DNA of 64,000 nucleotides from an uncultured bacterium. Lineage in GTDB: Bacteria > Babelota > Babeliae > Babelales > RVW-14. The notes below the pieces were generated by a model. That model did not search any database. It was not told the DNA's origin and saw only the letters and a list, made by a program, of their open reading frames with translations. The stretch spans positions 192,001-256,000 of the forward strand of contig CAVXAT010000001.1 in the NCBI GenBank assembly GCA_963759805.1. Direction: 5' to 3'. Position numbers and translations under genes: made by a program. Of the stretch, positions 1 to 64,000 are shown in pieces (position 1 is the first letter of the stretch; each line of letters opens with the position of its first letter).

Positions 1-1012
1 TACCTGTTCTACCGATTCTATGAACGTATGATTTTTCATCATCCGGAATTTCATAGTTAAAAATAATATCAATGTTTGGGACGTCAATTCCTCGAGCAGC
101 AACGTCAGTTGCGATTAAAACTTGAATTTTCCCGGATCTGAAACGTTCCATAATTTGATTACGTTTTGGTTGACTGATGTCTCCATGTATGCCTTCAGCG
201 GCAAATCCATGTTTTCTCAACTTAACCGCAATATTATCAACTTTACGTTTTGTATTACAAAACACAATTGATAAATATGGGTTATGTTCATTTAGAAGTT
301 TTACCAAAAGTTCTAATTTATTTTTATTCTCGACGTCATAGTAATACTGTTCTACTGTTGTTGCCGGTGCTTTTTCATTTGAAACTTGAACGAGCTTTGG
401 ATCCTTCTGATGTCGTTTAACTAAGTCCAAGATATCTTTTGGCATTGTTGCAGAGAAGGTGATTGTTTGACGACTCTTGGGCGTTTTATGCAGTATCTTT
501 TCGATATCAGGCCTGAAACCCATGTTCATCATCTCGTCAGCTTCATCAAGAATAACTGTTGAGACAGTACTTAAATCAATAGATTTTCTATTTATATGAT
601 CGAGTAATCTACCCGGAGTTCCAACTACAATTTGTGGGCCATGTCTTAATGTGTAAATTTGGCGTTCAATTGCTTGGCCACCGTAAACAGGTATTACGGA
701 TATCCCTTTTTTATATTTTAAATATTTGTTTAATTCTACAGACACCTGTATTGCAAGTTCGCGTGTTGGGCAAACTATGAGGGCCTGTACATTTTTCTTC
801 TTATCATCGATCTTATCTACCAAAGGCAAGCTGAATGCTGCAGTTTTTCCAGTTCCCGTCATTGCAAGTCCTGTGACATCGCGCCCCTGCATGATGAACG
901 GAATTGCTTGTGATTGAATTGGAGAAGTTTCCGTATAGCCAAGATCTGAGATGGCTTTTAAAACTTCTTTTGATAAATTTAAATCTTCGAATTTTACTTT
1001 TAAATTATCCAC
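1..1012 (-). CDS. DEAD-box RNA helicase (DeaD/CshA-like), 3' end beyond window
   Basis: Manual minus-strand translation from GTG at 1012 (AAGGA RBS upstream): Q-motif TSPIQ, Walker A TGTGKT, PTRELA, TPGR, LDEADEM, SAT, TDVAARGID, YVHRIGRTG. Absent from the ORF track because it runs off the window edge. Confidence 0.93.
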   Translation of the reverse strand, partial: MDNLKVKFEDLNLSKEVLKAISDLGYTETSPIQSQAIPFIMQGRDVTGLAMTGTGKTAAFSLPLVDKIDDKKKNVQALIVCPTRELAIQVSVELNKYLKYKKGISVIPVYGGQAIERQIYTLRHGPQIVVGTPGRLLDHINRKSIDLSTVSTVILDEADEMMNMGFRPDIEKILHKTPKSRQTITFSATMPKDILDLVKRHQKDPKLVQVSNEKAPATTVEQYYYDVENKNKLELLVKLLNEHNPYLSIVFCNTKRKVDNIAVKLRKHGFAAEGIHGDISQPKRNQIMERFRSGKIQVLIATDVAARGIDVPNIDIIFNYEIPDDEKSYVHRIGRTG

Positions 1013-1186
1013 GTTTAAATATTTCCTTTTAATTTGATGTTAACTGTAATTTGTAAATGTAACTTGTAAGTGTAACTTATAAGTTCAATTGGTTAAACTG
1101 ATAACCGATCAAGCTTGTAATTTGGATTAATTAGATAAGATACTTAAAGAAAGAAGACCGAATTTCTTTAATGCTTACTTTATCTC

Positions 1187-1214
1187 ATAATAACATGTTA
1201 ATTCTGTTTGTCAA
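1187..1214 (-). promoter_or_regulatory. sigma70-type promoter for the helicase
   Basis: TTGACA-16 nt-TATTAT with TGn extension on the minus strand. Confidence 0.55.
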
Positions 1215-1357
1215 GAAACAAATGTGTGCATAGAAATTAAGGATCTTTTTTAGATTATCTCAAGAATATACACATAATGCATACATGTCGAATATGTCGA
1301 AAAATATAGAAAAATATGATATTTACGCGAAAAACTATGCAAAATCGTTGAAAATAA

Positions 1358-1745
1358 GAGGGCAGTCAGTCTCTAACCCATAAATCTTAAAAGATTCAAG
1401 ATCTTAGAAGATTCAATTGCATCGCAGTGTTACGAATTTTTTCACGAATGAAAGTTCGGAGAAAAACAGTAACATTGCAATAACTAAGTCAAAAACATCG
1501 ATCAACCTTGGTCATCGACACTGACAAATGCTCAAACTTAAAGCTAGTCCTACCAAAAGCTGGAGGGATGAGCTTTTTCCCAGCCAGTAAAGTTTGAGTA
1601 TATCAGTATACTGCGTAGTAACTATTTAAGTTGGCAACTTTGAAAGTTAAAAACTTGAAAAGTTAAAAACTTGGAAAGTTGGTATACTTAAAGAGCTAAA
1701 AAACTCTAAGAGTTATTACCGCCATACTGGTCAGTGGCTGCCCTT
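1358..1745. ncRNA. candidate structured non-coding RNA, family unassigned
   Basis: ORF-free region closed by long-range helix 1358-1368/1735-1745, with several nested helices (see findings). Confidence 0.45.
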
Positions 1746-1845
1746 TGACTTTTAAATCTTAGTAATTTCAATTTCTAATCTTATTCTAATTTATTTTATA
1801 TGTGAAAAGCAATATTTTGATAAAAAATCTTAATAGAAAATATTT

Positions 1846-2583
1846 TTAGACAATTTTGGTCTTTGCAGCGGCCAGGAACATCAAGATTCCGGCAGCTACA
1901 GATGCATTGTATGAGATATCAGCGGTACGCTGGGGTAGGGTGACCTTTTCCCCCAAAGATTGAATATTTTTGCTAATTCCGATGGCTTCGTTGCCAATTA
2001 CAAGGCAAAGAGGCCTTTTGAATTCAACTTCGACTGCATTTTTACCATCCAATACTGCCATGTAAAGATTATAGCCGACATTTTTCAGCTCCTGGGCAGC
2101 GTGAGCGGCTGAGGGTGCAACGTAAATGTTCAAATGCTCAGCCAAACCAGCCGAGGCCTTAAATGATGCAGGAGTCAAAACGGCAGAGCCTTTTTTGCAT
2201 AAAACTACACCATCGATGCCGGCGCAGTATGCCGAACGTAAAATTGCTCCAAGATTTCGCACATCCTGGATTCCGTCGAGCATGAGCACAAAAGGCTTTG
2301 AATCAGGGCTAAAAACCTTTGAAGAGTACTTAAATGGTGAGACCCAGGCAAGGATGTTGTTATGATCCATTGTTCCTGTCATTTTATCAATAACTTGCTT
2401 TGATACGTACTGAATCATGGGCGATTTTTGTGGAAGATAAGATTTGATGCGCTCCCACCCCTCGGGCAGAGGTCTTGTTGTATAAATAGAGATAATTCTG
2501 CGTTTTTTGGCCTTCAGAACTTCGATTATTGAGTGCACACCATAAATCAGGTCATTGGGCTGTTGGTTTGAGGTATTTTTCAT
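1846..2583 (-). CDS. rlmB: TrmH/SpoU-family rRNA 2'-O-methyltransferase (RlmB-like)
   Basis: IYGVHSI N-terminus, LDGIQDVRNLGAILRSA, IGNEAIG, SYNASVAAG SPOUT motifs. Confidence 0.85.
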   Translation of the reverse strand: MKNTSNQQPNDLIYGVHSIIEVLKAKKRRIISIYTTRPLPEGWERIKSYLPQKSPMIQYVSKQVIDKMTGTMDHNNILAWVSPFKYSSKVFSPDSKPFVLMLDGIQDVRNLGAILRSAYCAGIDGVVLCKKGSAVLTPASFKASAGLAEHLNIYVAPSAAHAAQELKNVGYNLYMAVLDGKNAVEVEFKRPLCLVIGNEAIGISKNIQSLGEKVTLPQRTADISYNASVAAGILMFLAAAKTKIV

Positions 2584-2645
2584 ATTTTCGCTTTTATTCT
2601 TTGTGCTTTTTATTCGAAATTTATATAGATCTTAAGTTTAAGTTA

Positions 2646-2674
2646 AATTTAAACTTATTCGAGTTTATACCAAA
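2646..2674. repeat. 29-bp direct repeat, copy 1 (flanks nrdJ-like gene)
   Basis: AATTTAAACTTATTCGAGTTTATACCAAA identical to 4678-4706. Confidence 0.9.
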
Positions 2675-2716
2675 AATATTAGATACGCAAAAAACGCTGG
2701 TTAATTAACGTAAACC

Positions 2717-4558
2717 CTATTTGTTACCAAGTTTCTTGGGCTGTCCTTTTCTGCTGCCATCTCGATAGATTGTTACACCCTTAAGATTTTTTAAATAGGC
2801 TTGATAAAAAATATCAACAATTTCTTGCACGCTGGTGGTTGATGGAACATTAATGGTCTTTGAGATTGATTCATCTACGACCGATTGTAAGGATTCCATC
2901 ATATCCAGATGCTCCTGAGGTGAGAGCTCTGATGCTGTTAAAAAAATATGGCGAATATTGACAGGAATTTCTGATAACTCACCGATACATCCTGATGTTT
3001 CTATTTTTTCCATTAAAACTGGATCAACTTTGATTCCAGCATCAGTAAGTGCTTTTTGTAGAATAGGGTTAAGTTGTTTTTGTGCTTCAACTAAGGAGAA
3101 TTGTGGCTCTATTCCGTGCGAAGCATTGATAAGCAGTGAGCTTCTGCCGGTTGGTGGCAATGCAATAGTAGATGCATTGCGTAAGAGTTTCGTTTCTCTG
3201 ATTTTTTTTGCTAATTCATGCCACATATTGGTAGACACATGAGGAGCGGAAATTTTTCCAAATCGTTGTTCAATAAATCCGGGATTATCATTGTATCGGC
3301 AACCTTGCACAAGGAACATTGCCTCAAAAGATCCTCTAATCTTTGCAAGTTCATGAGATGCTGATTTTGAAATGTAATTGATGAAGGCAATAATATCTTT
3401 AGCTAAGTCTCTAGCTTGTTCGTCGGAATATGAGATGTTAAATTTCATGAAAAGATCGGCAAGGCCGCATATGCCAATACCGATTTTGCGTTTTGCCCTC
3501 ATAATTTTCTTTTGTTCTTCATAAGCATATCTGTCAATACTTAATTCCAAGGCATTATCGAGAGCTCTCACCATTAATCGTGTTGCTCGTTCTAATTTTT
3601 CAAAATCAATTGCCAGAGTTTTTTCTTGTCCTGCTATAAGGAATTTTGCCACGTTTATATAGCCAAATTGACAGCTTTCTCCAGCGGCTAGTCCAACTTC
3701 TCCGCATGGTGCAACAGCAATATAATCGCCAACGCCAGGCGTAGGATTGCCTTCATTAAGTCGACTTATGAAAATAAGCCCTGGATCGCCGCATATGTAT
3801 ACGCTTTTTGCTATTTCTTCCAAAAGCACTTTTGCTGATACTTCTTGGCCATCACGTAATCGATATACTGTATTGCGCTTAAAGGCCTGTATAAAATCAT
3901 CATCTATGTTGACTGAGATGTTAAATTTCAAGCCCTCGCCACGCTCATCAGCCTGGTTTTTTGCGTTAATAAATTCGCGAATTCTAGGATGGGACACTGA
4001 AAGGATGGCTATATTTCCAACGGGACGATCTTCTTTTCCGCTCTTTGCTCCTTGCACAGCGATATCGTTGAGCGCTTTTAAAACTGATACAGGATCTTCG
4101 AGTTCGTCGAGGCTAAATCCGGTGCCCATGCCATCTTGATGCAGGCGGTCAATGACTTCCTTAATTGTTGCCATACCTTTTTTCAAGTCGATCGGGGGTA
4201 CGGTGCATGCAGAGAAAGGTTTGTCGCTGTATCTGCCGGCATTGGTCAAAATGGGTGTGCTCATGACACAGTAACCATCATCCAAAAATGACCCAAATTC
4301 ACATTCTAATCTCTGTATTTCGTCGGGGTCTGTTTTAAATTTTGTTTCGATTGAAAATAGGGTATGAATGACGCGCTCCATCATATGCTGTGGTGATTCT
4401 CCGAGGGCAAGAATCTTTCCGTCATGCAGAATAGATTCGGCAAGACTTGTAGGTCGATATGTAGAATGGTAATTTGTGCCCATGGCAAAAATAGAGATAC
4501 TTGGAATTGTTATTATAGTTATAATCAAAAATATGTGTGTAGCAAATGAATATTTCAT
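2717..4558 (-). CDS. nrdJ: class II (adenosylcobalamin-type) ribonucleotide reductase-like protein with signal-peptide-like N-terminus
   Basis: STPILTNAG, SAC, GMGTG, GDPGLIF, PCGE, ESC, RKIGIGICG, ALPPTG, GIEP, SISKTIN, LKGVTIYRDGSR motifs. Confidence 0.85.
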   Translation of the reverse strand: MKYSFATHIFLIITIITIPSISIFAMGTNYHSTYRPTSLAESILHDGKILALGESPQHMMERVIHTLFSIETKFKTDPDEIQRLECEFGSFLDDGYCVMSTPILTNAGRYSDKPFSACTVPPIDLKKGMATIKEVIDRLHQDGMGTGFSLDELEDPVSVLKALNDIAVQGAKSGKEDRPVGNIAILSVSHPRIREFINAKNQADERGEGLKFNISVNIDDDFIQAFKRNTVYRLRDGQEVSAKVLLEEIAKSVYICGDPGLIFISRLNEGNPTPGVGDYIAVAPCGEVGLAAGESCQFGYINVAKFLIAGQEKTLAIDFEKLERATRLMVRALDNALELSIDRYAYEEQKKIMRAKRKIGIGICGLADLFMKFNISYSDEQARDLAKDIIAFINYISKSASHELAKIRGSFEAMFLVQGCRYNDNPGFIEQRFGKISAPHVSTNMWHELAKKIRETKLLRNASTIALPPTGRSSLLINASHGIEPQFSLVEAQKQLNPILQKALTDAGIKVDPVLMEKIETSGCIGELSEIPVNIRHIFLTASELSPQEHLDMMESLQSVVDESISKTINVPSTTSVQEIVDIFYQAYLKNLKGVTIYRDGSRKGQPKKLGNK

Positions 4559-4677
4559 GATAACCTCCGTTTAGACTATTAGTTTTAAATTATATTTCTA
4601 TTATGAACTTAAAAACAAAAATAGTAAAATGGGGTAGAACAAAATATTCAAAAAATGCGAAAAATATGGGATTCTGG

Positions 4678-4706
4678 AATTTAAACTTATTCGAGTTTAT
4701 ACCAAA
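4678..4706. repeat. 29-bp direct repeat, copy 2
   Basis: Identical to 2646-2674. Confidence 0.9.
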
Positions 4707-4715
4707 TTGTGTATT

Positions 4716-6080
4716 TTATCCCATTTTTTCTGTAACCAGACTCGTTAATGCATCACGGATGTTGCTGTTTACATCAAAAAAACACTTTGCAACTGCATAA
4801 AGTGGGTATGTATGAACTCGCAAATCGACAGAATAATTATGTGCAGAAAAACGCATTCCATATGAAGAATTCGGATGTGAATCTAAAAAAATGTGCATAC
4901 TTTTTATTCTCAAGCTTGTGCCAGCCTTAACCTCAATGGGAACAACCATTTCTTTTAATTGTACCAAATAATCAACTTCTGCTTGGCTATTTCTATTTTC
5001 TTTGCGCCAATAAAAAAGATGATTTTTGGATATTGGATCTGAATATGCAAGTATCTCTTGTCCGACGAATGCCTCGACTAGTTCACCCTTATTGATAAAT
5101 GCAGTCAAAGGTTCAATAAACCATGGCGTTATATCAAGTTTAAGTGAAGTTTGGCTCAAGCCAACATCTAAAAAAATTATTTTAAAATCATCGAGTTTTG
5201 CTTGTGCTCCGATTGGAATCCCCTGCCCTGCGTTACGAGTAATACGATGCACAATTCCTGCTTTTTGCAACAGGTCCAGGGCAGGTTCAAGCTCTCTTTT
5301 TTGGTATTCACCTACATGGCTATATATAAATTTATTACTAAGTTGAGATAATGCGTTATGGAAGAGGGCATCAAGATATTTAATTTGGTGCATTCCTGCG
5401 TATTTATTAAAGTCTTGTTGGTAGGAATCCAGCAGATCTGAGTGTACTTTTTTCACATTTCGAGGCGTTTGAGATTGCACCCATGCATTAACGGCTGAGG
5501 GCATGCCTCCTATGGCAAGATAAGTTCCTACTAAATCTAGTAGCTTATTGTGTACAGGCTCCAACAATGGTTCGTGTAAATTGTGATTTAAAATTGCGTG
5601 AACCCATCTTTCATGGCCGAGCGCTACTAAAAACTCTAGAAATGACATTGGGTACATGTACAAGCTAGAGATGCGTCCAACGGGCATCCCTACCTGCTCG
5701 ATGGCAAAATCCAAAAGTGATCCTGCAGCAATGACATGCAATTCCGGCATTATCTCATAAAAATAACGCAATGCAGTAATCGCTTTGGGAATTGTCTGGA
5801 TTTCATCAATGAAAAGCAATGTTGAGCCTGGAATTATATCTGCCTTTAGATACTGTGAAAGCTGGAAAACTATTCTTTTAGGATCAAGATCCTGAGCGAT
5901 GATCTTTCGAGCATCTTCATCCGATTCCAAATTTATTTCGATAAAATGTTTAAATGATTTTCCAAGGTTGCGTACTGCGTGAGTTTTGCCAACTTGCCTC
6001 GCACCTCGGAGCAAAAGTGGTTTTCTGACAAATTTATCATTTTTCCATTCCTGCAAGAAGAAATCTATTATTCTTTTCAT
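4716..6080 (-). CDS. AAA+ ATPase with DUF4143-type C-terminal domain
   Basis: GARQVGKT Walker A, FIDEIQ Walker B, GGMP, EVDY...PIEVKAG nuclease-like tail. Confidence 0.88.
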   Translation of the reverse strand: MKRIIDFFLQEWKNDKFVRKPLLLRGARQVGKTHAVRNLGKSFKHFIEINLESDEDARKIIAQDLDPKRIVFQLSQYLKADIIPGSTLLFIDEIQTIPKAITALRYFYEIMPELHVIAAGSLLDFAIEQVGMPVGRISSLYMYPMSFLEFLVALGHERWVHAILNHNLHEPLLEPVHNKLLDLVGTYLAIGGMPSAVNAWVQSQTPRNVKKVHSDLLDSYQQDFNKYAGMHQIKYLDALFHNALSQLSNKFIYSHVGEYQKRELEPALDLLQKAGIVHRITRNAGQGIPIGAQAKLDDFKIIFLDVGLSQTSLKLDITPWFIEPLTAFINKGELVEAFVGQEILAYSDPISKNHLFYWRKENRNSQAEVDYLVQLKEMVVPIEVKAGTSLRIKSMHIFLDSHPNSSYGMRFSAHNYSVDLRVHTYPLYAVAKCFFDVNSNIRDALTSLVTEKMG

Positions 6081-6265
6081 TTTTATTACTCCAATCTCTC
6101 ATTTTATAGGGTTTTTCAAAATTAAATGTAGAAAAAACAAACTAATTTTAACGCCTAAATGCAGAAAAAACAAGGTAAATTTGGGTCAAATATGCTGAAA
6201 AACCAAAGATAAGAGATTAAGTCAAGTGAACATTCAACTTTGGAATACCAAATTCTTGTAAGACT

Positions 6266-7039
6266 TTATACCATTTTGACTTGACCATCAACTACAGTAG
6301 CTGAGGAATTTAGCTGTATTGAAAATCCTTCAATATTAAAGATTAACATGCCGCCTGAGGCATCTAACTTACATGCTCCGTCAAAAGTAATAGGAGTTGA
6401 ATTCAAAAAAACTCCTTCAGGATTACCTGTTCGTGTTTTCAGCGTAGCGTTGGAAACAACCAACCCACCAGATCCAGCTTCAATAACAAGGGGCTCACGT
6501 CTGTTATCTCTTGGGGCAAACTCTAAAATTGTACCATCAGTAATACGCAGTGTTGCATTACTTCTAATTACACAAGGAATCTTTAAAGAAAAACAATGAT
6601 CTTGCTTATCAACCCATCTAGAAAGCCAAGGATTTTGTTCAGCCCATCTTAAAAACCAATGCTTGTGATCATTAACGTATTTAATGGTTACAATTCCCTC
6701 AATTGCAATTGGAAGACTTTGATTGAAAAATAATCGATCTGAGAGAGGGAGATCTATCGTTTGATCACGCAGCACCAATGTTCCACCTTCGATTGTGCCC
6801 AATTGCCTGTGTTTTTTTATCTCTTTTACATGTGCTGCAAAGGTTTTGCATACTACGCTAATTTTGCAAAGTGTTTCGTAATTGAGTTCGTCTAAAATAT
6901 GATTGATTATCTCTGGAGGGAGCTCTATAAGAACTATTAATGGAACCTGTTCTGCTTTTGCCATAGCATTGCATCGCTCTTGGCGAAATGAAGAAAATAT
7001 TATAAAAAAAATAAGAAACTTAATTATTTTGTTAAACAT
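6266..7039 (-). CDS. secreted F-box domain protein (putative effector)
   Basis: Hydrophobic leader ending CNAM; F-box pattern LIELPPEIINHILDELNYETLCKISVVCKTF. Confidence 0.75.
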   Translation of the reverse strand: MFNKIIKFLIFFIIFSSFRQERCNAMAKAEQVPLIVLIELPPEIINHILDELNYETLCKISVVCKTFAAHVKEIKKHRQLGTIEGGTLVLRDQTIDLPLSDRLFFNQSLPIAIEGIVTIKYVNDHKHWFLRWAEQNPWLSRWVDKQDHCFSLKIPCVIRSNATLRITDGTILEFAPRDNRREPLVIEAGSGGLVVSNATLKTRTGNPEGVFLNSTPITFDGACKLDASGGMLIFNIEGFSIQLNSSATVVDGQVKMV

Positions 7040-7162
7040 TTTAATTTTCCTTATGCTTAATTAATAATCTTGAATTAATAATCTTAAAAACAATTGGGCT
7101 AAATTCTAACAAAAAAAAATTAAATAAGCTATGCCTGAAAAGTGTTGATTTCTACTTAACTT

Positions 7163-7639
7163 TTAATACTTGATGCCAACTGATTTTAAAAGCATGTTTT
7201 CGAATTTTGACATTTTGGCAAAATCTTTGTCATTTTGATGATCATATCCGAGAAGATGTGCTATTCCGTGAGCCAAAAGTGCAACAAGATGCTCGTTAAA
7301 TTTACGATTCCATGTGATTTTTGCATCCTGTTGCGCAAATTCAAGCGATATTACAATGTCTCCCAGATTTTTGTCTTCGTCTGATTTCACGATTATTTTT
7401 TGTCCTGGTTTTAAATTCACATGAAACGGGAATGAAAGTATATCTGTGGGCTTGTCTTTGCCGCGAAATTTTTTGTTTAAGTTTCGAATTGTGTTGTTTG
7501 TTGTCAGCAGAATGCCAAGATCAAAATCTTTGTAATTTATGTCTTTGTCGCCCAGCGCGCAAAGCATTTTTTCTGCTTTGGCGTGCAACTCTTTTGTATC
7601 AACTTTAATTTTACGCTGCCTGTTTTTTATAACAATCAT
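7163..7639 (-). CDS. ybeY: rRNA maturation endoribonuclease YbeY
   Basis: LNKKFRGKDKPTDILSF, LGDIVIS, HGIAHLLGYDH (HxxxHxxGxDH). Confidence 0.95.
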   Translation of the reverse strand: MIVIKNRQRKIKVDTKELHAKAEKMLCALGDKDINYKDFDLGILLTTNNTIRNLNKKFRGKDKPTDILSFPFHVNLKPGQKIIVKSDEDKNLGDIVISLEFAQQDAKITWNRKFNEHLVALLAHGIAHLLGYDHQNDKDFAKMSKFENMLLKSVGIKY

Positions 7640-10218
7640 AAAACACTTACCTGTCCGGTGAAGGTTGTAGGCTCAGTTGTTGTATCTTTTATTAATCTGT
7701 TTTCTATTAATTTATTTTCACTAGGTGCTTGGTTTTGTATTTCAAGTTTTAACGCTTTTGTTATACCGCAGATTAATCTTTCTTGCGTTTTTATCTGGGC
7801 CAAAGTTTTTTTGTTTTCTGAATTAATTACAAGATTTTGTAACTCTGTTTTTAATGACAGTTGTGCTTCGCTTTTAAGTTTGCGTACAGCATCGATAACT
7901 TCCAGAACTTTTTCAAGAGTTTTATTGCTCTCTTCAAAACTGTAGTTAAAGCGCGGCATGTCAAACTTGGTTAAGTGTATGGAGCTTACGCCCGTAGTAG
8001 AGCCTTCGCTTTCAGATTTCTTATAAAGTTTCTGATAAAGAGTTTCTGTGATGTACGGTATAATTGGGCTGAACAGTTGCAATATTCCAAATCCCACTTC
8101 GTACAGTACAAACTTGGTTGCCTCGATCTCTTCTTTGCTGTACTTATCCGGACTGAAGAATCTATCTTTTACTAACTCCAGGTAGTTATCGCAAAACGTC
8201 TGCCAGAAAAATTTCTCAGCAATTTCAAGTGCTGAGTAGTACTCATACTTATCGTATGCCTGCATGTATGCATGCAGGGTTTTTGTGAAGTTGTGCAGTA
8301 GCCATTGGTTTACGGCATCAAGTTTGGGCGCTGTTTGCTGCTTTTTGTAATCGCCAAATTGCCCGCAACTGGAGAGTTGTCCACAACTGGAAAGTTGTTT
8401 ACAACTGGAAAGTTGTTCGGAACAGAAACGCAATGCGTTCCAGAGTTTTGTCAGCAGGCGCTGCCCAATTTTCAGTTGATTCTCACTGAACGCCGTATCG
8501 ATTCCCAATCTACCGTTTGCTGCCCAGTATCTTATAACATCTGCCGGATATGCCTGCAGTAAGGCATCGGGTGACATTTTGCTGTTATCTTTTGATTTGG
8601 AAATTTTTTCTTTTCCTGCAAGCACATGTCCCGAGATAACGATATCATTCCATGGAAGTTGATTGTTGTGAAAATACGCCTTTGCGATAGTGTAAAAAGC
8701 CCATGTTCTAATGATATCATGCGCCTGTGGTCGCATACTCATTGGAAGAGTTAAATTATCCGGTGATTTATCCGGCCAGTTCAGATTGATTTGTGGCGTC
8801 AGCCCTGATGTGTTCCAGGTGTCCATAACATCCGTCTCAGGTGTGATATGTATTGAACCACACTTTGTACACTTGCTGCCTGGAAAATTCTGTTCTTGCG
8901 GATCAACTGGAAGCGTTTTTTCATCTGCTAGCAGTATCTCACCACAATCTTTGCAGTGCCATACAGGAAATGGAATTCCATAAAAACGCTGACGAGATAT
9001 GCACCAGTCCCAACTCAAATTTTTTACCCAATCAACATATCTGACTTTCATGTAATCAGGATACCAGTTGATTTTTTCTGCCTGTTCGAGTAATTCATCT
9101 CGATGATCAAGAATTTTTATAAACCATTGTGATGGTGCCAAGTACTCAATTTCTTGTTTGCAACGTTCGTGAACGTTAACATTGTGGGTAATGGCTTTTT
9201 GATTTAGTAATTTGTCCGTCTCTTTGAGCAATTCTATAATTTTTTTTCTAGCCTCATGAACGGTTAGTCCTGCAAGCACTCCTGCGGCTTGCGTCCAGCG
9301 GCCGTCAAGACCAACAACTTGAACGAATGGAAGCGAGTGTTTTTTGTACCAAAGAATATCTGTTTGATCACCAAATGTGCAACACATGACAAGGCCTGTT
9401 CCCTTTTCAGGATCGACTTTTTCATCAGGCAGTATTGGAACTTCTTGTTTAAATACTGGAACAATTGCCTTTTTGACTGATAGCTTTGCGTATCTGGTAT
9501 CGCTTGGATGATAAAAAACCGCAACACAAGCAGGCAGCAGCTCCGGCCTGGTTGTTGCAATGATTAATTTTTCTCCGTCAGATGTTGTAAATTCTATGTC
9601 ATTGAATGAGCTTGATACGTCTGAATCATCAAGCTCAGCCTGCGCCACTGATGTCCTGCATGTGGTGCAGTACAGAGCAGGCTCTGTTTTGCGGTAGGCA
9701 AGTCCTTTTTTGAAAAGTTCAATGAAAGAGTGCTGTGATATTTTACGGACTTTGGGAGATATCGTTGAATATGTTTTTGACCAGTCAATAGAAAGACCGA
9801 GTTTCTTATAAAGTTCTTCAAAATCTTTTTCAGCTGCGTGTGATTCTTTTAGGCAGAGCTCAATAAATTCTGATCTTTTCATCAAATGTGCTTTAATGCC
9901 GTTTTTCTTTTCTACAAAACGTTCTGTTGCAAGTCCATTGTCATCAAAACCTTGAGGGTAAAAAACATTGAAACCGCGCATGCGTTTGAAGCGTGCGATT
10001 AAATCCTGGTGAGTGTAAGAGTATACATGTCCGATGTGCAACGATCCGGAAACAGTTGGAGGGGGTGTGTCAATACTGAACACCTTTTTATTTGGATCTG
10101 CATGAAAATCATAAATTTTTTCTCTCTCCCACAACTCGCGGACCTCTTTTTCCGATTGGGTATGATTGTATATTTTGTCCATATTAATTTGTTCTTGATT
10201 ACCTTGCTCGTGTTCCAT
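7636..10218 (-). CDS. valS: valine-tRNA ligase (archaeal-type)
   Basis: DTPPPTVSGSLHIGH, ATTRPELL, DWCISRQR, DVMDTW, QAHDIIRTW, KISKS. Confidence 0.95.
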   Translation of the reverse strand: MEHEQGNQEQINMDKIYNHTQSEKEVRELWEREKIYDFHADPNKKVFSIDTPPPTVSGSLHIGHVYSYTHQDLIARFKRMRGFNVFYPQGFDDNGLATERFVEKKNGIKAHLMKRSEFIELCLKESHAAEKDFEELYKKLGLSIDWSKTYSTISPKVRKISQHSFIELFKKGLAYRKTEPALYCTTCRTSVAQAELDDSDVSSSFNDIEFTTSDGEKLIIATTRPELLPACVAVFYHPSDTRYAKLSVKKAIVPVFKQEVPILPDEKVDPEKGTGLVMCCTFGDQTDILWYKKHSLPFVQVVGLDGRWTQAAGVLAGLTVHEARKKIIELLKETDKLLNQKAITHNVNVHERCKQEIEYLAPSQWFIKILDHRDELLEQAEKINWYPDYMKVRYVDWVKNLSWDWCISRQRFYGIPFPVWHCKDCGEILLADEKTLPVDPQEQNFPGSKCTKCGSIHITPETDVMDTWNTSGLTPQINLNWPDKSPDNLTLPMSMRPQAHDIIRTWAFYTIAKAYFHNNQLPWNDIVISGHVLAGKEKISKSKDNSKMSPDALLQAYPADVIRYWAANGRLGIDTAFSENQLKIGQRLLTKLWNALRFCSEQLSSCKQLSSCGQLSSCGQFGDYKKQQTAPKLDAVNQWLLHNFTKTLHAYMQAYDKYEYYSALEIAEKFFWQTFCDNYLELVKDRFFSPDKYSKEEIEATKFVLYEVGFGILQLFSPIIPYITETLYQKLYKKSESEGSTTGVSSIHLTKFDMPRFNYSFEESNKTLEKVLEVIDAVRKLKSEAQLSLKTELQNLVINSENKKTLAQIKTQERLICGITKALKLEIQNQAPSENKLIENRLIKDTTTEPTTFTGQVSVL

Positions 10219-10421
10219 AATTTTCCCTCGAATTTTCCATCAAATTCAATCGAATTAACTTTTAAATAGCTTAATTATTTTTTATACTTTAGGCAAAAGG
10301 AAGTAAAAACGGATGATTTCAAATTGATTTTTGTTTATCAAGATGTTATTTTGCCTGTAGTCATGGGAAAATAGAAAAAGATTAGTCATAATGTGCAAAA
10401 AGTTAATTGTAGAGAGCGTAG

Positions 10422-11549
10422 ATGATTTTTAACAAAAAAAATATATTTGTAGCGATATTGTCATTTGCGGTATTTGGTTTAAATCTAAATGCAACGACAG
10501 CAGAAGGTTTTGAATTGGCTACCGCATTTTTGCGCATTCCCGCTGCCATCGGTGCAAATACGGTTGGCAAGCAAAGAGGCATTGCCCCAAAAATTGTATT
10601 AATTGCTTCTGATCTGATTAGATTATCAAACGAGATCCTTACGATTGTGAATAAACGTGGAAAATTCGATTTTCACATTTATGATTACTGTTGGGGTGCC
10701 TATGATGTCTATAACTTGATTGTTCATGTTAAAAGTCTTTTCGGGGATAAGGCTAACGGTGTTGAAAAGATTGAATCCAAAGAAATTAAAAAATTTGAAT
10801 CAGTAATTCGATCTTTACATCAAGTAATCTTGCCTTTAGTCGAGGGAATGTCTGCCATCTTAAAATCTTATCCAGATGATCCGAAACTTAAAATTCAAAA
10901 TTTTCAAGCGTTCAGAAACAGGTGCGGGGCCATATGTTCACTTTCACGCTTGCTTGATAATTTGATTGTGAGTGAGCCTAAAAGTGCTGAGTTTTATACA
11001 TGTATTATTCTGCTTGTTGTCAATATTGTCGTTGCTTATGGAATTGATTCTAAGATTAAACCGGTGGAAGCAGAAGCCAGACGTCAAGAGGAAGCTGAGG
11101 CGCGTCGCTTGCTTGAAGAAGGTCGAGCAGCAGTGCTTTTGCATTTGATGATGGCTGAGCTTATGCGTGAACCTCGTGGGCGAGAAGAAGAAGAGGCTCG
11201 GCAGCAGGCAGAAGAAGTAGGGGCATTATTAGGCGATGCCGTTCCTGAAGATACGGATGAAGAACACTTTAGGACTGTTGGTGGGCAGATAGCAGCCAGG
11301 AATCGTTCTGCACGTCAAGTGGTGGAGAATCATAAAACGTTTTCTGATGAAAATTGTTCTGTATGTCTTGATCCATTTGTTCATGGAGAGAGAGTAAGAA
11401 GATTTATTTGTGGGCATGTACTCCATCATTGCGAAAAGAATGGTCATGAAGATTGCTTTGGTCAATTTGCAAGTAATGGCTCTAACGTTTGTCCATCTTG
11501 TAGGGGTATGCGAGACGTAAATGGAGAGACAGATATAGACATCCCATAA
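10422..11549 (+). CDS. secreted/membrane-anchored protein with C-terminal RING-H2-like finger (paralog 1)
   Basis: Signal peptide, shared ~210-aa region, TM helix, CSVC...CGHVLH...C...CPSC. Confidence 0.8.
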   Translation: MIFNKKNIFVAILSFAVFGLNLNATTAEGFELATAFLRIPAAIGANTVGKQRGIAPKIVLIASDLIRLSNEILTIVNKRGKFDFHIYDYCWGAYDVYNLIVHVKSLFGDKANGVEKIESKEIKKFESVIRSLHQVILPLVEGMSAILKSYPDDPKLKIQNFQAFRNRCGAICSLSRLLDNLIVSEPKSAEFYTCIILLVVNIVVAYGIDSKIKPVEAEARRQEEAEARRLLEEGRAAVLLHLMMAELMREPRGREEEEARQQAEEVGALLGDAVPEDTDEEHFRTVGGQIAARNRSARQVVENHKTFSDENCSVCLDPFVHGERVRRFICGHVLHHCEKNGHEDCFGQFASNGSNVCPSCRGMRDVNGETDIDIP

Positions 11550-11619
11550 ATATGAGCTTTTGGACATGCCAAACTTTTAGTGGAATTTTAGTGTACGGAG
11601 TCTATAGATAGATTAAAAT

Positions 11620-12579
11620 ATGATGATTTTTAACAAAAAAAATATATTCGTAGCGATATTGTCATTTGCGGTATTTGGTTTAAATCTAAATGCAACGACA
11701 GCAGAAGAGCTTGAATTGGCTACTGCCTTTTTGCGCATTCCCGCAGTAATTGGTGCCAATTCGGTTGGTAAACAAAGTGGCATTGCCCCAAAAATTGTAT
11801 TAATTGCTTCTGATCTGATTAGATTATCAAACGAGATCCTTACGATTGTGAATAAACGTGGAAAATTCGATTTTCACATTTATGATTACTGTTGGGGTGC
11901 CTATGATGTCTATAACTTGATTGTTCATGTTAAAAGTCTTTTCGGGGATAAGGCTAACGGTGTTGAAAAGATTGAATCCAAAGAAATTAAAAAATTTGAA
12001 TCAGTAATTCGATCTTTACATCAAGTAATCTTGCCTTTAGTCGAGGGAATGTCTGCCATCTTAAAATCTTATCCAGATGATCCGAAACTTAAAATTCAAA
12101 ATTTTCAAGCGTTCAGAAACAGGTGCGGGGCCATATGTTCACTTTCACGCTTGCTTGATAATTTGATTGTGAGTGAGCCTAAAAGTGCTGAGTTTTATAC
12201 ATGTATTATTCTACTTGTAGCCAATATTGTCGTTGCTTGTGGAATTGATTCTGAGCTTAAAACGGTAGAGGCAGAAGCCAGACGTAAAGAGAACGAAGAG
12301 TTTGAGGCTGAGTTTAGGCCTAAGGAAGATATCAGACGAGGAGTAAACCATTTGTTGGATAAAATATCTGAAATTGGAGGAAGTACACCTAAAAACGCAC
12401 GTGAACGTCTTGGAATTTCTTTAGAAGAAAGCAAAAACAAAAAGGCGGTGGATAGCGCATTCAGAAAAAGTGCTCAAGCGGATCCTTCAAGAATACGAGC
12501 ATTGGTGGATGCTAAAAATACTCTTTTCCCAAGACAACAAGATCTTTTCTCTGGGACAGGAAGTCAAACAGGTATTTAA
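11620..12579 (+). CDS. paralog 2, same N-terminus, degenerate J-domain-like C-terminus
   Basis: N-terminal ~215 aa nearly identical to 10422; tail NARERLGIS...VDSAFRKSA...ALVDAKNTL lacks HPD. Confidence 0.75.
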   Translation: MMIFNKKNIFVAILSFAVFGLNLNATTAEELELATAFLRIPAVIGANSVGKQSGIAPKIVLIASDLIRLSNEILTIVNKRGKFDFHIYDYCWGAYDVYNLIVHVKSLFGDKANGVEKIESKEIKKFESVIRSLHQVILPLVEGMSAILKSYPDDPKLKIQNFQAFRNRCGAICSLSRLLDNLIVSEPKSAEFYTCIILLVANIVVACGIDSELKTVEAEARRKENEEFEAEFRPKEDIRRGVNHLLDKISEIGGSTPKNARERLGISLEESKNKKAVDSAFRKSAQADPSRIRALVDAKNTLFPRQQDLFSGTGSQTGI

Positions 12580-12750
12580 ATTAGCTGCTGGCTGAAATAA
12601 GTGAATATGAAAAATCTTTAGGCAAAAGGAAGTAAAAACGGGTGATTTTAAATTGATTTTTGTTTACTGAAATGCTATTTTGCCTGTAGTCTTGGAAAAA
12701 AAGAAAAAGATTAGTCATAATGTGCAAAAAATTAACTGTAGAGAGCGTAG

Positions 12751-13674
12751 ATGATTTTTAACAAAAAAAATATATTTGTAGCGATATTATCATTTACGAT
12801 ATTTGGCTTAAATTTGAATGCAACGACAGCAGAAGAGCTTGAATTGGCTACGGCCGTTTTGCGCATTCCCGCAGTAATTGGCGCGAATACGGTTGGTAAG
12901 CAAAGTGGCATTGCCCCAAAAATTATATTAATTGCTTCTGATCTGATTAGATTATCAAACGAGATCCTTACGATTGTGAATAAACGTGGAAAATTCGATT
13001 TTTACATTTATGATTGCTGTTGGGGTGTCTATGATGCCTATAACTTGATTGTTCATGTTAAAAGTCTTTTCGGGGATAAGGCTGACAACGTTGAAAAGAT
13101 TGAATCTAAAGAGATTAAAAAATTTAAATTAGCAATTCGATCTTTACATCAAGTAATCTTGCCTTTAGTCGAGGGAATGTCTGCCATCTTAAAATCTTAT
13201 CCAGATGATCCGAAACTTAAAATTCAAAATTTTCAAGCGTTCAGAAACAGGTGCGGGGCCATATGTTCTCTTTCACGCTTGCTTGATAATTTGATTATAA
13301 GCGAGCCCCAAAGTGCTGAGTTTTATGCATATATTATTCTGCTTGTTGTCAATATTGTCGTTGCTTATGGAATTGATGGGGCCCAAGCGGTTAAAACGTT
13401 TTCTGATGGAGATTGTGCTAATGGGGTCCAAGCGGTTAAAACGTTTTCTGATGGAGATTGTGCTTTATGTCTTTGTCCATTTGTTCGTGGAGAGAAGGTA
13501 AAAAGGCTTGGTTGTGGACATGTATTTCATCATTGCCGGAAGAATGGGCATGGTGATTGCTTTGATCAGTTTGCAAACAAGTGTGAAAACTCTGCCGTTT
13601 GTCCACTTTGTAATTTCAAGCGAGATGTGGATCTGGAGACAGATATTAAGATTGTAAAGACGTCTAAAAGTTAA
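12751..13674 (+). CDS. paralog 3 with C-terminal RING-H2-like finger
   Basis: Shared N-terminus; CALC...CGHVFH...C...CPLC; upstream 12617-12750 duplicates 10288-10421. Confidence 0.8.
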   Translation: MIFNKKNIFVAILSFTIFGLNLNATTAEELELATAVLRIPAVIGANTVGKQSGIAPKIILIASDLIRLSNEILTIVNKRGKFDFYIYDCCWGVYDAYNLIVHVKSLFGDKADNVEKIESKEIKKFKLAIRSLHQVILPLVEGMSAILKSYPDDPKLKIQNFQAFRNRCGAICSLSRLLDNLIISEPQSAEFYAYIILLVVNIVVAYGIDGAQAVKTFSDGDCANGVQAVKTFSDGDCALCLCPFVRGEKVKRLGCGHVFHHCRKNGHGDCFDQFANKCENSAVCPLCNFKRDVDLETDIKIVKTSKS

Positions 13675-13686
13675 AATAATTGATTT

Positions 13687-13720
13687 AAAAAAAATGCCCC
13701 GGCGTTAATAACCGGGGCCA
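13687..13720 (-). terminator. rho-independent terminator
   Basis: GCCCCGG/CCGGGGC stem followed by a T-run on the minus strand, between convergent genes. Confidence 0.75.
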
Positions 13721-13722
13721 TC

Positions 13723-13968
13723 TTATTTCCTAATTTTAGGCAGATGCACTTTGATTGATTGAAGTACATTATCAATTGATACTCTAACCTGTTCCATTTT
13801 TAACATTGAAAGGCCGTAGTAAACTAAAAATAGGCCTGAGAAAAAAAATAAAACTTGTAAAATAACTTTATATGCAAGTGCGATTAAAATTACGCCGATA
13901 ACAAGTGCAACAATGCCTTTTATTGCATCGCCGTTGTTGCATGGTCCGTTTCCACAACTTCCACTCAT
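13723..13968 (-). CDS. small two-helix membrane protein
   Basis: AGGAG RBS, two hydrophobic segments, terminator directly downstream. Confidence 0.7.
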   Translation of the reverse strand: MSGSCGNGPCNNGDAIKGIVALVIGVILIALAYKVILQVLFFFSGLFLVYYGLSMLKMEQVRVSIDNVLQSIKVHLPKIRK

Positions 13969-14221
13969 AAATTTCTCCTTTTAAAAGATTGGACAAAATT
14001 CACTAAATTAAATTCATGCTAGCATGAGTAGTTTTGAAAATTCAATAACTTATAGAAACTTGTTGTATGGTATAATATAAATACTGACAGAAATATTCAA
14101 CCGATGATGGAAAAATCTTAAATATGTTAAGGGAGAGTAATAAATGCAATGCCATCACATAGCCTTACCATTGTGGATTATGGTTTTTGCAGGTATCGTA
14201 TTTTTTGATTGGAGTGATATT

Positions 14222-16819
14222 ATGTCAAAGGAAAAAAATAAAGATTCCATTTTCGTTATTCAAAAACATGATGCAAGCCACCTTCATTATGATTTTCGAC
14301 TGGAATCAGATGGGGTTTTAAAATCATGGGCGCTTCCCAAAGGGCCCCCAATTAAAAATTCTGATAAACGGCTTGCAATTCCTACAGAAGATCATTCTCT
14401 TTCATATGCGCGGTTTGAGGGTGTGATTCCCCCTGGTAGTTACGGCGCAGGAACTGTTATGGTGTGGGATATAGGTACTTTTAAGAATATTACCAAGGGC
14501 AAGGATGGAAAAATACTTTCCATTCCTCAATGCATCAAAAACGGTCGATTAAAGTTTCTGCTTGAGGGGAAAAAATTACATGGGGATTATGCATTAATCA
14601 AAACAAAGTCTGCGAATAAATCTTTCTGGTTACTACTGAAGATGAAAGATGCGGCAGGGAGTTCAAGCGTAAAAAATAAAGAGCTGTCCGCCATTTCAGG
14701 AAGAAGTATGCAACAGATTGCTGCTGAAAATGAAAGTGATGATGAGCCGCCGCCGGGTCAGAAAGAGATAATCCAGAAAAAAACGTCAGATTATTTTTCT
14801 GTTTTACCCAGTTCAATGCGTAATAAACTGAAAAAAACAAAGCCCAGTCAAACACAAAAGTCCATTGAATTAGTAAGCCCAATGTTGCCTTCACTGGCCA
14901 GCTCTGTTCCCCAAGGGGGAGAGTGGTTATACGAACGAAAATTTGATGGACAACGATGCATCTGTTTCAAGCAGGGCAAAAAAATTCAGCTCTTTTCTCG
15001 TAACAAAAAATCCCTGAACGATAATTATCCGGATCTCATTGAAGTGTTACAAAATCAACCGGTTGCTTCATGTATTATTGATGGAGAAATCGTTGCTTTT
15101 GAGGGCGACAAAACCAGTTTTGAGAGATTACAAAAACGAATGTTTCTTACTGGCTGTGATCAAATACGTCAATCTCATATCAAAATAACATACTGTATTT
15201 TTGACCTTCTAAGTCTGAATGGTTTTGATTTGTGTAGTGTTCCTCTGGAATACCGTAAAAAAATATTAGCAAAAGCAATCTGTTTTATTGAACCGTTGCG
15301 TTGTACGGATTTTACTGAAAGTGGGGGACAAGCCTATTTTGAACATTCGTGCAAAATAGGTTGGGAAGGCATTGTTGCCAAGAAAACATCAAGCATCTAC
15401 CAACAAAAACGATCTAAAGATTGGCTCAAGTTGAAATGTACACAAGATCAGGACTTTGTAATCGGCGGTTACACAAGCCCGCGAGGCAAACGTATTGGAT
15501 TGGGCGGATTATTGCTTGGGTACTACGATCTTTCCTGCGCCGCTCGTGGTGAGCTTGTCGAACCATCGCCAGGAGGCGACGGGCAGGGCGCAAAACTGCA
15601 CTACGTTGGTAAAGTTGGTACCGGGTTTTCGGATTCAATGTTACAAACTCTCATGAATTTTTTAAAACCATTGGAACAGAAAGATTCTCCTTTTAAAGAT
15701 TGCGGTATTTCATTTAAGGGTGTGCACTGGGTTAAGCCACAACTTCTTGCATCTGTGTCATACAAAGAGTTGACTAAAGCCGGCAAACTGCGTCACCCCC
15801 GTTTTATAGGGCTGCGTACGGATAAAAATGCTTGTGATGTTAGATTAGAAACGAAGGATGTTGATATGAACCAGTCAGTTGATTCGCGAACAATCAAAGT
15901 AAATAATCACACAATTACACTTACGCATGAAAACAAAATAATGTTTCCAAAAGATCAGATTACCAAAGAAGATATTACCAAGCATGATATTATAGAATAT
16001 TACAGTAAAGTTGCTGAGTTTATGGTCCCGCACATGATGGATCGACCGGTAAGTATGCTGCGTCTTCCTGAAGGATTAAAGGGCGAAAGCTTTTATCAAA
16101 AAGATATTCCGGAAAGTTTTCCCGCCTGGATTAAACGTGTATCAGTTCCCAAGGAGGGAGGATATAACAGAATGGTTGTCTGTAATAATGCGGCGACACT
16201 CGTGTATCTTGCAAATCAGTGCTGCCTCACTCCACATCTTTGGCTTAGTTTTACTGACAAACTTAATTATCCCAATCGTATGATTTTTGATCTTGATCCG
16301 TCAGGAAAAAACGAGTTTTCGCAGATATGCGATGCTGCGCTTGCACTGAAAAAAATTCTTGAGTCGATTGGCCTGATTCCATTTGTAATGACAACAGGCT
16401 CGCGTGGGCTTCATGTTGTTGTACCCCTTATCCGTAATGACGATTTTGATACTGTACGTGCCCTTGCACATAAAATAGCAGAGCAACTTGTTGCCACTGA
16501 CCCGCAACATTTGACGACAGAGATTCGCAAGAACAAACGCCATGGGCGAATATATGTTGATGTAGGGCGTAACGCTTATGCACAAACATCCGTGTCTCCT
16601 TATGCAGTACGAGCCAAACCGTGTGCCCCTGTTGCAACGCCATTGCAGTGGAAAGAACTTTCGGACAAAAAACTTACCGCGCAAAAATATAATATTAAAA
16701 ATATTTTTAAACGTCTGAATTTGAATGGGGATCCGTGGAAAGACATTAATTTGTCGGTGCGGTCATTGAAAAGTGCGCAAACTAAGTTTGAGAAGCTTTA
16801 TGATAAGGGTGGGGATTGA
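14222..16819 (+). CDS. ligD: NHEJ DNA ligase D (phosphoesterase-ligase-polymerase)
   Basis: FVIQKHDASHLHYDFRLE (PE), ERKFDG, EGIVAK, WLKLK, LRHPRF (ligase), FDLDP, GSRGLHV, SPYAVRA (Pol). ATG 14222 preferred over track start 14144. Confidence 0.92.
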   Translation: MSKEKNKDSIFVIQKHDASHLHYDFRLESDGVLKSWALPKGPPIKNSDKRLAIPTEDHSLSYARFEGVIPPGSYGAGTVMVWDIGTFKNITKGKDGKILSIPQCIKNGRLKFLLEGKKLHGDYALIKTKSANKSFWLLLKMKDAAGSSSVKNKELSAISGRSMQQIAAENESDDEPPPGQKEIIQKKTSDYFSVLPSSMRNKLKKTKPSQTQKSIELVSPMLPSLASSVPQGGEWLYERKFDGQRCICFKQGKKIQLFSRNKKSLNDNYPDLIEVLQNQPVASCIIDGEIVAFEGDKTSFERLQKRMFLTGCDQIRQSHIKITYCIFDLLSLNGFDLCSVPLEYRKKILAKAICFIEPLRCTDFTESGGQAYFEHSCKIGWEGIVAKKTSSIYQQKRSKDWLKLKCTQDQDFVIGGYTSPRGKRIGLGGLLLGYYDLSCAARGELVEPSPGGDGQGAKLHYVGKVGTGFSDSMLQTLMNFLKPLEQKDSPFKDCGISFKGVHWVKPQLLASVSYKELTKAGKLRHPRFIGLRTDKNACDVRLETKDVDMNQSVDSRTIKVNNHTITLTHENKIMFPKDQITKEDITKHDIIEYYSKVAEFMVPHMMDRPVSMLRLPEGLKGESFYQKDIPESFPAWIKRVSVPKEGGYNRMVVCNNAATLVYLANQCCLTPHLWLSFTDKLNYPNRMIFDLDPSGKNEFSQICDAALALKKILESIGLIPFVMTTGSRGLHVVVPLIRNDDFDTVRALAHKIAEQLVATDPQHLTTEIRKNKRHGRIYVDVGRNAYAQTSVSPYAVRAKPCAPVATPLQWKELSDKKLTAQKYNIKNIFKRLNLNGDPWKDINLSVRSLKSAQTKFEKLYDKGGD
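15534..15587. repeat. palindromic repeat inserted in frame in ligD
   Basis: CGCTCGTGGTGAGCTTGTCGAACCAT core, also at ~62464-62489 and split at 31725-31863; bounded by CCTGC/GCAGG; 54 bp. Confidence 0.75.
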
Positions 16820-16850
16820 ATTGCCGCCAAAAAATGAGGTGTTTATTTTA

Positions 16851-16882
16851 TCCATGGATCCTGAATCAAGTTCAGGATGACA
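16851..16882. repeat. palindromic repeat family A (TGTCATCCTGAA-N5/6-TTCAGGATC)
   Basis: Further copies at 21351, 21428, 21500, 26705, 40164. Confidence 0.85.
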
Positions 16883-16893
16883 AAAAAGGAGAG

Positions 16894-16967
16894 CGTCCCC
16901 AATGGGATTCGAACCCATGTTACAGGAATGAAAATCCTGTGTCCTAGTCCACCTAGACGATGGGGAC
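16894..16967 (-). tRNA. tRNA-Glu (TTC)
   Basis: GTCCCCA/TGGGGAC acceptor, CAGGA-TTTTCAT-TCCTG anticodon arm, GGTTCGAATCC T-arm; CCA not encoded. Confidence 0.95.
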
Positions 16968-17029
16968 GTATGCATCAAAGAAAATTGTCTCTTGAAGAAC
17001 CAGTTTTTATCATGCCATCATTCAAGTAA

Positions 17030-17118
17030 TTAGGATGGCCTGCCATCCGTCGTGTCCGCCGTAGCCACATCGGGCGAAGGCTGGAAGCTACGAGCCCTTT
17101 AGGGCGAAGGGCGTAGGA
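17030..17118. repeat. palindromic repeat family B, directly 3' of tRNA-Lys
   Basis: Minus-strand TTCGCCCTAAAGGGCTCGTAGCTTCCAGCCTTCG...CTACGGCGGACACG matches 63383-63445. Confidence 0.8.
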
Positions 17119-17194
17119 TGGTGAGCCGCGCAGGAATCGAACCTGCGACCCACAGCTTAAAAGGCTGTTGCTCTACCGACTGAGCTAGCGGCTC
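17119..17194 (-). tRNA. tRNA-Lys (TTT)
   Basis: Cloverleaf with ACAGC-CTTTTAA-GCTGT arm and encoded CCA. Confidence 0.96.
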
Positions 17195-17211
17195 GTGAAT
17201 TTCATGCTTAA

Positions 17212-17240
17212 AATCTATTAAAATATGTACTTTTTGTCAA
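17212..17240 (-). promoter_or_regulatory. sigma70 promoter for tRNA-Lys/Glu
   Basis: TTGACA-17 nt-TAGATT. Confidence 0.6.
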
Positions 17241-17428
17241 GGAAATAAGTGTCAATTAATAAAGTTATTTTCAGATTATACGACTCAGAGGGCCCTGACC
17301 AAAACAAATGTTTTTAGAGTAGTTATCGGGATAATTAGCTAAATAAATTTTATCCCAAGATCTTGCTGCATACGACGCAGCGCGACGAAATGTACCCCGA
17401 CCGGCCTCAAATAAGTTTGCCCTGTCCT

Positions 17429-17779
17429 TTATTTGTACAGATGAGAAATGTTCAAGGGGTAGGATTGTCCATTTCGTTCAATGGTTAAATTTTTAAACCC
17501 TAACCCCTTTAAGATTTTAAAAAAACTTTTCATGCTGAAGTCTTTTTTTGCTCCTGATCGCATAGCCTGAACGACCGTTGGTGATACATCTGCCATTTTT
17601 GCAAGTTCCCTCACCGAGATTTCATCTTGCTCCATAATGGCAAGCAGAAGCTCTGAAAGTAAAAGATCCTTGTATTCTTTTTCAAATTCACGTTTTTCTT
17701 TGGGCTTTAGTGAACTTACAAATTCTTCGTATGTCGATTGGACTTTTTTGGTGTGAATCGGATTATTTTTTTTCATCAT
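17429..17779 (-). CDS. XRE-family helix-turn-helix protein (orphan antitoxin-like)
   Basis: ISVRELAKMADVSPTVVQAMRSG HTH; GGGA RBS. Confidence 0.8.
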   Translation of the reverse strand: MMKKNNPIHTKKVQSTYEEFVSSLKPKEKREFEKEYKDLLLSELLLAIMEQDEISVRELAKMADVSPTVVQAMRSGAKKDFSMKSFFKILKGLGFKNLTIERNGQSYPLNISHLYK

Positions 17780-17863
17780 AATAAATTCCCTTTTTGTTTC
17801 TTTTTAAGTTTGATAAATTTAATATTAAATACCAAATTTTTTAATTGTTAATCAGGAGGAAAA

Positions 17864-18064
17864 ATGATTTCTAATTATAAGTACAAACCATTAGGCTATT
17901 TTTTACTAACCTTTATTGCAACCTATGCACTCTGGTTCATAGGAGCATATGTTAGTTTTCAAGCTGATAAAATAGGCTTGCAAATATTGTTTGTGCTGTC
18001 CGGTCTTAATGGTTCCGTTTATTATCTTACTTCAATTCTACTTGGCAACATTGAAGCGCAGTGA
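17864..18064 (+). pseudogene. N-terminal fragment of a membrane protein resembling CPBP/CAAX-Abi proteases
   Basis: AGGAGG RBS; KPLGYFLLTFIATYALWF N-terminus; ends at 66 aa with no EExxxR motif. Confidence 0.5.
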
Positions 18065-18120
18065 TGGTTGCCTTGAACATAGGCATAGGGTTTCTATATT
18101 TAAGTATTTTCTCGAAAATC

Positions 18121-19485
18121 TTACCCCAGAATCTTACTGCATATGACGCAGTAGATAAGTACGCCCAGAATGTCCATCAGCGTTGTCAAAAAAGGAGCGG
18201 CGGAATGGGCGGGATCGAAGTTAAATCGTTCAAGGACGAGTGGAATTAAGGTTCCTAGAGTTATTGATGTAACGATAATCAGGAATAGAGAGAGTGTAAT
18301 AGCAATTGTGCTTATGAGATCATGTGATGTATAAAAAACACGAGTAAATCCCACCAAGACTATTATTGAGGCAAGAATCAGAGATATCCCCATCTCTCGA
18401 ATTAGCATTTTGATACCATTTTGACGAGTGATTTCTTTTGTTGTTAATCCTCGAATTACAAGCGTTGCAGATTGGTTGCCTGCATTGCCACCCGTTCCAA
18501 TTAACATTGTTAAGAATAGAGTGATGATCGCATAACTACTGATCATTGAATTATACTGGAACAGAATCATGCTTGAAAAACTTTGTAACAAAAGAAGCCC
18601 AATCAACCATGGTATGCGCTGTTTTACAAGTTGCCAGGTAGGTGTAGCAAAGTAGCTGTGTTCCATTGGCGCCTGTCCGGACATTTTATAAACGTCTTCA
18701 CTTTCCTCTTCTGTCATAATCTCAAAAACTGCTTCTGCCGTTATAATTCCAAGGAAGTGTTTTTCTTTATCTATTACCGGTGCTGAGATCAGGTTATAGT
18801 GTTTCATCTGGTTGGCTACATCTTCCTGGTCTTCATCTACGTCAACCAAAAATTCAGCTTTGTCCATAATTTGGCTGAGCAGTGTTTCCGGTTTATTTAA
18901 AACAAGTTTATCGATTGTCAAAGAGCCTACGACTACATTGTTTTTATCAGTGATATAAAATACATTATCAACGGACTGTTTTGGGGTTAGTCGTTGCAGA
19001 ACTTCGATACTACGTTTTACCGTGAAATTTTCTTGTAAAGTTAAAACGTCTGTTTGCATACGAGCCCCGGCAGACTCGGGTGCAAAACTTCTTAAAGAGA
19101 TTAATTTATTGCGCTGTTTTACTTGCAATAATTTCAGATATTTTTCCAGCTCTTCATCAGATATGTGTTCAAAAAGATCTGTAAGTGCGCTTACAGGAAT
19201 TTCGGTTAGAATGTAAGCGATGTCATCATGATCAAGATTTGCAAGAATAAATGCCTGAATTGGTTCTTGGATTTTTTCAAAAACTTTGAAGGCAAGATCT
19301 TTGGGTAATTTTTTGAACAGCTCTATCTGTGATTGATTATCAATATTATTGATTATCAAAGCAATATCTGCGGGGTGTTGCTGCAAAAGAATCTGCCATA
19401 AATCCTTGCCAAGTATTGTATCTTCTTTGATAATGCTTGCGATATTATTCTCAATCTGTAGCAGAACTTTTTTCAACGTTAACAT
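18121..19485 (-). CDS. mgtE: magnesium transporter MgtE
   Basis: HPADIA, CBS pair, RIPWL, GTGGNAGNQ, DPAHSAAPFLTTLMD. Confidence 0.95.
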   Translation of the reverse strand: MLTLKKVLLQIENNIASIIKEDTILGKDLWQILLQQHPADIALIINNIDNQSQIELFKKLPKDLAFKVFEKIQEPIQAFILANLDHDDIAYILTEIPVSALTDLFEHISDEELEKYLKLLQVKQRNKLISLRSFAPESAGARMQTDVLTLQENFTVKRSIEVLQRLTPKQSVDNVFYITDKNNVVVGSLTIDKLVLNKPETLLSQIMDKAEFLVDVDEDQEDVANQMKHYNLISAPVIDKEKHFLGIITAEAVFEIMTEEESEDVYKMSGQAPMEHSYFATPTWQLVKQRIPWLIGLLLLQSFSSMILFQYNSMISSYAIITLFLTMLIGTGGNAGNQSATLVIRGLTTKEITRQNGIKMLIREMGISLILASIIVLVGFTRVFYTSHDLISTIAITLSLFLIIVTSITLGTLIPLVLERFNFDPAHSAAPFLTTLMDILGVLIYCVICSKILG

Positions 19486-19530
19486 GGGCGTCCCCTTTTC
19501 GAAAATTAAAGTTTAAAGGCAAATTCCTAT

Positions 19531-19558
19531 TTGACTTTATTTTACATGAAAATATAAT
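19531..19558 (+). promoter_or_regulatory. sigma70 promoter upstream of the pseudouridine synthase gene
   Basis: TTGACT-16 nt-TATAAT. Confidence 0.55.
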
Positions 19559-19697
19559 TAAAGAGAAATGGATCCTTAATGATACTAGTAATTTGTAGTA
19601 AATCCAATGTTTAATCGTATTTTGTTTTATAAAAAAATTAATCTTTACCGGTCATGACCAATTTTGTTATGATTCGTGGGGGTTTTGGGGTTAGATA

Positions 19698-20623
19698 TGT
19701 CAGCAACTATTTTAAATGTTACAAATATTCCTACAGAACTGGCCGGAAGCCGGCTGGATAGGGTTTTATTTTTACAACTTCCCGGCTACTCAAGGACATA
19801 TTTTCAAGACCTGATTGATCGAGGGTTGGTCCTTGTAAATGGAAAAAAGGTAACAAAGAGCAGTTATGCCGTTCAGGCAACCGATCAAATTTCAGTAACT
19901 ATTCCACCGGCAAAGCAGTACGATTTAACGCCGGTGCCTGTTGCTTTTGATGTTGTTGATGAAAATGCCGATTTTCTTGTGATCAATAAGCCCGCAGGTT
20001 TGGTAGTCCATCCTTCGGATAATAATAAAGAAGAGGTTTCACTAGTTCATGGGCTTCTTCACCGTTATCCTGATTTTTGTAACATCAAGGATGATCAGCG
20101 GCCTGGTGTAGTTCATCGCCTTGATCGCGATACATCCGGATTAATGCTTATTGCACGTACGGAGTACTCCACGCGCGATTTGATTTGCATGTTTGAAAAA
20201 CGTCAGATGCAAAAAACTTATCTGGCAGTTGTTGCTCGACATCCGCACAAATCCGGTACGATCGAATTTCCAATTGGTCGTCACCCTATTCATCGTCACA
20301 AAATGTCTCACATGGGTATTGCCAGTCGAGAAGCCACAAGTTTTTATGAAAATCTTGTTTACTACAAAGACAGTTCATTGGTCTCCGTTCGCATTGTTAC
20401 CGGCCGAACGCATCAGATTCGTGTTCACATGGCGGCCATAGGGCATGGTCTTGTGGGAGATTCGTTATATGGATACAAATCCAGACTTATATCTCGACAA
20501 GCGCTCCATTCCTGGAAGCTCTCTTTTGAGTACAAAGGCAAAAAGTTTAATTATCAGGTCCCGGTTCCTCAAGATATGAAGGATTTGTTGCAGAAGCTGA
20601 AAAATGGTGAAAACTTCAATTAA
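19698..20623 (+). CDS. rluD: RluA-family 23S rRNA pseudouridine synthase (RluD-like)
   Basis: S4 domain, NKPAGLVVHP, VHRLDRDTSG, TGRTHQIRVH, GDSLYG. Confidence 0.88.
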
Positions 20624-20832
20624 TAGCACTTTTGCGCGCTTTTTACTTATTTTATTTCCCCAAATTTTCTGAAAAACTCAAAATAATCACAAAAAGTGGG
20701 GTTTTTTGCCTTACTAGCGCTTAAAACTCTTGTTTTTGCTTGCCAAAATCAATTAGTCTTAGATTAAGAAAGATAGAAGAGTGCATAAACGAGTTTTTGC
20801 CTGTCATAACGTACTACTTGTGAGGTAATGAT

Positions 20833-21090
20833 ATGCTAAAAAATAAGATTACTAGATTAAGAAGATTTAAAAGGATTCTGTTTTTATTATGCTCTTTTAA
20901 TTCGAGTCTTTATGCGCCCTGCACAAATAATGGGATATTGGCACCCAGGGCGAATGCTGACTCTAAAGAACGCTTTTGTGAGTCTAGCCGTTTGCCTAAC
21001 GTCACATTACAAACTCGAATTGAAATTCGACCTGTTGGGCAAGGCAGTTTTGTGGATGTAGGTGAATTTGATGTTAACCGAAGGAGTTGA
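20833..21090 (+). CDS. small hypothetical protein with signal-like N-terminus, possibly a remnant
   Basis: GAGG RBS; basic then hydrophobic N-terminus; no recognisable domain. Confidence 0.4.
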   Translation: MLKNKITRLRRFKRILFLLCSFNSSLYAPCTNNGILAPRANADSKERFCESSRLPNVTLQTRIEIRPVGQGSFVDVGEFDVNRRS

Positions 21091-21098
21091 ACTTTCGT

Positions 21099-21126
21099 TT
21101 GACAATTGCGGGTATAGACTTATAAT
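21099..21126 (+). promoter_or_regulatory. consensus sigma70 promoter for tRNA-fMet
   Basis: TTGACA-16 nt-TATAAT. Confidence 0.8.
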
Positions 21127-21172
21127 TAAGCTACAAATTAAGATTTTCTAAGCGGATATTTTGAAATTATAA

Positions 21173-21249
<77 letters not shown>

Positions 21250-21255
21250 AATTTA

Positions 21256-21280
21256 CTCCCAGCAGTCGCTGGGGTTTTTA
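21256..21280 (+). terminator. rho-independent terminator after tRNA-fMet
   Basis: CCCCAGC-AGTC-GCTGGGG followed by TTTTT. Confidence 0.8.
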
Positions 21281-21350
21281 GTTTCTACAAATTTCGATAA
21301 TTCGGGAAAAGGGGTTGAATGGTGTCGGAAGCTTCTTCCAGTCAGAGATT

Positions 21351-21520
21351 TGTCATGCTGAATTTATTTCAGCATCCATGAATAAATTTATTCCAAATTT
21401 CTGCAATTGAGCAATAGGAGCCACTAATCCATGGATCCTGAAACAAGTTCAGGATGACACAGGGCTCTGGTGAAAACAATCTGACACTTCGGACAGTTAT
21501 GAAACAAGTTCAGGATGACA
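21351..21520. repeat. cluster of three family A palindromes, the last overlapping the truB stop
   Basis: 21351-21380, 21428-21459 (inverted relative to the first), 21500-21520. Confidence 0.8.
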
Positions 21521-22277
21521 AGTGGCTTTGATTAGAGCAATCTGTCGCATCGAAAGCTTTTCTAATATCTTCAACTGTCTTTAAATCACAAAGTTGCACA
21601 GCATCTTCAAGTTTGTATTCACCAATCTTTGTTCTCTCAAGCTCATAAGTCGTCGCATGCAATCCCAATTTTTGAGCGATATCATCTGCCAGTGATCTGA
21701 CATACGTTCCCTTTGATACGTGCGCTTTGAATGTGAAGAATGGCAATTCAATATTTAAAAGTTCAATTTTATAAATTTCAACCAAGCGGCTCTTCTTTTG
21801 AGTAATCTGTTCAAGCTTGTGAGTTTCCATTTTTTGTTTGCGTGCAAGTTCATGCAATGGAGTCCCCTGATGCTTTAGCGCAGAGTAGATTGGTGGAGTC
21901 TGAATGTAACTTGATCCCAACTCTTTGATTGCCTTTTCGATATCTTGTTTTGTAATATTTTGACTAATTTCTTGTGATTCGAGAATCTTCGATTCAATTA
22001 TTTTTCCTGTCAGATCAAGAGTATCTGTTAGTTCGCCGAGTTTGGCTTTTACAATATACTCTTTGTCTTGCGTCATTAGCTGATCGATTGATTTGGTTGC
22101 CTGCCGGCCGATGCAGATTAACATCAATCCTGATGCGAACGGATCAAGTGTGCCAGCATGACCAATCTTAATTTTTTTAGCCTTTAAAATACGTTTAATA
22201 TGCCTGATGCAGTCGTATGAGGTTATGCCTGCCGGCTTGTTGATTTTTATGAGTCCTGAAAAATTGATCTCTCGCAT
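21510..22277 (-). CDS. truB: tRNA pseudouridine(55) synthase
   Basis: KIGHAGTLDPFASG, PPIYSALK, SKGTYVRSL. Confidence 0.95.
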   Translation of the reverse strand: MREINFSGLIKINKPAGITSYDCIRHIKRILKAKKIKIGHAGTLDPFASGLMLICIGRQATKSIDQLMTQDKEYIVKAKLGELTDTLDLTGKIIESKILESQEISQNITKQDIEKAIKELGSSYIQTPPIYSALKHQGTPLHELARKQKMETHKLEQITQKKSRLVEIYKIELLNIELPFFTFKAHVSKGTYVRSLADDIAQKLGLHATTYELERTKIGEYKLEDAVQLCDLKTVEDIRKAFDATDCSNQSHLSS

Positions 22278-22304
22278 GTTGTATATTTTTCCTGTTTTCT
22301 ATAA

Positions 22305-23174
22305 TTATTTTAGCTGTTCATGAATCTTGAGCAGCAGCTCTTTAAATGATTGAATGCTTTTAATAAAAGCCTCTTTTTCTTGCAACGCCGGTTTGATGTC
22401 AGTAATATCTTCAGCTGTTTGGGCTGCAAGAATTTCTTCGCTGGCGGTTTCTTCTGCTAGCACTGTGTTAGGTTTCTCGGCTATGTTTTCGCTTTGCAGA
22501 TCTTCATGCGCGCCTTGGAACGTTGTTTCGGCGTTATCTGCTCGTCCCTTTGCGATAAATGCTTGTGCCAGCTCTTCAGCTACAAGCTCTTCGGCTGTCA
22601 TTTCTTGCGTTGGAAGTTCTTGAATGGCCATCTCTTGAATAGCCTGTTCAAGCGTGGCAATTTCAGCAATTTCTTGTTCCTGCGTGCAGATCATTTTGGC
22701 TGCTACTTGATCTGTTACTACTTGTGTTGTGGCTTCCTGTGATACTGTTTCTTGTATGGTGAGTTCTTGCATTGCAATCTCTTGTGACACAACTTCTTGC
22801 GACGCAGCTTCTCGTGCTTCAACTTCTTGACTTGACGGTTGCTGCGTTACTTGATCAGTAAATTCTTTACCCGTAAATTCTTTGTCATCAAATTCTTTCC
22901 CTGCTAATATCTCTTGCAGATGCTTTTTCGCTATAGATTGTGGTATTTTTTTTATAAGAACGAGATTTTTGATAGTTGCAAATACTTTGAAATCTTCCTG
23001 AGAGTATTTATTGTCCGGTCCGCTTTTTTTAAGATCAAACTGTTTTTCCCAGTTTTTAAGAACAAATTTTTTTACTCCCAACTCTTTGGCCAACTCATCT
23101 ACCCTAAAACTCTTTTTGGCCGGAACATTTTGCATATGCATTCCATTCTCCTTTTTAAACATATCATTACTCAA
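22305..23174 (-). CDS. MerR-like HTH protein with long acidic low-complexity region
   Basis: FRVDELAKELGVKKFVLKNWEKQF HTH; repeated QE-x-x-x pentamers. Confidence 0.7.
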   Translation of the reverse strand: MSNDMFKKENGMHMQNVPAKKSFRVDELAKELGVKKFVLKNWEKQFDLKKSGPDNKYSQEDFKVFATIKNLVLIKKIPQSIAKKHLQEILAGKEFDDKEFTGKEFTDQVTQQPSSQEVEAREAASQEVVSQEIAMQELTIQETVSQEATTQVVTDQVAAKMICTQEQEIAEIATLEQAIQEMAIQELPTQEMTAEELVAEELAQAFIAKGRADNAETTFQGAHEDLQSENIAEKPNTVLAEETASEEILAAQTAEDITDIKPALQEKEAFIKSIQSFKELLLKIHEQLK

Positions 23175-23749
23175 AAGTTATCAAAACTTGATTTTGTTGT
23201 ACCAAATTTCCTTCCATAATTGAAACATTTTTAATAAATCCATGCAACGTTGCGTGGATTTCGTTCTCCATCTTCATTGATTCTATAATTACCAGAAGCT
23301 GGTTTTTGCTGACCTTATCACCAGGCTTGACCAATATTTTTACAACCCGGCCCGCCAGCGGACTTCTCAGAGCCCGCTCAGCGATTGCGCTTTCTCTTGG
23401 TGCATCTTCACGATCAAGAATCATGGGATTAGGTAGTATTTTCTTTTCAACAGGTTCAACAAGAACTTGCGTGCAGTGATTTATGATATAAAGCAACAAT
23501 TTTTCGTTGCTGTTCCCGTTATTTAAAAATTGCCCTTGATCTTGCTGCCCTGAGTACTTGATTTTGACCGGATGATTATTAATCACAAGGTTTAAAATTT
23601 GTTTTGTGCCTCCATTCTCTTGCGATCCATGAGCCTCAAGTGATACCTCAAAAACTTTTTCATTAATTTTGAATTTAAAATAAGCGGGATGTTGTTCTAA
23701 AATTTCAACGGCTACAGTTTTGCCATCGATTACAAATTCTTTTATTGCC
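23167..23749 (-). CDS. biotin carboxyl carrier protein
   Basis: SPLAGRVV...IESMKMENEI biotinylation motif. Confidence 0.9.
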
Positions 23750-25328
23750 ATTGTTGATCTTTCCACCTGTTGTTTTTAGAATCAGCTTGATGTGTTTTTT
23801 GGGTTTTGTAAGTTTTGCTTGGTGTGTATGTGCTGTGTTGTTTTTTGAGCAGATTTAGAATTGTTGCAGCGATCGCGCCAATATCTTGATAGGGTAGTTC
23901 AAGTAATCTATTCTTCTGAAAAATTTGCTCAATAAACTCTTTTGTGAGAGTCTGGGTGTGAAAATTTCCAGCTACAAACTCTTGCGTGCAAAGAAGAGTT
24001 TGTAAAAACTCTATGTTTGTCGTAACGCCCTGAATGTGAAAATTTTTAAGAGCAGTTTGCATGTACGCCGTTGCTAGTTCGCGGTTTTGGCCGTACACCG
24101 TAATTTTTGCCTGCATCGGATCAAAGAAAGGCGATATTTCGCCACCGTGTGCAAGCGCATGATCAACGCGAATAAACGGCATATGTGGAATTTCAAGATA
24201 ATTTATTTTGCCGGTGCATGGGACAAAATTATTCTCCGGATCTTCAGAATAAATCCTGCATTCGATAGCGTGACCGTGTTGTGTGACATCTTCCTGCGTT
24301 AGTGTCATCTGACCAGTTTGTGCAATTTGCAGTTGCAGTGCAACAAGATCAACACCTGTGGTCATCTCTGTTACCGAGTGTTCGACTTGTAGGCGAGTGT
24401 TCATTTCAAGAAAATAAAAATCTTCCGGACATGCTAGATTTTGACTTGCCAAGTCTTGATTTGTAGTGTCTTGAGTGACCATAAACTCAATTGTCCCTAC
24501 GCTTTGATAGGTTACAGCTTTGGCTAAACTGATTGCTGCCTCGTACATTTTCTCAAGAGTTTGCTTGCTGACAAACCGACATGGCGATTCCTCTACAATT
24601 TTTTGGTAACGACGTTGTAAGGAGCAGTCTCGTTCAAAAAGATGAACAAATTTTTGACCATCTCCCGCAATCTGAATTTCAATATGCCTTGCGTTTTCAA
24701 GGTACCGTTCGAGTAAAATTGTTGTGGTTCCTGTAAGTTTTTGGGACTCAGATATGGTCATACTTAGGGCATTTTCAAAATCTGCTTGGTTGGTTACTCT
24801 TCTGGCCCCTTTGCCTCCCCCTCCAAGCGGATCTTTTAAAATAAGTGGGAATCCTACTTGTTTGGCAACATTTAGCGCGTCCTGAAAGCTTATCTGATTG
24901 ATATTTTCAAGCTTGGCGCCTGGGATGGTAGGGACTCCGGCCTCTTGCGCTATTTTTCTTGCCTGGTTTTTGTCACCCATTAACCGAATGGTTTCCGGGT
25001 TTGGCCCGATCCATGAAATCCCGGCATCAACAACTTTTTGTGCAAAATCGGCATTTTCGGAAAGAAAGCCGTACCCTGGGTGGATGGCATCGCAGCCTGA
25101 TTTTTGTGCAATTTCTATGATTTTATCCTGAGCCAGGTAGGCCTTATACCCCTCCAGATTGATAAAATATGCCTGGTCTGCCTGGTATACATGTGGGCTT
25201 GCGTGATCTTGAGGGGCGTAAATAGCAACCGTTTGTATGCCCAGCGACTTGCACGTTTGCTGGATTCGCAGGGCTATTTCACCGCGGTTTGCTATCAGGA
25301 TTTTTTTAAAAGTATGTTTTGTGGTCAT
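23742..25328 (-). CDS. biotin carboxylase subunit of an acyl-CoA carboxylase
   Basis: KILIANRGEIA, HPGYGFLSEN, GGGGKG, ERDCSLQRR, EMNTRLQVEH; ATG 25328 preferred. Confidence 0.93.
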   Translation of the reverse strand: MTTKHTFKKILIANRGEIALRIQQTCKSLGIQTVAIYAPQDHASPHVYQADQAYFINLEGYKAYLAQDKIIEIAQKSGCDAIHPGYGFLSENADFAQKVVDAGISWIGPNPETIRLMGDKNQARKIAQEAGVPTIPGAKLENINQISFQDALNVAKQVGFPLILKDPLGGGGKGARRVTNQADFENALSMTISESQKLTGTTTILLERYLENARHIEIQIAGDGQKFVHLFERDCSLQRRYQKIVEESPCRFVSKQTLEKMYEAAISLAKAVTYQSVGTIEFMVTQDTTNQDLASQNLACPEDFYFLEMNTRLQVEHSVTEMTTGVDLVALQLQIAQTGQMTLTQEDVTQHGHAIECRIYSEDPENNFVPCTGKINYLEIPHMPFIRVDHALAHGGEISPFFDPMQAKITVYGQNRELATAYMQTALKNFHIQGVTTNIEFLQTLLCTQEFVAGNFHTQTLTKEFIEQIFQKNRLLELPYQDIGAIAATILNLLKKQHSTYTPSKTYKTQKTHQADSKNNRWKDQQWQ

Positions 25329-25482
25329 CTTTGCTTCTTTATTGCAATTTGTTGCACTAAAATTATATGCTTTGTAGATATTAAAATATCGGATAAGCCG
25401 TGGTATTGTCAAACGCCGGGTTGAATTTACTTTGGGTTGTGTGGTAAACTAACCAATCAGTGTCACAAGGCTTAATTAGGGG

Positions 25483-25809
25483 ATGCTCATGATAAGTAGC
25501 GATTTGATTGAAAAAGTAAAAAATTTGTTAGTTAGGGCATACAATCCTTTGGAGATATATCTTTTTGGATCATATGCATGGGGACATCCATCGCGAGATA
25601 GCGACTTGGATTTGGTGATTGTTGTTGAAAAGTCTAATGAAAAAAATTATAAAAGGCCATTGATTGCATATGATGCTTTAGTTGATATAGACGTTCCAAC
25701 AGACATAATTGTTTATACCAAGGATGAGTTCGAAAATAAGTCCAGAAAAATAACAACTCTCTGCTATAAAATAAAAAATGAGGGGAAGCGAATTTATGCA
25801 AGAGCATGA
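25483..25809 (+). CDS. minimal nucleotidyltransferase (MNT) antitoxin
   Basis: LFGSYAWG...SDLDLVI motif; overlaps a HEPN gene. Confidence 0.88.
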   Translation: MLMISSDLIEKVKNLLVRAYNPLEIYLFGSYAWGHPSRDSDLDLVIVVEKSNEKNYKRPLIAYDALVDIDVPTDIIVYTKDEFENKSRKITTLCYKIKNEGKRIYARA

Positions 25810-26167
25810 GTCTTGGCTTAAAATAGCAGCAGAGGATTTAAGAAGTGCAAAGATTTTATTTGAAAATGATGCATTAAATAATTCAGCTTATTGTACTTAG
25901 CAATGTGCAGAAAAAGCGCTGAAGGCTTATCTCGTTAGTAAAAAACATAAGATTGAAAAAACACATGATTTAGTTTATTTATTAAAAGTTTGCTTTCATT
26001 ATGAGCCTACATTTTGGAGCTTGTTTCATGCTGCAAAGGCACTTAACCCATTTTCAACGGGATCCAGATACCCGGATGATTTCGAGGTTTTGGAACGTGA
26101 AGATATTTGTGCTTTGATAGAAAAAGCAGAGGAAATTTTCAATTTTGCCAAATCAAAAATTAAATAA
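25796..26167 (+). pseudogene. HEPN-domain protein with premature stop
   Basis: MQEHESWLKIAAEDL...YCT*QCAEKALKA...KTHDL...RYP; TAG at 25898-25900. Confidence 0.85.
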
Positions 26168-26188
26168 ATTTTTTAATGGGAGGGCTTT

Positions 26189-27538
26189 ATGGATTTTAAA
26201 AAAATGGATTTTGAGAAGATAAGAAGCGATTTTCCAATATTTTCAAAAATGAAGCAGCTTGGGCGTAAGTTTGTCTATCTGGACAGCGCTGCAACAACAC
26301 ATAAACCTCAAGTTGTCATCGATTCACTCATTGATTTTTACACTTTGCATAATGCCAACGTTCACAGAGGATTATATGAAACTGGTGAACAAGCGACATC
26401 TTTGTACGAGAGTGCTCGTGACAAGGTTGCCAAATTTATAAATGCCAAAAAATCTTCTGAGATAATTTTTACAAGTGGTACAACTGAAAGTATAAATTTT
26501 GTTGCACAAACTTGGGCAACAGCCAATCTAAAACCCGGTGACGAGATTTTGCTTACGCAGGCTGAGCACCATTCCAATCTACTTCCATGGCAGAGGATGG
26601 CCAAGCAGACCGGTGCAGTGCTTAAATTTATTCCCATAAATTCTAAAACTTTTAAAGTTGAGCGCTCTGGCGGAGAGTTTTATGTCCAAAAAAATTCTGG
26701 TTTTTGTCATCCTGAACTTGATTCAGGATCTAATCCAATAATTGCTCCTGAACATTGGGTCACTCCCAAAACCAAACTTGTTGCAGTAACTTACGTTTCT
26801 AATATTTTGGGCGACATCTGGGCAACCGGGCAGTTGGAAAATTTGATTGCTGAGGCAAAAAAGCGGGGCGCCAAAATTCTGATCGACGCAGCGCAGGCAG
26901 TTGCGCATCGTAAAGTTGACGTTCAATCTTTGGATTTAGATTTTATGGCATTCTCAGGTCACAAGATGTTTGCGCCAACCGGTATCGGGGTTCTTTATAT
27001 TAAAAGTGATTTGCAAGACCAAATTGAGCCGTATAAAGTTGGAGGCGGAATGGTGATGTCAGCCTCTTTTAACAATGCGAGTTGGCTGCAAGCTCCACAA
27101 AAATTCGAGGCCGGAACACCTGCCATTGCACAGGTAATTGGGCTAGGGGCTGCCGTTGATTACATATCACAAAACTTAAATTTTGATCAAGTTGCAAAGC
27201 ATGAAGCCATTTTGTATAACCAGTTACTTGCAGAGCTGCTCAAGATTAAAAAGATTAGAATTGCCGGCAATATTTCAGAACTTGAAAAACATGGTCATCT
27301 AAATGGTCAGTTAATATGTTTTGCCATTGATGGTGTGCATGCTCATGATATTGCCGGGTATATTGGTGAAAGAGGGGGGGCAGTGAGGGCAGGGCACCAC
27401 TGTGTGCAGCCGCTTGTGAACTATCTTGGTTTTGAATCGTTGGTAAGAGTAAGCTTTGGGGTTTATAATACGGCACAAGATGTTGATAGTTTTATTACAG
27501 AACTAAAAGAAGCTTTAAAGTTTTTTGGTGCGAGATAA
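26189..27538 (+). CDS. sufS: cysteine desulfurase SufS
   Basis: YLDSAAT, EHHSN, DAAQ, FSGHKM (PLP lysine), EAGTP, RAGHHC. Confidence 0.95.
   Translation: MDFKKMDFEKIRSDFPIFSKMKQLGRKFVYLDSAATTHKPQVVIDSLIDFYTLHNANVHRGLYETGEQATSLYESARDKVAKFINAKKSSEIIFTSGTTESINFVAQTWATANLKPGDEILLTQAEHHSNLLPWQRMAKQTGAVLKFIPINSKTFKVERSGGEFYVQKNSGFCHPELDSGSNPIIAPEHWVTPKTKLVAVTYVSNILGDIWATGQLENLIAEAKKRGAKILIDAAQAVAHRKVDVQSLDLDFMAFSGHKMFAPTGIGVLYIKSDLQDQIEPYKVGGGMVMSASFNNASWLQAPQKFEAGTPAIAQVIGLGAAVDYISQNLNFDQVAKHEAILYNQLLAELLKIKKIRIAGNISELEKHGHLNGQLICFAIDGVHAHDIAGYIGERGGAVRAGHHCVQPLVNYLGFESLVRVSFGVYNTAQDVDSFITELKEALKFFGAR
26705..26731. repeat. family A palindrome in frame inside sufS (CHPELDSGS)
   Basis: TGTCATCCTGAACTTGATTCAGGATC is the reverse complement of 16857-16882. 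Confidence 0.85.
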
Positions 27539-27553
27539 GAGGCGTGGTGTAAA

Positions 27554-27937
27554 ATGAGTTCCAAAAATTATCAAGAAGAGTTATTCGAACATTTCAAATA
27601 CCCTTGTAATAAAAAGTGCATAAATAATCCTGATTTTCAAGCTGGGCAAGATAATCCTTCATGTGGAGACAAAGTTACAATCGAAGGTAAAATTTCGGGC
27701 AACAAAGTTATCGAGATTGGTTTTAATGGAAGCGGATGCGTGATAAGCCAGGCTGCAACTTCAATGCTGACTGAGTTTTGCAAAAATAAAACAGTTGACG
27801 AAATTCTTGCGCTAACAAAAGATGATGTTTTAAATTTAGTCAAAATTGAACTCGGGCCCAATCGCTTGAAGTGTGCGCTGCTATGTTTGCATGTTCTGCA
27901 AGAGGCATTAGTAAAATTTAGATCTACCAAGAAATAG
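27554..27937 (+). CDS. sufU: SufU/IscU-type Fe-S scaffold or sulfur acceptor
   Basis: NPSCGD, GCVISQA, RLKCALL; adjacent to sufS. Confidence 0.9.
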   Translation: MSSKNYQEELFEHFKYPCNKKCINNPDFQAGQDNPSCGDKVTIEGKISGNKVIEIGFNGSGCVISQAATSMLTEFCKNKTVDEILALTKDDVLNLVKIELGPNRLKCALLCLHVLQEALVKFRSTKK

Positions 27938-28011
27938 GCAATAGAGGTTGCAAAAGGTTGCTTTTGGTGTTATTATGCTTGCATGTTTATATTTTGGAAA
28001 GGAATTTAAGT

Positions 28012-28236
28012 ATGTCTATGGCTGTTAAACTATCTGATAGTATTGTCTCTGATGCGCAAGTAATATCAAAAGCGTTAAATAGGTCTGTTGCAGGGCAGAT
28101 AGAGTATTGGGCTAGAATTGGTAAAATTGCAGAGGAAAACCCAGACCTAACGTATGATTTCATAAGAAATATTCTTATTGCGCAACAGGAAGTCAAAGCG
28201 GGGAAACTCGAGTCATATAATTTTTCTAAGAAATAA
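28012..28236 (+). CDS. ParD-like antitoxin
   Basis: VKLSD...RSVAGQIEYWARIGKIAEENPDL; directly upstream of the toxin. Confidence 0.8.
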   Translation: MSMAVKLSDSIVSDAQVISKALNRSVAGQIEYWARIGKIAEENPDLTYDFIRNILIAQQEVKAGKLESYNFSKK

Positions 28237-28239
28237 TTT

Positions 28240-28512
28240 ATGAAGATTTTACAAACCCCAACATTTGGTAAGCAAATTAAAAAGCTACATAAAAATCAGA
28301 AAAAGGAGCTAGATGAGGCAGTGGGGTCTGTTTATAAAAAACCTCTGATTGGCGAGATGAAAAAAGGCGATTTAGATGGCGTTCGGGTTTACAAATTTAA
28401 AATGGTTAATCAATTAACTCTTTTAGCATACCAATTCGATGAGGATGAGTCACAACTAGTTTTACTTGCATTTGGGTCGCATGAAAATTTTTATCGTGAT
28501 TTAAAAAAATAA
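28240..28512 (+). CDS. RelE/ParE-family toxin
   Basis: TPTFGKQIKKL, KKGDLDGVRVYKF, GSHENFYRDLK. Confidence 0.85.
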   Translation: MKILQTPTFGKQIKKLHKNQKKELDEAVGSVYKKPLIGEMKKGDLDGVRVYKFKMVNQLTLLAYQFDEDESQLVLLAFGSHENFYRDLKK

Positions 28513-28538
28513 ACAATTAATTGTTAAGGATTTTAAAA

Positions 28539-30101
28539 ATGATATCCGTCCAACTTACGCAAAAAAAGTTTTGGGAAAATGACGTAGAATGCTACATTTT
28601 TTTGATGACTGAAAATTTAGAATCAGCATCAGATCTTGCAATGCTTGATAAAGTCGAGCACGATTTTTATCCTCATGTAAAAGAGATTTTAAAGAAACAC
28701 AAATTCAGCGGCAAGCATGGACAGAATTTTGTTTTGACTGCCATGCGTGATTCGAGCGAAGGCTCTAAAAAACTTGTTCAGTTTATGTTTGTTGGTCTTG
28801 GAAAGTTGAACAACTCTTGGCAGCGTGAACTGGAGTTGCTACGCAGGTCTTTTGCCGGTGCGGTTGAAAAAATGAAATGCTTGGCCATACGCAATGCAGT
28901 TGTGGCACTACCAGATCTAAAGCCGTTTAATGTGAAATCAGCAGAACTTGTAAAACAACTGACAATCATTGCATTTATGACTGATTATGAATTTATAAAA
29001 TTTAAATCAGACAAAAAAGACAAAGAATGGTCAGGAACACTTTTAATAGAAACAGATCCAAGTATGCATTCTTTACTTAACACTGCTTTGAGCCACGGCA
29101 CTACCATTGGTCAAGCTATTAATCAGGCAAGACACTGGGCGGATCTTCCCGGCAATATTTTGACGCCATCTGAGCTTGCAAAAGAGGCTAAAAAGGTTGC
29201 CGATGAGTCCGGTTTGAAATGCACGGTCTTTGGAGAAGAGAAAGCAAGAGAACTTGGCATGGGCGGATTTCTTTGTGTTAATGCCGGATCAGATCAACCG
29301 GGCAAATTTGTTGTTCTTGAGTACAAGCCTAATTCCCAAAATACTTCTTCAAAAAATATTCCAACCATTGCACTTGTCGGCAAAGGCGTCTGCTTTGATT
29401 CAGGTGGCATAAGTCTAAAACCCTCAGAGTCTATGCATGGCATGAAGTTTGACATGTCAGGTGCCGCTGCAGTTATTGCGACAATGGGAATTCTGGCTCA
29501 ACTCAAGCCGGACATTAATGTTGTTGGTGTGACACCGCTTGTTGAAAATATGCCAAGCGGTAAAGCTGCTCGTCAGGATGATATTATTACTTTTATGAAC
29601 GGTAAGACGGCGGAAATTAAAAGTACGGATGCTGAAGGCCGTTTGATTTTGGCTGACGCGTTACATTATGTAGAGAAAAATTATAACCCGGAGATTATTA
29701 TTGATATTGCAACTCTGACCGGTGCATGTGCCTACTCGCTTGGACATTTTTATTCGGCAATCATGACGCGAGATCAAGCTTTGTGTGATACTCTTGTCAC
29801 CGCCGGTAAGTTAACCGGTGACAAAATTTGGCAGCTTCCTCTTGAAGATGATTACAAAGATGCTATCAAATCTGATGTTGCAGATATCAGCAACACCGGC
29901 TCCAAAGCTTATCTTGCAGGGACAGTCACTGCTACCTGCTTTCTTGAAAATTTTGTTGAGAAAGCGCGCTGGGTGCATCTGGATATTGCCGGGACTGCAG
30001 ATTCTGTACCCGGAGTTAATTATATGGGTAAAGGAGCATCAGGTGTTGGCGTGAGACTTTTTGTTGAGTTTGTTATGAATTACAAGAGGTCTGGCAAATA
30101 G
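28539..30101 (+). CDS. pepA: M17 leucyl aminopeptidase
   Basis: LVGKGVCFDSGG, MKFDMSGAA, TDAEGRLILAD, DIATLTGA, HLDIAG. Confidence 0.95.
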   Translation: MISVQLTQKKFWENDVECYIFLMTENLESASDLAMLDKVEHDFYPHVKEILKKHKFSGKHGQNFVLTAMRDSSEGSKKLVQFMFVGLGKLNNSWQRELELLRRSFAGAVEKMKCLAIRNAVVALPDLKPFNVKSAELVKQLTIIAFMTDYEFIKFKSDKKDKEWSGTLLIETDPSMHSLLNTALSHGTTIGQAINQARHWADLPGNILTPSELAKEAKKVADESGLKCTVFGEEKARELGMGGFLCVNAGSDQPGKFVVLEYKPNSQNTSSKNIPTIALVGKGVCFDSGGISLKPSESMHGMKFDMSGAAAVIATMGILAQLKPDINVVGVTPLVENMPSGKAARQDDIITFMNGKTAEIKSTDAEGRLILADALHYVEKNYNPEIIIDIATLTGACAYSLGHFYSAIMTRDQALCDTLVTAGKLTGDKIWQLPLEDDYKDAIKSDVADISNTGSKAYLAGTVTATCFLENFVEKARWVHLDIAGTADSVPGVNYMGKGASGVGVRLFVEFVMNYKRSGK

Positions 30102-30138
30102 AACGCTGAGAAACAAAACATAGATGATAGGGGAATTT

Positions 30139-30441
30139 ATGTCGTTTGATGGACTTAATGAAGAATATAAACATAAAATTATTGGAATATTAAAAATTCT
30201 TTTTCCTACAGCAAAATTTTATTTATATGGATCAAGGGCAAGAGGTGATTTCAATGATCGTTCTGACATTGATCTTGCTGTTGATAATGGTGCAGGCAAG
30301 GAGCGTTTAAAACTCGGTGAGGCTAAGACTGTATTAGAGGGGCTGCACATTCCCTATAAAATTGATCTAGTCGATCTGAACCATCTTCAAGATTCAATGC
30401 GTCAAATAATATTAAAAGAAGGTGTCTTGTGGAACGATTAA
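30139..30441 (+). CDS. MNT nucleotidyltransferase antitoxin
   Basis: LYGSRARGD...SDIDLAV. Confidence 0.88.
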   Translation: MSFDGLNEEYKHKIIGILKILFPTAKFYLYGSRARGDFNDRSDIDLAVDNGAGKERLKLGEAKTVLEGLHIPYKIDLVDLNHLQDSMRQIILKEGVLWND

Positions 30442-30833
30442 ATGTTCGGTTGAATGTTCTATCTAAAGCCTTGAATCGCCTGCAAGAGGCTTTAGATTTG
30501 TTTAAGACAATAGATGAAAATGAAAAAATTTATTCACACATTCGTGATTCTGTTATTCAGCGTTTTGAATTTTCGGTGGATATTTTTTGGAAATGTCTGA
30601 AGGATTATCTTGGTATAAAGCATAAAATTAACATTGCAAGCCCTAGATCTGTTATGAAAGAGTGTTTTTCTCAAAGAATTATCGATGAAGAAGAATTAAG
30701 AATTTTTGAAGATATGATTGATGATCGAAATGATACTTCGCATGTATATAATGAAATCATGTCTCAGGATATAGCTGAAAATGCTTATGAGTATTACAGA
30801 CTTATGATTGTTGTAAAAATGCGATTGCAATAG
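30429..30833 (+). CDS. HEPN toxin (HI0074-like nucleotidyltransferase substrate-binding family)
   Basis: DSVIQRFEF, SPRSV, RNDTSHVY (Rx4H) motif. Confidence 0.88.
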   Translation: MERLNVRLNVLSKALNRLQEALDLFKTIDENEKIYSHIRDSVIQRFEFSVDIFWKCLKDYLGIKHKINIASPRSVMKECFSQRIIDEEELRIFEDMIDDRNDTSHVYNEIMSQDIAENAYEYYRLMIVVKMRLQ

Positions 30834-30941
30834 GGTGCATCGAAATTAAAATTTTATTTTTTGATCTTATGCGGTAAGTTATACTAAAGTAGTTTATAAA
30901 TATTTTTAGTTTTTTAACTTTTATATTTTTAAGGATGCTGT

Positions 30942-31700
30942 ATGGTACGAAATTTTATTAGACTGTTACTTCTACTCCCTATGATTGCCGTGATTTCCGG
31001 GTGCGTCCCTTATTACAAGCTTTCAAAACGCGAGTTTCCGCAGGGCATTGATTTGCCGATTCGCAATGAGATTTCAAGAGATTATGTAAAGGCCCAGACT
31101 GTCTATGACCAGTTTACAACACTTGCACACTTTGATGCGATGTGGCTCTCAGACCAAACAAGAATTGCATATGTTGATACGTACTGCCAAAAGCGCGGAA
31201 AGACCGGAGACGCCAAAGAAGCCTTTCTTAGACGCCAGCTTGAAGAGAATCGCCATTGGATTTCATTTTATGTTCTGGCGGATGTACGCGATGTTTTTAA
31301 TGGTACAATGAGCGACAAAACCCCTGTTTGGACCCCTTATCTTGAGATAGGTGAGATCAAAATTGAACCTGTTACTATTAAAGAGGTTGATCTTGAGCCT
31401 GAATACATCAGTTTATTCGGAAGTAAATTGAATTCATTTAAAACGGTTTATCTTGTAAGTTTTCCTGCGAATGATGCTACCGGTAAATTTTATCTTGATG
31501 GAAGTAAGAATTTAAAGCTTGTGTTTAGCTCAGTTGATAAGGCATGCAGCATGGAGTGGGATTTAGAACAGCTTAATAAACATCCAAACAGCCATGATAA
31601 CACTTCAGATGGTAATAAAGACAAACACGCACGCAAGCATAAAAAGTCTGATAAAAACAAAAACGTAGGGAAAGATATTGATTTTTATTGGGGGGCGTAA
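30942..31700 (+). CDS. hypothetical lipoprotein
   Basis: Signal peptide with lipobox-like ISGC. Confidence 0.7.
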   Translation: MVRNFIRLLLLLPMIAVISGCVPYYKLSKREFPQGIDLPIRNEISRDYVKAQTVYDQFTTLAHFDAMWLSDQTRIAYVDTYCQKRGKTGDAKEAFLRRQLEENRHWISFYVLADVRDVFNGTMSDKTPVWTPYLEIGEIKIEPVTIKEVDLEPEYISLFGSKLNSFKTVYLVSFPANDATGKFYLDGSKNLKLVFSSVDKACSMEWDLEQLNKHPNSHDNTSDGNKDKHARKHKKSDKNKNVGKDIDFYWGA

Positions 31701-31724
31701 TACCCATTCAAAGTAAATTTTATG

Positions 31725-31863
31725 CCCGCATGGTTCGAGCCGCCTTCGCTCAGATAGCTTCGGCGCCCAAGCACACCGGCCGCTCGTCCTGAGTGATTTG
31801 CGTAGCAGTTTACTGCATAGCAAATTGTATCGAAGGATCGGCCGGCACTCACCACGAGCGGGC
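31725..31863. repeat. composite nested palindromic repeat (intergenic)
   Basis: GCCCGC...GCGGGC ends; ATGGTTCGAGCCGCCTTCGC...GGCGCCCA shared with the alaS and ABC-F inserts; CTCACCACGAGCG shared with the ligD insert. Confidence 0.8.
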
Positions 31864-31906
31864 AAGTTTGGGGTTCCTGTAGGCCAAGAATAAGAAAGTG
31901 CAGAGT

Positions 31907-32335
31907 ATGAAAATTTCAATTGGCGCTGATCATCGAGGTTTTGCGCTCAAGACTTTTGTAATTAATTATTTTAAAGAGCATCAATGGATTGACGTTGGAA
32001 CAAATTCGGCAGAGCGGACGGATTATCCAATTTTTACTCAAAAAGTATGCCATGACGTTCTTGATGGACGTGCCTATTGCGGGATTGTAATTTGTGGCTC
32101 CGGAATTGGTGTGGCAATTGCAGCAAACAGATTCAAAAAAATCTATGCGGCATTGTGTTGGGATCCGGAGGTTGCCAAACATGCACGTGAGTATGATGGG
32201 GCAAATGTTTTGGCCATCCCCGCAAATTTTGTTACGCAGGCACTTGCAATTGATATTATTAATGCATGGACGGGCGCAGAGTTTAAAGGTGGCGTTTATC
32301 AAAAAAGGCTTGATATGATTGAGGAGATGAAATGA
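31907..32335 (+). CDS. rpiB: ribose-5-phosphate isomerase B
   Basis: IGADHRG, DYP, ICGSGIGVAIAANR, ANVLA. Confidence 0.93.
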   Translation: MKISIGADHRGFALKTFVINYFKEHQWIDVGTNSAERTDYPIFTQKVCHDVLDGRAYCGIVICGSGIGVAIAANRFKKIYAALCWDPEVAKHAREYDGANVLAIPANFVTQALAIDIINAWTGAEFKGGVYQKRLDMIEEMK

Positions 32336-32337
32336 AA

Positions 32338-35115
32338 TCACCCACGCTCTTCGACTTTAACAACAGATCCATTTGCAGTTTTTTCAATAATAAAATGAAC
32401 AGGAAAGTTGTCCTTAAATTCGTGTAAGTGTGACACGATGATGATTTTTAAAAAATCTTCCTGAATTGTGTGAATTGCGTTCATAACCCGCATGAGTCCC
32501 TCTTCATCCTGTGAACCAAATCCCTCATCTATCACAAGAGTTTGCAGCGCGGTGCCCGCCCTGCGAGCCAAAAGTTTGGAAATCGCAATTCGTAGCGCAA
32601 AATCGAAGCGAAAAGCCTCACCGCCCGAGTACATCTCATATGGTCTGATGCCTGCGGCGTCCGAAATTTGAATATCCATGGTTTCCTTGACGCCGCCCTG
32701 TTTTAAGTCGCGTAACGATTCGATAAAAATTTGCGCCTGATTATCTGTTAATCTTGATAAAATTCTGTTAGCTTCGGACTCAATTTCCGGAATGGCCTGT
32801 TCAATCAGTAGCGCCTGAATTCCGTTTTTTCCAAAGGTGGTTGCAAGAATCTGATAATCGTCGATCTCTTGTTCAATGTTTTTGATCTGTTCGGTTCTAA
32901 TTTTAGTATCGTTTTTTAGCTTTTCGATTCGTAGTAAGTCGCTTTCAAGCTTGCCAATTTGCTGCATCAAAGCCTCTTTTTGTTTGAGCTGCTCTGTTAA
33001 TTGATTTTTAAGCTCAGAAAGTAAAATTTCAATTTTCTGTTCGGTCTGTGCATCAACTTTAAGTTGTTCAAGTCTTGTTTGAGTGCTTACAATTTGTGAG
33101 CGTAAATCTTTTAAGTTATTTTTTGTAATATTTAAAAGCATGAGCCGTTGAGGTTGTATTTTGATCTCTTCCTGAACTGTTTTTAGAATTGATTCTAAAT
33201 CTTTGAGTTGTGTTTCAACTGTTTTTATCTGTTCCTGGATCTGCTTGTAATCATCAAGTTTAGATTTTAGATTTTTGATTTTACCGTCTGCATCCGTTAT
33301 TTGAGCTGCAATTTTTTCAAGCTCGGTATCTTTGGCAAAATGCGTTAGGCGTGTAGATTCTTGGACAAGCAGGGCGTCTTTTTCTTTTTCAAGTGCTTTG
33401 GAAGTTTCCAGCTCTTTTTTTTCAAGCTCAGTAATCTCTTTATTTAGATTCTCTAGCTCTTTGTTATATTCGTCTATTCTTTTGGTTAAATCATCCGCTT
33501 TGCTTGCCATCTGCTTGTGCAGGTCAGACTCTTTGCTTAGCCCTTCAATCTGTTTGTGTTGTTCAAGCAGAACTGTTTTAAGTTTTTTTAATAACATGTG
33601 AATTCTGTTTAAACGATGTTCGGCCTGAGCTTGAGATTTTACTATTTTTGTATTTAAAAACTGCTTGCGTTTTGCCGTTAAAATCTGCTCGCAAAAAGGG
33701 CACGACGGATTGTTTAAATCCTGTACGGCTGCTTTTTTATGTTCGAGTTCCCCGCGTTCTTCTTTTATTCTGTTTCCCTTTTCAACCAGTGTTTGGTAAA
33801 AAGCTTTACGTTTTTCAAACTGTGTCGTGAGTCGGGTGAAGATAGCGTCGAAATTCTCTTTGCCCTTTAAATTTTTATTAATTAAAACGAGCTCTTTGCT
33901 AAACCCATCATGCTTGGCTTGAAGATCTTTGGCCTGATGCTTTTTCTGTTTTAAAATCTGCTGCGTTTGAGTAAGTGTAAATTGACTTCGTTCAACTGCC
34001 AGTTTTAACTCATTGAGTTTTTTCTCAAACTCACTTTCAAGCAAAGCCATGCGCTTTTGATAAAGATCTTTTTTTTGTAAAATCAGCTCCTGATACTTTA
34101 ACTCTTCACGTCTTAACTCAAATGACTCTTTCTCTTTTTCAAGTAACACTGCTCTCTGTTTATTTAGAGTTCCTGTGTCGGGGAGTTGCAGGGATCTTGT
34201 GTGTGTCTGTTTCCATTGCACAGCAATATTTTTAAATTCCAGTAACTTTTCCTGTTCTTTGTTTTTAATTTTAATTGACTCATCGAGTAGGGTAGTGTAA
34301 ATATTCTTTTGCTCGGTTATTTTGCTCTTTTGCTCTTGGGTCAGCTGAAGCTGCGAGTTCAGTGCATCTATTTTTTTGCTAGTTTCTAAACTATTTTTAG
34401 CTATGCTATCTAAATTGGCTTTAATTTCAGACTCTTTTGCAAGTTCCGCATCTGCCTGCTCCTGTCCCATGATTAAAAGCTTTTTGTCATCGTTGAATTT
34501 GCGTATCTTATCAAAAGCTATCTGCTGAAGTTTGTCATATTTTGAGAAGCCAAGGATGTTTGCAAGAATCTGTTTACGCTCTTTGGGCGTCTTTTTGGAG
34601 AACTCATTTGATTGGCCCTGACGCAAAAATGCAGAGTTGATAAATGTTTCATAATCAAGCCCAATAACATTCTCTATTTTTACCTGAGTCTGTTTGCCGG
34701 TTTTCTCTGTTAACGAAACGAATTTTTCAAGCTCTGTGTTATAAACTTCAAAATCTAATGCGAGAAATGATTTGCCATGAGATGTGTTGCCACTTGATGT
34801 GCTGCTCTGTGACTGTGTGCCATTGGTTTTGGCAAATTCCCTGCGTACTCGATAAATACTCTGGCCCATTTCAAATTCAAAACTTACTACCATCCGGCTC
34901 TGTCCCAGGCGAAGCAGGCCGTCGTCGGGTTTCATTGCGCCGGAAACCTTTCTGGCCTGTCCCCACAGTGCCCAGGTCATTGCATCGAGCATGGCAGATT
35001 TTCCATTGCCATTTTTCCCGGACAGACATATGAGAGAGTGTTTGGAAAAGTCGATGGTTTGTATTTCATCGCCGTAACTTAAAAAATTTTTCAGGTCAAT
35101 TTTTCTTGGAATCAT
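32338..35115 (-). CDS. sbcC: SbcC/Rad50-like SMC ATPase
   Basis: NFLSY, GKNGNGKS, Q-loop LRQGQ, coiled coil with CPFC zinc hook, YSGGE, IDEGFGSQD, IVSH. Confidence 0.88.
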   Translation of the reverse strand: MIPRKIDLKNFLSYGDEIQTIDFSKHSLICLSGKNGNGKSAMLDAMTWALWGQARKVSGAMKPDDGLLRLGQSRMVVSFEFEMGQSIYRVRREFAKTNGTQSQSSTSSGNTSHGKSFLALDFEVYNTELEKFVSLTEKTGKQTQVKIENVIGLDYETFINSAFLRQGQSNEFSKKTPKERKQILANILGFSKYDKLQQIAFDKIRKFNDDKKLLIMGQEQADAELAKESEIKANLDSIAKNSLETSKKIDALNSQLQLTQEQKSKITEQKNIYTTLLDESIKIKNKEQEKLLEFKNIAVQWKQTHTRSLQLPDTGTLNKQRAVLLEKEKESFELRREELKYQELILQKKDLYQKRMALLESEFEKKLNELKLAVERSQFTLTQTQQILKQKKHQAKDLQAKHDGFSKELVLINKNLKGKENFDAIFTRLTTQFEKRKAFYQTLVEKGNRIKEERGELEHKKAAVQDLNNPSCPFCEQILTAKRKQFLNTKIVKSQAQAEHRLNRIHMLLKKLKTVLLEQHKQIEGLSKESDLHKQMASKADDLTKRIDEYNKELENLNKEITELEKKELETSKALEKEKDALLVQESTRLTHFAKDTELEKIAAQITDADGKIKNLKSKLDDYKQIQEQIKTVETQLKDLESILKTVQEEIKIQPQRLMLLNITKNNLKDLRSQIVSTQTRLEQLKVDAQTEQKIEILLSELKNQLTEQLKQKEALMQQIGKLESDLLRIEKLKNDTKIRTEQIKNIEQEIDDYQILATTFGKNGIQALLIEQAIPEIESEANRILSRLTDNQAQIFIESLRDLKQGGVKETMDIQISDAAGIRPYEMYSGGEAFRFDFALRIAISKLLARRAGTALQTLVIDEGFGSQDEEGLMRVMNAIHTIQEDFLKIIIVSHLHEFKDNFPVHFIIEKTANGSVVKVEERG

Positions 35116-35199
35116 AAAATTAAAGTTTTCAACATCCCAAAACCGTAGTACTATTGTCCTATCCGAGAGTTTAACCCAAAACCAGAAAGAACGCTATCA

Positions 35200-36315
35200 A
35201 TGTTGATGATAGACAGACGATACTTCCGTTATTTTGATTGGTTTAGTTTTTTTATAACGCTCCTACTGTTGGGGCTAGGGTTGCTGCTGGTTTTCAGTTC
35301 GACATACAGAGCCGAAAAACCCATTTCACTTTTTTTCAAAAAACAGGTTTTCGGTGCGCTGACCGGTTTTGTTATATACTTTTTTTTCTGTATTAAAGAT
35401 CTGCGCAAACTTGCGCGTTGGGGCTTTTGGATTTATATCTGTGTAATGGTTCTGCTGCTTTACACAATTGTTGGCGGATGGATTGGGATGGGCGCTAAGA
35501 GATGGATATCGCTTTATGTCATTCGCTTTCAGCCATCAGAACTTGCCAAGCTTTTTTTCCCATTTTTTATCGCACATTTTCTTGAGGATCTTGAGTTTTT
35601 AAATCCGGTAAAATCTCGATATTTGCCAACGGCCCAATTTTTTGTGCCGCTTGTGGTCCTTATGGTTAGCTTCTGTTTAATTGCAAAACAACCTGACCTT
35701 GGAACGGCTCTTTTGATTCTGTTTTCAGGATTAATTACTTTTTGGTTTATTGGAATTAATCGCGAATTTTTCTTGACCATTGCTCTGATAGGAATGTTAG
35801 GGGCTCCATTTTTTTGGACTATTTTAAAACCGTATCAACAACAGAGAATTTTGGTTTTGTTTGGATATGGTGATGCGCGTAAAGAGAGATATCAGGTGGA
35901 GCAGTCCAAAATTGCAATCGGATCAGGTGGAGTAATTGGAAAGGGGTTACTGCAGGGAACCCAGAATAAGCTTGATTTTTTACCGGAGGATCACACGGAT
36001 TTTATTTTTTCAGTTGTCTGTGAAGAGTTTGGATTTCTCGGTGCAATGTTAATTTTACTACTTTTCTTTTTGATGGTTGCTCGAATTATTTTTATTATTG
36101 CCCACATTCCGCCATTATTTGAGCAGATTATTGGGGTTGGTTTGCTTATTCATATACTACTTTCTGTATGCATAAATCTTGGAATGGTTACTGGTATTTT
36201 GCCTGCAGTTGGGATTCCGCTTCCACTCTTCAGTTCAGGTGTCTCCAATTTATGGATAACCTTGGCCAGTCTTGGGGGATTGAATAACATTGCAATAAGA
36301 CGCTTCTATTACTGA
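35200..36315 (+). CDS. rodA: SEDS peptidoglycan glycosyltransferase (RodA-like)
   Basis: GAKRW, FQPSELAK, QPDLGT, IAIGSGG, LPEDHTDFIF, GIPLP. Confidence 0.88.
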   Translation: MLMIDRRYFRYFDWFSFFITLLLLGLGLLLVFSSTYRAEKPISLFFKKQVFGALTGFVIYFFFCIKDLRKLARWGFWIYICVMVLLLYTIVGGWIGMGAKRWISLYVIRFQPSELAKLFFPFFIAHFLEDLEFLNPVKSRYLPTAQFFVPLVVLMVSFCLIAKQPDLGTALLILFSGLITFWFIGINREFFLTIALIGMLGAPFFWTILKPYQQQRILVLFGYGDARKERYQVEQSKIAIGSGGVIGKGLLQGTQNKLDFLPEDHTDFIFSVVCEEFGFLGAMLILLLFFLMVARIIFIIAHIPPLFEQIIGVGLLIHILLSVCINLGMVTGILPAVGIPLPLFSSGVSNLWITLASLGGLNNIAIRRFYY

Positions 36316-36435
36316 TTTGTATACTGATTTGTAAAAAATCTTGCATAAAAAAAACTTACACGATATTTTTTCTATAAGTTGCTTCGAAGTAAATTTGTAA
36401 CTATTTAGGTACCCAAAAAATTTAAGTTAAAAGTT

Positions 36436-38040
36436 ATGAAAAAATTACCGATTGGGTTACAGTCATTTGAGAACATAATTACTCAGGATTTTGTTTTTAT
36501 TGATAAAACCGGGTTGCTGTATAATCTTATTACTCAAACTGCCGGAAGAATATTTTTTTCTCGTCCACGACGTTTTGGTAAGTCACTGACTTGTTCAATA
36601 TTAGAAGCAATCTTTCAGGGGCGCAAGAAATTGTTTGAGGGATTAAGTATCAGCAAACTCGATTATGACTGGAAGAAATACCCGATAATCAGAATTGATT
36701 TCAACGGGATGGATCACGAAACTCCAACCGAACTTCGTGTTGCAATTCTTGAATTAATAAATGAGATGGCAGAGCAAAATCAAATAATTATTAAAACCAA
36801 ACTTCTTAAATCTGCTTTTAGGCAATTGATAATTGAACTGGCAAACAAGTTTGGACCTGTTGTTGTTATAATCGATGAATACGACAAGCCAATTTTAGAT
36901 CACATTGATAATAGAGAGATGGCAATCAAAATGCGTGATTTGCTAAAAAGTTTTTATGGTGTGCTCAAAGATAAAGAGGTTGACGCAAATTTACGATTTC
37001 TTTTTATCACGGGTGTAAGCAAATTTTCCAAAGTTTCTATATTTTCTGAGCTCAACAATCTTGAAGATATTTCTATGAGCGAAAAATTTGCAACCTTGTG
37101 CGGCTGCACGCAGCATGAGCTTGAGACGGTGTTCGCTCAGCACATCAAAGCGTTGGCTAAAAAAGAGGGCACGAGCATTGCTGCTATGCTTGATAAGCTC
37201 AAGCTTTGGTACAACGGATTTCAATTTTCCAAGACAGGCCCCAAAATTTACAACCCCTTCTCTCTGCTTAATTGTTTTGCTAACCAAGATTTTTCGAACT
37301 ACTGGTTTACCAGCGGTACACCTTCGTTTTTGATACGACTCATCGAGAAAAAACCATCAATTGTTAACAAATTACCCGAGCTTGAAAGCAGTGAGATTTC
37401 AGTAACGACAATGGACAGATTTTCAGTCGAAACGTATGATGAGAACTTCTTAACCATGCTTGTTCAGTCCGGTTATTTGACGATCTCAAACTACGATGCA
37501 GATAGCAGGACATATAGCTTAAAGTACCCAAACTATGAGATTCGCCTTTCCATGACTGAGCAAATTTTTGAATATACTGCGCATCTGTCACTTGAAACAT
37601 TTGGTCCATTTGTTGGCAGGTTCCACAGAGCCTTGAATAACAATGGCATGGATGCCTTTTGCCAAGCAATGCAGGATCTTTTTATACTTTTGCCACATAA
37701 CGTTGTTATGAATAAAGAAAAATTTTATCATGGTATCTTTCATGCGATTACACGGCTTATTGGAGCGTGCATAGAATCAGAAACTCCGGTACACAGTGGT
37801 TTTGTGGACGCTGTTATCCAAACGGGTCAGCGAGTCTATGTTATTGAATTCAAGAAGGGTAAGACGCCGGATGCCGCGCTCAAACAGATTTGTGACAAAA
37901 AATACTTTATAAAATTTAAAATTGAGAGTGCGAATCCGATAACATTAGTTGGTATTTCGTTTAATAAAACAACCAAGGGGGTTGTTCTTAGATGGAAGAT
38001 TAAGGAGCTTGGACCGAGATGTAAGGGTTCGAGGGTGTGA
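36436..38040 (+). CDS. AAA-ATPase-like protein with C-terminal PD-(D/E)XK nuclease domain
   Basis: KKLPIGLQSF, SRPRRFGKS, IIDEYDKP, WYNGF, YNPFS, GFVD...VIEFK. Confidence 0.88.
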   Translation: MKKLPIGLQSFENIITQDFVFIDKTGLLYNLITQTAGRIFFSRPRRFGKSLTCSILEAIFQGRKKLFEGLSISKLDYDWKKYPIIRIDFNGMDHETPTELRVAILELINEMAEQNQIIIKTKLLKSAFRQLIIELANKFGPVVVIIDEYDKPILDHIDNREMAIKMRDLLKSFYGVLKDKEVDANLRFLFITGVSKFSKVSIFSELNNLEDISMSEKFATLCGCTQHELETVFAQHIKALAKKEGTSIAAMLDKLKLWYNGFQFSKTGPKIYNPFSLLNCFANQDFSNYWFTSGTPSFLIRLIEKKPSIVNKLPELESSEISVTTMDRFSVETYDENFLTMLVQSGYLTISNYDADSRTYSLKYPNYEIRLSMTEQIFEYTAHLSLETFGPFVGRFHRALNNNGMDAFCQAMQDLFILLPHNVVMNKEKFYHGIFHAITRLIGACIESETPVHSGFVDAVIQTGQRVYVIEFKKGKTPDAALKQICDKKYFIKFKIESANPITLVGISFNKTTKGVVLRWKIKELGPRCKGSRV

Positions 38041-38065
38041 ATAAGATAAAAAAAAGAGAGAAGAG

Positions 38066-40142
38066 ATGGGAATGAAGTTTGTATCCAAAAACCTGACGAT
38101 CTTAACGGCGTTCGTATTTCTTACAGCACTGTTTTTTTCCAATTTATCTGCCGGTAATTTGGGCGGGTCGCCCGGCTATTTTGCATATCAGCCATTCAAT
38201 AACCTTTTCTATAACGCACAGTTTGCCAGAGGCTTTGCCAGAATGACTAATGGTTTTACTGTTGTTCCGCAGATCACAAGTGCTTCGATTGCTTATATGG
38301 ATTTGTGTCTCACTGTCTCGGGGCCGATTGATTTACGTAATGTAAATGAGATTTTCTTAGAATCAGATCTAATTTTGGATAATGGAGTTACATTCTCATC
38401 CGGTGGAGCTATTTATGGTTACGACAGAGCTTTGATTTTAAATGGCGACTTAACAATTCCTGCGAGCGCGATTATTCACATAGGTGATAGAATAATTATT
38501 GATGGCCGAGGGCATAAATTAATCCTGGGTAACGGTTCTCAGCTTTTTGTGGATACAAATGCAACTTTGACGCTAAGGAATTTGATCTTGCTCAATACTC
38601 AAAATAATCCAGGTAATCCACCAGTTTATTGTGCATCATTCGGAAGCAAACTTTGTTTGGATAATGTTGAGCTTGCACTTGCAAATGATTTTTATTTTAG
38701 TATGGGCCAACTTTTTATAAATGATGAAGTTGCCATAACCGGAACATCGGCATTTATTTATACATCGCCAATGCCAAGTTTTATAACTTCTGGGGCAAAA
38801 CTGTACTTTGATGTTGGAACGACGTTTTCAATTGCGCCTGCAACATTTACTGACTGTCCTTTTACAACTTTCCCAACGACAACAACAGATAATTTTATAA
38901 TAATGGCGGATCAAAGTTCACAGCTTTATTTAAATGGTTGTACCCTCTGTACAACAGCAACAGGGTGCAGATTTAGTAAAGGGACTATGCTGTTTGATAA
39001 TAAAGTTAATCTTAACAGTAATTCCGGTATGAGTATTTCGACGGCTAACCAGTTAACTGATGTTACAAGTGGAGGCGTTAGTACTAATGCAACTCCTCAG
39101 ACGGTATCATGGTCTCCTGATGGTAGATATATTGCTACATGTGATTCGGGAACTCAGTCGATGCAGATATTCAGTTTCAATGGAAATCTTTCGCCACATG
39201 CCATTTCGCTGCTTTGGACTGTCTCCGCAGGAGGAAACATATTGTCTCTTTTCTCCGGATGGCGAGTATATTGCAGTGAATACCTCAAATCAATTAGTTA
39301 TATTTTCATTTAATGGGGCTAACAGTATTCCGGAACCGTTTGGTGCTGCCACCATGACGAGTGGTTTCCTAGTTGCATGGTCACCGGATGGCAGATTTAT
39401 TGCCGGAGTTAACTCAGGAAATCTAAATGTGTATAGTTGCAATGGGGGCTTTATAACATCGGTTGCTACTGCTTCCGTTTCAGGTACTATTGTATTATGG
39501 TCACCGGGTGGACAATTTATATCAGTAATGAGTAACTCAGGGGTTATACAAATGTTCAAATTTAACGGCGTTAATGCCTTGACGCCTGTGGGAAACACGA
39601 CGGTTTCAGGAATTACCAATTCTTATGGAGGGGCATGGTCGCCCGATGGAAGGTTTTTAGCTATTTCTAATTATTCTTCACCCGGTAAGCTTCAGATACT
39701 TTCATTTAATGGAAGAGAAGCTCCAACATTGGTGGGCAGTGCTGCGACTACTGCCAACAATGTGCAAGGAATAGGATGGTCGCCTGATGGAAGATTTATA
39801 TCCGTGAGCAGTGATAAAGCCCCTGGCGTAATACAGATATTTGCATTTAACGGATCTAGTACGCCGACTCAGGTTGGGGGAAATATTTCTGTTTCAGGTG
39901 CTAATATTGAGGTTCCATGGTCGCCCGATGGAAAATATATAGCAGTGCTCCAACGTACTAACTCGGTGCTGCAAGTTTTCAAAGTAAACTACTTGGCAAC
40001 CAACCCTAACCCACAGGTGCTCTCCAACTCAATTGTGTTTGGTAACTCGGCCTTGGGTTCAAGTTATGATTTGAATGCAAGAGTTTTGGCAGGATCGCAA
40101 ATTGTGGTGGATGGATTATTAAATGATGATAATGTAAATTAA
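38066..40142 (+). pseudogene. secreted beta-solenoid + WD40-like propeller protein, frameshifted near 39248
   Basis: ORFs 38066-39313 and 39060-40142 together align end to end with paralog 40218; removing one base at ~39248 restores LS-FSPDGEY. Confidence 0.82.
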
Positions 40143-40163
40143 GTAATAAGGCTGTTACATATT

Positions 40164-40192
40164 ATGGATCCTGAAATAAATTCAGGATGACA
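40164..40192. repeat. family A palindrome
   Basis: ATGGATCCTGAAATAAATTCAGGATGACA. Confidence 0.8.
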
Positions 40193-40217
40193 GGTACAGC
40201 AAAGAAAAGAGAGCGAA

Positions 40218-42314
40218 ATGAAGTTTGTATCAAAAAACCTGACGATCTTTTTTTTAACGGCGTTCGTATTTCTTATAGCACTGTTTTTTCCCAACTTATC
40301 TGCAGCTAGTCTTGGCGGATCGCCCGGTTATTTTGCATTCCAGCCTTTCAACAATGTTTTTTATGATCAGCAATCTGCTACTGGTGTTGTCAGAATGGAT
40401 AATGGATTTACAGTTGCAAAAGCTGCCAGTGGAATTGGGAATACACATGGATCTTCTGTTTACATGGACACATGCATCTCTGTCTCCGGTGCTATTGATT
40501 TACGCCAAACAAATACCATCTTTCTTCGATCAGATTTAACCCTGGATAATGGAGTTACATTTTCTTCGGGTGGAAATATTTATGGGTATGACAGAGCGCT
40601 GATTTTAAATGGCGACTTAACAATTCCGGCCGGAATTGTTATTCACATAGGCGACAGAATAGTTATTGATGGTCGAGGGCATAAATTAAACCTTGGCAAC
40701 AGCGCACAACTTTTTGTGGATGCAAATGCAACTCTGACTTTGAAAAATTTAGTTTTAGATGGTACTCAAAACCAGCCGGGACATCCAATGGTTCAGTGCG
40801 CAACTCCGGCCAGCAAACTCTGCCTTGATAATTCTGAGATTATACCCGGAGGCGACTTCTGGTTTAATCAAGGCCAACTTTTCATTCACAACGATGTTGC
40901 AGTTACGGGTACGTCGGCGCTTGTGTACAGAACGACAAAGCCTTTGATGATAACCTCAGAAGGTAGACTATTTTTTGATGTTAATACCACTTTTTCAGTT
41001 GCGCCGGCAACATTTACCGACTGTCCATATTCAACTTTTCCAACAACAACAACAAATAATTTTATTTGGATGGCTGATCAAACATCACAGCTTTATTTAA
41101 ATGGTTGTACTCTTTGTACAACAGCAACGGGATGCAGATTTAGGACCGGCACATTACTGTTTGATAATAAAGTAAATCTTAAAAGTAATTCCGGAATGAG
41201 CATTTCGACATCCAATCCGTTAACGGATTTATCAAACGGTGGTGTTACTACGAATACAACACCGCAGCAGGTGGCATGGTCGCCTGATAGCAGATATGTC
41301 GCCACAGAGAATAATGGTGGAACAGCGGGGGTACAAATATTCAGTTTTAATCCAAACATTTCGCCTCAGGCTGTTTCATTGCTTTGGACTATTACGACAG
41401 ACTATGGGAATTTTTCTTTTTCTCCGGATGACAGATTTTTAGCAATTGCCGGAAACAATACTTTACGTCTTTCTATATATTTATTAAACGGGGCTAGCAG
41501 TGCTCCGACACTGCTAGGTAGTGTTCCTATTCTAGCCGGTGGACTGCCGGTATGGTCGCCGGATGGTAGATTTATAGCATTGCCTAGTACAAGTAATGTG
41601 TTAAATGTATACCGATTCAACGGTATATCTCCGGTGCAAGTTGCCACTGTCACCGGTTCAGGTGCCCAGTGGTTATCATGGTCACCTGATGGACAATTTA
41701 TAGCTGAAGTGTCAGTTGGAGGGGTTATTCAGATATTCAAATTTAACGGTATTAACACTTTGACATCGGTGGGGAGCACATCTACAGGTTTTGGTTCTGT
41801 GTATGGAATGTCATGGTCACCGGATGGAAGATTTCTGGCTATTCCAAATAACGCTGCGAATGGACTTGCGGTGTACTTTTTTAATGGGAGAGAAGCCCCG
41901 ACGTTGGTGGGCAGTACTGTGGCTGCAGCAGCCAACGCACAAATAATTTCATGGTCACCGGACGGAAGATTTATAGTTACAAGCAACAGCGCTTCTACTG
42001 TTTTGCAAATATTTTCATTTAATGGCTCCTCTGCGCCAACTCAGGTTGGGGGGAACATTACTATTGCCCATGCTGCTATCGGTGCCGCATGGTCACCGGA
42101 TGGGAATTTTATAGCAGCATTCGAGCGTGCTGCAAACAAGCTGCAGGTTTTTAGAATAAATTATGTTGCGACCAATCCATCACCCCAAAACCTGTCCAAC
42201 TCAACTGTTTTTGGCAACTCAGCGTTGGGATCAAGTTATGATTTAAGCGCTCGACTATTGTCAGAGTCGCAGGGTGTCATTGATGGAATAGTAAATGATG
42301 ATAATGTAAATTAA
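40218..42314 (+). CDS. secreted beta-solenoid + WD40-like propeller protein
   Basis: Signal peptide, seven (W/F)SPD(G/D/S) blades, C-terminal VFGNS...NDDNVN. Confidence 0.85.
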   Translation: MKFVSKNLTIFFLTAFVFLIALFFPNLSAASLGGSPGYFAFQPFNNVFYDQQSATGVVRMDNGFTVAKAASGIGNTHGSSVYMDTCISVSGAIDLRQTNTIFLRSDLTLDNGVTFSSGGNIYGYDRALILNGDLTIPAGIVIHIGDRIVIDGRGHKLNLGNSAQLFVDANATLTLKNLVLDGTQNQPGHPMVQCATPASKLCLDNSEIIPGGDFWFNQGQLFIHNDVAVTGTSALVYRTTKPLMITSEGRLFFDVNTTFSVAPATFTDCPYSTFPTTTTNNFIWMADQTSQLYLNGCTLCTTATGCRFRTGTLLFDNKVNLKSNSGMSISTSNPLTDLSNGGVTTNTTPQQVAWSPDSRYVATENNGGTAGVQIFSFNPNISPQAVSLLWTITTDYGNFSFSPDDRFLAIAGNNTLRLSIYLLNGASSAPTLLGSVPILAGGLPVWSPDGRFIALPSTSNVLNVYRFNGISPVQVATVTGSGAQWLSWSPDGQFIAEVSVGGVIQIFKFNGINTLTSVGSTSTGFGSVYGMSWSPDGRFLAIPNNAANGLAVYFFNGREAPTLVGSTVAAAANAQIISWSPDGRFIVTSNSASTVLQIFSFNGSSAPTQVGGNITIAHAAIGAAWSPDGNFIAAFERAANKLQVFRINYVATNPSPQNLSNSTVFGNSALGSSYDLSARLLSESQGVIDGIVNDDNVN

Positions 42315-42347
42315 CCCTCCTTCGCTCTAACGTAGCTACGGAGGGCA
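42315..42347. repeat. short family B hairpin
   Basis: CCCTCCTTCGC-TCTAACGTA-GCTACGGAGGG. Confidence 0.65.
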
Positions 42348-42377
42348 TAGAAATAAAGTTACGAGATTGGAGAAAGT

Positions 42378-44456
42378 ATGCGTGTGCAGTATAAAATTGT
42401 TTTGGTTACTTGCTTATTAACTATCAATATTTTGGGGCACATCCAATGTGGCAGTCTGCTTGGTCGTGCCGGGGTACTGTACACAACAACGCACAATATT
42501 TTTAAGGATCAACAGAGTGCCATTGGTTTGGTTAGGATGGCAAATGGTTTTACACTTGCACCGGCTGCAGCGCATGGATCCTCTGGTTCTGTTTACATGG
42601 ACACGTGCATCTCCGTCTCCGGTGCAATCGATTTACGTGAAACAAACACAATAATTCTTCTTGCAGATTTAAATCTTGATAACGGGGTTACATTTTCTTC
42701 CGGTGGAAGATTGTATGGTTACGACAGAGAATTAATTCTGAATGGCGATTTAACAATTCCTGCCGGAAAGGTTATTCACACGGGAGGAAGAGTAGTTATT
42801 AATGGCCAAGGGCATACATTAAACCTTGGGGGCAGATCACAGCTTTTTGTTGATACCGGGGCTACGCTGACGCTGAAAAATCTAATTGTGCAAGGTACGC
42901 TGAACAGTCCGGGAAGCCCTGTCATCCAGTGTGCATCTTCCCGAAGCCAACTTTGTTTGGATAATGCTGAGCTTGATCTTCCCAATGATTTTTATTTTAA
43001 TCAAGGCAGCATGTTTGTTCATAATGATGTTGCTGTAACCGGTACGTCAGCATTCTTTTACAGTTCGTGCCAGCCAAGCTTTATAACTTCAGGGGCAAAA
43101 TTGTACTTTGATGTCGGCACAACACTTGATTTTTATCCGAGCACAACCGGAACGCCTTCGCTTTTGGCAAAAGATTTATTGTTTATGTCCGATTCGACAA
43201 GTCAGCTTTATTTAAACGGTTGCACCCTTAAATCAACTTATACCGGATTTCGTTTAACCCAGGGACAATTGTTGTTTGATAATAAAGTATCAATGACAAG
43301 TGCGGCAGCCCTTCGACTCGTCGACTTTTCTACTACTGTCACTAATTGGCAGGCATCATCAAGAGCTGCTTGTGTCGATTGGCACCCTTCGGGAAAGTAC
43401 GTTGCATTTGGTGTTGATAGTGGGCCTGCCGGCTCTATCAGATTTGTAGTTCTAGGGTTTAATGGGACATCCTTTACCCCTATTACTCAAACTGCGACAT
43501 GGTTAATCTTTTGTCTTGGGGCTAGTTGGAGTCCGGATGGAAGATATTTAGCCTGTGCCGGGCAGGATTCATCAAATACCTATGTAAGAGTTTATTCTTT
43601 TAACGGAGCAACTCTTACGCAGGTAGCTTTTGTATCAAGTGGTGGTACTGAGGCCTGGACCGCTCGTTGGAGCCCCGATGGCCGTTATCTTGCGGTTTCT
43701 TCTAATTGGAGCTCAAATCAATTAGCTATTTATGCATTTACAGGAGTTTCTCTTAATTTTGTTACATCAGCGAATGTAGGAGGAATTTCCTTTGGCTCAT
43801 GTTGGAATCCTGATGGACAAACCATTGCTGTAGGTAATGCTGGCAGTGGGCTTGCAATATACAAATTTACGGGGTCGTCATTAGTTTCACTGGATAGTGA
43901 CCCTATTTCTGGTGCTGCTGATACTGTTTGGAGTCCAGATGGAAGATTTCTAGCAACTGCAGCATCGACAGCTGCAGCCCCTATGTTCTGGGTTCATTAC
44001 TTTACCGGTAGCGCATTAGTGCGTGTTGCTTCTTATACAGGCACAACAGGCGCTTCGGGCTACACCGCTTCCTGGGATAAAACCGGACGTTACGTTGCAT
44101 TTTGCGGACAAGATGCAACAACAGCGAATTTTAACGCTATTGTTTTTCAACTTGTGGGGAACACGCTTTCACAAGTTGGCACATTTAAACTTACTAATAG
44201 TTATGCTCGTGGTATTGCATTCAGCCCTGATAACAATTTTTTGGCTATTGCCGGTAATGCTGCCAATTCACCATCATTTGAGGAGGTGCAGATACAGGCA
44301 TTACACTGGAAATATGAGACACAAACTCAGGCACTGTCCAACGCGATTGTTTTTGGCAACTCGGCCTTGGGTGCAAGTTATGATTTGTATGCAAGAGTTT
44401 TGGCAGGGTCGCAGGTTGTCATTGATGGAATATTAAATGATGATAATGTGAATTAG
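42378..44456 (+). CDS. secreted beta-solenoid + WD40-like propeller protein
   Basis: Same architecture and C-terminus as the upstream paralogs; divergent propeller. Confidence 0.85.
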   Translation: MRVQYKIVLVTCLLTINILGHIQCGSLLGRAGVLYTTTHNIFKDQQSAIGLVRMANGFTLAPAAAHGSSGSVYMDTCISVSGAIDLRETNTIILLADLNLDNGVTFSSGGRLYGYDRELILNGDLTIPAGKVIHTGGRVVINGQGHTLNLGGRSQLFVDTGATLTLKNLIVQGTLNSPGSPVIQCASSRSQLCLDNAELDLPNDFYFNQGSMFVHNDVAVTGTSAFFYSSCQPSFITSGAKLYFDVGTTLDFYPSTTGTPSLLAKDLLFMSDSTSQLYLNGCTLKSTYTGFRLTQGQLLFDNKVSMTSAAALRLVDFSTTVTNWQASSRAACVDWHPSGKYVAFGVDSGPAGSIRFVVLGFNGTSFTPITQTATWLIFCLGASWSPDGRYLACAGQDSSNTYVRVYSFNGATLTQVAFVSSGGTEAWTARWSPDGRYLAVSSNWSSNQLAIYAFTGVSLNFVTSANVGGISFGSCWNPDGQTIAVGNAGSGLAIYKFTGSSLVSLDSDPISGAADTVWSPDGRFLATAASTAAAPMFWVHYFTGSALVRVASYTGTTGASGYTASWDKTGRYVAFCGQDATTANFNAIVFQLVGNTLSQVGTFKLTNSYARGIAFSPDNNFLAIAGNAANSPSFEEVQIQALHWKYETQTQALSNAIVFGNSALGASYDLYARVLAGSQVVIDGILNDDNVN

Positions 44457-44497
44457 TCATAACAACAAAAAAGAGAGAAAGAAAGAGAGAGGGTTTT

Positions 44498-47400
44498 ATG
44501 GAATTAGGATTCAAAAGGATATTAGCTGTTGTAGCAGTTATTGGCGTGTTCTTGCTTAATCCAATGTTTGCAACAGTTTCATTTGATAATATCAATTCGC
44601 AATTTATATTAAAAAACAGCAATTCTGAGATTAGATTAAATCCTGCTGCGGTTCTTGGATGGCAAGATAGCTCTATAATTGCCAACGTTGTAAACGCCGG
44701 CTTGGGCGATTATAATCTACTATTGGATGCCAAAAATATAGGCAACTCAACATATCCAAGTTCAGGGAACATCATAAACTATCCCGGAGTGCCGAACACT
44801 TTGATAGGTTCGAATTGGAACATACAGCCAAACATAATTATTCACGTCACTGCAAATGCCGTTCTTGATGGCAATGGAAACACAATAAATCTTGGTGCCA
44901 ATTCTGAAATTTTTGTTGATGACACTGTGACACTTACGTTGCGAAATGTTGTAATTGATAATACCGAAAATTTTGCCGGCAATCCGCCAATAAAACTTGC
45001 AACGAGCAGGAGCAAGGTTGTTTTTGATAATGCAAGATTAAATTTATCAAATGATTTCTACTTTGATCGTGGTCAGATATTTTTTTACAACGATGTTAAC
45101 GTCACGGGTACTAGTGCAATTATTTATCGCTCTGCAAGTCCAAGTTATATAATGTCGGGTGCAAATCTTAAATTTAATTCTGGGACGACATTGGCCTTCG
45201 CGCCGTCTACAACGGGTGCATCGGGAATTTTGGCAAAAGATTTATTTGTAATGGGTGATGCGACATCAAAGTTGACATTGGATGGAGCATCATTTAAAAC
45301 AACACTGACAGGAATGCGTCTGACCAAAGGACAGTTACTGCTTGGTAATAAAATTACAATGACAAGTGTGGCATCATTACGAGCTACGGGTACAAGTTCC
45401 GTATTTACGCTTCCATCTTACAATGGTGCGCCACTAGCAAGAGCATTCAGTGAAATTGACACGTTGCAGTGGAGCCCTGATGGAAGAATGTTAGCCGCAG
45501 CGGGACATACAAGAGAAAAACCACAGGCCCAGAACGTTGCGGTCTATCTCTTTTCCGGATCAACCACAACAACATTGGCCGCGACTGCCTTTTCCGTGAC
45601 GTCATCAGGTGTGTCGTGGAGTCCTGATGGGCAGTATTTGGCGGCGGGTGGAAAGGTATTCGTACCTACTTCGTTGGGACTTAGTGTATCAACATCGAAT
45701 GTACAAGTTTATTCTATTGTGAATAATACCCTTTCGACAGTTGCGCAGACAAATCTTGGAACAACTCTTGCATCATACGCAGGGCCGGTGAGTTGGAGCC
45801 CTGGCGGTCACTACCTGGCTGTTGGTGGGAACATGCGAGGTTTGACGATCTACCAGTTCAATGGAACTACTCTGAATCAGATTTCAACTGCAACTTCAGG
45901 TTCTGCAAATACAAATGAAGTATTAGGAATTGCTTGGCATCCAAGTGGGAAATATGTTGCGGTTGCTACAAATTTTGTACAGGGAGGGTCAGGTGCAGCC
46001 GGTAGCGTAACCATTTATCAAGTTAATAACGGGGTACTTGTTGCATCTGCATTTGCCGCCAGAAGTTATGGAATCGCTGGATCGGGTGGTTATGCAACAA
46101 GTGTTTCATGGAGTCCGGATGGGAATTTCTTGGCAGCGACGGGAGCAACCTCAGTCTCTGCGGGTGTAATAAATGTTTATACATTTACTCCAGCAACATC
46201 TGCCCTTACAGTAGCTGCAACTTCACCATTTGGAACAATCGCAAGGGTTGTAAAATGGAGTCCTGATGGGAGATTCCTACTGGTAGGAGGAAATAACGGT
46301 ACGGCAGATTTGACATTGTATCTGGAATTTACAGGTTCCGGGTTAGGGATCATACAAACGATCTCTTACGGGAAATCAATTTATACTAGCGACCTGAGTC
46401 CAAACGGTTTATACCTTGCACTTGGTGGTGTCAGTCCTACCGCGGTAGGACCGACCGACGGAGAACTTGAGATAGGCATAGTTGCCTATGGTCAAGAGAC
46501 AACTCTTCAAGCTGTATCAAATTCAATTGTATTTGGTAACTCAGGCTCAGGCTCAAGTTATGATTTGAATTTACAATTACTTTCAGGCGCAAACGTTTCA
46601 GTCGACGGAATAGTTAACTATGATAACGTAAATTCAACATCGATATTTAGTAATAACAATGCAAGTTTTGTGTTAAAAAATAGCAATTCTGAGATTAAAC
46701 TCAGGCCTGCAACGGTTCTTGGCTGGCAGGATAGTTCGATAATTGCCAACGTTGTAAACGCCGGCTTGGGCGATTATAATCTGTTGTTGGATGCCAAAAA
46801 TATAGGCAACTCAACATATCTAAGTTCAGGTAACATAATAAACTATCCCGGAGTGCCGAACACTTTGATAGGTTCGAACTGGAACATACAGCAAAACACA
46901 ATTATTCACGTTACTGCAAATGCCGTTCTTGATGGCAATAACAACACAATAAATCTTGGCGCAAACTCGCAAATTTTTGTTGATGACACTGTAACTTTAA
47001 CGTTGCGAAACGTTATGATCAGCAACAACCAAAATTTTGCAAATAATCCGCCAATAAAACTTGCGACAAGCAGAAGTAAACTTGTTCTTGATAATGCAAG
47101 ATTGAACTTTGTAAATGATTTTTACTTCAACCAGGGCGAACTGTTTTGTTACAACGATGTTAACTTCACGGGAACAAGTTCATTTATTTATCGTTCAACT
47201 GTTCCAAGTCAAATCATGTCTGGAGCAAATCTTAAATTTAATCCAAAGACTACATTCTACTTTGAACCTGCTACAAGCGGTGTGACAGGACTTTTGGCAA
47301 AAGACCTTTTAATGATGGGTGATGCGACATCTAAGTTGACATTGGATGGAGCAACGCTTAAAACAACGCTAACTGGCATGCGTCTGACTCAAGGACAGTT

Positions 47401-50400
47401 GCTGCTTAGTAATAATGTGACTATGACAAGTGCAACGTCATTCAGGGCGACGGGCACAAATGCCGTTCTTACACTTGGTACTGGTATCGCAAACGCATTC
47501 AGCGAAATTGACAATTTGCAGTGGAGTCCTGACGGGAGAAAGTTGGCGGTAGCGGGGCAGACGCGAGCAGTAACATACTCAGCGGGCGTATCTGGTAACC
47601 TTGCAGTGTACCTCTTTTCCGGAACGACAACGTCAACTCTGAGCACTGTAGATTTCTCGGTGACGGCATCTGGGGTTTCATGGAGTCCTGACGGACAGTA
47701 TCTGGCGGCGGGTGGCAAGGTGTATCTGCCGGCATCTTTAGGTCTTTCGGTATCAACATCGAACCTGCAAATTTACTCCGCTGCTAATAACTTTTCTTCA
47801 CCGGTAGTGCAGACAAATCTTGGAACAACCAGAGCCTCATACACTGGACCTGTGAGCTGGAGCCCTGATGGGCGCTATCTGGCAGTTGGTGGCAACATGC
47901 GAAACTTGACGATATACCAGTTTAACGGCAGTGCTTTGAGTCAAGTTTCAGCAACCACTGGCGTATCAGAGGTTCTAGGTATTTCTTGGCATCCAAGCGG
48001 AAAATATATAGCGATTGCTACAAACTCCGCAACGGCAAATAGTATAGCCGTTTATTCTGTTGCTAACGGAGTGCTTGGTGGGTCACCATTATCAACAAAA
48101 AACTATACGGCGGGGTATGGAACAAGTGTTGCATGGAGTCCTGATGGAAACTACTTGGCAACAACAGGGCTGGTTTCGAGTGTCGGTACAATGTATGTTT
48201 ATTCAGTTAATTCAGCGGCTACCACATTGACACAAATTTCAGTTTTATCGTTTGGGACAAGTGCAAGAACGGTAAAGTGGAGCTCGGATGGAAGATTTTT
48301 ACTTGTGGGTGGAAATGATACCGCCTCAAGAGATCTGATACTCTATATAGAATTTCCGTCATTGACTTTCATACAAACAATATCTTTTGGTACATACATT
48401 TATAGTACTGATGTTCATCCAAATGGTCTTTATCTGGCAGCCGGTGGTTATACTACTGCCCCTTCGACACCTTATTATACACTTAATATTGCAAGTATTG
48501 CCTATGGTCAAGAGACGACGCCTCAGGCGATCTCCAATTCGATTGTCTTTGGTAACTCGGCTGCCGGATCAGTATCAGATTTAAGCGTTCAGCTACTTTC
48601 CGGTGCAAACGTCTCAGTCGATGGAATATTGAATTATGATAACACCCTTGGCTACACAATGTTTAGCAACGACAATGCAAGGTTTGTTCTGAAAAACAGC
48701 GCTTCCGAAATTCGCATGACTCCAAACACTGTGGTTGGCTGGAAAAACAGCTCATTAATTGATTCGGTTGCTGGCATTGGGCAGGGTGATTATAACCTAC
48801 TAGCCGACGATGCTAATTTTGATAAAATTTTGCCATTTCAAGGCATCCCAAATACATTGACAAGTCTTGGATGGAACGTTCCTGCCAACACCATAATACA
48901 CATCGACAGCAACACTGTGATTAACGGTAATGGCAATACAATTAACCTTGGCAATAATTCAGAGTTATTTGTTGATGACAATGTGACCTTGACTTTAAGA
49001 AACGTGATTATTAGCAACGCCGAAAATTTTGTAGGAAATCCTGCAATCAAACTTGCATCGAACAGAAGCCAGCTTGTGCTTGATAACTCAACATTAAATA
49101 TTGTTGGTGACTTTTATTTTGATCGCGGTCAACTTTTTGCTTACAACGATGTAAATATAAACGGTACGAGTGCATTTATTTATCGTTCTACAAAACCAAG
49201 TTATATAAAATCAGGTGCAAATCTTAAGTTTAATCCTGGTACGACATTTTCATTTGCGCCATCTACCACCGGTATGCTTGGATTGTTGGCAAAAGATCTA
49301 TTGATAATGAGCGATGCAAGTTCGAAAATTACATTGAATGGAGCAACTCTTAAAACAACATATACCGGATTGCGTTTAACTACAGGGCAGTTGTTACTTG
49401 ATAATAAAGTTTCAATGACGAGCGCTGCTGTTTTGGGGATAACAAGTTTTTACTCCAACATTGTATCATCGCCTAGTTATAATGGCTTCATTTGGTCAGT
49501 TGCATGGAGCCCTGATGGTCGTTATGTTGCATGTGGCGGAGGGACTACAGACAAAGTTAATGTGTATCAGTTTACAGGAACAAGTTTAACGCAAGTAGCA
49601 CAATCTGCATCATACGGCAACACCATTTATTCAGTTGCATGGAGTCCTGATGGTCGTTATGTTGCATGTGGTGGAGCGAATACCAACACGGTTAATGTGT
49701 ATCAGTTTACAGGAACGAGTTTAACACAAGTAGCACAATCTGCCTCATATGTTAATACAATTATATCAGTTGCATGGAGTCCTGATGGTCGTTATGTTGC
49801 ATGTGGAGGAGGGACTAACACGGTTAATGTGTATCAGTTTACAGGAACAAATTTAACGCAAGTTGCACAATCTGCTTCATACGGCGGTAGCATTAGTTCA
49901 GTTGCATGGAGTCCTGATGGTCGTTATGTTGCATGTGGAGGAGGGACTAACACGGTTAATGTGTATCAGTTTACAGGAACAAATTTAACGCAAGTAGCAC
50001 AATCTGCTTCATACGGCGGTATAATTCAGTCAGTTGCATGGAGTCTTGATGGTCGTTATGTTGCATGTGGTGGAGGGACTACCAACAAGATTAACGTGTA
50101 TCAGTTTACAGGAACGAGTTTAACGCAAGTTGCACAATCTGCTTCATACGGCGGTGGCATTATTTCAGTTGCATGGAGTCTTGATGGTCGTTATGTTGCA
50201 TGTGGTGGAGGGACTACCAACAAGATTAACGTGTATCAGTTTACAGGAACGAGTTTAACGCAAGTTGCACAATCTGTTACATACAACGGGCAAATTGAAT
50301 CACTTGCATGGAGTCTTGATGGTCGTTATGTTGCATGTGGTGGACAGAATACCAACACAGTTAATGTGTATCAGCCGCATTATCAAGCAATAGCCACTCC

Positions 50401-53400
50401 CCAAGCAATTTCAAATTCAATCGTGTTTGGTAACTCAGGCTCAGGATCAAGTTATGACTTGAATGTTCAACTACTTTCAGGGGCAAACGTCTCAATCGAC
50501 GGGATTCTAAATTATGACAACACCCAGGGCTACACAATGTTCAGTAATAACAATGCAAGCTTTGTATTAAAAAACAGCAATTCTGAAATTCATATGACCC
50601 CAAACACTGTTGTCGGATGGCAAGACAGCTCTATAATTTCTAACGTCTCAAACGCCGGCTTAGGTGATTACAATTTAATCTCCGATGTGAGTCCAAAAAA
50701 TGCCCAAATTCCAACTAATCTAATAAATTACTCCGGTGTGCCAAATACTTTGGTAGGTTCGAACTGGAACATCCCTGCAAACACAATCGTTCACGTCAGT
50801 AACAATGCAGTGCTTGATGGTAACGGTAACACAATAAGTATTGGTGCCAATTCTGAAATCTTTGTAGATGACACAATAACGTTGACATTGCGTAACGTTG
50901 TAATCAGTAATAATCAGAATTTTGCAAATAATCCGCCGATAGAGCTTGCGACAAGCAGAAGCAAACTTGTTCTTGATAATGCAAGACTGAACTTTGTAAA
51001 TGATTTTTACTTCAACCAGGGCGAACTGTTTTGTTACAACGATGTTAACTTTACGGGAACAAGTTCATTTATTTATCGTTCAACTGTTCCAAGTCAAATC
51101 ATGTCAGGAGCAAATCTTAAATTTAATCCAAAAACTACCTTTTACTTTGAACCTTCCACGAGCGGTACGACCGGACTTTTGGCAAAAGATCTTTTAATGA
51201 TGGGTGATGCGACAAGCAAGATTACACTGGACGGAGCATCGTTGAAAACAACGCTGACCGGCATGCGTCTGACTCAAGGACAGTTGCTGCTTGGTAACAA
51301 TGTTACGATGACAAGTGCAACATCATTCAGGGCCACGGGCACAAATGCCATTCTTACCCTTGGTACCGGTATCGCCAATGCATTCAGAGAAATTGATAAG
51401 TTACAGTGGAGTCCTGACGGAAGAAAACTGGCGGTGGCCGGTCAGACGAGGGAAAAATTACTAGTACAACCAAGTAGCTTATCCGTGTATCTCTTCTCCG
51501 GAACAACGACGTCAACGCTAGCAACTGTCAGCTTTTCAGTGACGGCATCAAGTGTTTCATGGAGTCCTGATGGGCAGTATCTGGCGGCGGGTGGAAAAGT
51601 AAGCATACCGTTATCTTTAACGGTATCAACATCGAACCTACAAATTTACTCTGCTGCTAATAACTTTTCTTCACCGGTAGTGCAGACAAATCTTGGAACG
51701 ACTCGAGCCTCATACACAGGTCCGGTAAACTGGAGTCCTGATGGGCGCTATCTGGCAGTTGGTGGTAATGGGCATGGATTGACGATTTACCAGTTCAATG
51801 GAACTACCCTGAATCAAGTTTCGGCTACGTCTTCAACAGGCCCAGAAGTTTTAGGAATCTCTTGGCATCCAAGTGGAAAATATATTGCTGTTGCAACAAA
51901 TTTCACGGCAGGTGCAGCTGGTGGCATAACGATTTATCCTATTAATAATGGGGTATTGACCACATCTGGTTTACCTTCATCATTTACAAGAACTTATGGA
52001 TCCGCTGGATCCGGTTGTGGAACAAGTGTTTCATGGAGTCCTGATGGAAACTACTTGGCAACAACCGGTCAGGTTACAGGCTTGGCTGGTGGTCCTGGCG
52101 CGATGTATGTTTATGCATTTAATTTGACAGCCCAGTGGACGATGCAAGTCTCAGCGTTACCGTTTGGAACAAGTGCAAGAACGATAAAATGGAGCTCGGA
52201 TGGAAGATTTTTACTTGTGGGTGGTAACGATACTGCATCAAGAGATCTGGTACTCTACATAGAATTTCCGTCATTAACTTTAATAAATATAGTATCTTTT
52301 GGTACGTATATTTATAGCACTGATGTACATCCAAATGGTCTTTATCTGGCAGTCGGTGGTTATACGACCAACCCTTCGAAACCTTATTACACACTTAATA
52401 TTGCAAGTATTGCCTATGGCCAAGAGACGACGCCTCAGGCGATCTCTAACTCAATTGTCTTTGGTAACTCGGCGGCAGGATCAGCATCAGATTTAAGCGT
52501 TCAACTACTTTCCGGTGCAAACGTCTCAGTCGACGGAATAATTAATTATGACAACACCATGGGTTACACAATGTTCAGTAATAACAATGCAAGCTTTGTA
52601 TTAAAAAACAGCAACTCTGAAATTCGCATGCATCCTAATACCGTTATTGGATGGAATGATAGATCCCTTATCAAGAATACAGTTGGAGGTGGGCTTGGTG
52701 ATTATAATCTGGTCTCGTATGCGCCTACTCTGAATAATAATATTGTGAATTATGCAGCAGCTCCTGCCGAACTTGTTTATGATAATAGTAATGCAGTAGT
52801 GGGACTGACGGTAACTGCAAGAACAAATAGTAATGCATTAGTTTATCTGAGAAGAACTACCAGCAATTCAGAAGCATATCTAAGCAGAATGAGCAGCAAC
52901 TCTATTGCATATCTGAGTAGGACGAGTAGTAATTCAATAGCTTATCTGAGTAGAATGACAAGTAATTCGATAGCATGGCTAAGTGGCGTGGAGCGAGGGA
53001 ACAGTAACTTGCTCAGAGTAACGAGTAATGGATTAGTTTATTTGCGAAGGACGACCAGTAATTCAGAAGCATATTTAAGCAGAATGAGCAGTAACTCTAT
53101 TGCATATTTGAGTAGAACGACAAGTAATTCAATAGCTTATCTGAGTAGAATGACAAGTAACTCAATAGCATGGCTCAGCGGTGTGGAGCGAGGGAACAGT
53201 AACTTTCTCAGAATAACAAGTAATGCATTAGTTTATCTAAACAGAACAACAAGTAATTCGATGGCATATTTAAGCAGAATGAGCAGCAACTCGATAGCAT
53301 ATTTAAGTAGGACGAGTAGTAATTCAATAGCTTATCTGAGTAGAATGACAAGTAACTCGATAGCATGGCTAAGTGGCGTGGAGCGAGGGAACAGTAACTT

Positions 53401-56152
53401 TCTCAGAGTAACAAGTAATGCATTAGTTTATCTGAGAAGAACTACCAGTAATTCAGAAGCATATTTAAGCAGAATGAGTAGCAACTCGATAGCATATCTG
53501 AGTAGGACGAGTAGTAATTCAATAGCTTATCTGAGTAGAATGACAAGTAACTCAATAGCATGGCTCAGTGGTGTGGAGCGAGGGAATAGCAACTTGCTCA
53601 GAGTAACGAGTAATGGATTAGTTTATTTGCGAAGGACGACCAGTAATTCAGAAGCATATTTAAGCAGAATGAGCAGTAACTCTATTGCATATTTGAGTAG
53701 GACGAGTAGTAATTCAATAGCTTATCTGAGTAGAATGACAAGTAACTCAATAGCATGGCTCAGCGGTGTGGAGCGAGGAAACAGTAACTTGCTCAGAGTA
53801 ACAAGCAATGCATTAGTTTATCTAAACAGAACAACAAGCAATTCCATGGCATATCTAAGCAGAATGAGCAGCAACTCTATTGCATATTTAAGTAGGACGA
53901 GTAGTAATTCAATAGCTTATTTGAGTAGAATGACAAGTAACTCAATAGCATGGCTGAGTGGAGTCGAACGAGGTAACAGTAACTTGCTCAGAGTAACAAG
54001 CAATGCATTAGTTTATTTACGAAGAACGACAAGTAATTCAGAAGCATATTTAAGCAGAATGAGCAGCAACTCGATAGCATATTTAAGTAGGACGAGTAGT
54101 AATTCAATAGCTTATCTGAGTAGAATGACAAGTAACTCGGTAGCATGGCTCAGCACAAGAGTCAGAACAGATAGTAACGCTTTCTTATATGGCATCAAGA
54201 ATAGCAGTAACTGGATTAACCAATGGGCAACTACTGTTAAGCAGACAAGTAACACTGCAAACTATTTGAGTATGAGAGTTAGAACCGACAGTAATGCGTT
54301 GCTGGCTTTGAATCGTACAACATCGAATGCACTTCTGTTTAGCAATCGAAACAACAGCAACGCAATAATCAAGCTTTGCGTAATCGAGAGAACAAGCTCA
54401 AATGCATTTGCTTACGGAATTAAAAACAACAGTAACTGGATTAACCAGTGGGCAACTACCGTTAAACAGACAAGTAACTCCATGAAATATTGGGCGCCTG
54501 TTGTTAAAGCTAACAGTAACTGGATTAACCAATGGGCAACTACTGTTAAGCAGACAAGTAACACTGCAAACTATTTGAGTATGAGAGTTAGAACCGACAG
54601 TAATGCGTTGCTGGCTTTGAATCGTACAACATCGAATGCACTTCTGTTTAGCAATCGAAACAACTCGAATGCAATCATTAAACTTGGTGTGACTGAGAGA
54701 ACGAACTCCAACGCGTTTGCTTACGGAATCAAGAACAACAGTAACGCTATTATAAAACTGGGTCAGGCAGGAGGCGTTCTGTCTGTTAATAATAGTAATG
54801 CTATCATCAAGCTCGATAGTACCTCCAGAACTAACAGTAATGCATTTGCGTATGAAATTAAGAACAACAGTAACGCTATTATAAAACTGGGTCAGGCAGG
54901 AGGCGCTCTGTCTGTTAATAATAGTAATGCTATCGTCAAGCTCGATAGTACCTCCAGAACTAACAGTAATGCATTTGCGTACGAAATTAAGAACAACAGT
55001 AACGCAATCATAAAACTCAACCAAGGTGGTTCAGTTGCACTGGCAGTCCAAAACAGCAATGCAATCGTATCTTGGATTAAAGGCACAAGTAATGCCGTCA
55101 TTAAGTTAAGCGGTACGGCTCCTGCAGTTCTACCAATTAATAACAGTAATGCAATTATAAAACTTAACGCATCAATGCAAACCATAGATCACGGCCCAAG
55201 CGCCATTCAAATTAGCACCCCTACATACACTATGGCATATGACATTTATCTAAGCGCAGATCATACATTAAATATCGCAAACAGTTGTGTGTTTGATGGC
55301 AACGGACACATGATAAATTTTGCAAAAGATAGTCCAAATATTTTCACAACAGGGTTAGGTAGCACAGTAGTTCTTAACAATGTTGTTCTAAAGAACTTTG
55401 ATGACTCATCAGTGCAACTGGGAGTCGGTGCTACATTAACATTTGGTGACGGTTGCAGAATTGATCTTGCAGATGAACAGGCAATGTCAATGCCATGGAT
55501 ATTCAGTGGGAATTCTGCAATCAATGGTTATGGCAACCCTCTTGATCTTGGTACGCAAAGCATCCAAATTATGCAAAGTGGAGCTTTGACAGTAGAAAAC
55601 ATTATCCTGAGTGGTCTTGTAGGTAACAATGTACGATGCTTAGGTCCAAACGCAAATATTACATTCAAAAATGACACATTACAAACTACAGGCGATTACA
55701 GCTTTACGGCTGGGGCTCTGATATTCCAAGATGAAGTTGAAATCAAGTCTAATAATGAGCTTTCACTTTCAAATGCATTTATTTACGCGTCTGATCAAAC
55801 ATCAACAATAAACAGTTACTCAAGATTGAAATTGGATTATGGCGTGCTTTTCTATTATGGACCAAGTGTTGTGCGTAGAGATTTAATTGCGATGCAAGAT
55901 GTTTCTTCAGAGTTATATTTGAATGGATGCGCATTAGCAACATCATCAGTCGGAATGCGTTTAACAAAAGGAACATTGACCGTTGACAGCGACAACATTT
56001 TAATCGACGTTTTATTTGGAACACCAACAAGTCTTGCTCAAAGTATCTGTTTTGGTGATGGAGTTGCAGCTGATGACTTGGCAATAAACATACTCCCAGG
56101 CGGGCAATTGAATGTAACCAACGGAATACTTGATTATCAGAACGTGAATTAA
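44498..56152 (+). CDS. giant (3884 aa) secreted repetitive protein: 4x(solenoid+propeller), SN-rich stalk, C-terminal solenoid; putative adhesin
   Basis: Signal peptide; four modules each closed by SNSIVFGNS...YDN; SN repeats ~52780-55170. Confidence 0.85.
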   Translation: MELGFKRILAVVAVIGVFLLNPMFATVSFDNINSQFILKNSNSEIRLNPAAVLGWQDSSIIANVVNAGLGDYNLLLDAKNIGNSTYPSSGNIINYPGVPNTLIGSNWNIQPNIIIHVTANAVLDGNGNTINLGANSEIFVDDTVTLTLRNVVIDNTENFAGNPPIKLATSRSKVVFDNARLNLSNDFYFDRGQIFFYNDVNVTGTSAIIYRSASPSYIMSGANLKFNSGTTLAFAPSTTGASGILAKDLFVMGDATSKLTLDGASFKTTLTGMRLTKGQLLLGNKITMTSVASLRATGTSSVFTLPSYNGAPLARAFSEIDTLQWSPDGRMLAAAGHTREKPQAQNVAVYLFSGSTTTTLAATAFSVTSSGVSWSPDGQYLAAGGKVFVPTSLGLSVSTSNVQVYSIVNNTLSTVAQTNLGTTLASYAGPVSWSPGGHYLAVGGNMRGLTIYQFNGTTLNQISTATSGSANTNEVLGIAWHPSGKYVAVATNFVQGGSGAAGSVTIYQVNNGVLVASAFAARSYGIAGSGGYATSVSWSPDGNFLAATGATSVSAGVINVYTFTPATSALTVAATSPFGTIARVVKWSPDGRFLLVGGNNGTADLTLYLEFTGSGLGIIQTISYGKSIYTSDLSPNGLYLALGGVSPTAVGPTDGELEIGIVAYGQETTLQAVSNSIVFGNSGSGSSYDLNLQLLSGANVSVDGIVNYDNVNSTSIFSNNNASFVLKNSNSEIKLRPATVLGWQDSSIIANVVNAGLGDYNLLLDAKNIGNSTYLSSGNIINYPGVPNTLIGSNWNIQQNTIIHVTANAVLDGNNNTINLGANSQIFVDDTVTLTLRNVMISNNQNFANNPPIKLATSRSKLVLDNARLNFVNDFYFNQGELFCYNDVNFTGTSSFIYRSTVPSQIMSGANLKFNPKTTFYFEPATSGVTGLLAKDLLMMGDATSKLTLDGATLKTTLTGMRLTQGQLLLSNNVTMTSATSFRATGTNAVLTLGTGIANAFSEIDNLQWSPDGRKLAVAGQTRAVTYSAGVSGNLAVYLFSGTTTSTLSTVDFSVTASGVSWSPDGQYLAAGGKVYLPASLGLSVSTSNLQIYSAANNFSSPVVQTNLGTTRASYTGPVSWSPDGRYLAVGGNMRNLTIYQFNGSALSQVSATTGVSEVLGISWHPSGKYIAIATNSATANSIAVYSVANGVLGGSPLSTKNYTAGYGTSVAWSPDGNYLATTGLVSSVGTMYVYSVNSAATTLTQISVLSFGTSARTVKWSSDGRFLLVGGNDTASRDLILYIEFPSLTFIQTISFGTYIYSTDVHPNGLYLAAGGYTTAPSTPYYTLNIASIAYGQETTPQAISNSIVFGNSAAGSVSDLSVQLLSGANVSVDGILNYDNTLGYTMFSNDNARFVLKNSASEIRMTPNTVVGWKNSSLIDSVAGIGQGDYNLLADDANFDKILPFQGIPNTLTSLGWNVPANTIIHIDSNTVINGNGNTINLGNNSELFVDDNVTLTLRNVIISNAENFVGNPAIKLASNRSQLVLDNSTLNIVGDFYFDRGQLFAYNDVNINGTSAFIYRSTKPSYIKSGANLKFNPGTTFSFAPSTTGMLGLLAKDLLIMSDASSKITLNGATLKTTYTGLRLTTGQLLLDNKVSMTSAAVLGITSFYSNIVSSPSYNGFIWSVAWSPDGRYVACGGGTTDKVNVYQFTGTSLTQVAQSASYGNTIYSVAWSPDGRYVACGGANTNTVNVYQFTGTSLTQVAQSASYVNTIISVAWSPDGRYVACGGGTNTVNVYQFTGTNLTQVAQSASYGGSISSVAWSPDGRYVACGGGTNTVNVYQFTGTNLTQVAQSASYGGIIQSVAWSLDGRYVACGGGTTNKINVYQFTGTSLTQVAQSASYGGGIISVAWSLDGRYVACGGGTTNKINVYQFTGTSLTQVAQSVTYNGQIESLAWSLDGRYVACGGQNTNTVNVYQPHYQAIATPQAISNSIVFGNSGSGSSYDLNVQLLSGANVSIDGILNYDNTQGYTMFSNNNASFVLKNSNSEIHMTPNTVVGWQDSSIISNVSNAGLGDYNLISDVSPKNAQIPTNLINYSGVPNTLVGSNWNIPANTIVHVSNNAVLDGNGNTISIGANSEIFVDDTITLTLRNVVISNNQNFANNPPIELATSRSKLVLDNARLNFVNDFYFNQGELFCYNDVNFTGTSSFIYRSTVPSQIMSGANLKFNPKTTFYFEPSTSGTTGLLAKDLLMMGDATSKITLDGASLKTTLTGMRLTQGQLLLGNNVTMTSATSFRATGTNAILTLGTGIANAFREIDKLQWSPDGRKLAVAGQTREKLLVQPSSLSVYLFSGTTTSTLATVSFSVTASSVSWSPDGQYLAAGGKVSIPLSLTVSTSNLQIYSAANNFSSPVVQTNLGTTRASYTGPVNWSPDGRYLAVGGNGHGLTIYQFNGTTLNQVSATSSTGPEVLGISWHPSGKYIAVATNFTAGAAGGITIYPINNGVLTTSGLPSSFTRTYGSAGSGCGTSVSWSPDGNYLATTGQVTGLAGGPGAMYVYAFNLTAQWTMQVSALPFGTSARTIKWSSDGRFLLVGGNDTASRDLVLYIEFPSLTLINIVSFGTYIYSTDVHPNGLYLAVGGYTTNPSKPYYTLNIASIAYGQETTPQAISNSIVFGNSAAGSASDLSVQLLSGANVSVDGIINYDNTMGYTMFSNNNASFVLKNSNSEIRMHPNTVIGWNDRSLIKNTVGGGLGDYNLVSYAPTLNNNIVNYAAAPAELVYDNSNAVVGLTVTARTNSNALVYLRRTTSNSEAYLSRMSSNSIAYLSRTSSNSIAYLSRMTSNSIAWLSGVERGNSNLLRVTSNGLVYLRRTTSNSEAYLSRMSSNSIAYLSRTTSNSIAYLSRMTSNSIAWLSGVERGNSNFLRITSNALVYLNRTTSNSMAYLSRMSSNSIAYLSRTSSNSIAYLSRMTSNSIAWLSGVERGNSNFLRVTSNALVYLRRTTSNSEAYLSRMSSNSIAYLSRTSSNSIAYLSRMTSNSIAWLSGVERGNSNLLRVTSNGLVYLRRTTSNSEAYLSRMSSNSIAYLSRTSSNSIAYLSRMTSNSIAWLSGVERGNSNLLRVTSNALVYLNRTTSNSMAYLSRMSSNSIAYLSRTSSNSIAYLSRMTSNSIAWLSGVERGNSNLLRVTSNALVYLRRTTSNSEAYLSRMSSNSIAYLSRTSSNSIAYLSRMTSNSVAWLSTRVRTDSNAFLYGIKNSSNWINQWATTVKQTSNTANYLSMRVRTDSNALLALNRTTSNALLFSNRNNSNAIIKLCVIERTSSNAFAYGIKNNSNWINQWATTVKQTSNSMKYWAPVVKANSNWINQWATTVKQTSNTANYLSMRVRTDSNALLALNRTTSNALLFSNRNNSNAIIKLGVTERTNSNAFAYGIKNNSNAIIKLGQAGGVLSVNNSNAIIKLDSTSRTNSNAFAYEIKNNSNAIIKLGQAGGALSVNNSNAIVKLDSTSRTNSNAFAYEIKNNSNAIIKLNQGGSVALAVQNSNAIVSWIKGTSNAVIKLSGTAPAVLPINNSNAIIKLNASMQTIDHGPSAIQISTPTYTMAYDIYLSADHTLNIANSCVFDGNGHMINFAKDSPNIFTTGLGSTVVLNNVVLKNFDDSSVQLGVGATLTFGDGCRIDLADEQAMSMPWIFSGNSAINGYGNPLDLGTQSIQIMQSGALTVENIILSGLVGNNVRCLGPNANITFKNDTLQTTGDYSFTAGALIFQDEVEIKSNNELSLSNAFIYASDQTSTINSYSRLKLDYGVLFYYGPSVVRRDLIAMQDVSSELYLNGCALATSSVGMRLTKGTLTVDSDNILIDVLFGTPTSLAQSICFGDGVAADDLAINILPGGQLNVTNGILDYQNVN
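49470..50375 (+). repeat. seven near-identical 120-123 bp WD40 blade repeats
   Basis: SVAWS(P/L)DGRYVACGG...NVYQFTGT(S/N)LTQVAQSASY. Confidence 0.92.
52841..54150 (+). repeat. 195-bp (65-aa) tandem repeat, six full units plus one partial, built mostly from 33-bp subunits
   Basis: Units start at 52841, 53036, 53231, 53426, 53621, 53816, 54011. Confidence 0.92.
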
Positions 56153-56175
56153 CAACACGTAAGTTAACGATGACG

Positions 56176-56203
56176 AGCAGTGCCCGCAAAAGCGGGCACT
56201 GCT
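56176..56203 (+). terminator. strong hairpin after the giant gene (terminator-like)
   Basis: Perfect 12-bp stem AGCAGTGCCCGC-AAAA-GCGGGCACTGCT; weak U-tract. Confidence 0.55.
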
Positions 56204-56370
56204 TAAGTGATCAGTGCGGGCGGTGATACGAGTTTTGTTGTGTTTAAGCATTAAAAAATGTCGGGGGACTAATTTTATCATTTTAATTGATTTTTCTACT
56301 GATTCCTTGTAATCTCAAGCTTAGCCCTCGAATTTTCAAGAAGTCCTGTTCATTTTCAAGGAGATATATT

Positions 56371-57519
56371 GTGTTTAAAAGAGATCAGTATCTACAAAAA
56401 ATCGAACAAAATTTCCGAGTTCACTCAGTTTGTGCCATCTTAGGCCCGCGTCAAGTTGGAAAGACAACACTTGCGCGAACATTTGTTGAAGAAAAGTTGA
56501 ATGGGGTTGCGCGCTTTTTTGATCTTGAAAGCCCCTTTGACCTGAGTCGCCTTGATAATCCCATGCTTGCACTTTCAGCCGAACCAGAGAAACTTATCGT
56601 TATTGACGAAATTCAGATGCGACCAGAACTTTTTCCCGTTATTCGGGTCTTGGTTGATGATCCAAAGTATAAACATAAACTTCTCATATTGGGTAGCGCA
56701 TCGCGCGATTTAATTAGACAATCATCCGAGACGCTTGCAGGCCGGATTGGCTACATTGAATTGCCCCCCTTTTCTTTAAGCGAAACAAAAAATACCTTGC
56801 AACTTTGGTTACGGGGTGGCTTTCCGCTTTCTTATTTAGCCCAAACAGAGGCTGATAGCTTTTTTTGGCGTCAAAATTATATAAAAACTTTTCTTGAACG
56901 AGACATTCCCTATCTTGGCTTTAACATTCCACCGCAACAAATACGTCGTTTTTGGCTTATGCTTGCCCATTACCATGGCCAAATATTTAATGCAAGCGAG
57001 ATAGCAAGGTCTTTAGGTGTTTCTGATCAAACTACGCGCAAATATCTCGACATTCTGGTGGGAACATTCATGATCCGAGAGTTGACGCCCTGGTATGAAA
57101 ATATTCAAAAAAGGCAGGTGCGTTCACCCAAAATTTATTTTCGCGATAGTGGGATTTTACACGCATTGCTTAACATCAAAGACGTCACAGAGCTTGACGC
57201 TTACCCTCGGCTAGGGGCCTTCTGGGAGGGCTTTGCTCTTGAAGAGGTCATTAGAATTTACGATGCCGGGCCAGAAGAAGCTTTTTTTTGGGCAACCCAT
57301 GCCGATGCTGAGATAGATTTGTTTATTATCAAACATGGAAAACGGTTAGGCTTCGAATTTAAATATGCCGACGTTCCTCGCGTGACAAAGTCCATGCAAA
57401 TTGCTCTATCAGACCTTAAACTTGACCATATAACAGTTGTGTATCCAGGCAAAGAAACTTTTCCATTGGCGGAAAAAATAACAGCCCAAGGGCTTGAAAC
57501 CTTGGTTGATAAAGTTTAA
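56371..57519 (+). CDS. AAA+ ATPase with DUF4143-type domain
   Basis: AAGGAG RBS before GTG 56371; GPRQVGKT, IDEIQ, ETLAGRI, RGGFP, EIDL...FEFK. Confidence 0.88.
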   Translation: MFKRDQYLQKIEQNFRVHSVCAILGPRQVGKTTLARTFVEEKLNGVARFFDLESPFDLSRLDNPMLALSAEPEKLIVIDEIQMRPELFPVIRVLVDDPKYKHKLLILGSASRDLIRQSSETLAGRIGYIELPPFSLSETKNTLQLWLRGGFPLSYLAQTEADSFFWRQNYIKTFLERDIPYLGFNIPPQQIRRFWLMLAHYHGQIFNASEIARSLGVSDQTTRKYLDILVGTFMIRELTPWYENIQKRQVRSPKIYFRDSGILHALLNIKDVTELDAYPRLGAFWEGFALEEVIRIYDAGPEEAFFWATHADAEIDLFIIKHGKRLGFEFKYADVPRVTKSMQIALSDLKLDHITVVYPGKETFPLAEKITAQGLETLVDKV

Positions 57520-57576
57520 AGGCATTTACTCTGAATCAAACAATTTCGTAACAAATTGATGTTAATTACTATCGAA

Positions 57577-60363
57577 TTAACTCAACTTAACCAAGTTAAC
57601 AATTTCCTGTTCAAGGGTTGGCAGCTTACCTTGTCCGCCGCCTTGAATAAACTCTTCGTTTCCGCCGCTGCGAATATTAAATTTATTTTTCAATAACTCA
57701 GATAACGCTTTCAAGCTTATTTTATTTTCAGATTTTTTTGATTGATACGCAATGACTGAAAAATTGTCTGAATTACTGGTTTTATTCAAGATAACGTATA
57801 ATCCGGGTTTGTGTTTTTCAAAATCAGTACAGATTGATTTCATCTCTTGGTTAGGCAAGTCTTCAATTTCAAGATAAACAAATGGAACTTTGCCGATAAC
57901 TGTAATTTTATTTTGCCATTCAATAATCTGAGATTTCATTAACTGCTTGCGAAGCTGTTTGATCTGGCTTTGAGATTCAAGATAACGTTCTTGCAGTTTA
58001 TTGACAGCATCATAAACCTCTTCGAATTTTGTTTTAAAATCTTCGCTGAGTTTTTTAACAGTTGTGAAGGACTGCTGAAAAAGTTTGACAGCCTCATGTC
58101 CTGTTACACCGGTAATTCTTCGCACACCGGTTGAAAGGGCGGTTTCGCTTACAATCTTAAAACAACCTATGATTCCGGTGCTTGGGGCATGTACGCCTCC
58201 ACAGAGTTCCGTGGAAAATCCGGGAACCTGGACGACACGAACTTTTTCAGGGTTGTATTTTTCACCGAAGAAAGCCATTGCTCCGGCAGTCTTTGCCTCT
58301 TCCAGTGTTGAGTAGAAAATCTTTGTCTGAATATCTTCTTGAATTTTTTGGTTTACAAGATCTTCAACGGCTTGGATCTGCTCGTGCGTTAATGCTTGCT
58401 GATGTGAAAAATCGAATCTGAATGATTCTGCGCAGACGGATGAACCCGCTTGCTTTATGCCGCTGCCTAAAATTTGGATCAGGGCAGCCTGAAGCAGGTG
58501 TGTGGCGGTGTGATTTTTTACTGTGTTGATTCTTGAGAAGTAATCGACAATGCAGTGTGCGCTGTCGCCGACTTTGATGTCGGAAATTATCTGTGACTCG
58601 CATCCTTCGACAGGCTCCCAGGCTTCGCCCTTAGTGGCTACGCCGGGCACGGCAGGACGATCCTTCGACAGGCTCAGGATGAGCGGCCTGCTTGCCTGGG
58701 CGCCGTAGCTATCCAAGCGAAGGCGGCTCGAACCATCACGCAGTGACGCGCCTGGTTCAGTAGTTAGTGAAACTTTTACGGCAATTGCAGGGTGATTTAC
58801 ATTTCCAAGTTTTTGCAAAGCGAGTACGGGCAGGGCGTGTTCTTTTATTGTCACCCAGCCATTATCTCCAATTTGACCTCCGGACTCAACATAAAATGGG
58901 GATTTATCAGTAATAATCCACGCTGTCTGATCACTGTTTTTCTGTACGAATATTATTTTTGCTTTTGCTTCAAGATCTGTGTACCCAACGAATTCAGTCG
59001 ATGTTCCAGCAGGGATAGCTCCCTCATTAAGCTTTTCATTTTCACCATCATGCTTTTTACCGGATTGCTCACGTTGTTTGTCCATCTCTTTTTCAAAAGC
59101 CTCCATATCCAACGTGAGGTTCTGTTCATGTGCCAAGACTTTTGTTAATTCCGGTGGGAACCCGTAGGTGTCATAAAGTTTAAAAATTTGTTGTCCTGAA
59201 AGAAATAGCTGTCCGTCTTTTTTATTATCTTCAACGTATTTTGTAAAAATATTTTGACCTTGTACTAAGTTGATTGCAAATTTTTCAACTTCGCTATCAA
59301 GTGTTGTAGCGATGAGTTTAGTACCGGCTCCCAACTCGGGATAGACGGGGGACATCTGTTTTATAAATCTTTTTGAGAGTTTAGATAAAAGCTGTTTGTC
59401 GTCAGAAAGTTTTTGTGCAAACATAGCAGCACGACGAATAATTTTGCGTAGAACATAACCGCGACCTTCATTTGATGGCGTGCAGCCGTCTGCAATTAAA
59501 AAGGATGAAGAGCGGACATGGTCGCATAAAACATTGAATGCTGCTTTAATTTTTTCAGGGCTTTGGTTGTAACTGAAATTTGTTATTTTTTCTATCTCAT
59601 CGATGATATCGGCAAAAAGGTCTGTTTCAAATACTGACTCTTTACCCTGAACGACGCAGCATAGACGCTCAAGTCCCATTCCGGTGTCCACACCTGTTTT
59701 GGTCAGCGGCTTTAATTCACCATTTGATTGACGGTCATACTGCATGAACACAAGGTTCCAGATCTCCATAAATCTGTCGCAATCACATCCCGGGGCACAA
59801 TCTTTACTGCCGCAACCGCGTTCTATCCCTTTGTCGATGTATATTTCGGTGCATGGTCCGCATGGACCGGTGTCTCCCATCTGCCAGAAATTATCCTTTT
59901 CGCCAAGTCGTCGGATGCGTGTTGCAGGAAGCCCGACAACTTTATTCCAAATTTCAAAAGCTTGGTCGTCTGTTGTAAAGACGGTGGCATAAAGCTTATC
60001 TTTGGGTAATCCTATCTCTTTTGTTAAGAGTTCCCAGGCAAAGCCGATTGCCTCCTTTTTGAAGTAGTCGCCGAATGAAAAATTTCCGAGCATCTCAAAA
60101 AATGTTAGGTGTCTGGCCGTAAATCCTACATTTTCTAAATCGTTGTGTTTTCCGCCTGCTCGTACACACTTTTGAGAAGATGTAGCTCGGGTATAAGATC
60201 TTTTTTCTTTACCCAAAAAAATATCTTTAAATTGGTTCATGCCTGCGTTGGCAAAAAGAAGTGTTGGATCCTGTGCCGGAATAAGTGATGAACTGGCTAC
60301 AACGGTGTGACCATTTTTTGCAAAAAAATCCAAGTACTTTTTGCGTAATTCGAATGATTTCAT
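57577..60363 (-). CDS. alaS: alanine-tRNA ligase with an in-frame repeat-derived insertion of about 52-55 aa
   Basis: DPTLLFANAGMNQFK, FFEMLGNFSFGDYFK, DTGMGLER, NHTATHLL, ELCGGVH. Confidence 0.96.
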   Translation of the reverse strand: MKSFELRKKYLDFFAKNGHTVVASSSLIPAQDPTLLFANAGMNQFKDIFLGKEKRSYTRATSSQKCVRAGGKHNDLENVGFTARHLTFFEMLGNFSFGDYFKKEAIGFAWELLTKEIGLPKDKLYATVFTTDDQAFEIWNKVVGLPATRIRRLGEKDNFWQMGDTGPCGPCTEIYIDKGIERGCGSKDCAPGCDCDRFMEIWNLVFMQYDRQSNGELKPLTKTGVDTGMGLERLCCVVQGKESVFETDLFADIIDEIEKITNFSYNQSPEKIKAAFNVLCDHVRSSSFLIADGCTPSNEGRGYVLRKIIRRAAMFAQKLSDDKQLLSKLSKRFIKQMSPVYPELGAGTKLIATTLDSEVEKFAINLVQGQNIFTKYVEDNKKDGQLFLSGQQIFKLYDTYGFPPELTKVLAHEQNLTLDMEAFEKEMDKQREQSGKKHDGENEKLNEGAIPAGTSTEFVGYTDLEAKAKIIFVQKNSDQTAWIITDKSPFYVESGGQIGDNGWVTIKEHALPVLALQKLGNVNHPAIAVKVSLTTEPGASLRDGSSRLRLDSYGAQASRPLILSLSKDRPAVPGVATKGEAWEPVEGCESQIISDIKVGDSAHCIVDYFSRINTVKNHTATHLLQAALIQILGSGIKQAGSSVCAESFRFDFSHQQALTHEQIQAVEDLVNQKIQEDIQTKIFYSTLEEAKTAGAMAFFGEKYNPEKVRVVQVPGFSTELCGGVHAPSTGIIGCFKIVSETALSTGVRRITGVTGHEAVKLFQQSFTTVKKLSEDFKTKFEEVYDAVNKLQERYLESQSQIKQLRKQLMKSQIIEWQNKITVIGKVPFVYLEIEDLPNQEMKSICTDFEKHKPGLYVILNKTSNSDNFSVIAYQSKKSENKISLKALSELLKNKFNIRSGGNEEFIQGGGQGKLPTLEQEIVNLVKLS
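58596..58760. repeat. composite palindromic element inside alaS
   Basis: Near-identical to 63743-63908; contains ATCCTTCGACAGGCTC twice, 58 bp apart. Confidence 0.9.
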
Positions 60364-60452
60364 TAGACTTCCTATCAAAAAAGTTGGATTAAAAGACGAC
60401 GTCTTAAAACACTAAAATTTCAGTTCAGTTTAACATTTTGTATAAATTACGC

Positions 60453-60482
60453 AAAAAAAAGCCCGCTTTTTTAGCGAGCTTT
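60453..60482 (-). terminator. rho-independent terminator
   Basis: GCTCGC/GCGGGC stem followed by a T-run on the minus strand. Confidence 0.7.
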
Positions 60483-60517
60483 AGGGTAGTATAAAACCGT
60501 AATATAAAATTATGGCT

Positions 60518-60712
60518 TCATACCTTTGGGCCTCTTCTTGTTTCTCTTACATTATTCCAGATTCTATCCGGAAAATGTTTTTTAAGATTTGAACTCATTT
60601 TGCTTCTTCCCTTGTTGTCGAAGTCTCGTAATTTTTGTTTTTTACTTCGGGGTTCGAATTTGGTCTCTTCATGCGGATGAAGTTCCGCAAAGCTCTTAAA
60701 TTTTTTAGTCAT
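60518..60712 (-). CDS. small basic hypothetical protein
   Basis: GGGGAG RBS and downstream terminator. Confidence 0.6.
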   Translation of the reverse strand: MTKKFKSFAELHPHEETKFEPRSKKQKLRDFDNKGRSKMSSNLKKHFPDRIWNNVRETRRGPKV

Positions 60713-60905
60713 AAAAATCTCCCCTTTCTATCTGATTTAGCATTAGAATGCGAATGTTTTAATATATCTTACTAATCTAAAAATACCAAAATATCTTACA
60801 AATAGTCAATAATTTCAAGCATGAGAGTATACTTTTGGGCCAATTTGCTCTGCAGTCCTAGGGTATGGGCCTTGCAAATTATCGCAAAAATATGCAATTC
60901 TATCC

Positions 60906-60934
60906 TTGCAAGAGTTGGATTTTGTTTGTATAAT
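60906..60934 (+). promoter_or_regulatory. sigma70 promoter for tRNA-Ile/tRNA-Ala
   Basis: TTGCAA-17 nt-TATAAT. Confidence 0.65.
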
Positions 60935-60975
60935 TCTGTGTAATCTATGAAATTTAAGTGATTTTTATGGTTTTT

Positions 60976-61049
60976 GGGCCTGTAGCTCAGGTGGCTAGAG
61001 CATCCCGCTGATAACGGGAAGGTCAGTCGTTCAAGTCGACTCAGGCCCA
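60976..61049 (+). tRNA. tRNA-Ile (GAT)
   Basis: GGGCCTG/CAGGCCC acceptor, TCCCG-CTGATAA-CGGGA; CCA not encoded. Confidence 0.95.
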
Positions 61050-61071
61050 CTCTTCTAAAATTGAAATTCTT

Positions 61072-61144
61072 GGGGGTATAGCTCAGTTGGTAGAGCATCC
61101 GCTTTGCAAGCGGAGGGTCTGCGGTTCGAATCCGCATACCTCCA
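61072..61144 (+). tRNA. tRNA-Ala (TGC)
   Basis: G3:U70 pair, TCCGC-TTTGCAA-GCGGA. Confidence 0.95.
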
Positions 61145-61148
61145 CTCC

Positions 61149-61220
61149 TCTTCGCCCTTGAAGGGCTACGATGAGCACGGCCAGTCTTCGCTGCTTCGCA
61201 GCTTCCGCCGTCGCATAAAG
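61149..61220. repeat. family B repeat 3' of tRNA-Ala, left part (interrupted by IS110)
   Basis: CTTCGCCCTTGAAGGGCTACG...CCGCCGTCGCATAAAG. Confidence 0.75.
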
Positions 61221-61290
61221 CTTGTATGTTAGAAATCTATTAAATAAATAAGAATTTTATTAACTTTATTCCAGAGTTATTTTTTTTAAT

Positions 61291-61441
61291 ATCGATTGTT
61301 CAAGGAAGTTGATAGATCTCGTGCTCGAGCTGATCATAAGGGATCGTGCCATAGTTTGAGACTATCAACTTACATTAAACAACCTCGAACAATCACTTGA
61401 GACGTATTGGGTACGATCTCGCATGTTTACAAGCCAGAGGT
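61291..61441 (+). ncRNA. predicted IS110 bridge RNA (target-binding and donor-binding loops)
   Basis: Two stem/internal-loop/hairpin units whose loops match the target and the circle junction (see findings); 5' end uncertain. Confidence 0.8.
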
Positions 61442-61448
61442 AATCGTT

Positions 61449-62384
61449 ATGGTATCAAATATATATGTAGGCGTCGATATTTCTAAAAACAGCTTAGATA
61501 TTTGCATTTATCCTGAAAAAACACTCTTAAAAATAGACAACACAGAAGCTGCGATACAGGGTTTCATTAAAAAAATAGCCCAGCAAGATATTGCACAAAT
61601 AGCATGTGAAGCAACAGGAGGATATGAAAAGCTGCTTGCAACGCTGCTAAAAAAGAATGGCTACAACCTTTGGATTATTGATCCGAGGCGAATAAGGGGT
61701 TTTATTGTTTCAACTGGATGCAAAAGCAAAAACGATAAAATTGATGCACGAAAAATTGCTGAATTTTGTTCTAAAAATACGCGTGGCTATTCGACGGTTG
61801 AAAAAACTGAGAATCAAGCCAAATTGCAAGCTCTCGTTAATCGTAAAAACGATCTTACCAAGTTTTTGGCTGCGGAAAAAACAAGATTAAAGCAACCTTC
61901 ACATGCAATGAGTTTACCGAGCATTAAACGTTTGATTAAAATTTTTACCGCAGAAATCAAGACGGTAGATACGCAAATATCTGGCTTACTCAAAAACGAT
62001 AGCGAACTTGGTCAAAAAGCTGAGATTTTAGAATCTATACCTGGAATTGGAATTGCCTCTGCAGCTCTTCTTTTATCACATGTTCCAGAGCTTGGAACAA
62101 TAAGTAACAATAAAATATCGGCTCTTGTTGGTGTGTGTCCATATGACAATGAAAGCGGTAAATTCAAGGGTAAGAGAAGAATTCGGGGAGGACGGATGAC
62201 CCCGAGAAATCAGATTTACATGTGCGCATTAACAACCATTAAACATAACCTAATTCTTAAAGCCTTTTATGATCGCTTGATAAAAAATCAAAAACCGTTC
62301 AAAGTGGCCATAGTTGCCGTTATGCGCAAACTAATTATTCTTGCCAATTCGCTGTTAAAAAGAGGCGAGTTATGTAAAGTTTAA
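61449..62384 (+). CDS. IS110-family DEDD recombinase/transposase
   Basis: VGVDISK, CEATGGY, KNDKIDA, SIPGIG, catalytic-serine motif ESG, KVAIVAVMRKL. Confidence 0.95.
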   Translation: MVSNIYVGVDISKNSLDICIYPEKTLLKIDNTEAAIQGFIKKIAQQDIAQIACEATGGYEKLLATLLKKNGYNLWIIDPRRIRGFIVSTGCKSKNDKIDARKIAEFCSKNTRGYSTVEKTENQAKLQALVNRKNDLTKFLAAEKTRLKQPSHAMSLPSIKRLIKIFTAEIKTVDTQISGLLKNDSELGQKAEILESIPGIGIASAALLLSHVPELGTISNNKISALVGVCPYDNESGKFKGKRRIRGGRMTPRNQIYMCALTTIKHNLILKAFYDRLIKNQKPFKVAIVAVMRKLIILANSLLKRGELCKV

Positions 62385-62430
62385 TTTTCGAAAATTTTTA
62401 AAAAAAGTTTTGACTTTTAACACAATCACT

Positions 62431-62512
62431 ATGGCGGACAAGTCGCCGGCACAGCAGGATGAGCGCTCATGGTGAGCCTGTCGAACCATGGCGAACAAGT
62501 CGTCTGGCAAGC
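62431..62512. repeat. right part of the interrupted repeat
   Basis: ATGGCGGACAAG...CGCTCATGGTGAGCCTGTCGAACCATGG. Confidence 0.75.
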
Positions 62513-62685
62513 CAAATAAGTTATAAAAAATCACATTTAATTAAACTATTCTATTCTTCGCTTGTTCTATGATAAATTACATATTATTGGGTGTAATTTA
62601 CAGTGGAATTTTGGCTCTAAAATAATTTTTGATCCTGTCGTTTTTGATGTTAAAAAATCTATTTCTAAAAAAAGGGGAGATTTTT

Positions 62686-63273
62686 GTGGATTACCGATCA
62701 ATTTTTAACACATGGTGTTTTGTATTTTTGGCTTCAATGTTTACTCCAAATGTTATTCATTCTATGAATGGCTCATCTGTAGTGGCATCCGGTGTTAAAG
62801 AGGTGGTCCATTTTGCGGGTGAGTTTGAGCAGGTTGTGGATAGTTGTATTGGTTTGGATGAGTGTGAAGCGAATGTTGAGGTAGGCTTTCCTGTTAGCAA
62901 CCCTCAGCTGATTGAAATTGGCGTTAAATCTTTAATTCAGTTATCAAAAAATACATCCCAGGAAGCGAAAAGGATGTGTTTAGCCATTGCCGCAACGGTG
63001 ACAAAAGGGATTGAAAAAAATTACGAATCAAATATTCTATACGAACCAAATGTTGTAGATGTAAGGGATATTATCCAAAAAAATCGTGATAGAATTCTTC
63101 AACAAGATCTTGAGAAAATGGATCCAGAATTACGGCAGATATTTAATTCTTGTTTAGATAGACATGATTTAAAAATACAGCGCTTTGCTATTCGTAATGA
63201 TTGTAATACGTGCGTTGTGGTAGTACTTATTTCGTTTATATTCTTATTTATGGTACAACAGATTTATTTGTAA
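62686..63273 (+). CDS. hypothetical secreted protein with C-terminal TM helix
   Basis: GGGGAG RBS before GTG 62686; leader ending IHSM; hydrophobic C-terminus. Confidence 0.65.
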   Translation: MDYRSIFNTWCFVFLASMFTPNVIHSMNGSSVVASGVKEVVHFAGEFEQVVDSCIGLDECEANVEVGFPVSNPQLIEIGVKSLIQLSKNTSQEAKRMCLAIAATVTKGIEKNYESNILYEPNVVDVRDIIQKNRDRILQQDLEKMDPELRQIFNSCLDRHDLKIQRFAIRNDCNTCVVVVLISFIFLFMVQQIYL

Positions 63274-63308
63274 TATGTTACTGAAATTGATATTCTAAAA
63301 AAATTAGT

Positions 63309-63381
63309 GGGGATGTAGCTCAGTTGGTAGAGCATCTGCCTCGCACGTAGAAGGTCAGCGGTTCGAATCCGCTCATCTCCA
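63309..63381 (+). tRNA. tRNA-Ala (CGC)
   Basis: G3:U70 pair, TCTGC-CTCGCAC-GTAGA. Confidence 0.95.
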
Positions 63382-63382
63382 C

Positions 63383-63473
63383 CCTTCGCTTTCGCCCTAA
63401 AGGGCTCCTAGCTTCCAGCCTTCGTTAAAACTACGGCGGGCACGGCAAGACGGGTCGCAAGCCAGTCTTCGCT
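63383..63473. repeat. family B repeat 3' of tRNA-Ala(CGC)
   Basis: Matches the elements after tRNA-Lys and tRNA-Ala(TGC). Confidence 0.8.
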
Positions 63474-63487
63474 CAATTCGTGCCACT

Positions 63488-64000
63488 CTAATTTTTTGGG
63501 GCTACTTTTTTCTGCAACTCTTCCCATTCTTCGTACAGTTTTTCGATTTGGGATTTCACTTCATTGATTCGTTGGGATGTTCTGTCAAAATCCGGTGTTC
63601 CAAAATCCAGAAATTCAAAGCTTTGATTAAGGGTTACGAGTTGTTTTTCAAGCGTCTCAATTTTGCGTTCAAGACTAGCTATCTGTTTTTTAGATTCGTA
63701 CCATTCTTTGCTGCTAATTGTTGGATTAGTATCTCTTCTGAAACTCGCATCCTTCGACAGGCTCCCAGGCTTCGCCCTTCGTGGCTACGCCGGGCACCGC
63801 AGGACGATCCTTCGACAGGCTCAGGATGAGCGGCTTGTTTGCCTGGGCGCCGAAGCCTTGGCGAAGGCGGCTCGAACCATCACCCCTTGGTGACGCGCCG
63901 GGTTTCAGAAGCAGTTCGGTGTGTTTTTTGTGATACAGGAAAGATTCGTAATTTCCCGGGTAGTTAATGACTCCTTGTGGCATTAGTTCTAAAACTCTGC
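63488..64000 (-). CDS. 3' end of an ABC-F ATPase, frameshifted at a repeat insertion
   Basis: RVLEL...YPGNYESFL frame stops at 63726; coiled-coil tail (LERKIETLEKQ...LYEEWEEL) lies in another frame ending at 63488. Confidence 0.75.
63743..63908. repeat. composite palindromic element inside the ABC-F gene
   Basis: Near-identical to the alaS insert; enclosed by CTTCTGAAAC/GTTTCAGAAG inverted repeat. Confidence 0.9.

Follow-up and report, generated by a model that had tools for sequence, protein, structure and literature searches.

The window, a 64,000-nt stretch of DNA from a Babelota (Dependentiae) genome, carries an IS110-group element of 1,210 bp at 61221-62430 with a CT core at both ends, and we put the probability at about 0.88 that this insertion sequence moves by IS621-type bridge recombination, with the conserved 3' arm of a palindromic host repeat as its main address (positions are those of the window and of its + strand unless stated otherwise). 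We assign it to the IS621-type bridge RNA systems because its guides covary with the flanking DNA and its RNA stems covary as well, the handshake bases track their partners, the joined ends form a promoter motif and the catalytic residues are in place. A first-pass annotation of the window had proposed an IS621-type layout with a CT core; the two-loop covariation, the identical CT ends, the handshake tracking and the junction promoter bear this out. The mechanism has been known since 2024 and the system itself is ordinary. What it offers is a clean natural data set, some 20 related elements built on one scaffold and one donor, with many targets, which displays re-targeting onto different host repeats as well as handshake tracking, and which bears on two questions: right-arm-only insertion in nature, and the regulation of a transcript serving as guide and mRNA alike.

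The insertion sequence, its ends and its age

The 1.5-Mb host genome (37% GC) holds the element in three copies, two intact and one frameshifted. The window copy (copy A) has flanks unlike those of the other two. Copy C is identical to it and lies at the extreme start of contig C2, with its right flank beyond the assembly; in copy B, on contig C1, a run of G is short by one base, which truncates the protein at 249 aa. All three start and end at the same CT in differing flanks, which fixes the ends 61221 and 62430 independently of the annotation that had first proposed them, and every sequence which that annotation quoted is present where it was placed. The search for further copies and empty sites that it had suggested also recovered the reconstructed empty site of copy A, uninterrupted, at 2 other loci, and across the three copies and the empty sites the CT core stands at both ends without other target duplication. 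The left end measures 226 nt and the right end 44 nt, and the bottom-strand guide precedes the top-strand guide, the pattern of the IS110 group as opposed to IS1111.

The insertion is recent, since the locus is free of the element in 3/3 congeners; in one of these, a repeat belonging to that family stands empty after the same tRNA. Among the sequencing runs listed as matches none is an RNA run, and the best DNA run contains 0.23 of the sequence words. Pieces of the element and of its relatives are present in 4 sequencing runs, which cover neither element end and show no circle junction. Taken together, the sequence comparisons identify a real, recently mobile insertion sequence. As to the earlier judgement that it is probably active, recent mobility is supported by the identity of copies and by the absence from congeners, but activity itself is a prediction. 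Transposase-like ORFs, recognised by eye, lie near copies B and C in the same assembly (G000 C1:1415-2251 and C2:2301-4354).

The recombinase and its relatives

The gene at 61449-62384 encodes a putative bridge recombinase of 311 aa, which matches PF01548 (78.4 bits), PF02371 (56.7 bits) and NF033542 (194.5, against a cut-off of 140). Its PDB matches are only two, ISCro4 (9t56), the best, at E 1.5e-34 and IS621 at E 7e-34. In alignments to both chains, D10, E54, D96, D99 and S236 fall on the catalytic residues of IS621, and all five are invariant in 48 relatives, in agreement with the earlier statement that the DEDD motif and the ESG serine are kept. An alternative start at TTG 61407 was rejected, as this codon falls within the donor loop and the proteins of relatives have a length of about 313 aa.

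The closest named relatives are 57-66% identical and carry labels that include Babeliales and Dependentiae, and some match was found in 34 of the 261 genomes of the phylum. An alignment-based scan for loci gave matches, a locus scan with the single protein none. For comparison of the RNA we parsed 21 elements at 55% identity or more, namely this one, 9 from genomes of the phylum and 11 from the best 80 metagenome loci, which together represent 31 insertion sites and exclude fragments and the 30-44% relatives.

A predicted two-loop bridge RNA that covaries with its surroundings

A single scaffold with variable guides recurs across the parsed elements. The predicted bridge RNA spans 61237-61441, its start placed by the spacing from the junction promoter and its body by covarying structure. 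The target-binding loop (61306-61371) has an outer stem, 61306-20/61357-71, and an inner hairpin, 61332-45, and holds a left target guide at 61323-61331, a 7-nt right target guide at 61348-61354 that is the exact complement of core and right target, and a handshake guide at 61355-61356. The donor-binding loop (61382-61441), given by the consensus fold, has a closing stem, 61382-86/61437-41, and an inner hairpin, 61399-61420, and holds the left donor guide at 61389-61397, identical to 62422-62430, and the right donor guide at 61423-61433, of which 61429-33 pairs with the core and three further bases; its distal pair is either contiguous (61428) or formed across a bulge (61423-24), the latter being the register of IS621 in the available sections of PMC11208158. 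A second handshake guide follows at 61434-61435. Ahead of the target loop a hairpin is predicted at 61261-79, within a leader that is poorly conserved (0.59).

Free folding of the left end returns the outer stem of the target loop and both inner hairpins. The consensus fold of 20 relatives returns the full two-loop structure, but in the unconstrained fold of this element the closing stem first drawn for loop 2 loses to a competing helix. Among 20 RNAs, 12 of the 31 stem pairs show two-sided changes with 96% of cells paired, a result reached in 0/500 shuffles, whereas slid controls gave 1-3 such pairs.

The guides change together with the DNA that they are proposed to read, as the first-pass annotation had asked to see. 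With this element excluded, the left guide matches its flank at 4.61 of 7 positions in 17 relatives with a flank (2.56 when shuffled) and the right guide at 4.26 of 5 in 18 relatives (1.97 when shuffled); neither value is reached in 20,000 permutations, although the permutation p-values overstate the case since the relatives are kin, and the left guide was given two registers, equally in the null. The first base of the donor-loop handshake guide complements target position 7 in 18 of 19 relatives, against a shuffled mean of 13.0 (p 0.0009), and that of the target-loop guide complements donor position 7 in 19 of 20 elements, two of them with a joint change.

Within this element, when the left end was dinucleotide-shuffled 20,000 times, the shuffles reproduced the donor guide 25 times, the right target guide 75 times and the right donor guide 1,431 times, and never all three exact matches together. 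By contrast, a left-guide match of at least 5/9 to the left target of copy A arose in 19,415 of the 20,000, so the partial match noted earlier at 61323-31 is present but, taken alone, lies at chance level for copy A. This last figure is what one would expect if the matches were coincidental or remnants and the protein alone picked the target, a reading that the joint covariation of guides and flanks over diverse targets, together with that of handshakes and stems, renders hardly credible.

All 15 matches of the RNA model, in 9 of 151 genomes, adjoin a recombinase gene, and none stands alone. Extra model matches in the element's own genome were rejected as antisense shadows, and an Rfam search of the window returned tRNAs only.

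Donor junction, promoter motif and proposed mechanism

Joining the two ends brings a -35 box in the right end (62410-62415) to within 17 nt of a -10 box in the left end (61225-61230), the latter overlapping the right donor arm at 61223-27. This sigma-70-like pair of motifs recurs in 20/20 elements at a spacing of 16-17 nt, 17 nt in 19 of them. At 62418-62428 lie one arm of a short inverted repeat (62418-21, partner 61228-31), perfect over 4 bp in 18/20 elements, and the left donor arm (62422-28). In 18/20 the left donor guide is an exact copy of its donor arm; in four relatives guide and arm have changed together, and in a 42% relative both donor arms have changed together. The first-pass annotation had also credited the element with a specificity of its own; on the donor side this does not hold, the pair of guide and junction being clade-wide, with the same donor junction in 16 of the 20 parsed elements.

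By analogy with IS621, excision would join the ends into a circle and so create the promoter, from which an RNA of about 200 nt and the recombinase transcript would be made. The donor loop would then read the joined ends and the target loop the host site, and composite DEDD/Ser active sites would swap strands at the CT, aided by the handshake pairs. The site so read would be the conserved 3' arm of the palindromic repeat, with the variable loop as left target. Copy A may in addition draw its RNA from the host: a promoter-like site with tRNA-Ile and tRNA-Ala lies just upstream (60906-61144), the + strand has no terminator-like site between the tRNA pair and the element, and read-through from that promoter may feed the RNA of this copy, for which the available sections of PMC13626964 hold a precedent.

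Target choice

All three copies lie inside a GC-rich hairpin repeat. The right guide matches 7/7 at the two copies whose right flank is visible, while the left guide matches 5, 3 and 1 of 7 non-core positions at copies C, A and B, with 2, 4 and 6 mismatches respectively. No perfect target exists among the 154,472 CT cores of the genome; the full right arm occurs at 148, of which 30 lie in the hairpin repeat whose 3' arm is that very sequence. The earlier description of the element as programmed against the host repeat therefore holds for the right guide, whereas the left guide fits only loosely. The gradient is general: over all parsed sites the match rate per position rises from 0.43 at the far left to 0.96 beside the core and stays at 0.67-0.96 in the right arm, and the nearest relatives share the right guide and differ in their left guides. 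These comparisons suggest that the address is mainly G-CT-ATGGC, read by the right guide and the handshake, and that the left guide tolerates heavy mismatch; such right-arm dominance is weakly sampled in this element, with three sites, one of them without a visible right flank.

The left guide is nonetheless not inert, since it covaries in the clade and fits a phylum-wide repeat variant at copy C, where its 5/7 match is extended by one G-T pair. The flank of copy C is identical to three empty copies of this best-fitting variant, which 56 of the 261 genomes of the phylum contain (0 for the control) and which only one non-repeat site outscores. It is possible, though we do not favour it, that targeting is canonical and two-armed, with the variant at copy C as the intended target and copies A and B as off-target or half-match events. 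That variant offers the left side 7 Watson-Crick pairs, one wobble and one mismatch, fits better than any other repeat copy of the genome, and is widespread in the phylum; left guides covary in relatives, and IS621 targets show 0-2 mismatches in the available sections of PMC11208160. Against this, two of the three insertions occupy sites that the left guide fits poorly, and three sites of best fit remain empty, and five relatives likewise have at most 3/7 left matches at their sole site.

A left guide tuned to the host's repeat family as a whole was rejected: ranked with all possible guides by fit to the 31 family sites of the host, it stands at the 49th-54th percentile, and its fit to the occupied sites (mean 3.0) does not stand out from that to the 31 (2.48, P 0.33). 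Nor did the 261 phylum genomes reveal a former host whose repeat would match exactly: they gave 3 single perfect-target matches, the two inspected lying outside the repeat.

The looseness could instead reflect damage, the element being a recent but crippled copy whose left guide, after a one-base slip that sets it apart from its nearest kin, is nonfunctional, with low present activity. The core-pairing CT does sit one base earlier in the nearest relatives, with a linker behind it, a one-base slip in the left guide separates related contigs in 3 of 4 sequencing runs, and one copy is frameshifted. Yet all three insertions share the same guide, so at least two occurred with it, and two relatives in the same register pair 5-7/7 at their own sites; we think damage quite improbable.

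Several loci of relatives merit individual mention. One (L038) lies outside the repeat, apparently in an integrase-like ORF as judged by eye, and with 1/7 left and 4/5 right matches is a natural right-half match. At another (L009) the right flank repeats about 25 bases from upstream of the element and the right guide fits poorly (2/5), possibly through rearrangement or a two-step insertion. The left end of a third (L004) carries a tandem 18-bp duplication, and four contigs of one genome (L049-L052) start with the right end of a close relative followed by different repeat variants, indicating at least 4 collapsed copies.

The host repeat and its hairpin

To the left of the insertion the host repeat forms a GC-rich mosaic (61145-61220), with a 5' arm at 61205-14 and a left target, 61214-20, that is mostly hairpin loop; to the right (62431-62510) it begins with the right target, 62431-35, which is the conserved 3' arm. 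We call it REP-like: in its copies CGTC lies inside the predicted stem and loop lengths vary, whereas CGTC-tagged REPs, in the available sections of PMC3733652, have an unpaired terminal CGTC, a stem of 8-9 bp and a loop of 4-5 nt.

The hairpin might itself be a second determinant of specificity, a dual match of sequence and structure as in ISPpu10. The upstream arm is present at all three sites, though at only 30 of the 148 right-arm sites, and at the two sites that can be folded it pairs with 6/7 and 5/7 positions of core and right target. Among noncoding sites with G at position 7, however, 21 of 29 are repeat copies anyway, so survival bias suffices, and the left target of ISPpu10 forms a stem where ours is mostly loop. 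In a comparison over 18 elements, upstream DNA pairs no better than shuffled flanks do (2.43 against 2.67), which led us to reject the hairpin as a rule of the clade and makes it an unlikely determinant for this element.

The repeat also occurs elsewhere in the window. About 53 codons of it stand in frame within alanyl-tRNA synthetase (58597-58755, - strand), and a near-identical insert lies at the 3' end of the ORF at ~63726-63998. Behind the tRNA-Ile/tRNA-Ala pair, two congeners have an ordinary hairpin and one a repeat copy.

A predicted leader helix that competes with the donor loop

The helix that displaces the donor-loop closing stem in the free fold pairs a conserved leader segment, 61294-61305, with 61383-61394, that is, with the 5' strand of the donor loop and the left donor guide. 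It covers the guide and breaks the stem, and is predicted to be 4.9 kcal/mol better than the closed donor loop. The five central bases of the segment are conserved at 0.96, against a leader mean of 0.59 and 0.84 in the best other window. In 16/20 elements the leader is predicted to pair more favourably with the donor guide than its shuffled versions do (a control segment in 0/20). With the native leader, the donor loop has a predicted closure under 0.2 in 16/20; once the leader is removed the value exceeds 0.8 in 18/20, and shuffled leaders give a mean of 0.51. Outside the clade the helix was found in 1 of 10 distant relatives, one further relative being unparsed, and in 0 of 3 plasmid IS110s, a fourth having no intact left end; IS621 is not among these.

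Sequence and folding place the likely Shine-Dalgarno of the recombinase at 61437-61440, inside the donor-loop closing stem, where in this element it is unpaired at 0.47 in the leader fold and at 0 in the closed loop. We tentatively propose a switch in which the nascent transcript would have an open donor loop and a partly free ribosome-binding site, the mRNA state, until recombinase binding or 5' trimming let the donor loop close, arming the guide and hiding the ribosome-binding site, a form of autorepression. The whole model, a clade-wide RNA switch of this kind together with right-dominated guides that colonise a left-hypervariable repeat family, seems to us rather doubtful. Consistent freeing of the ribosome-binding site was not found across 20 relatives, in which it is 0.03-0.88 unpaired. 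In the helix itself nine one-sided changes retain G-U pairs, with a compensatory change in only 1 of 8 pairs. The complementarity may instead be shared ancestry, or a second, inverted donor-like site that the protein recognises on DNA.

Literature searches found no switch between leader and donor guide. In the available sections of the respective accounts, leader structure controls translation in ISPpu9 (PMC8450116) and trimmed RNAs are reported for ISEc21 (PMC11187229) and CazIS110-1. If the model were true, the leader switch, with the long right and slack left guide, would leave genomes with natural insertions of the right-half-match kind. At a compact 311 aa and with a right guide of 7 nt in its native form, this orthologue is in any case a reasonable screening candidate, and should the leader helix be inhibitory, trimming leaders would matter in screens of orthologues.

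Comparison with known systems

The comparisons that follow refer to the available sections of the papers cited. IS621 (Durrant et al. 2024, PMC11208160; Hiraizumi et al. 2024, PMC11208158; PMC13626964) shares with the element PF01548 and PF02371, the DEDD/Ser residues, a long left end, the order of target loop before donor loop, the CT core, the handshake at position 7, the joined-end promoter and a REP-type target. The element differs in its distant protein and in its host, an intracellular Babelota lineage, in the pairing of a slack left guide with a natural right guide of 7 nt, as some orthologues are known to have, and in having no linker base between the left guide and the inner hairpin. 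Its leader complements the donor guide, whereas IS621, as read by eye from a printed oligo, has a self-contained 5' stem-loop. ISCro4/IS622 (Perry et al., bioRxiv 10.1101/2025.05.14.653916; PDB 9t56), the best PDB match, has the same architecture; it shares 88% identity with IS621 and works in human cells, whereas activity of the present element is a prediction.

With respect to target choice the closest parallel is ISPpu10 (bioRxiv 10.64898/2026.03.19.712850), which shares the REP target, the CT core, a stringent right guide and a left guide that is tolerant distally; its left target lies in a stem that boosts activity, in contrast to the loop and the lack of a clade-wide hairpin signal here. 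Work on half-matches in IS621 (bioRxiv 10.64898/2026.08.31.748434) indicates that one arm plus the core can suffice, which fits copy B (1/7 left, 5/5 right) and L038. With an IS621 guide of only 4 nt, events relying on the right target alone escaped scoring in vivo in that work, whereas such events appear to be fixed in genomes here.

The ISEc21 seekRNA (PMC11187229) likewise has an upstream noncoding region, natural re-targeting and processing of a long RNA. In ISPpu9 (PMC8450116) a 5' structure hides the ribosome-binding site under the control of antisense RNAs, unlike here, and the sections available for these two systems describe no helix between leader and donor guide. Literature searches found no paper on IS110 in Babelota, PMC12172432 makes no mention of IS110, and a search by motif and name in parts of the Durrant supplements, which hold gapped alignments, found no member of the clade.

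Other features of the window

The tRNA-Ile/tRNA-Ala pair upstream of copy A (60976-61144) has its own promoter-like site and is divergent from alaS, and the window has no rRNA match. At 44498-56152 an ORF of 3,884 aa combines recurring beta-propeller-like blocks with a long tandem repeat rich in SN. Beyond the element, near further copies of the host repeat, lies a tRNA-Ala with anticodon CGC (63308-63384), which is uncommon in bacteria.
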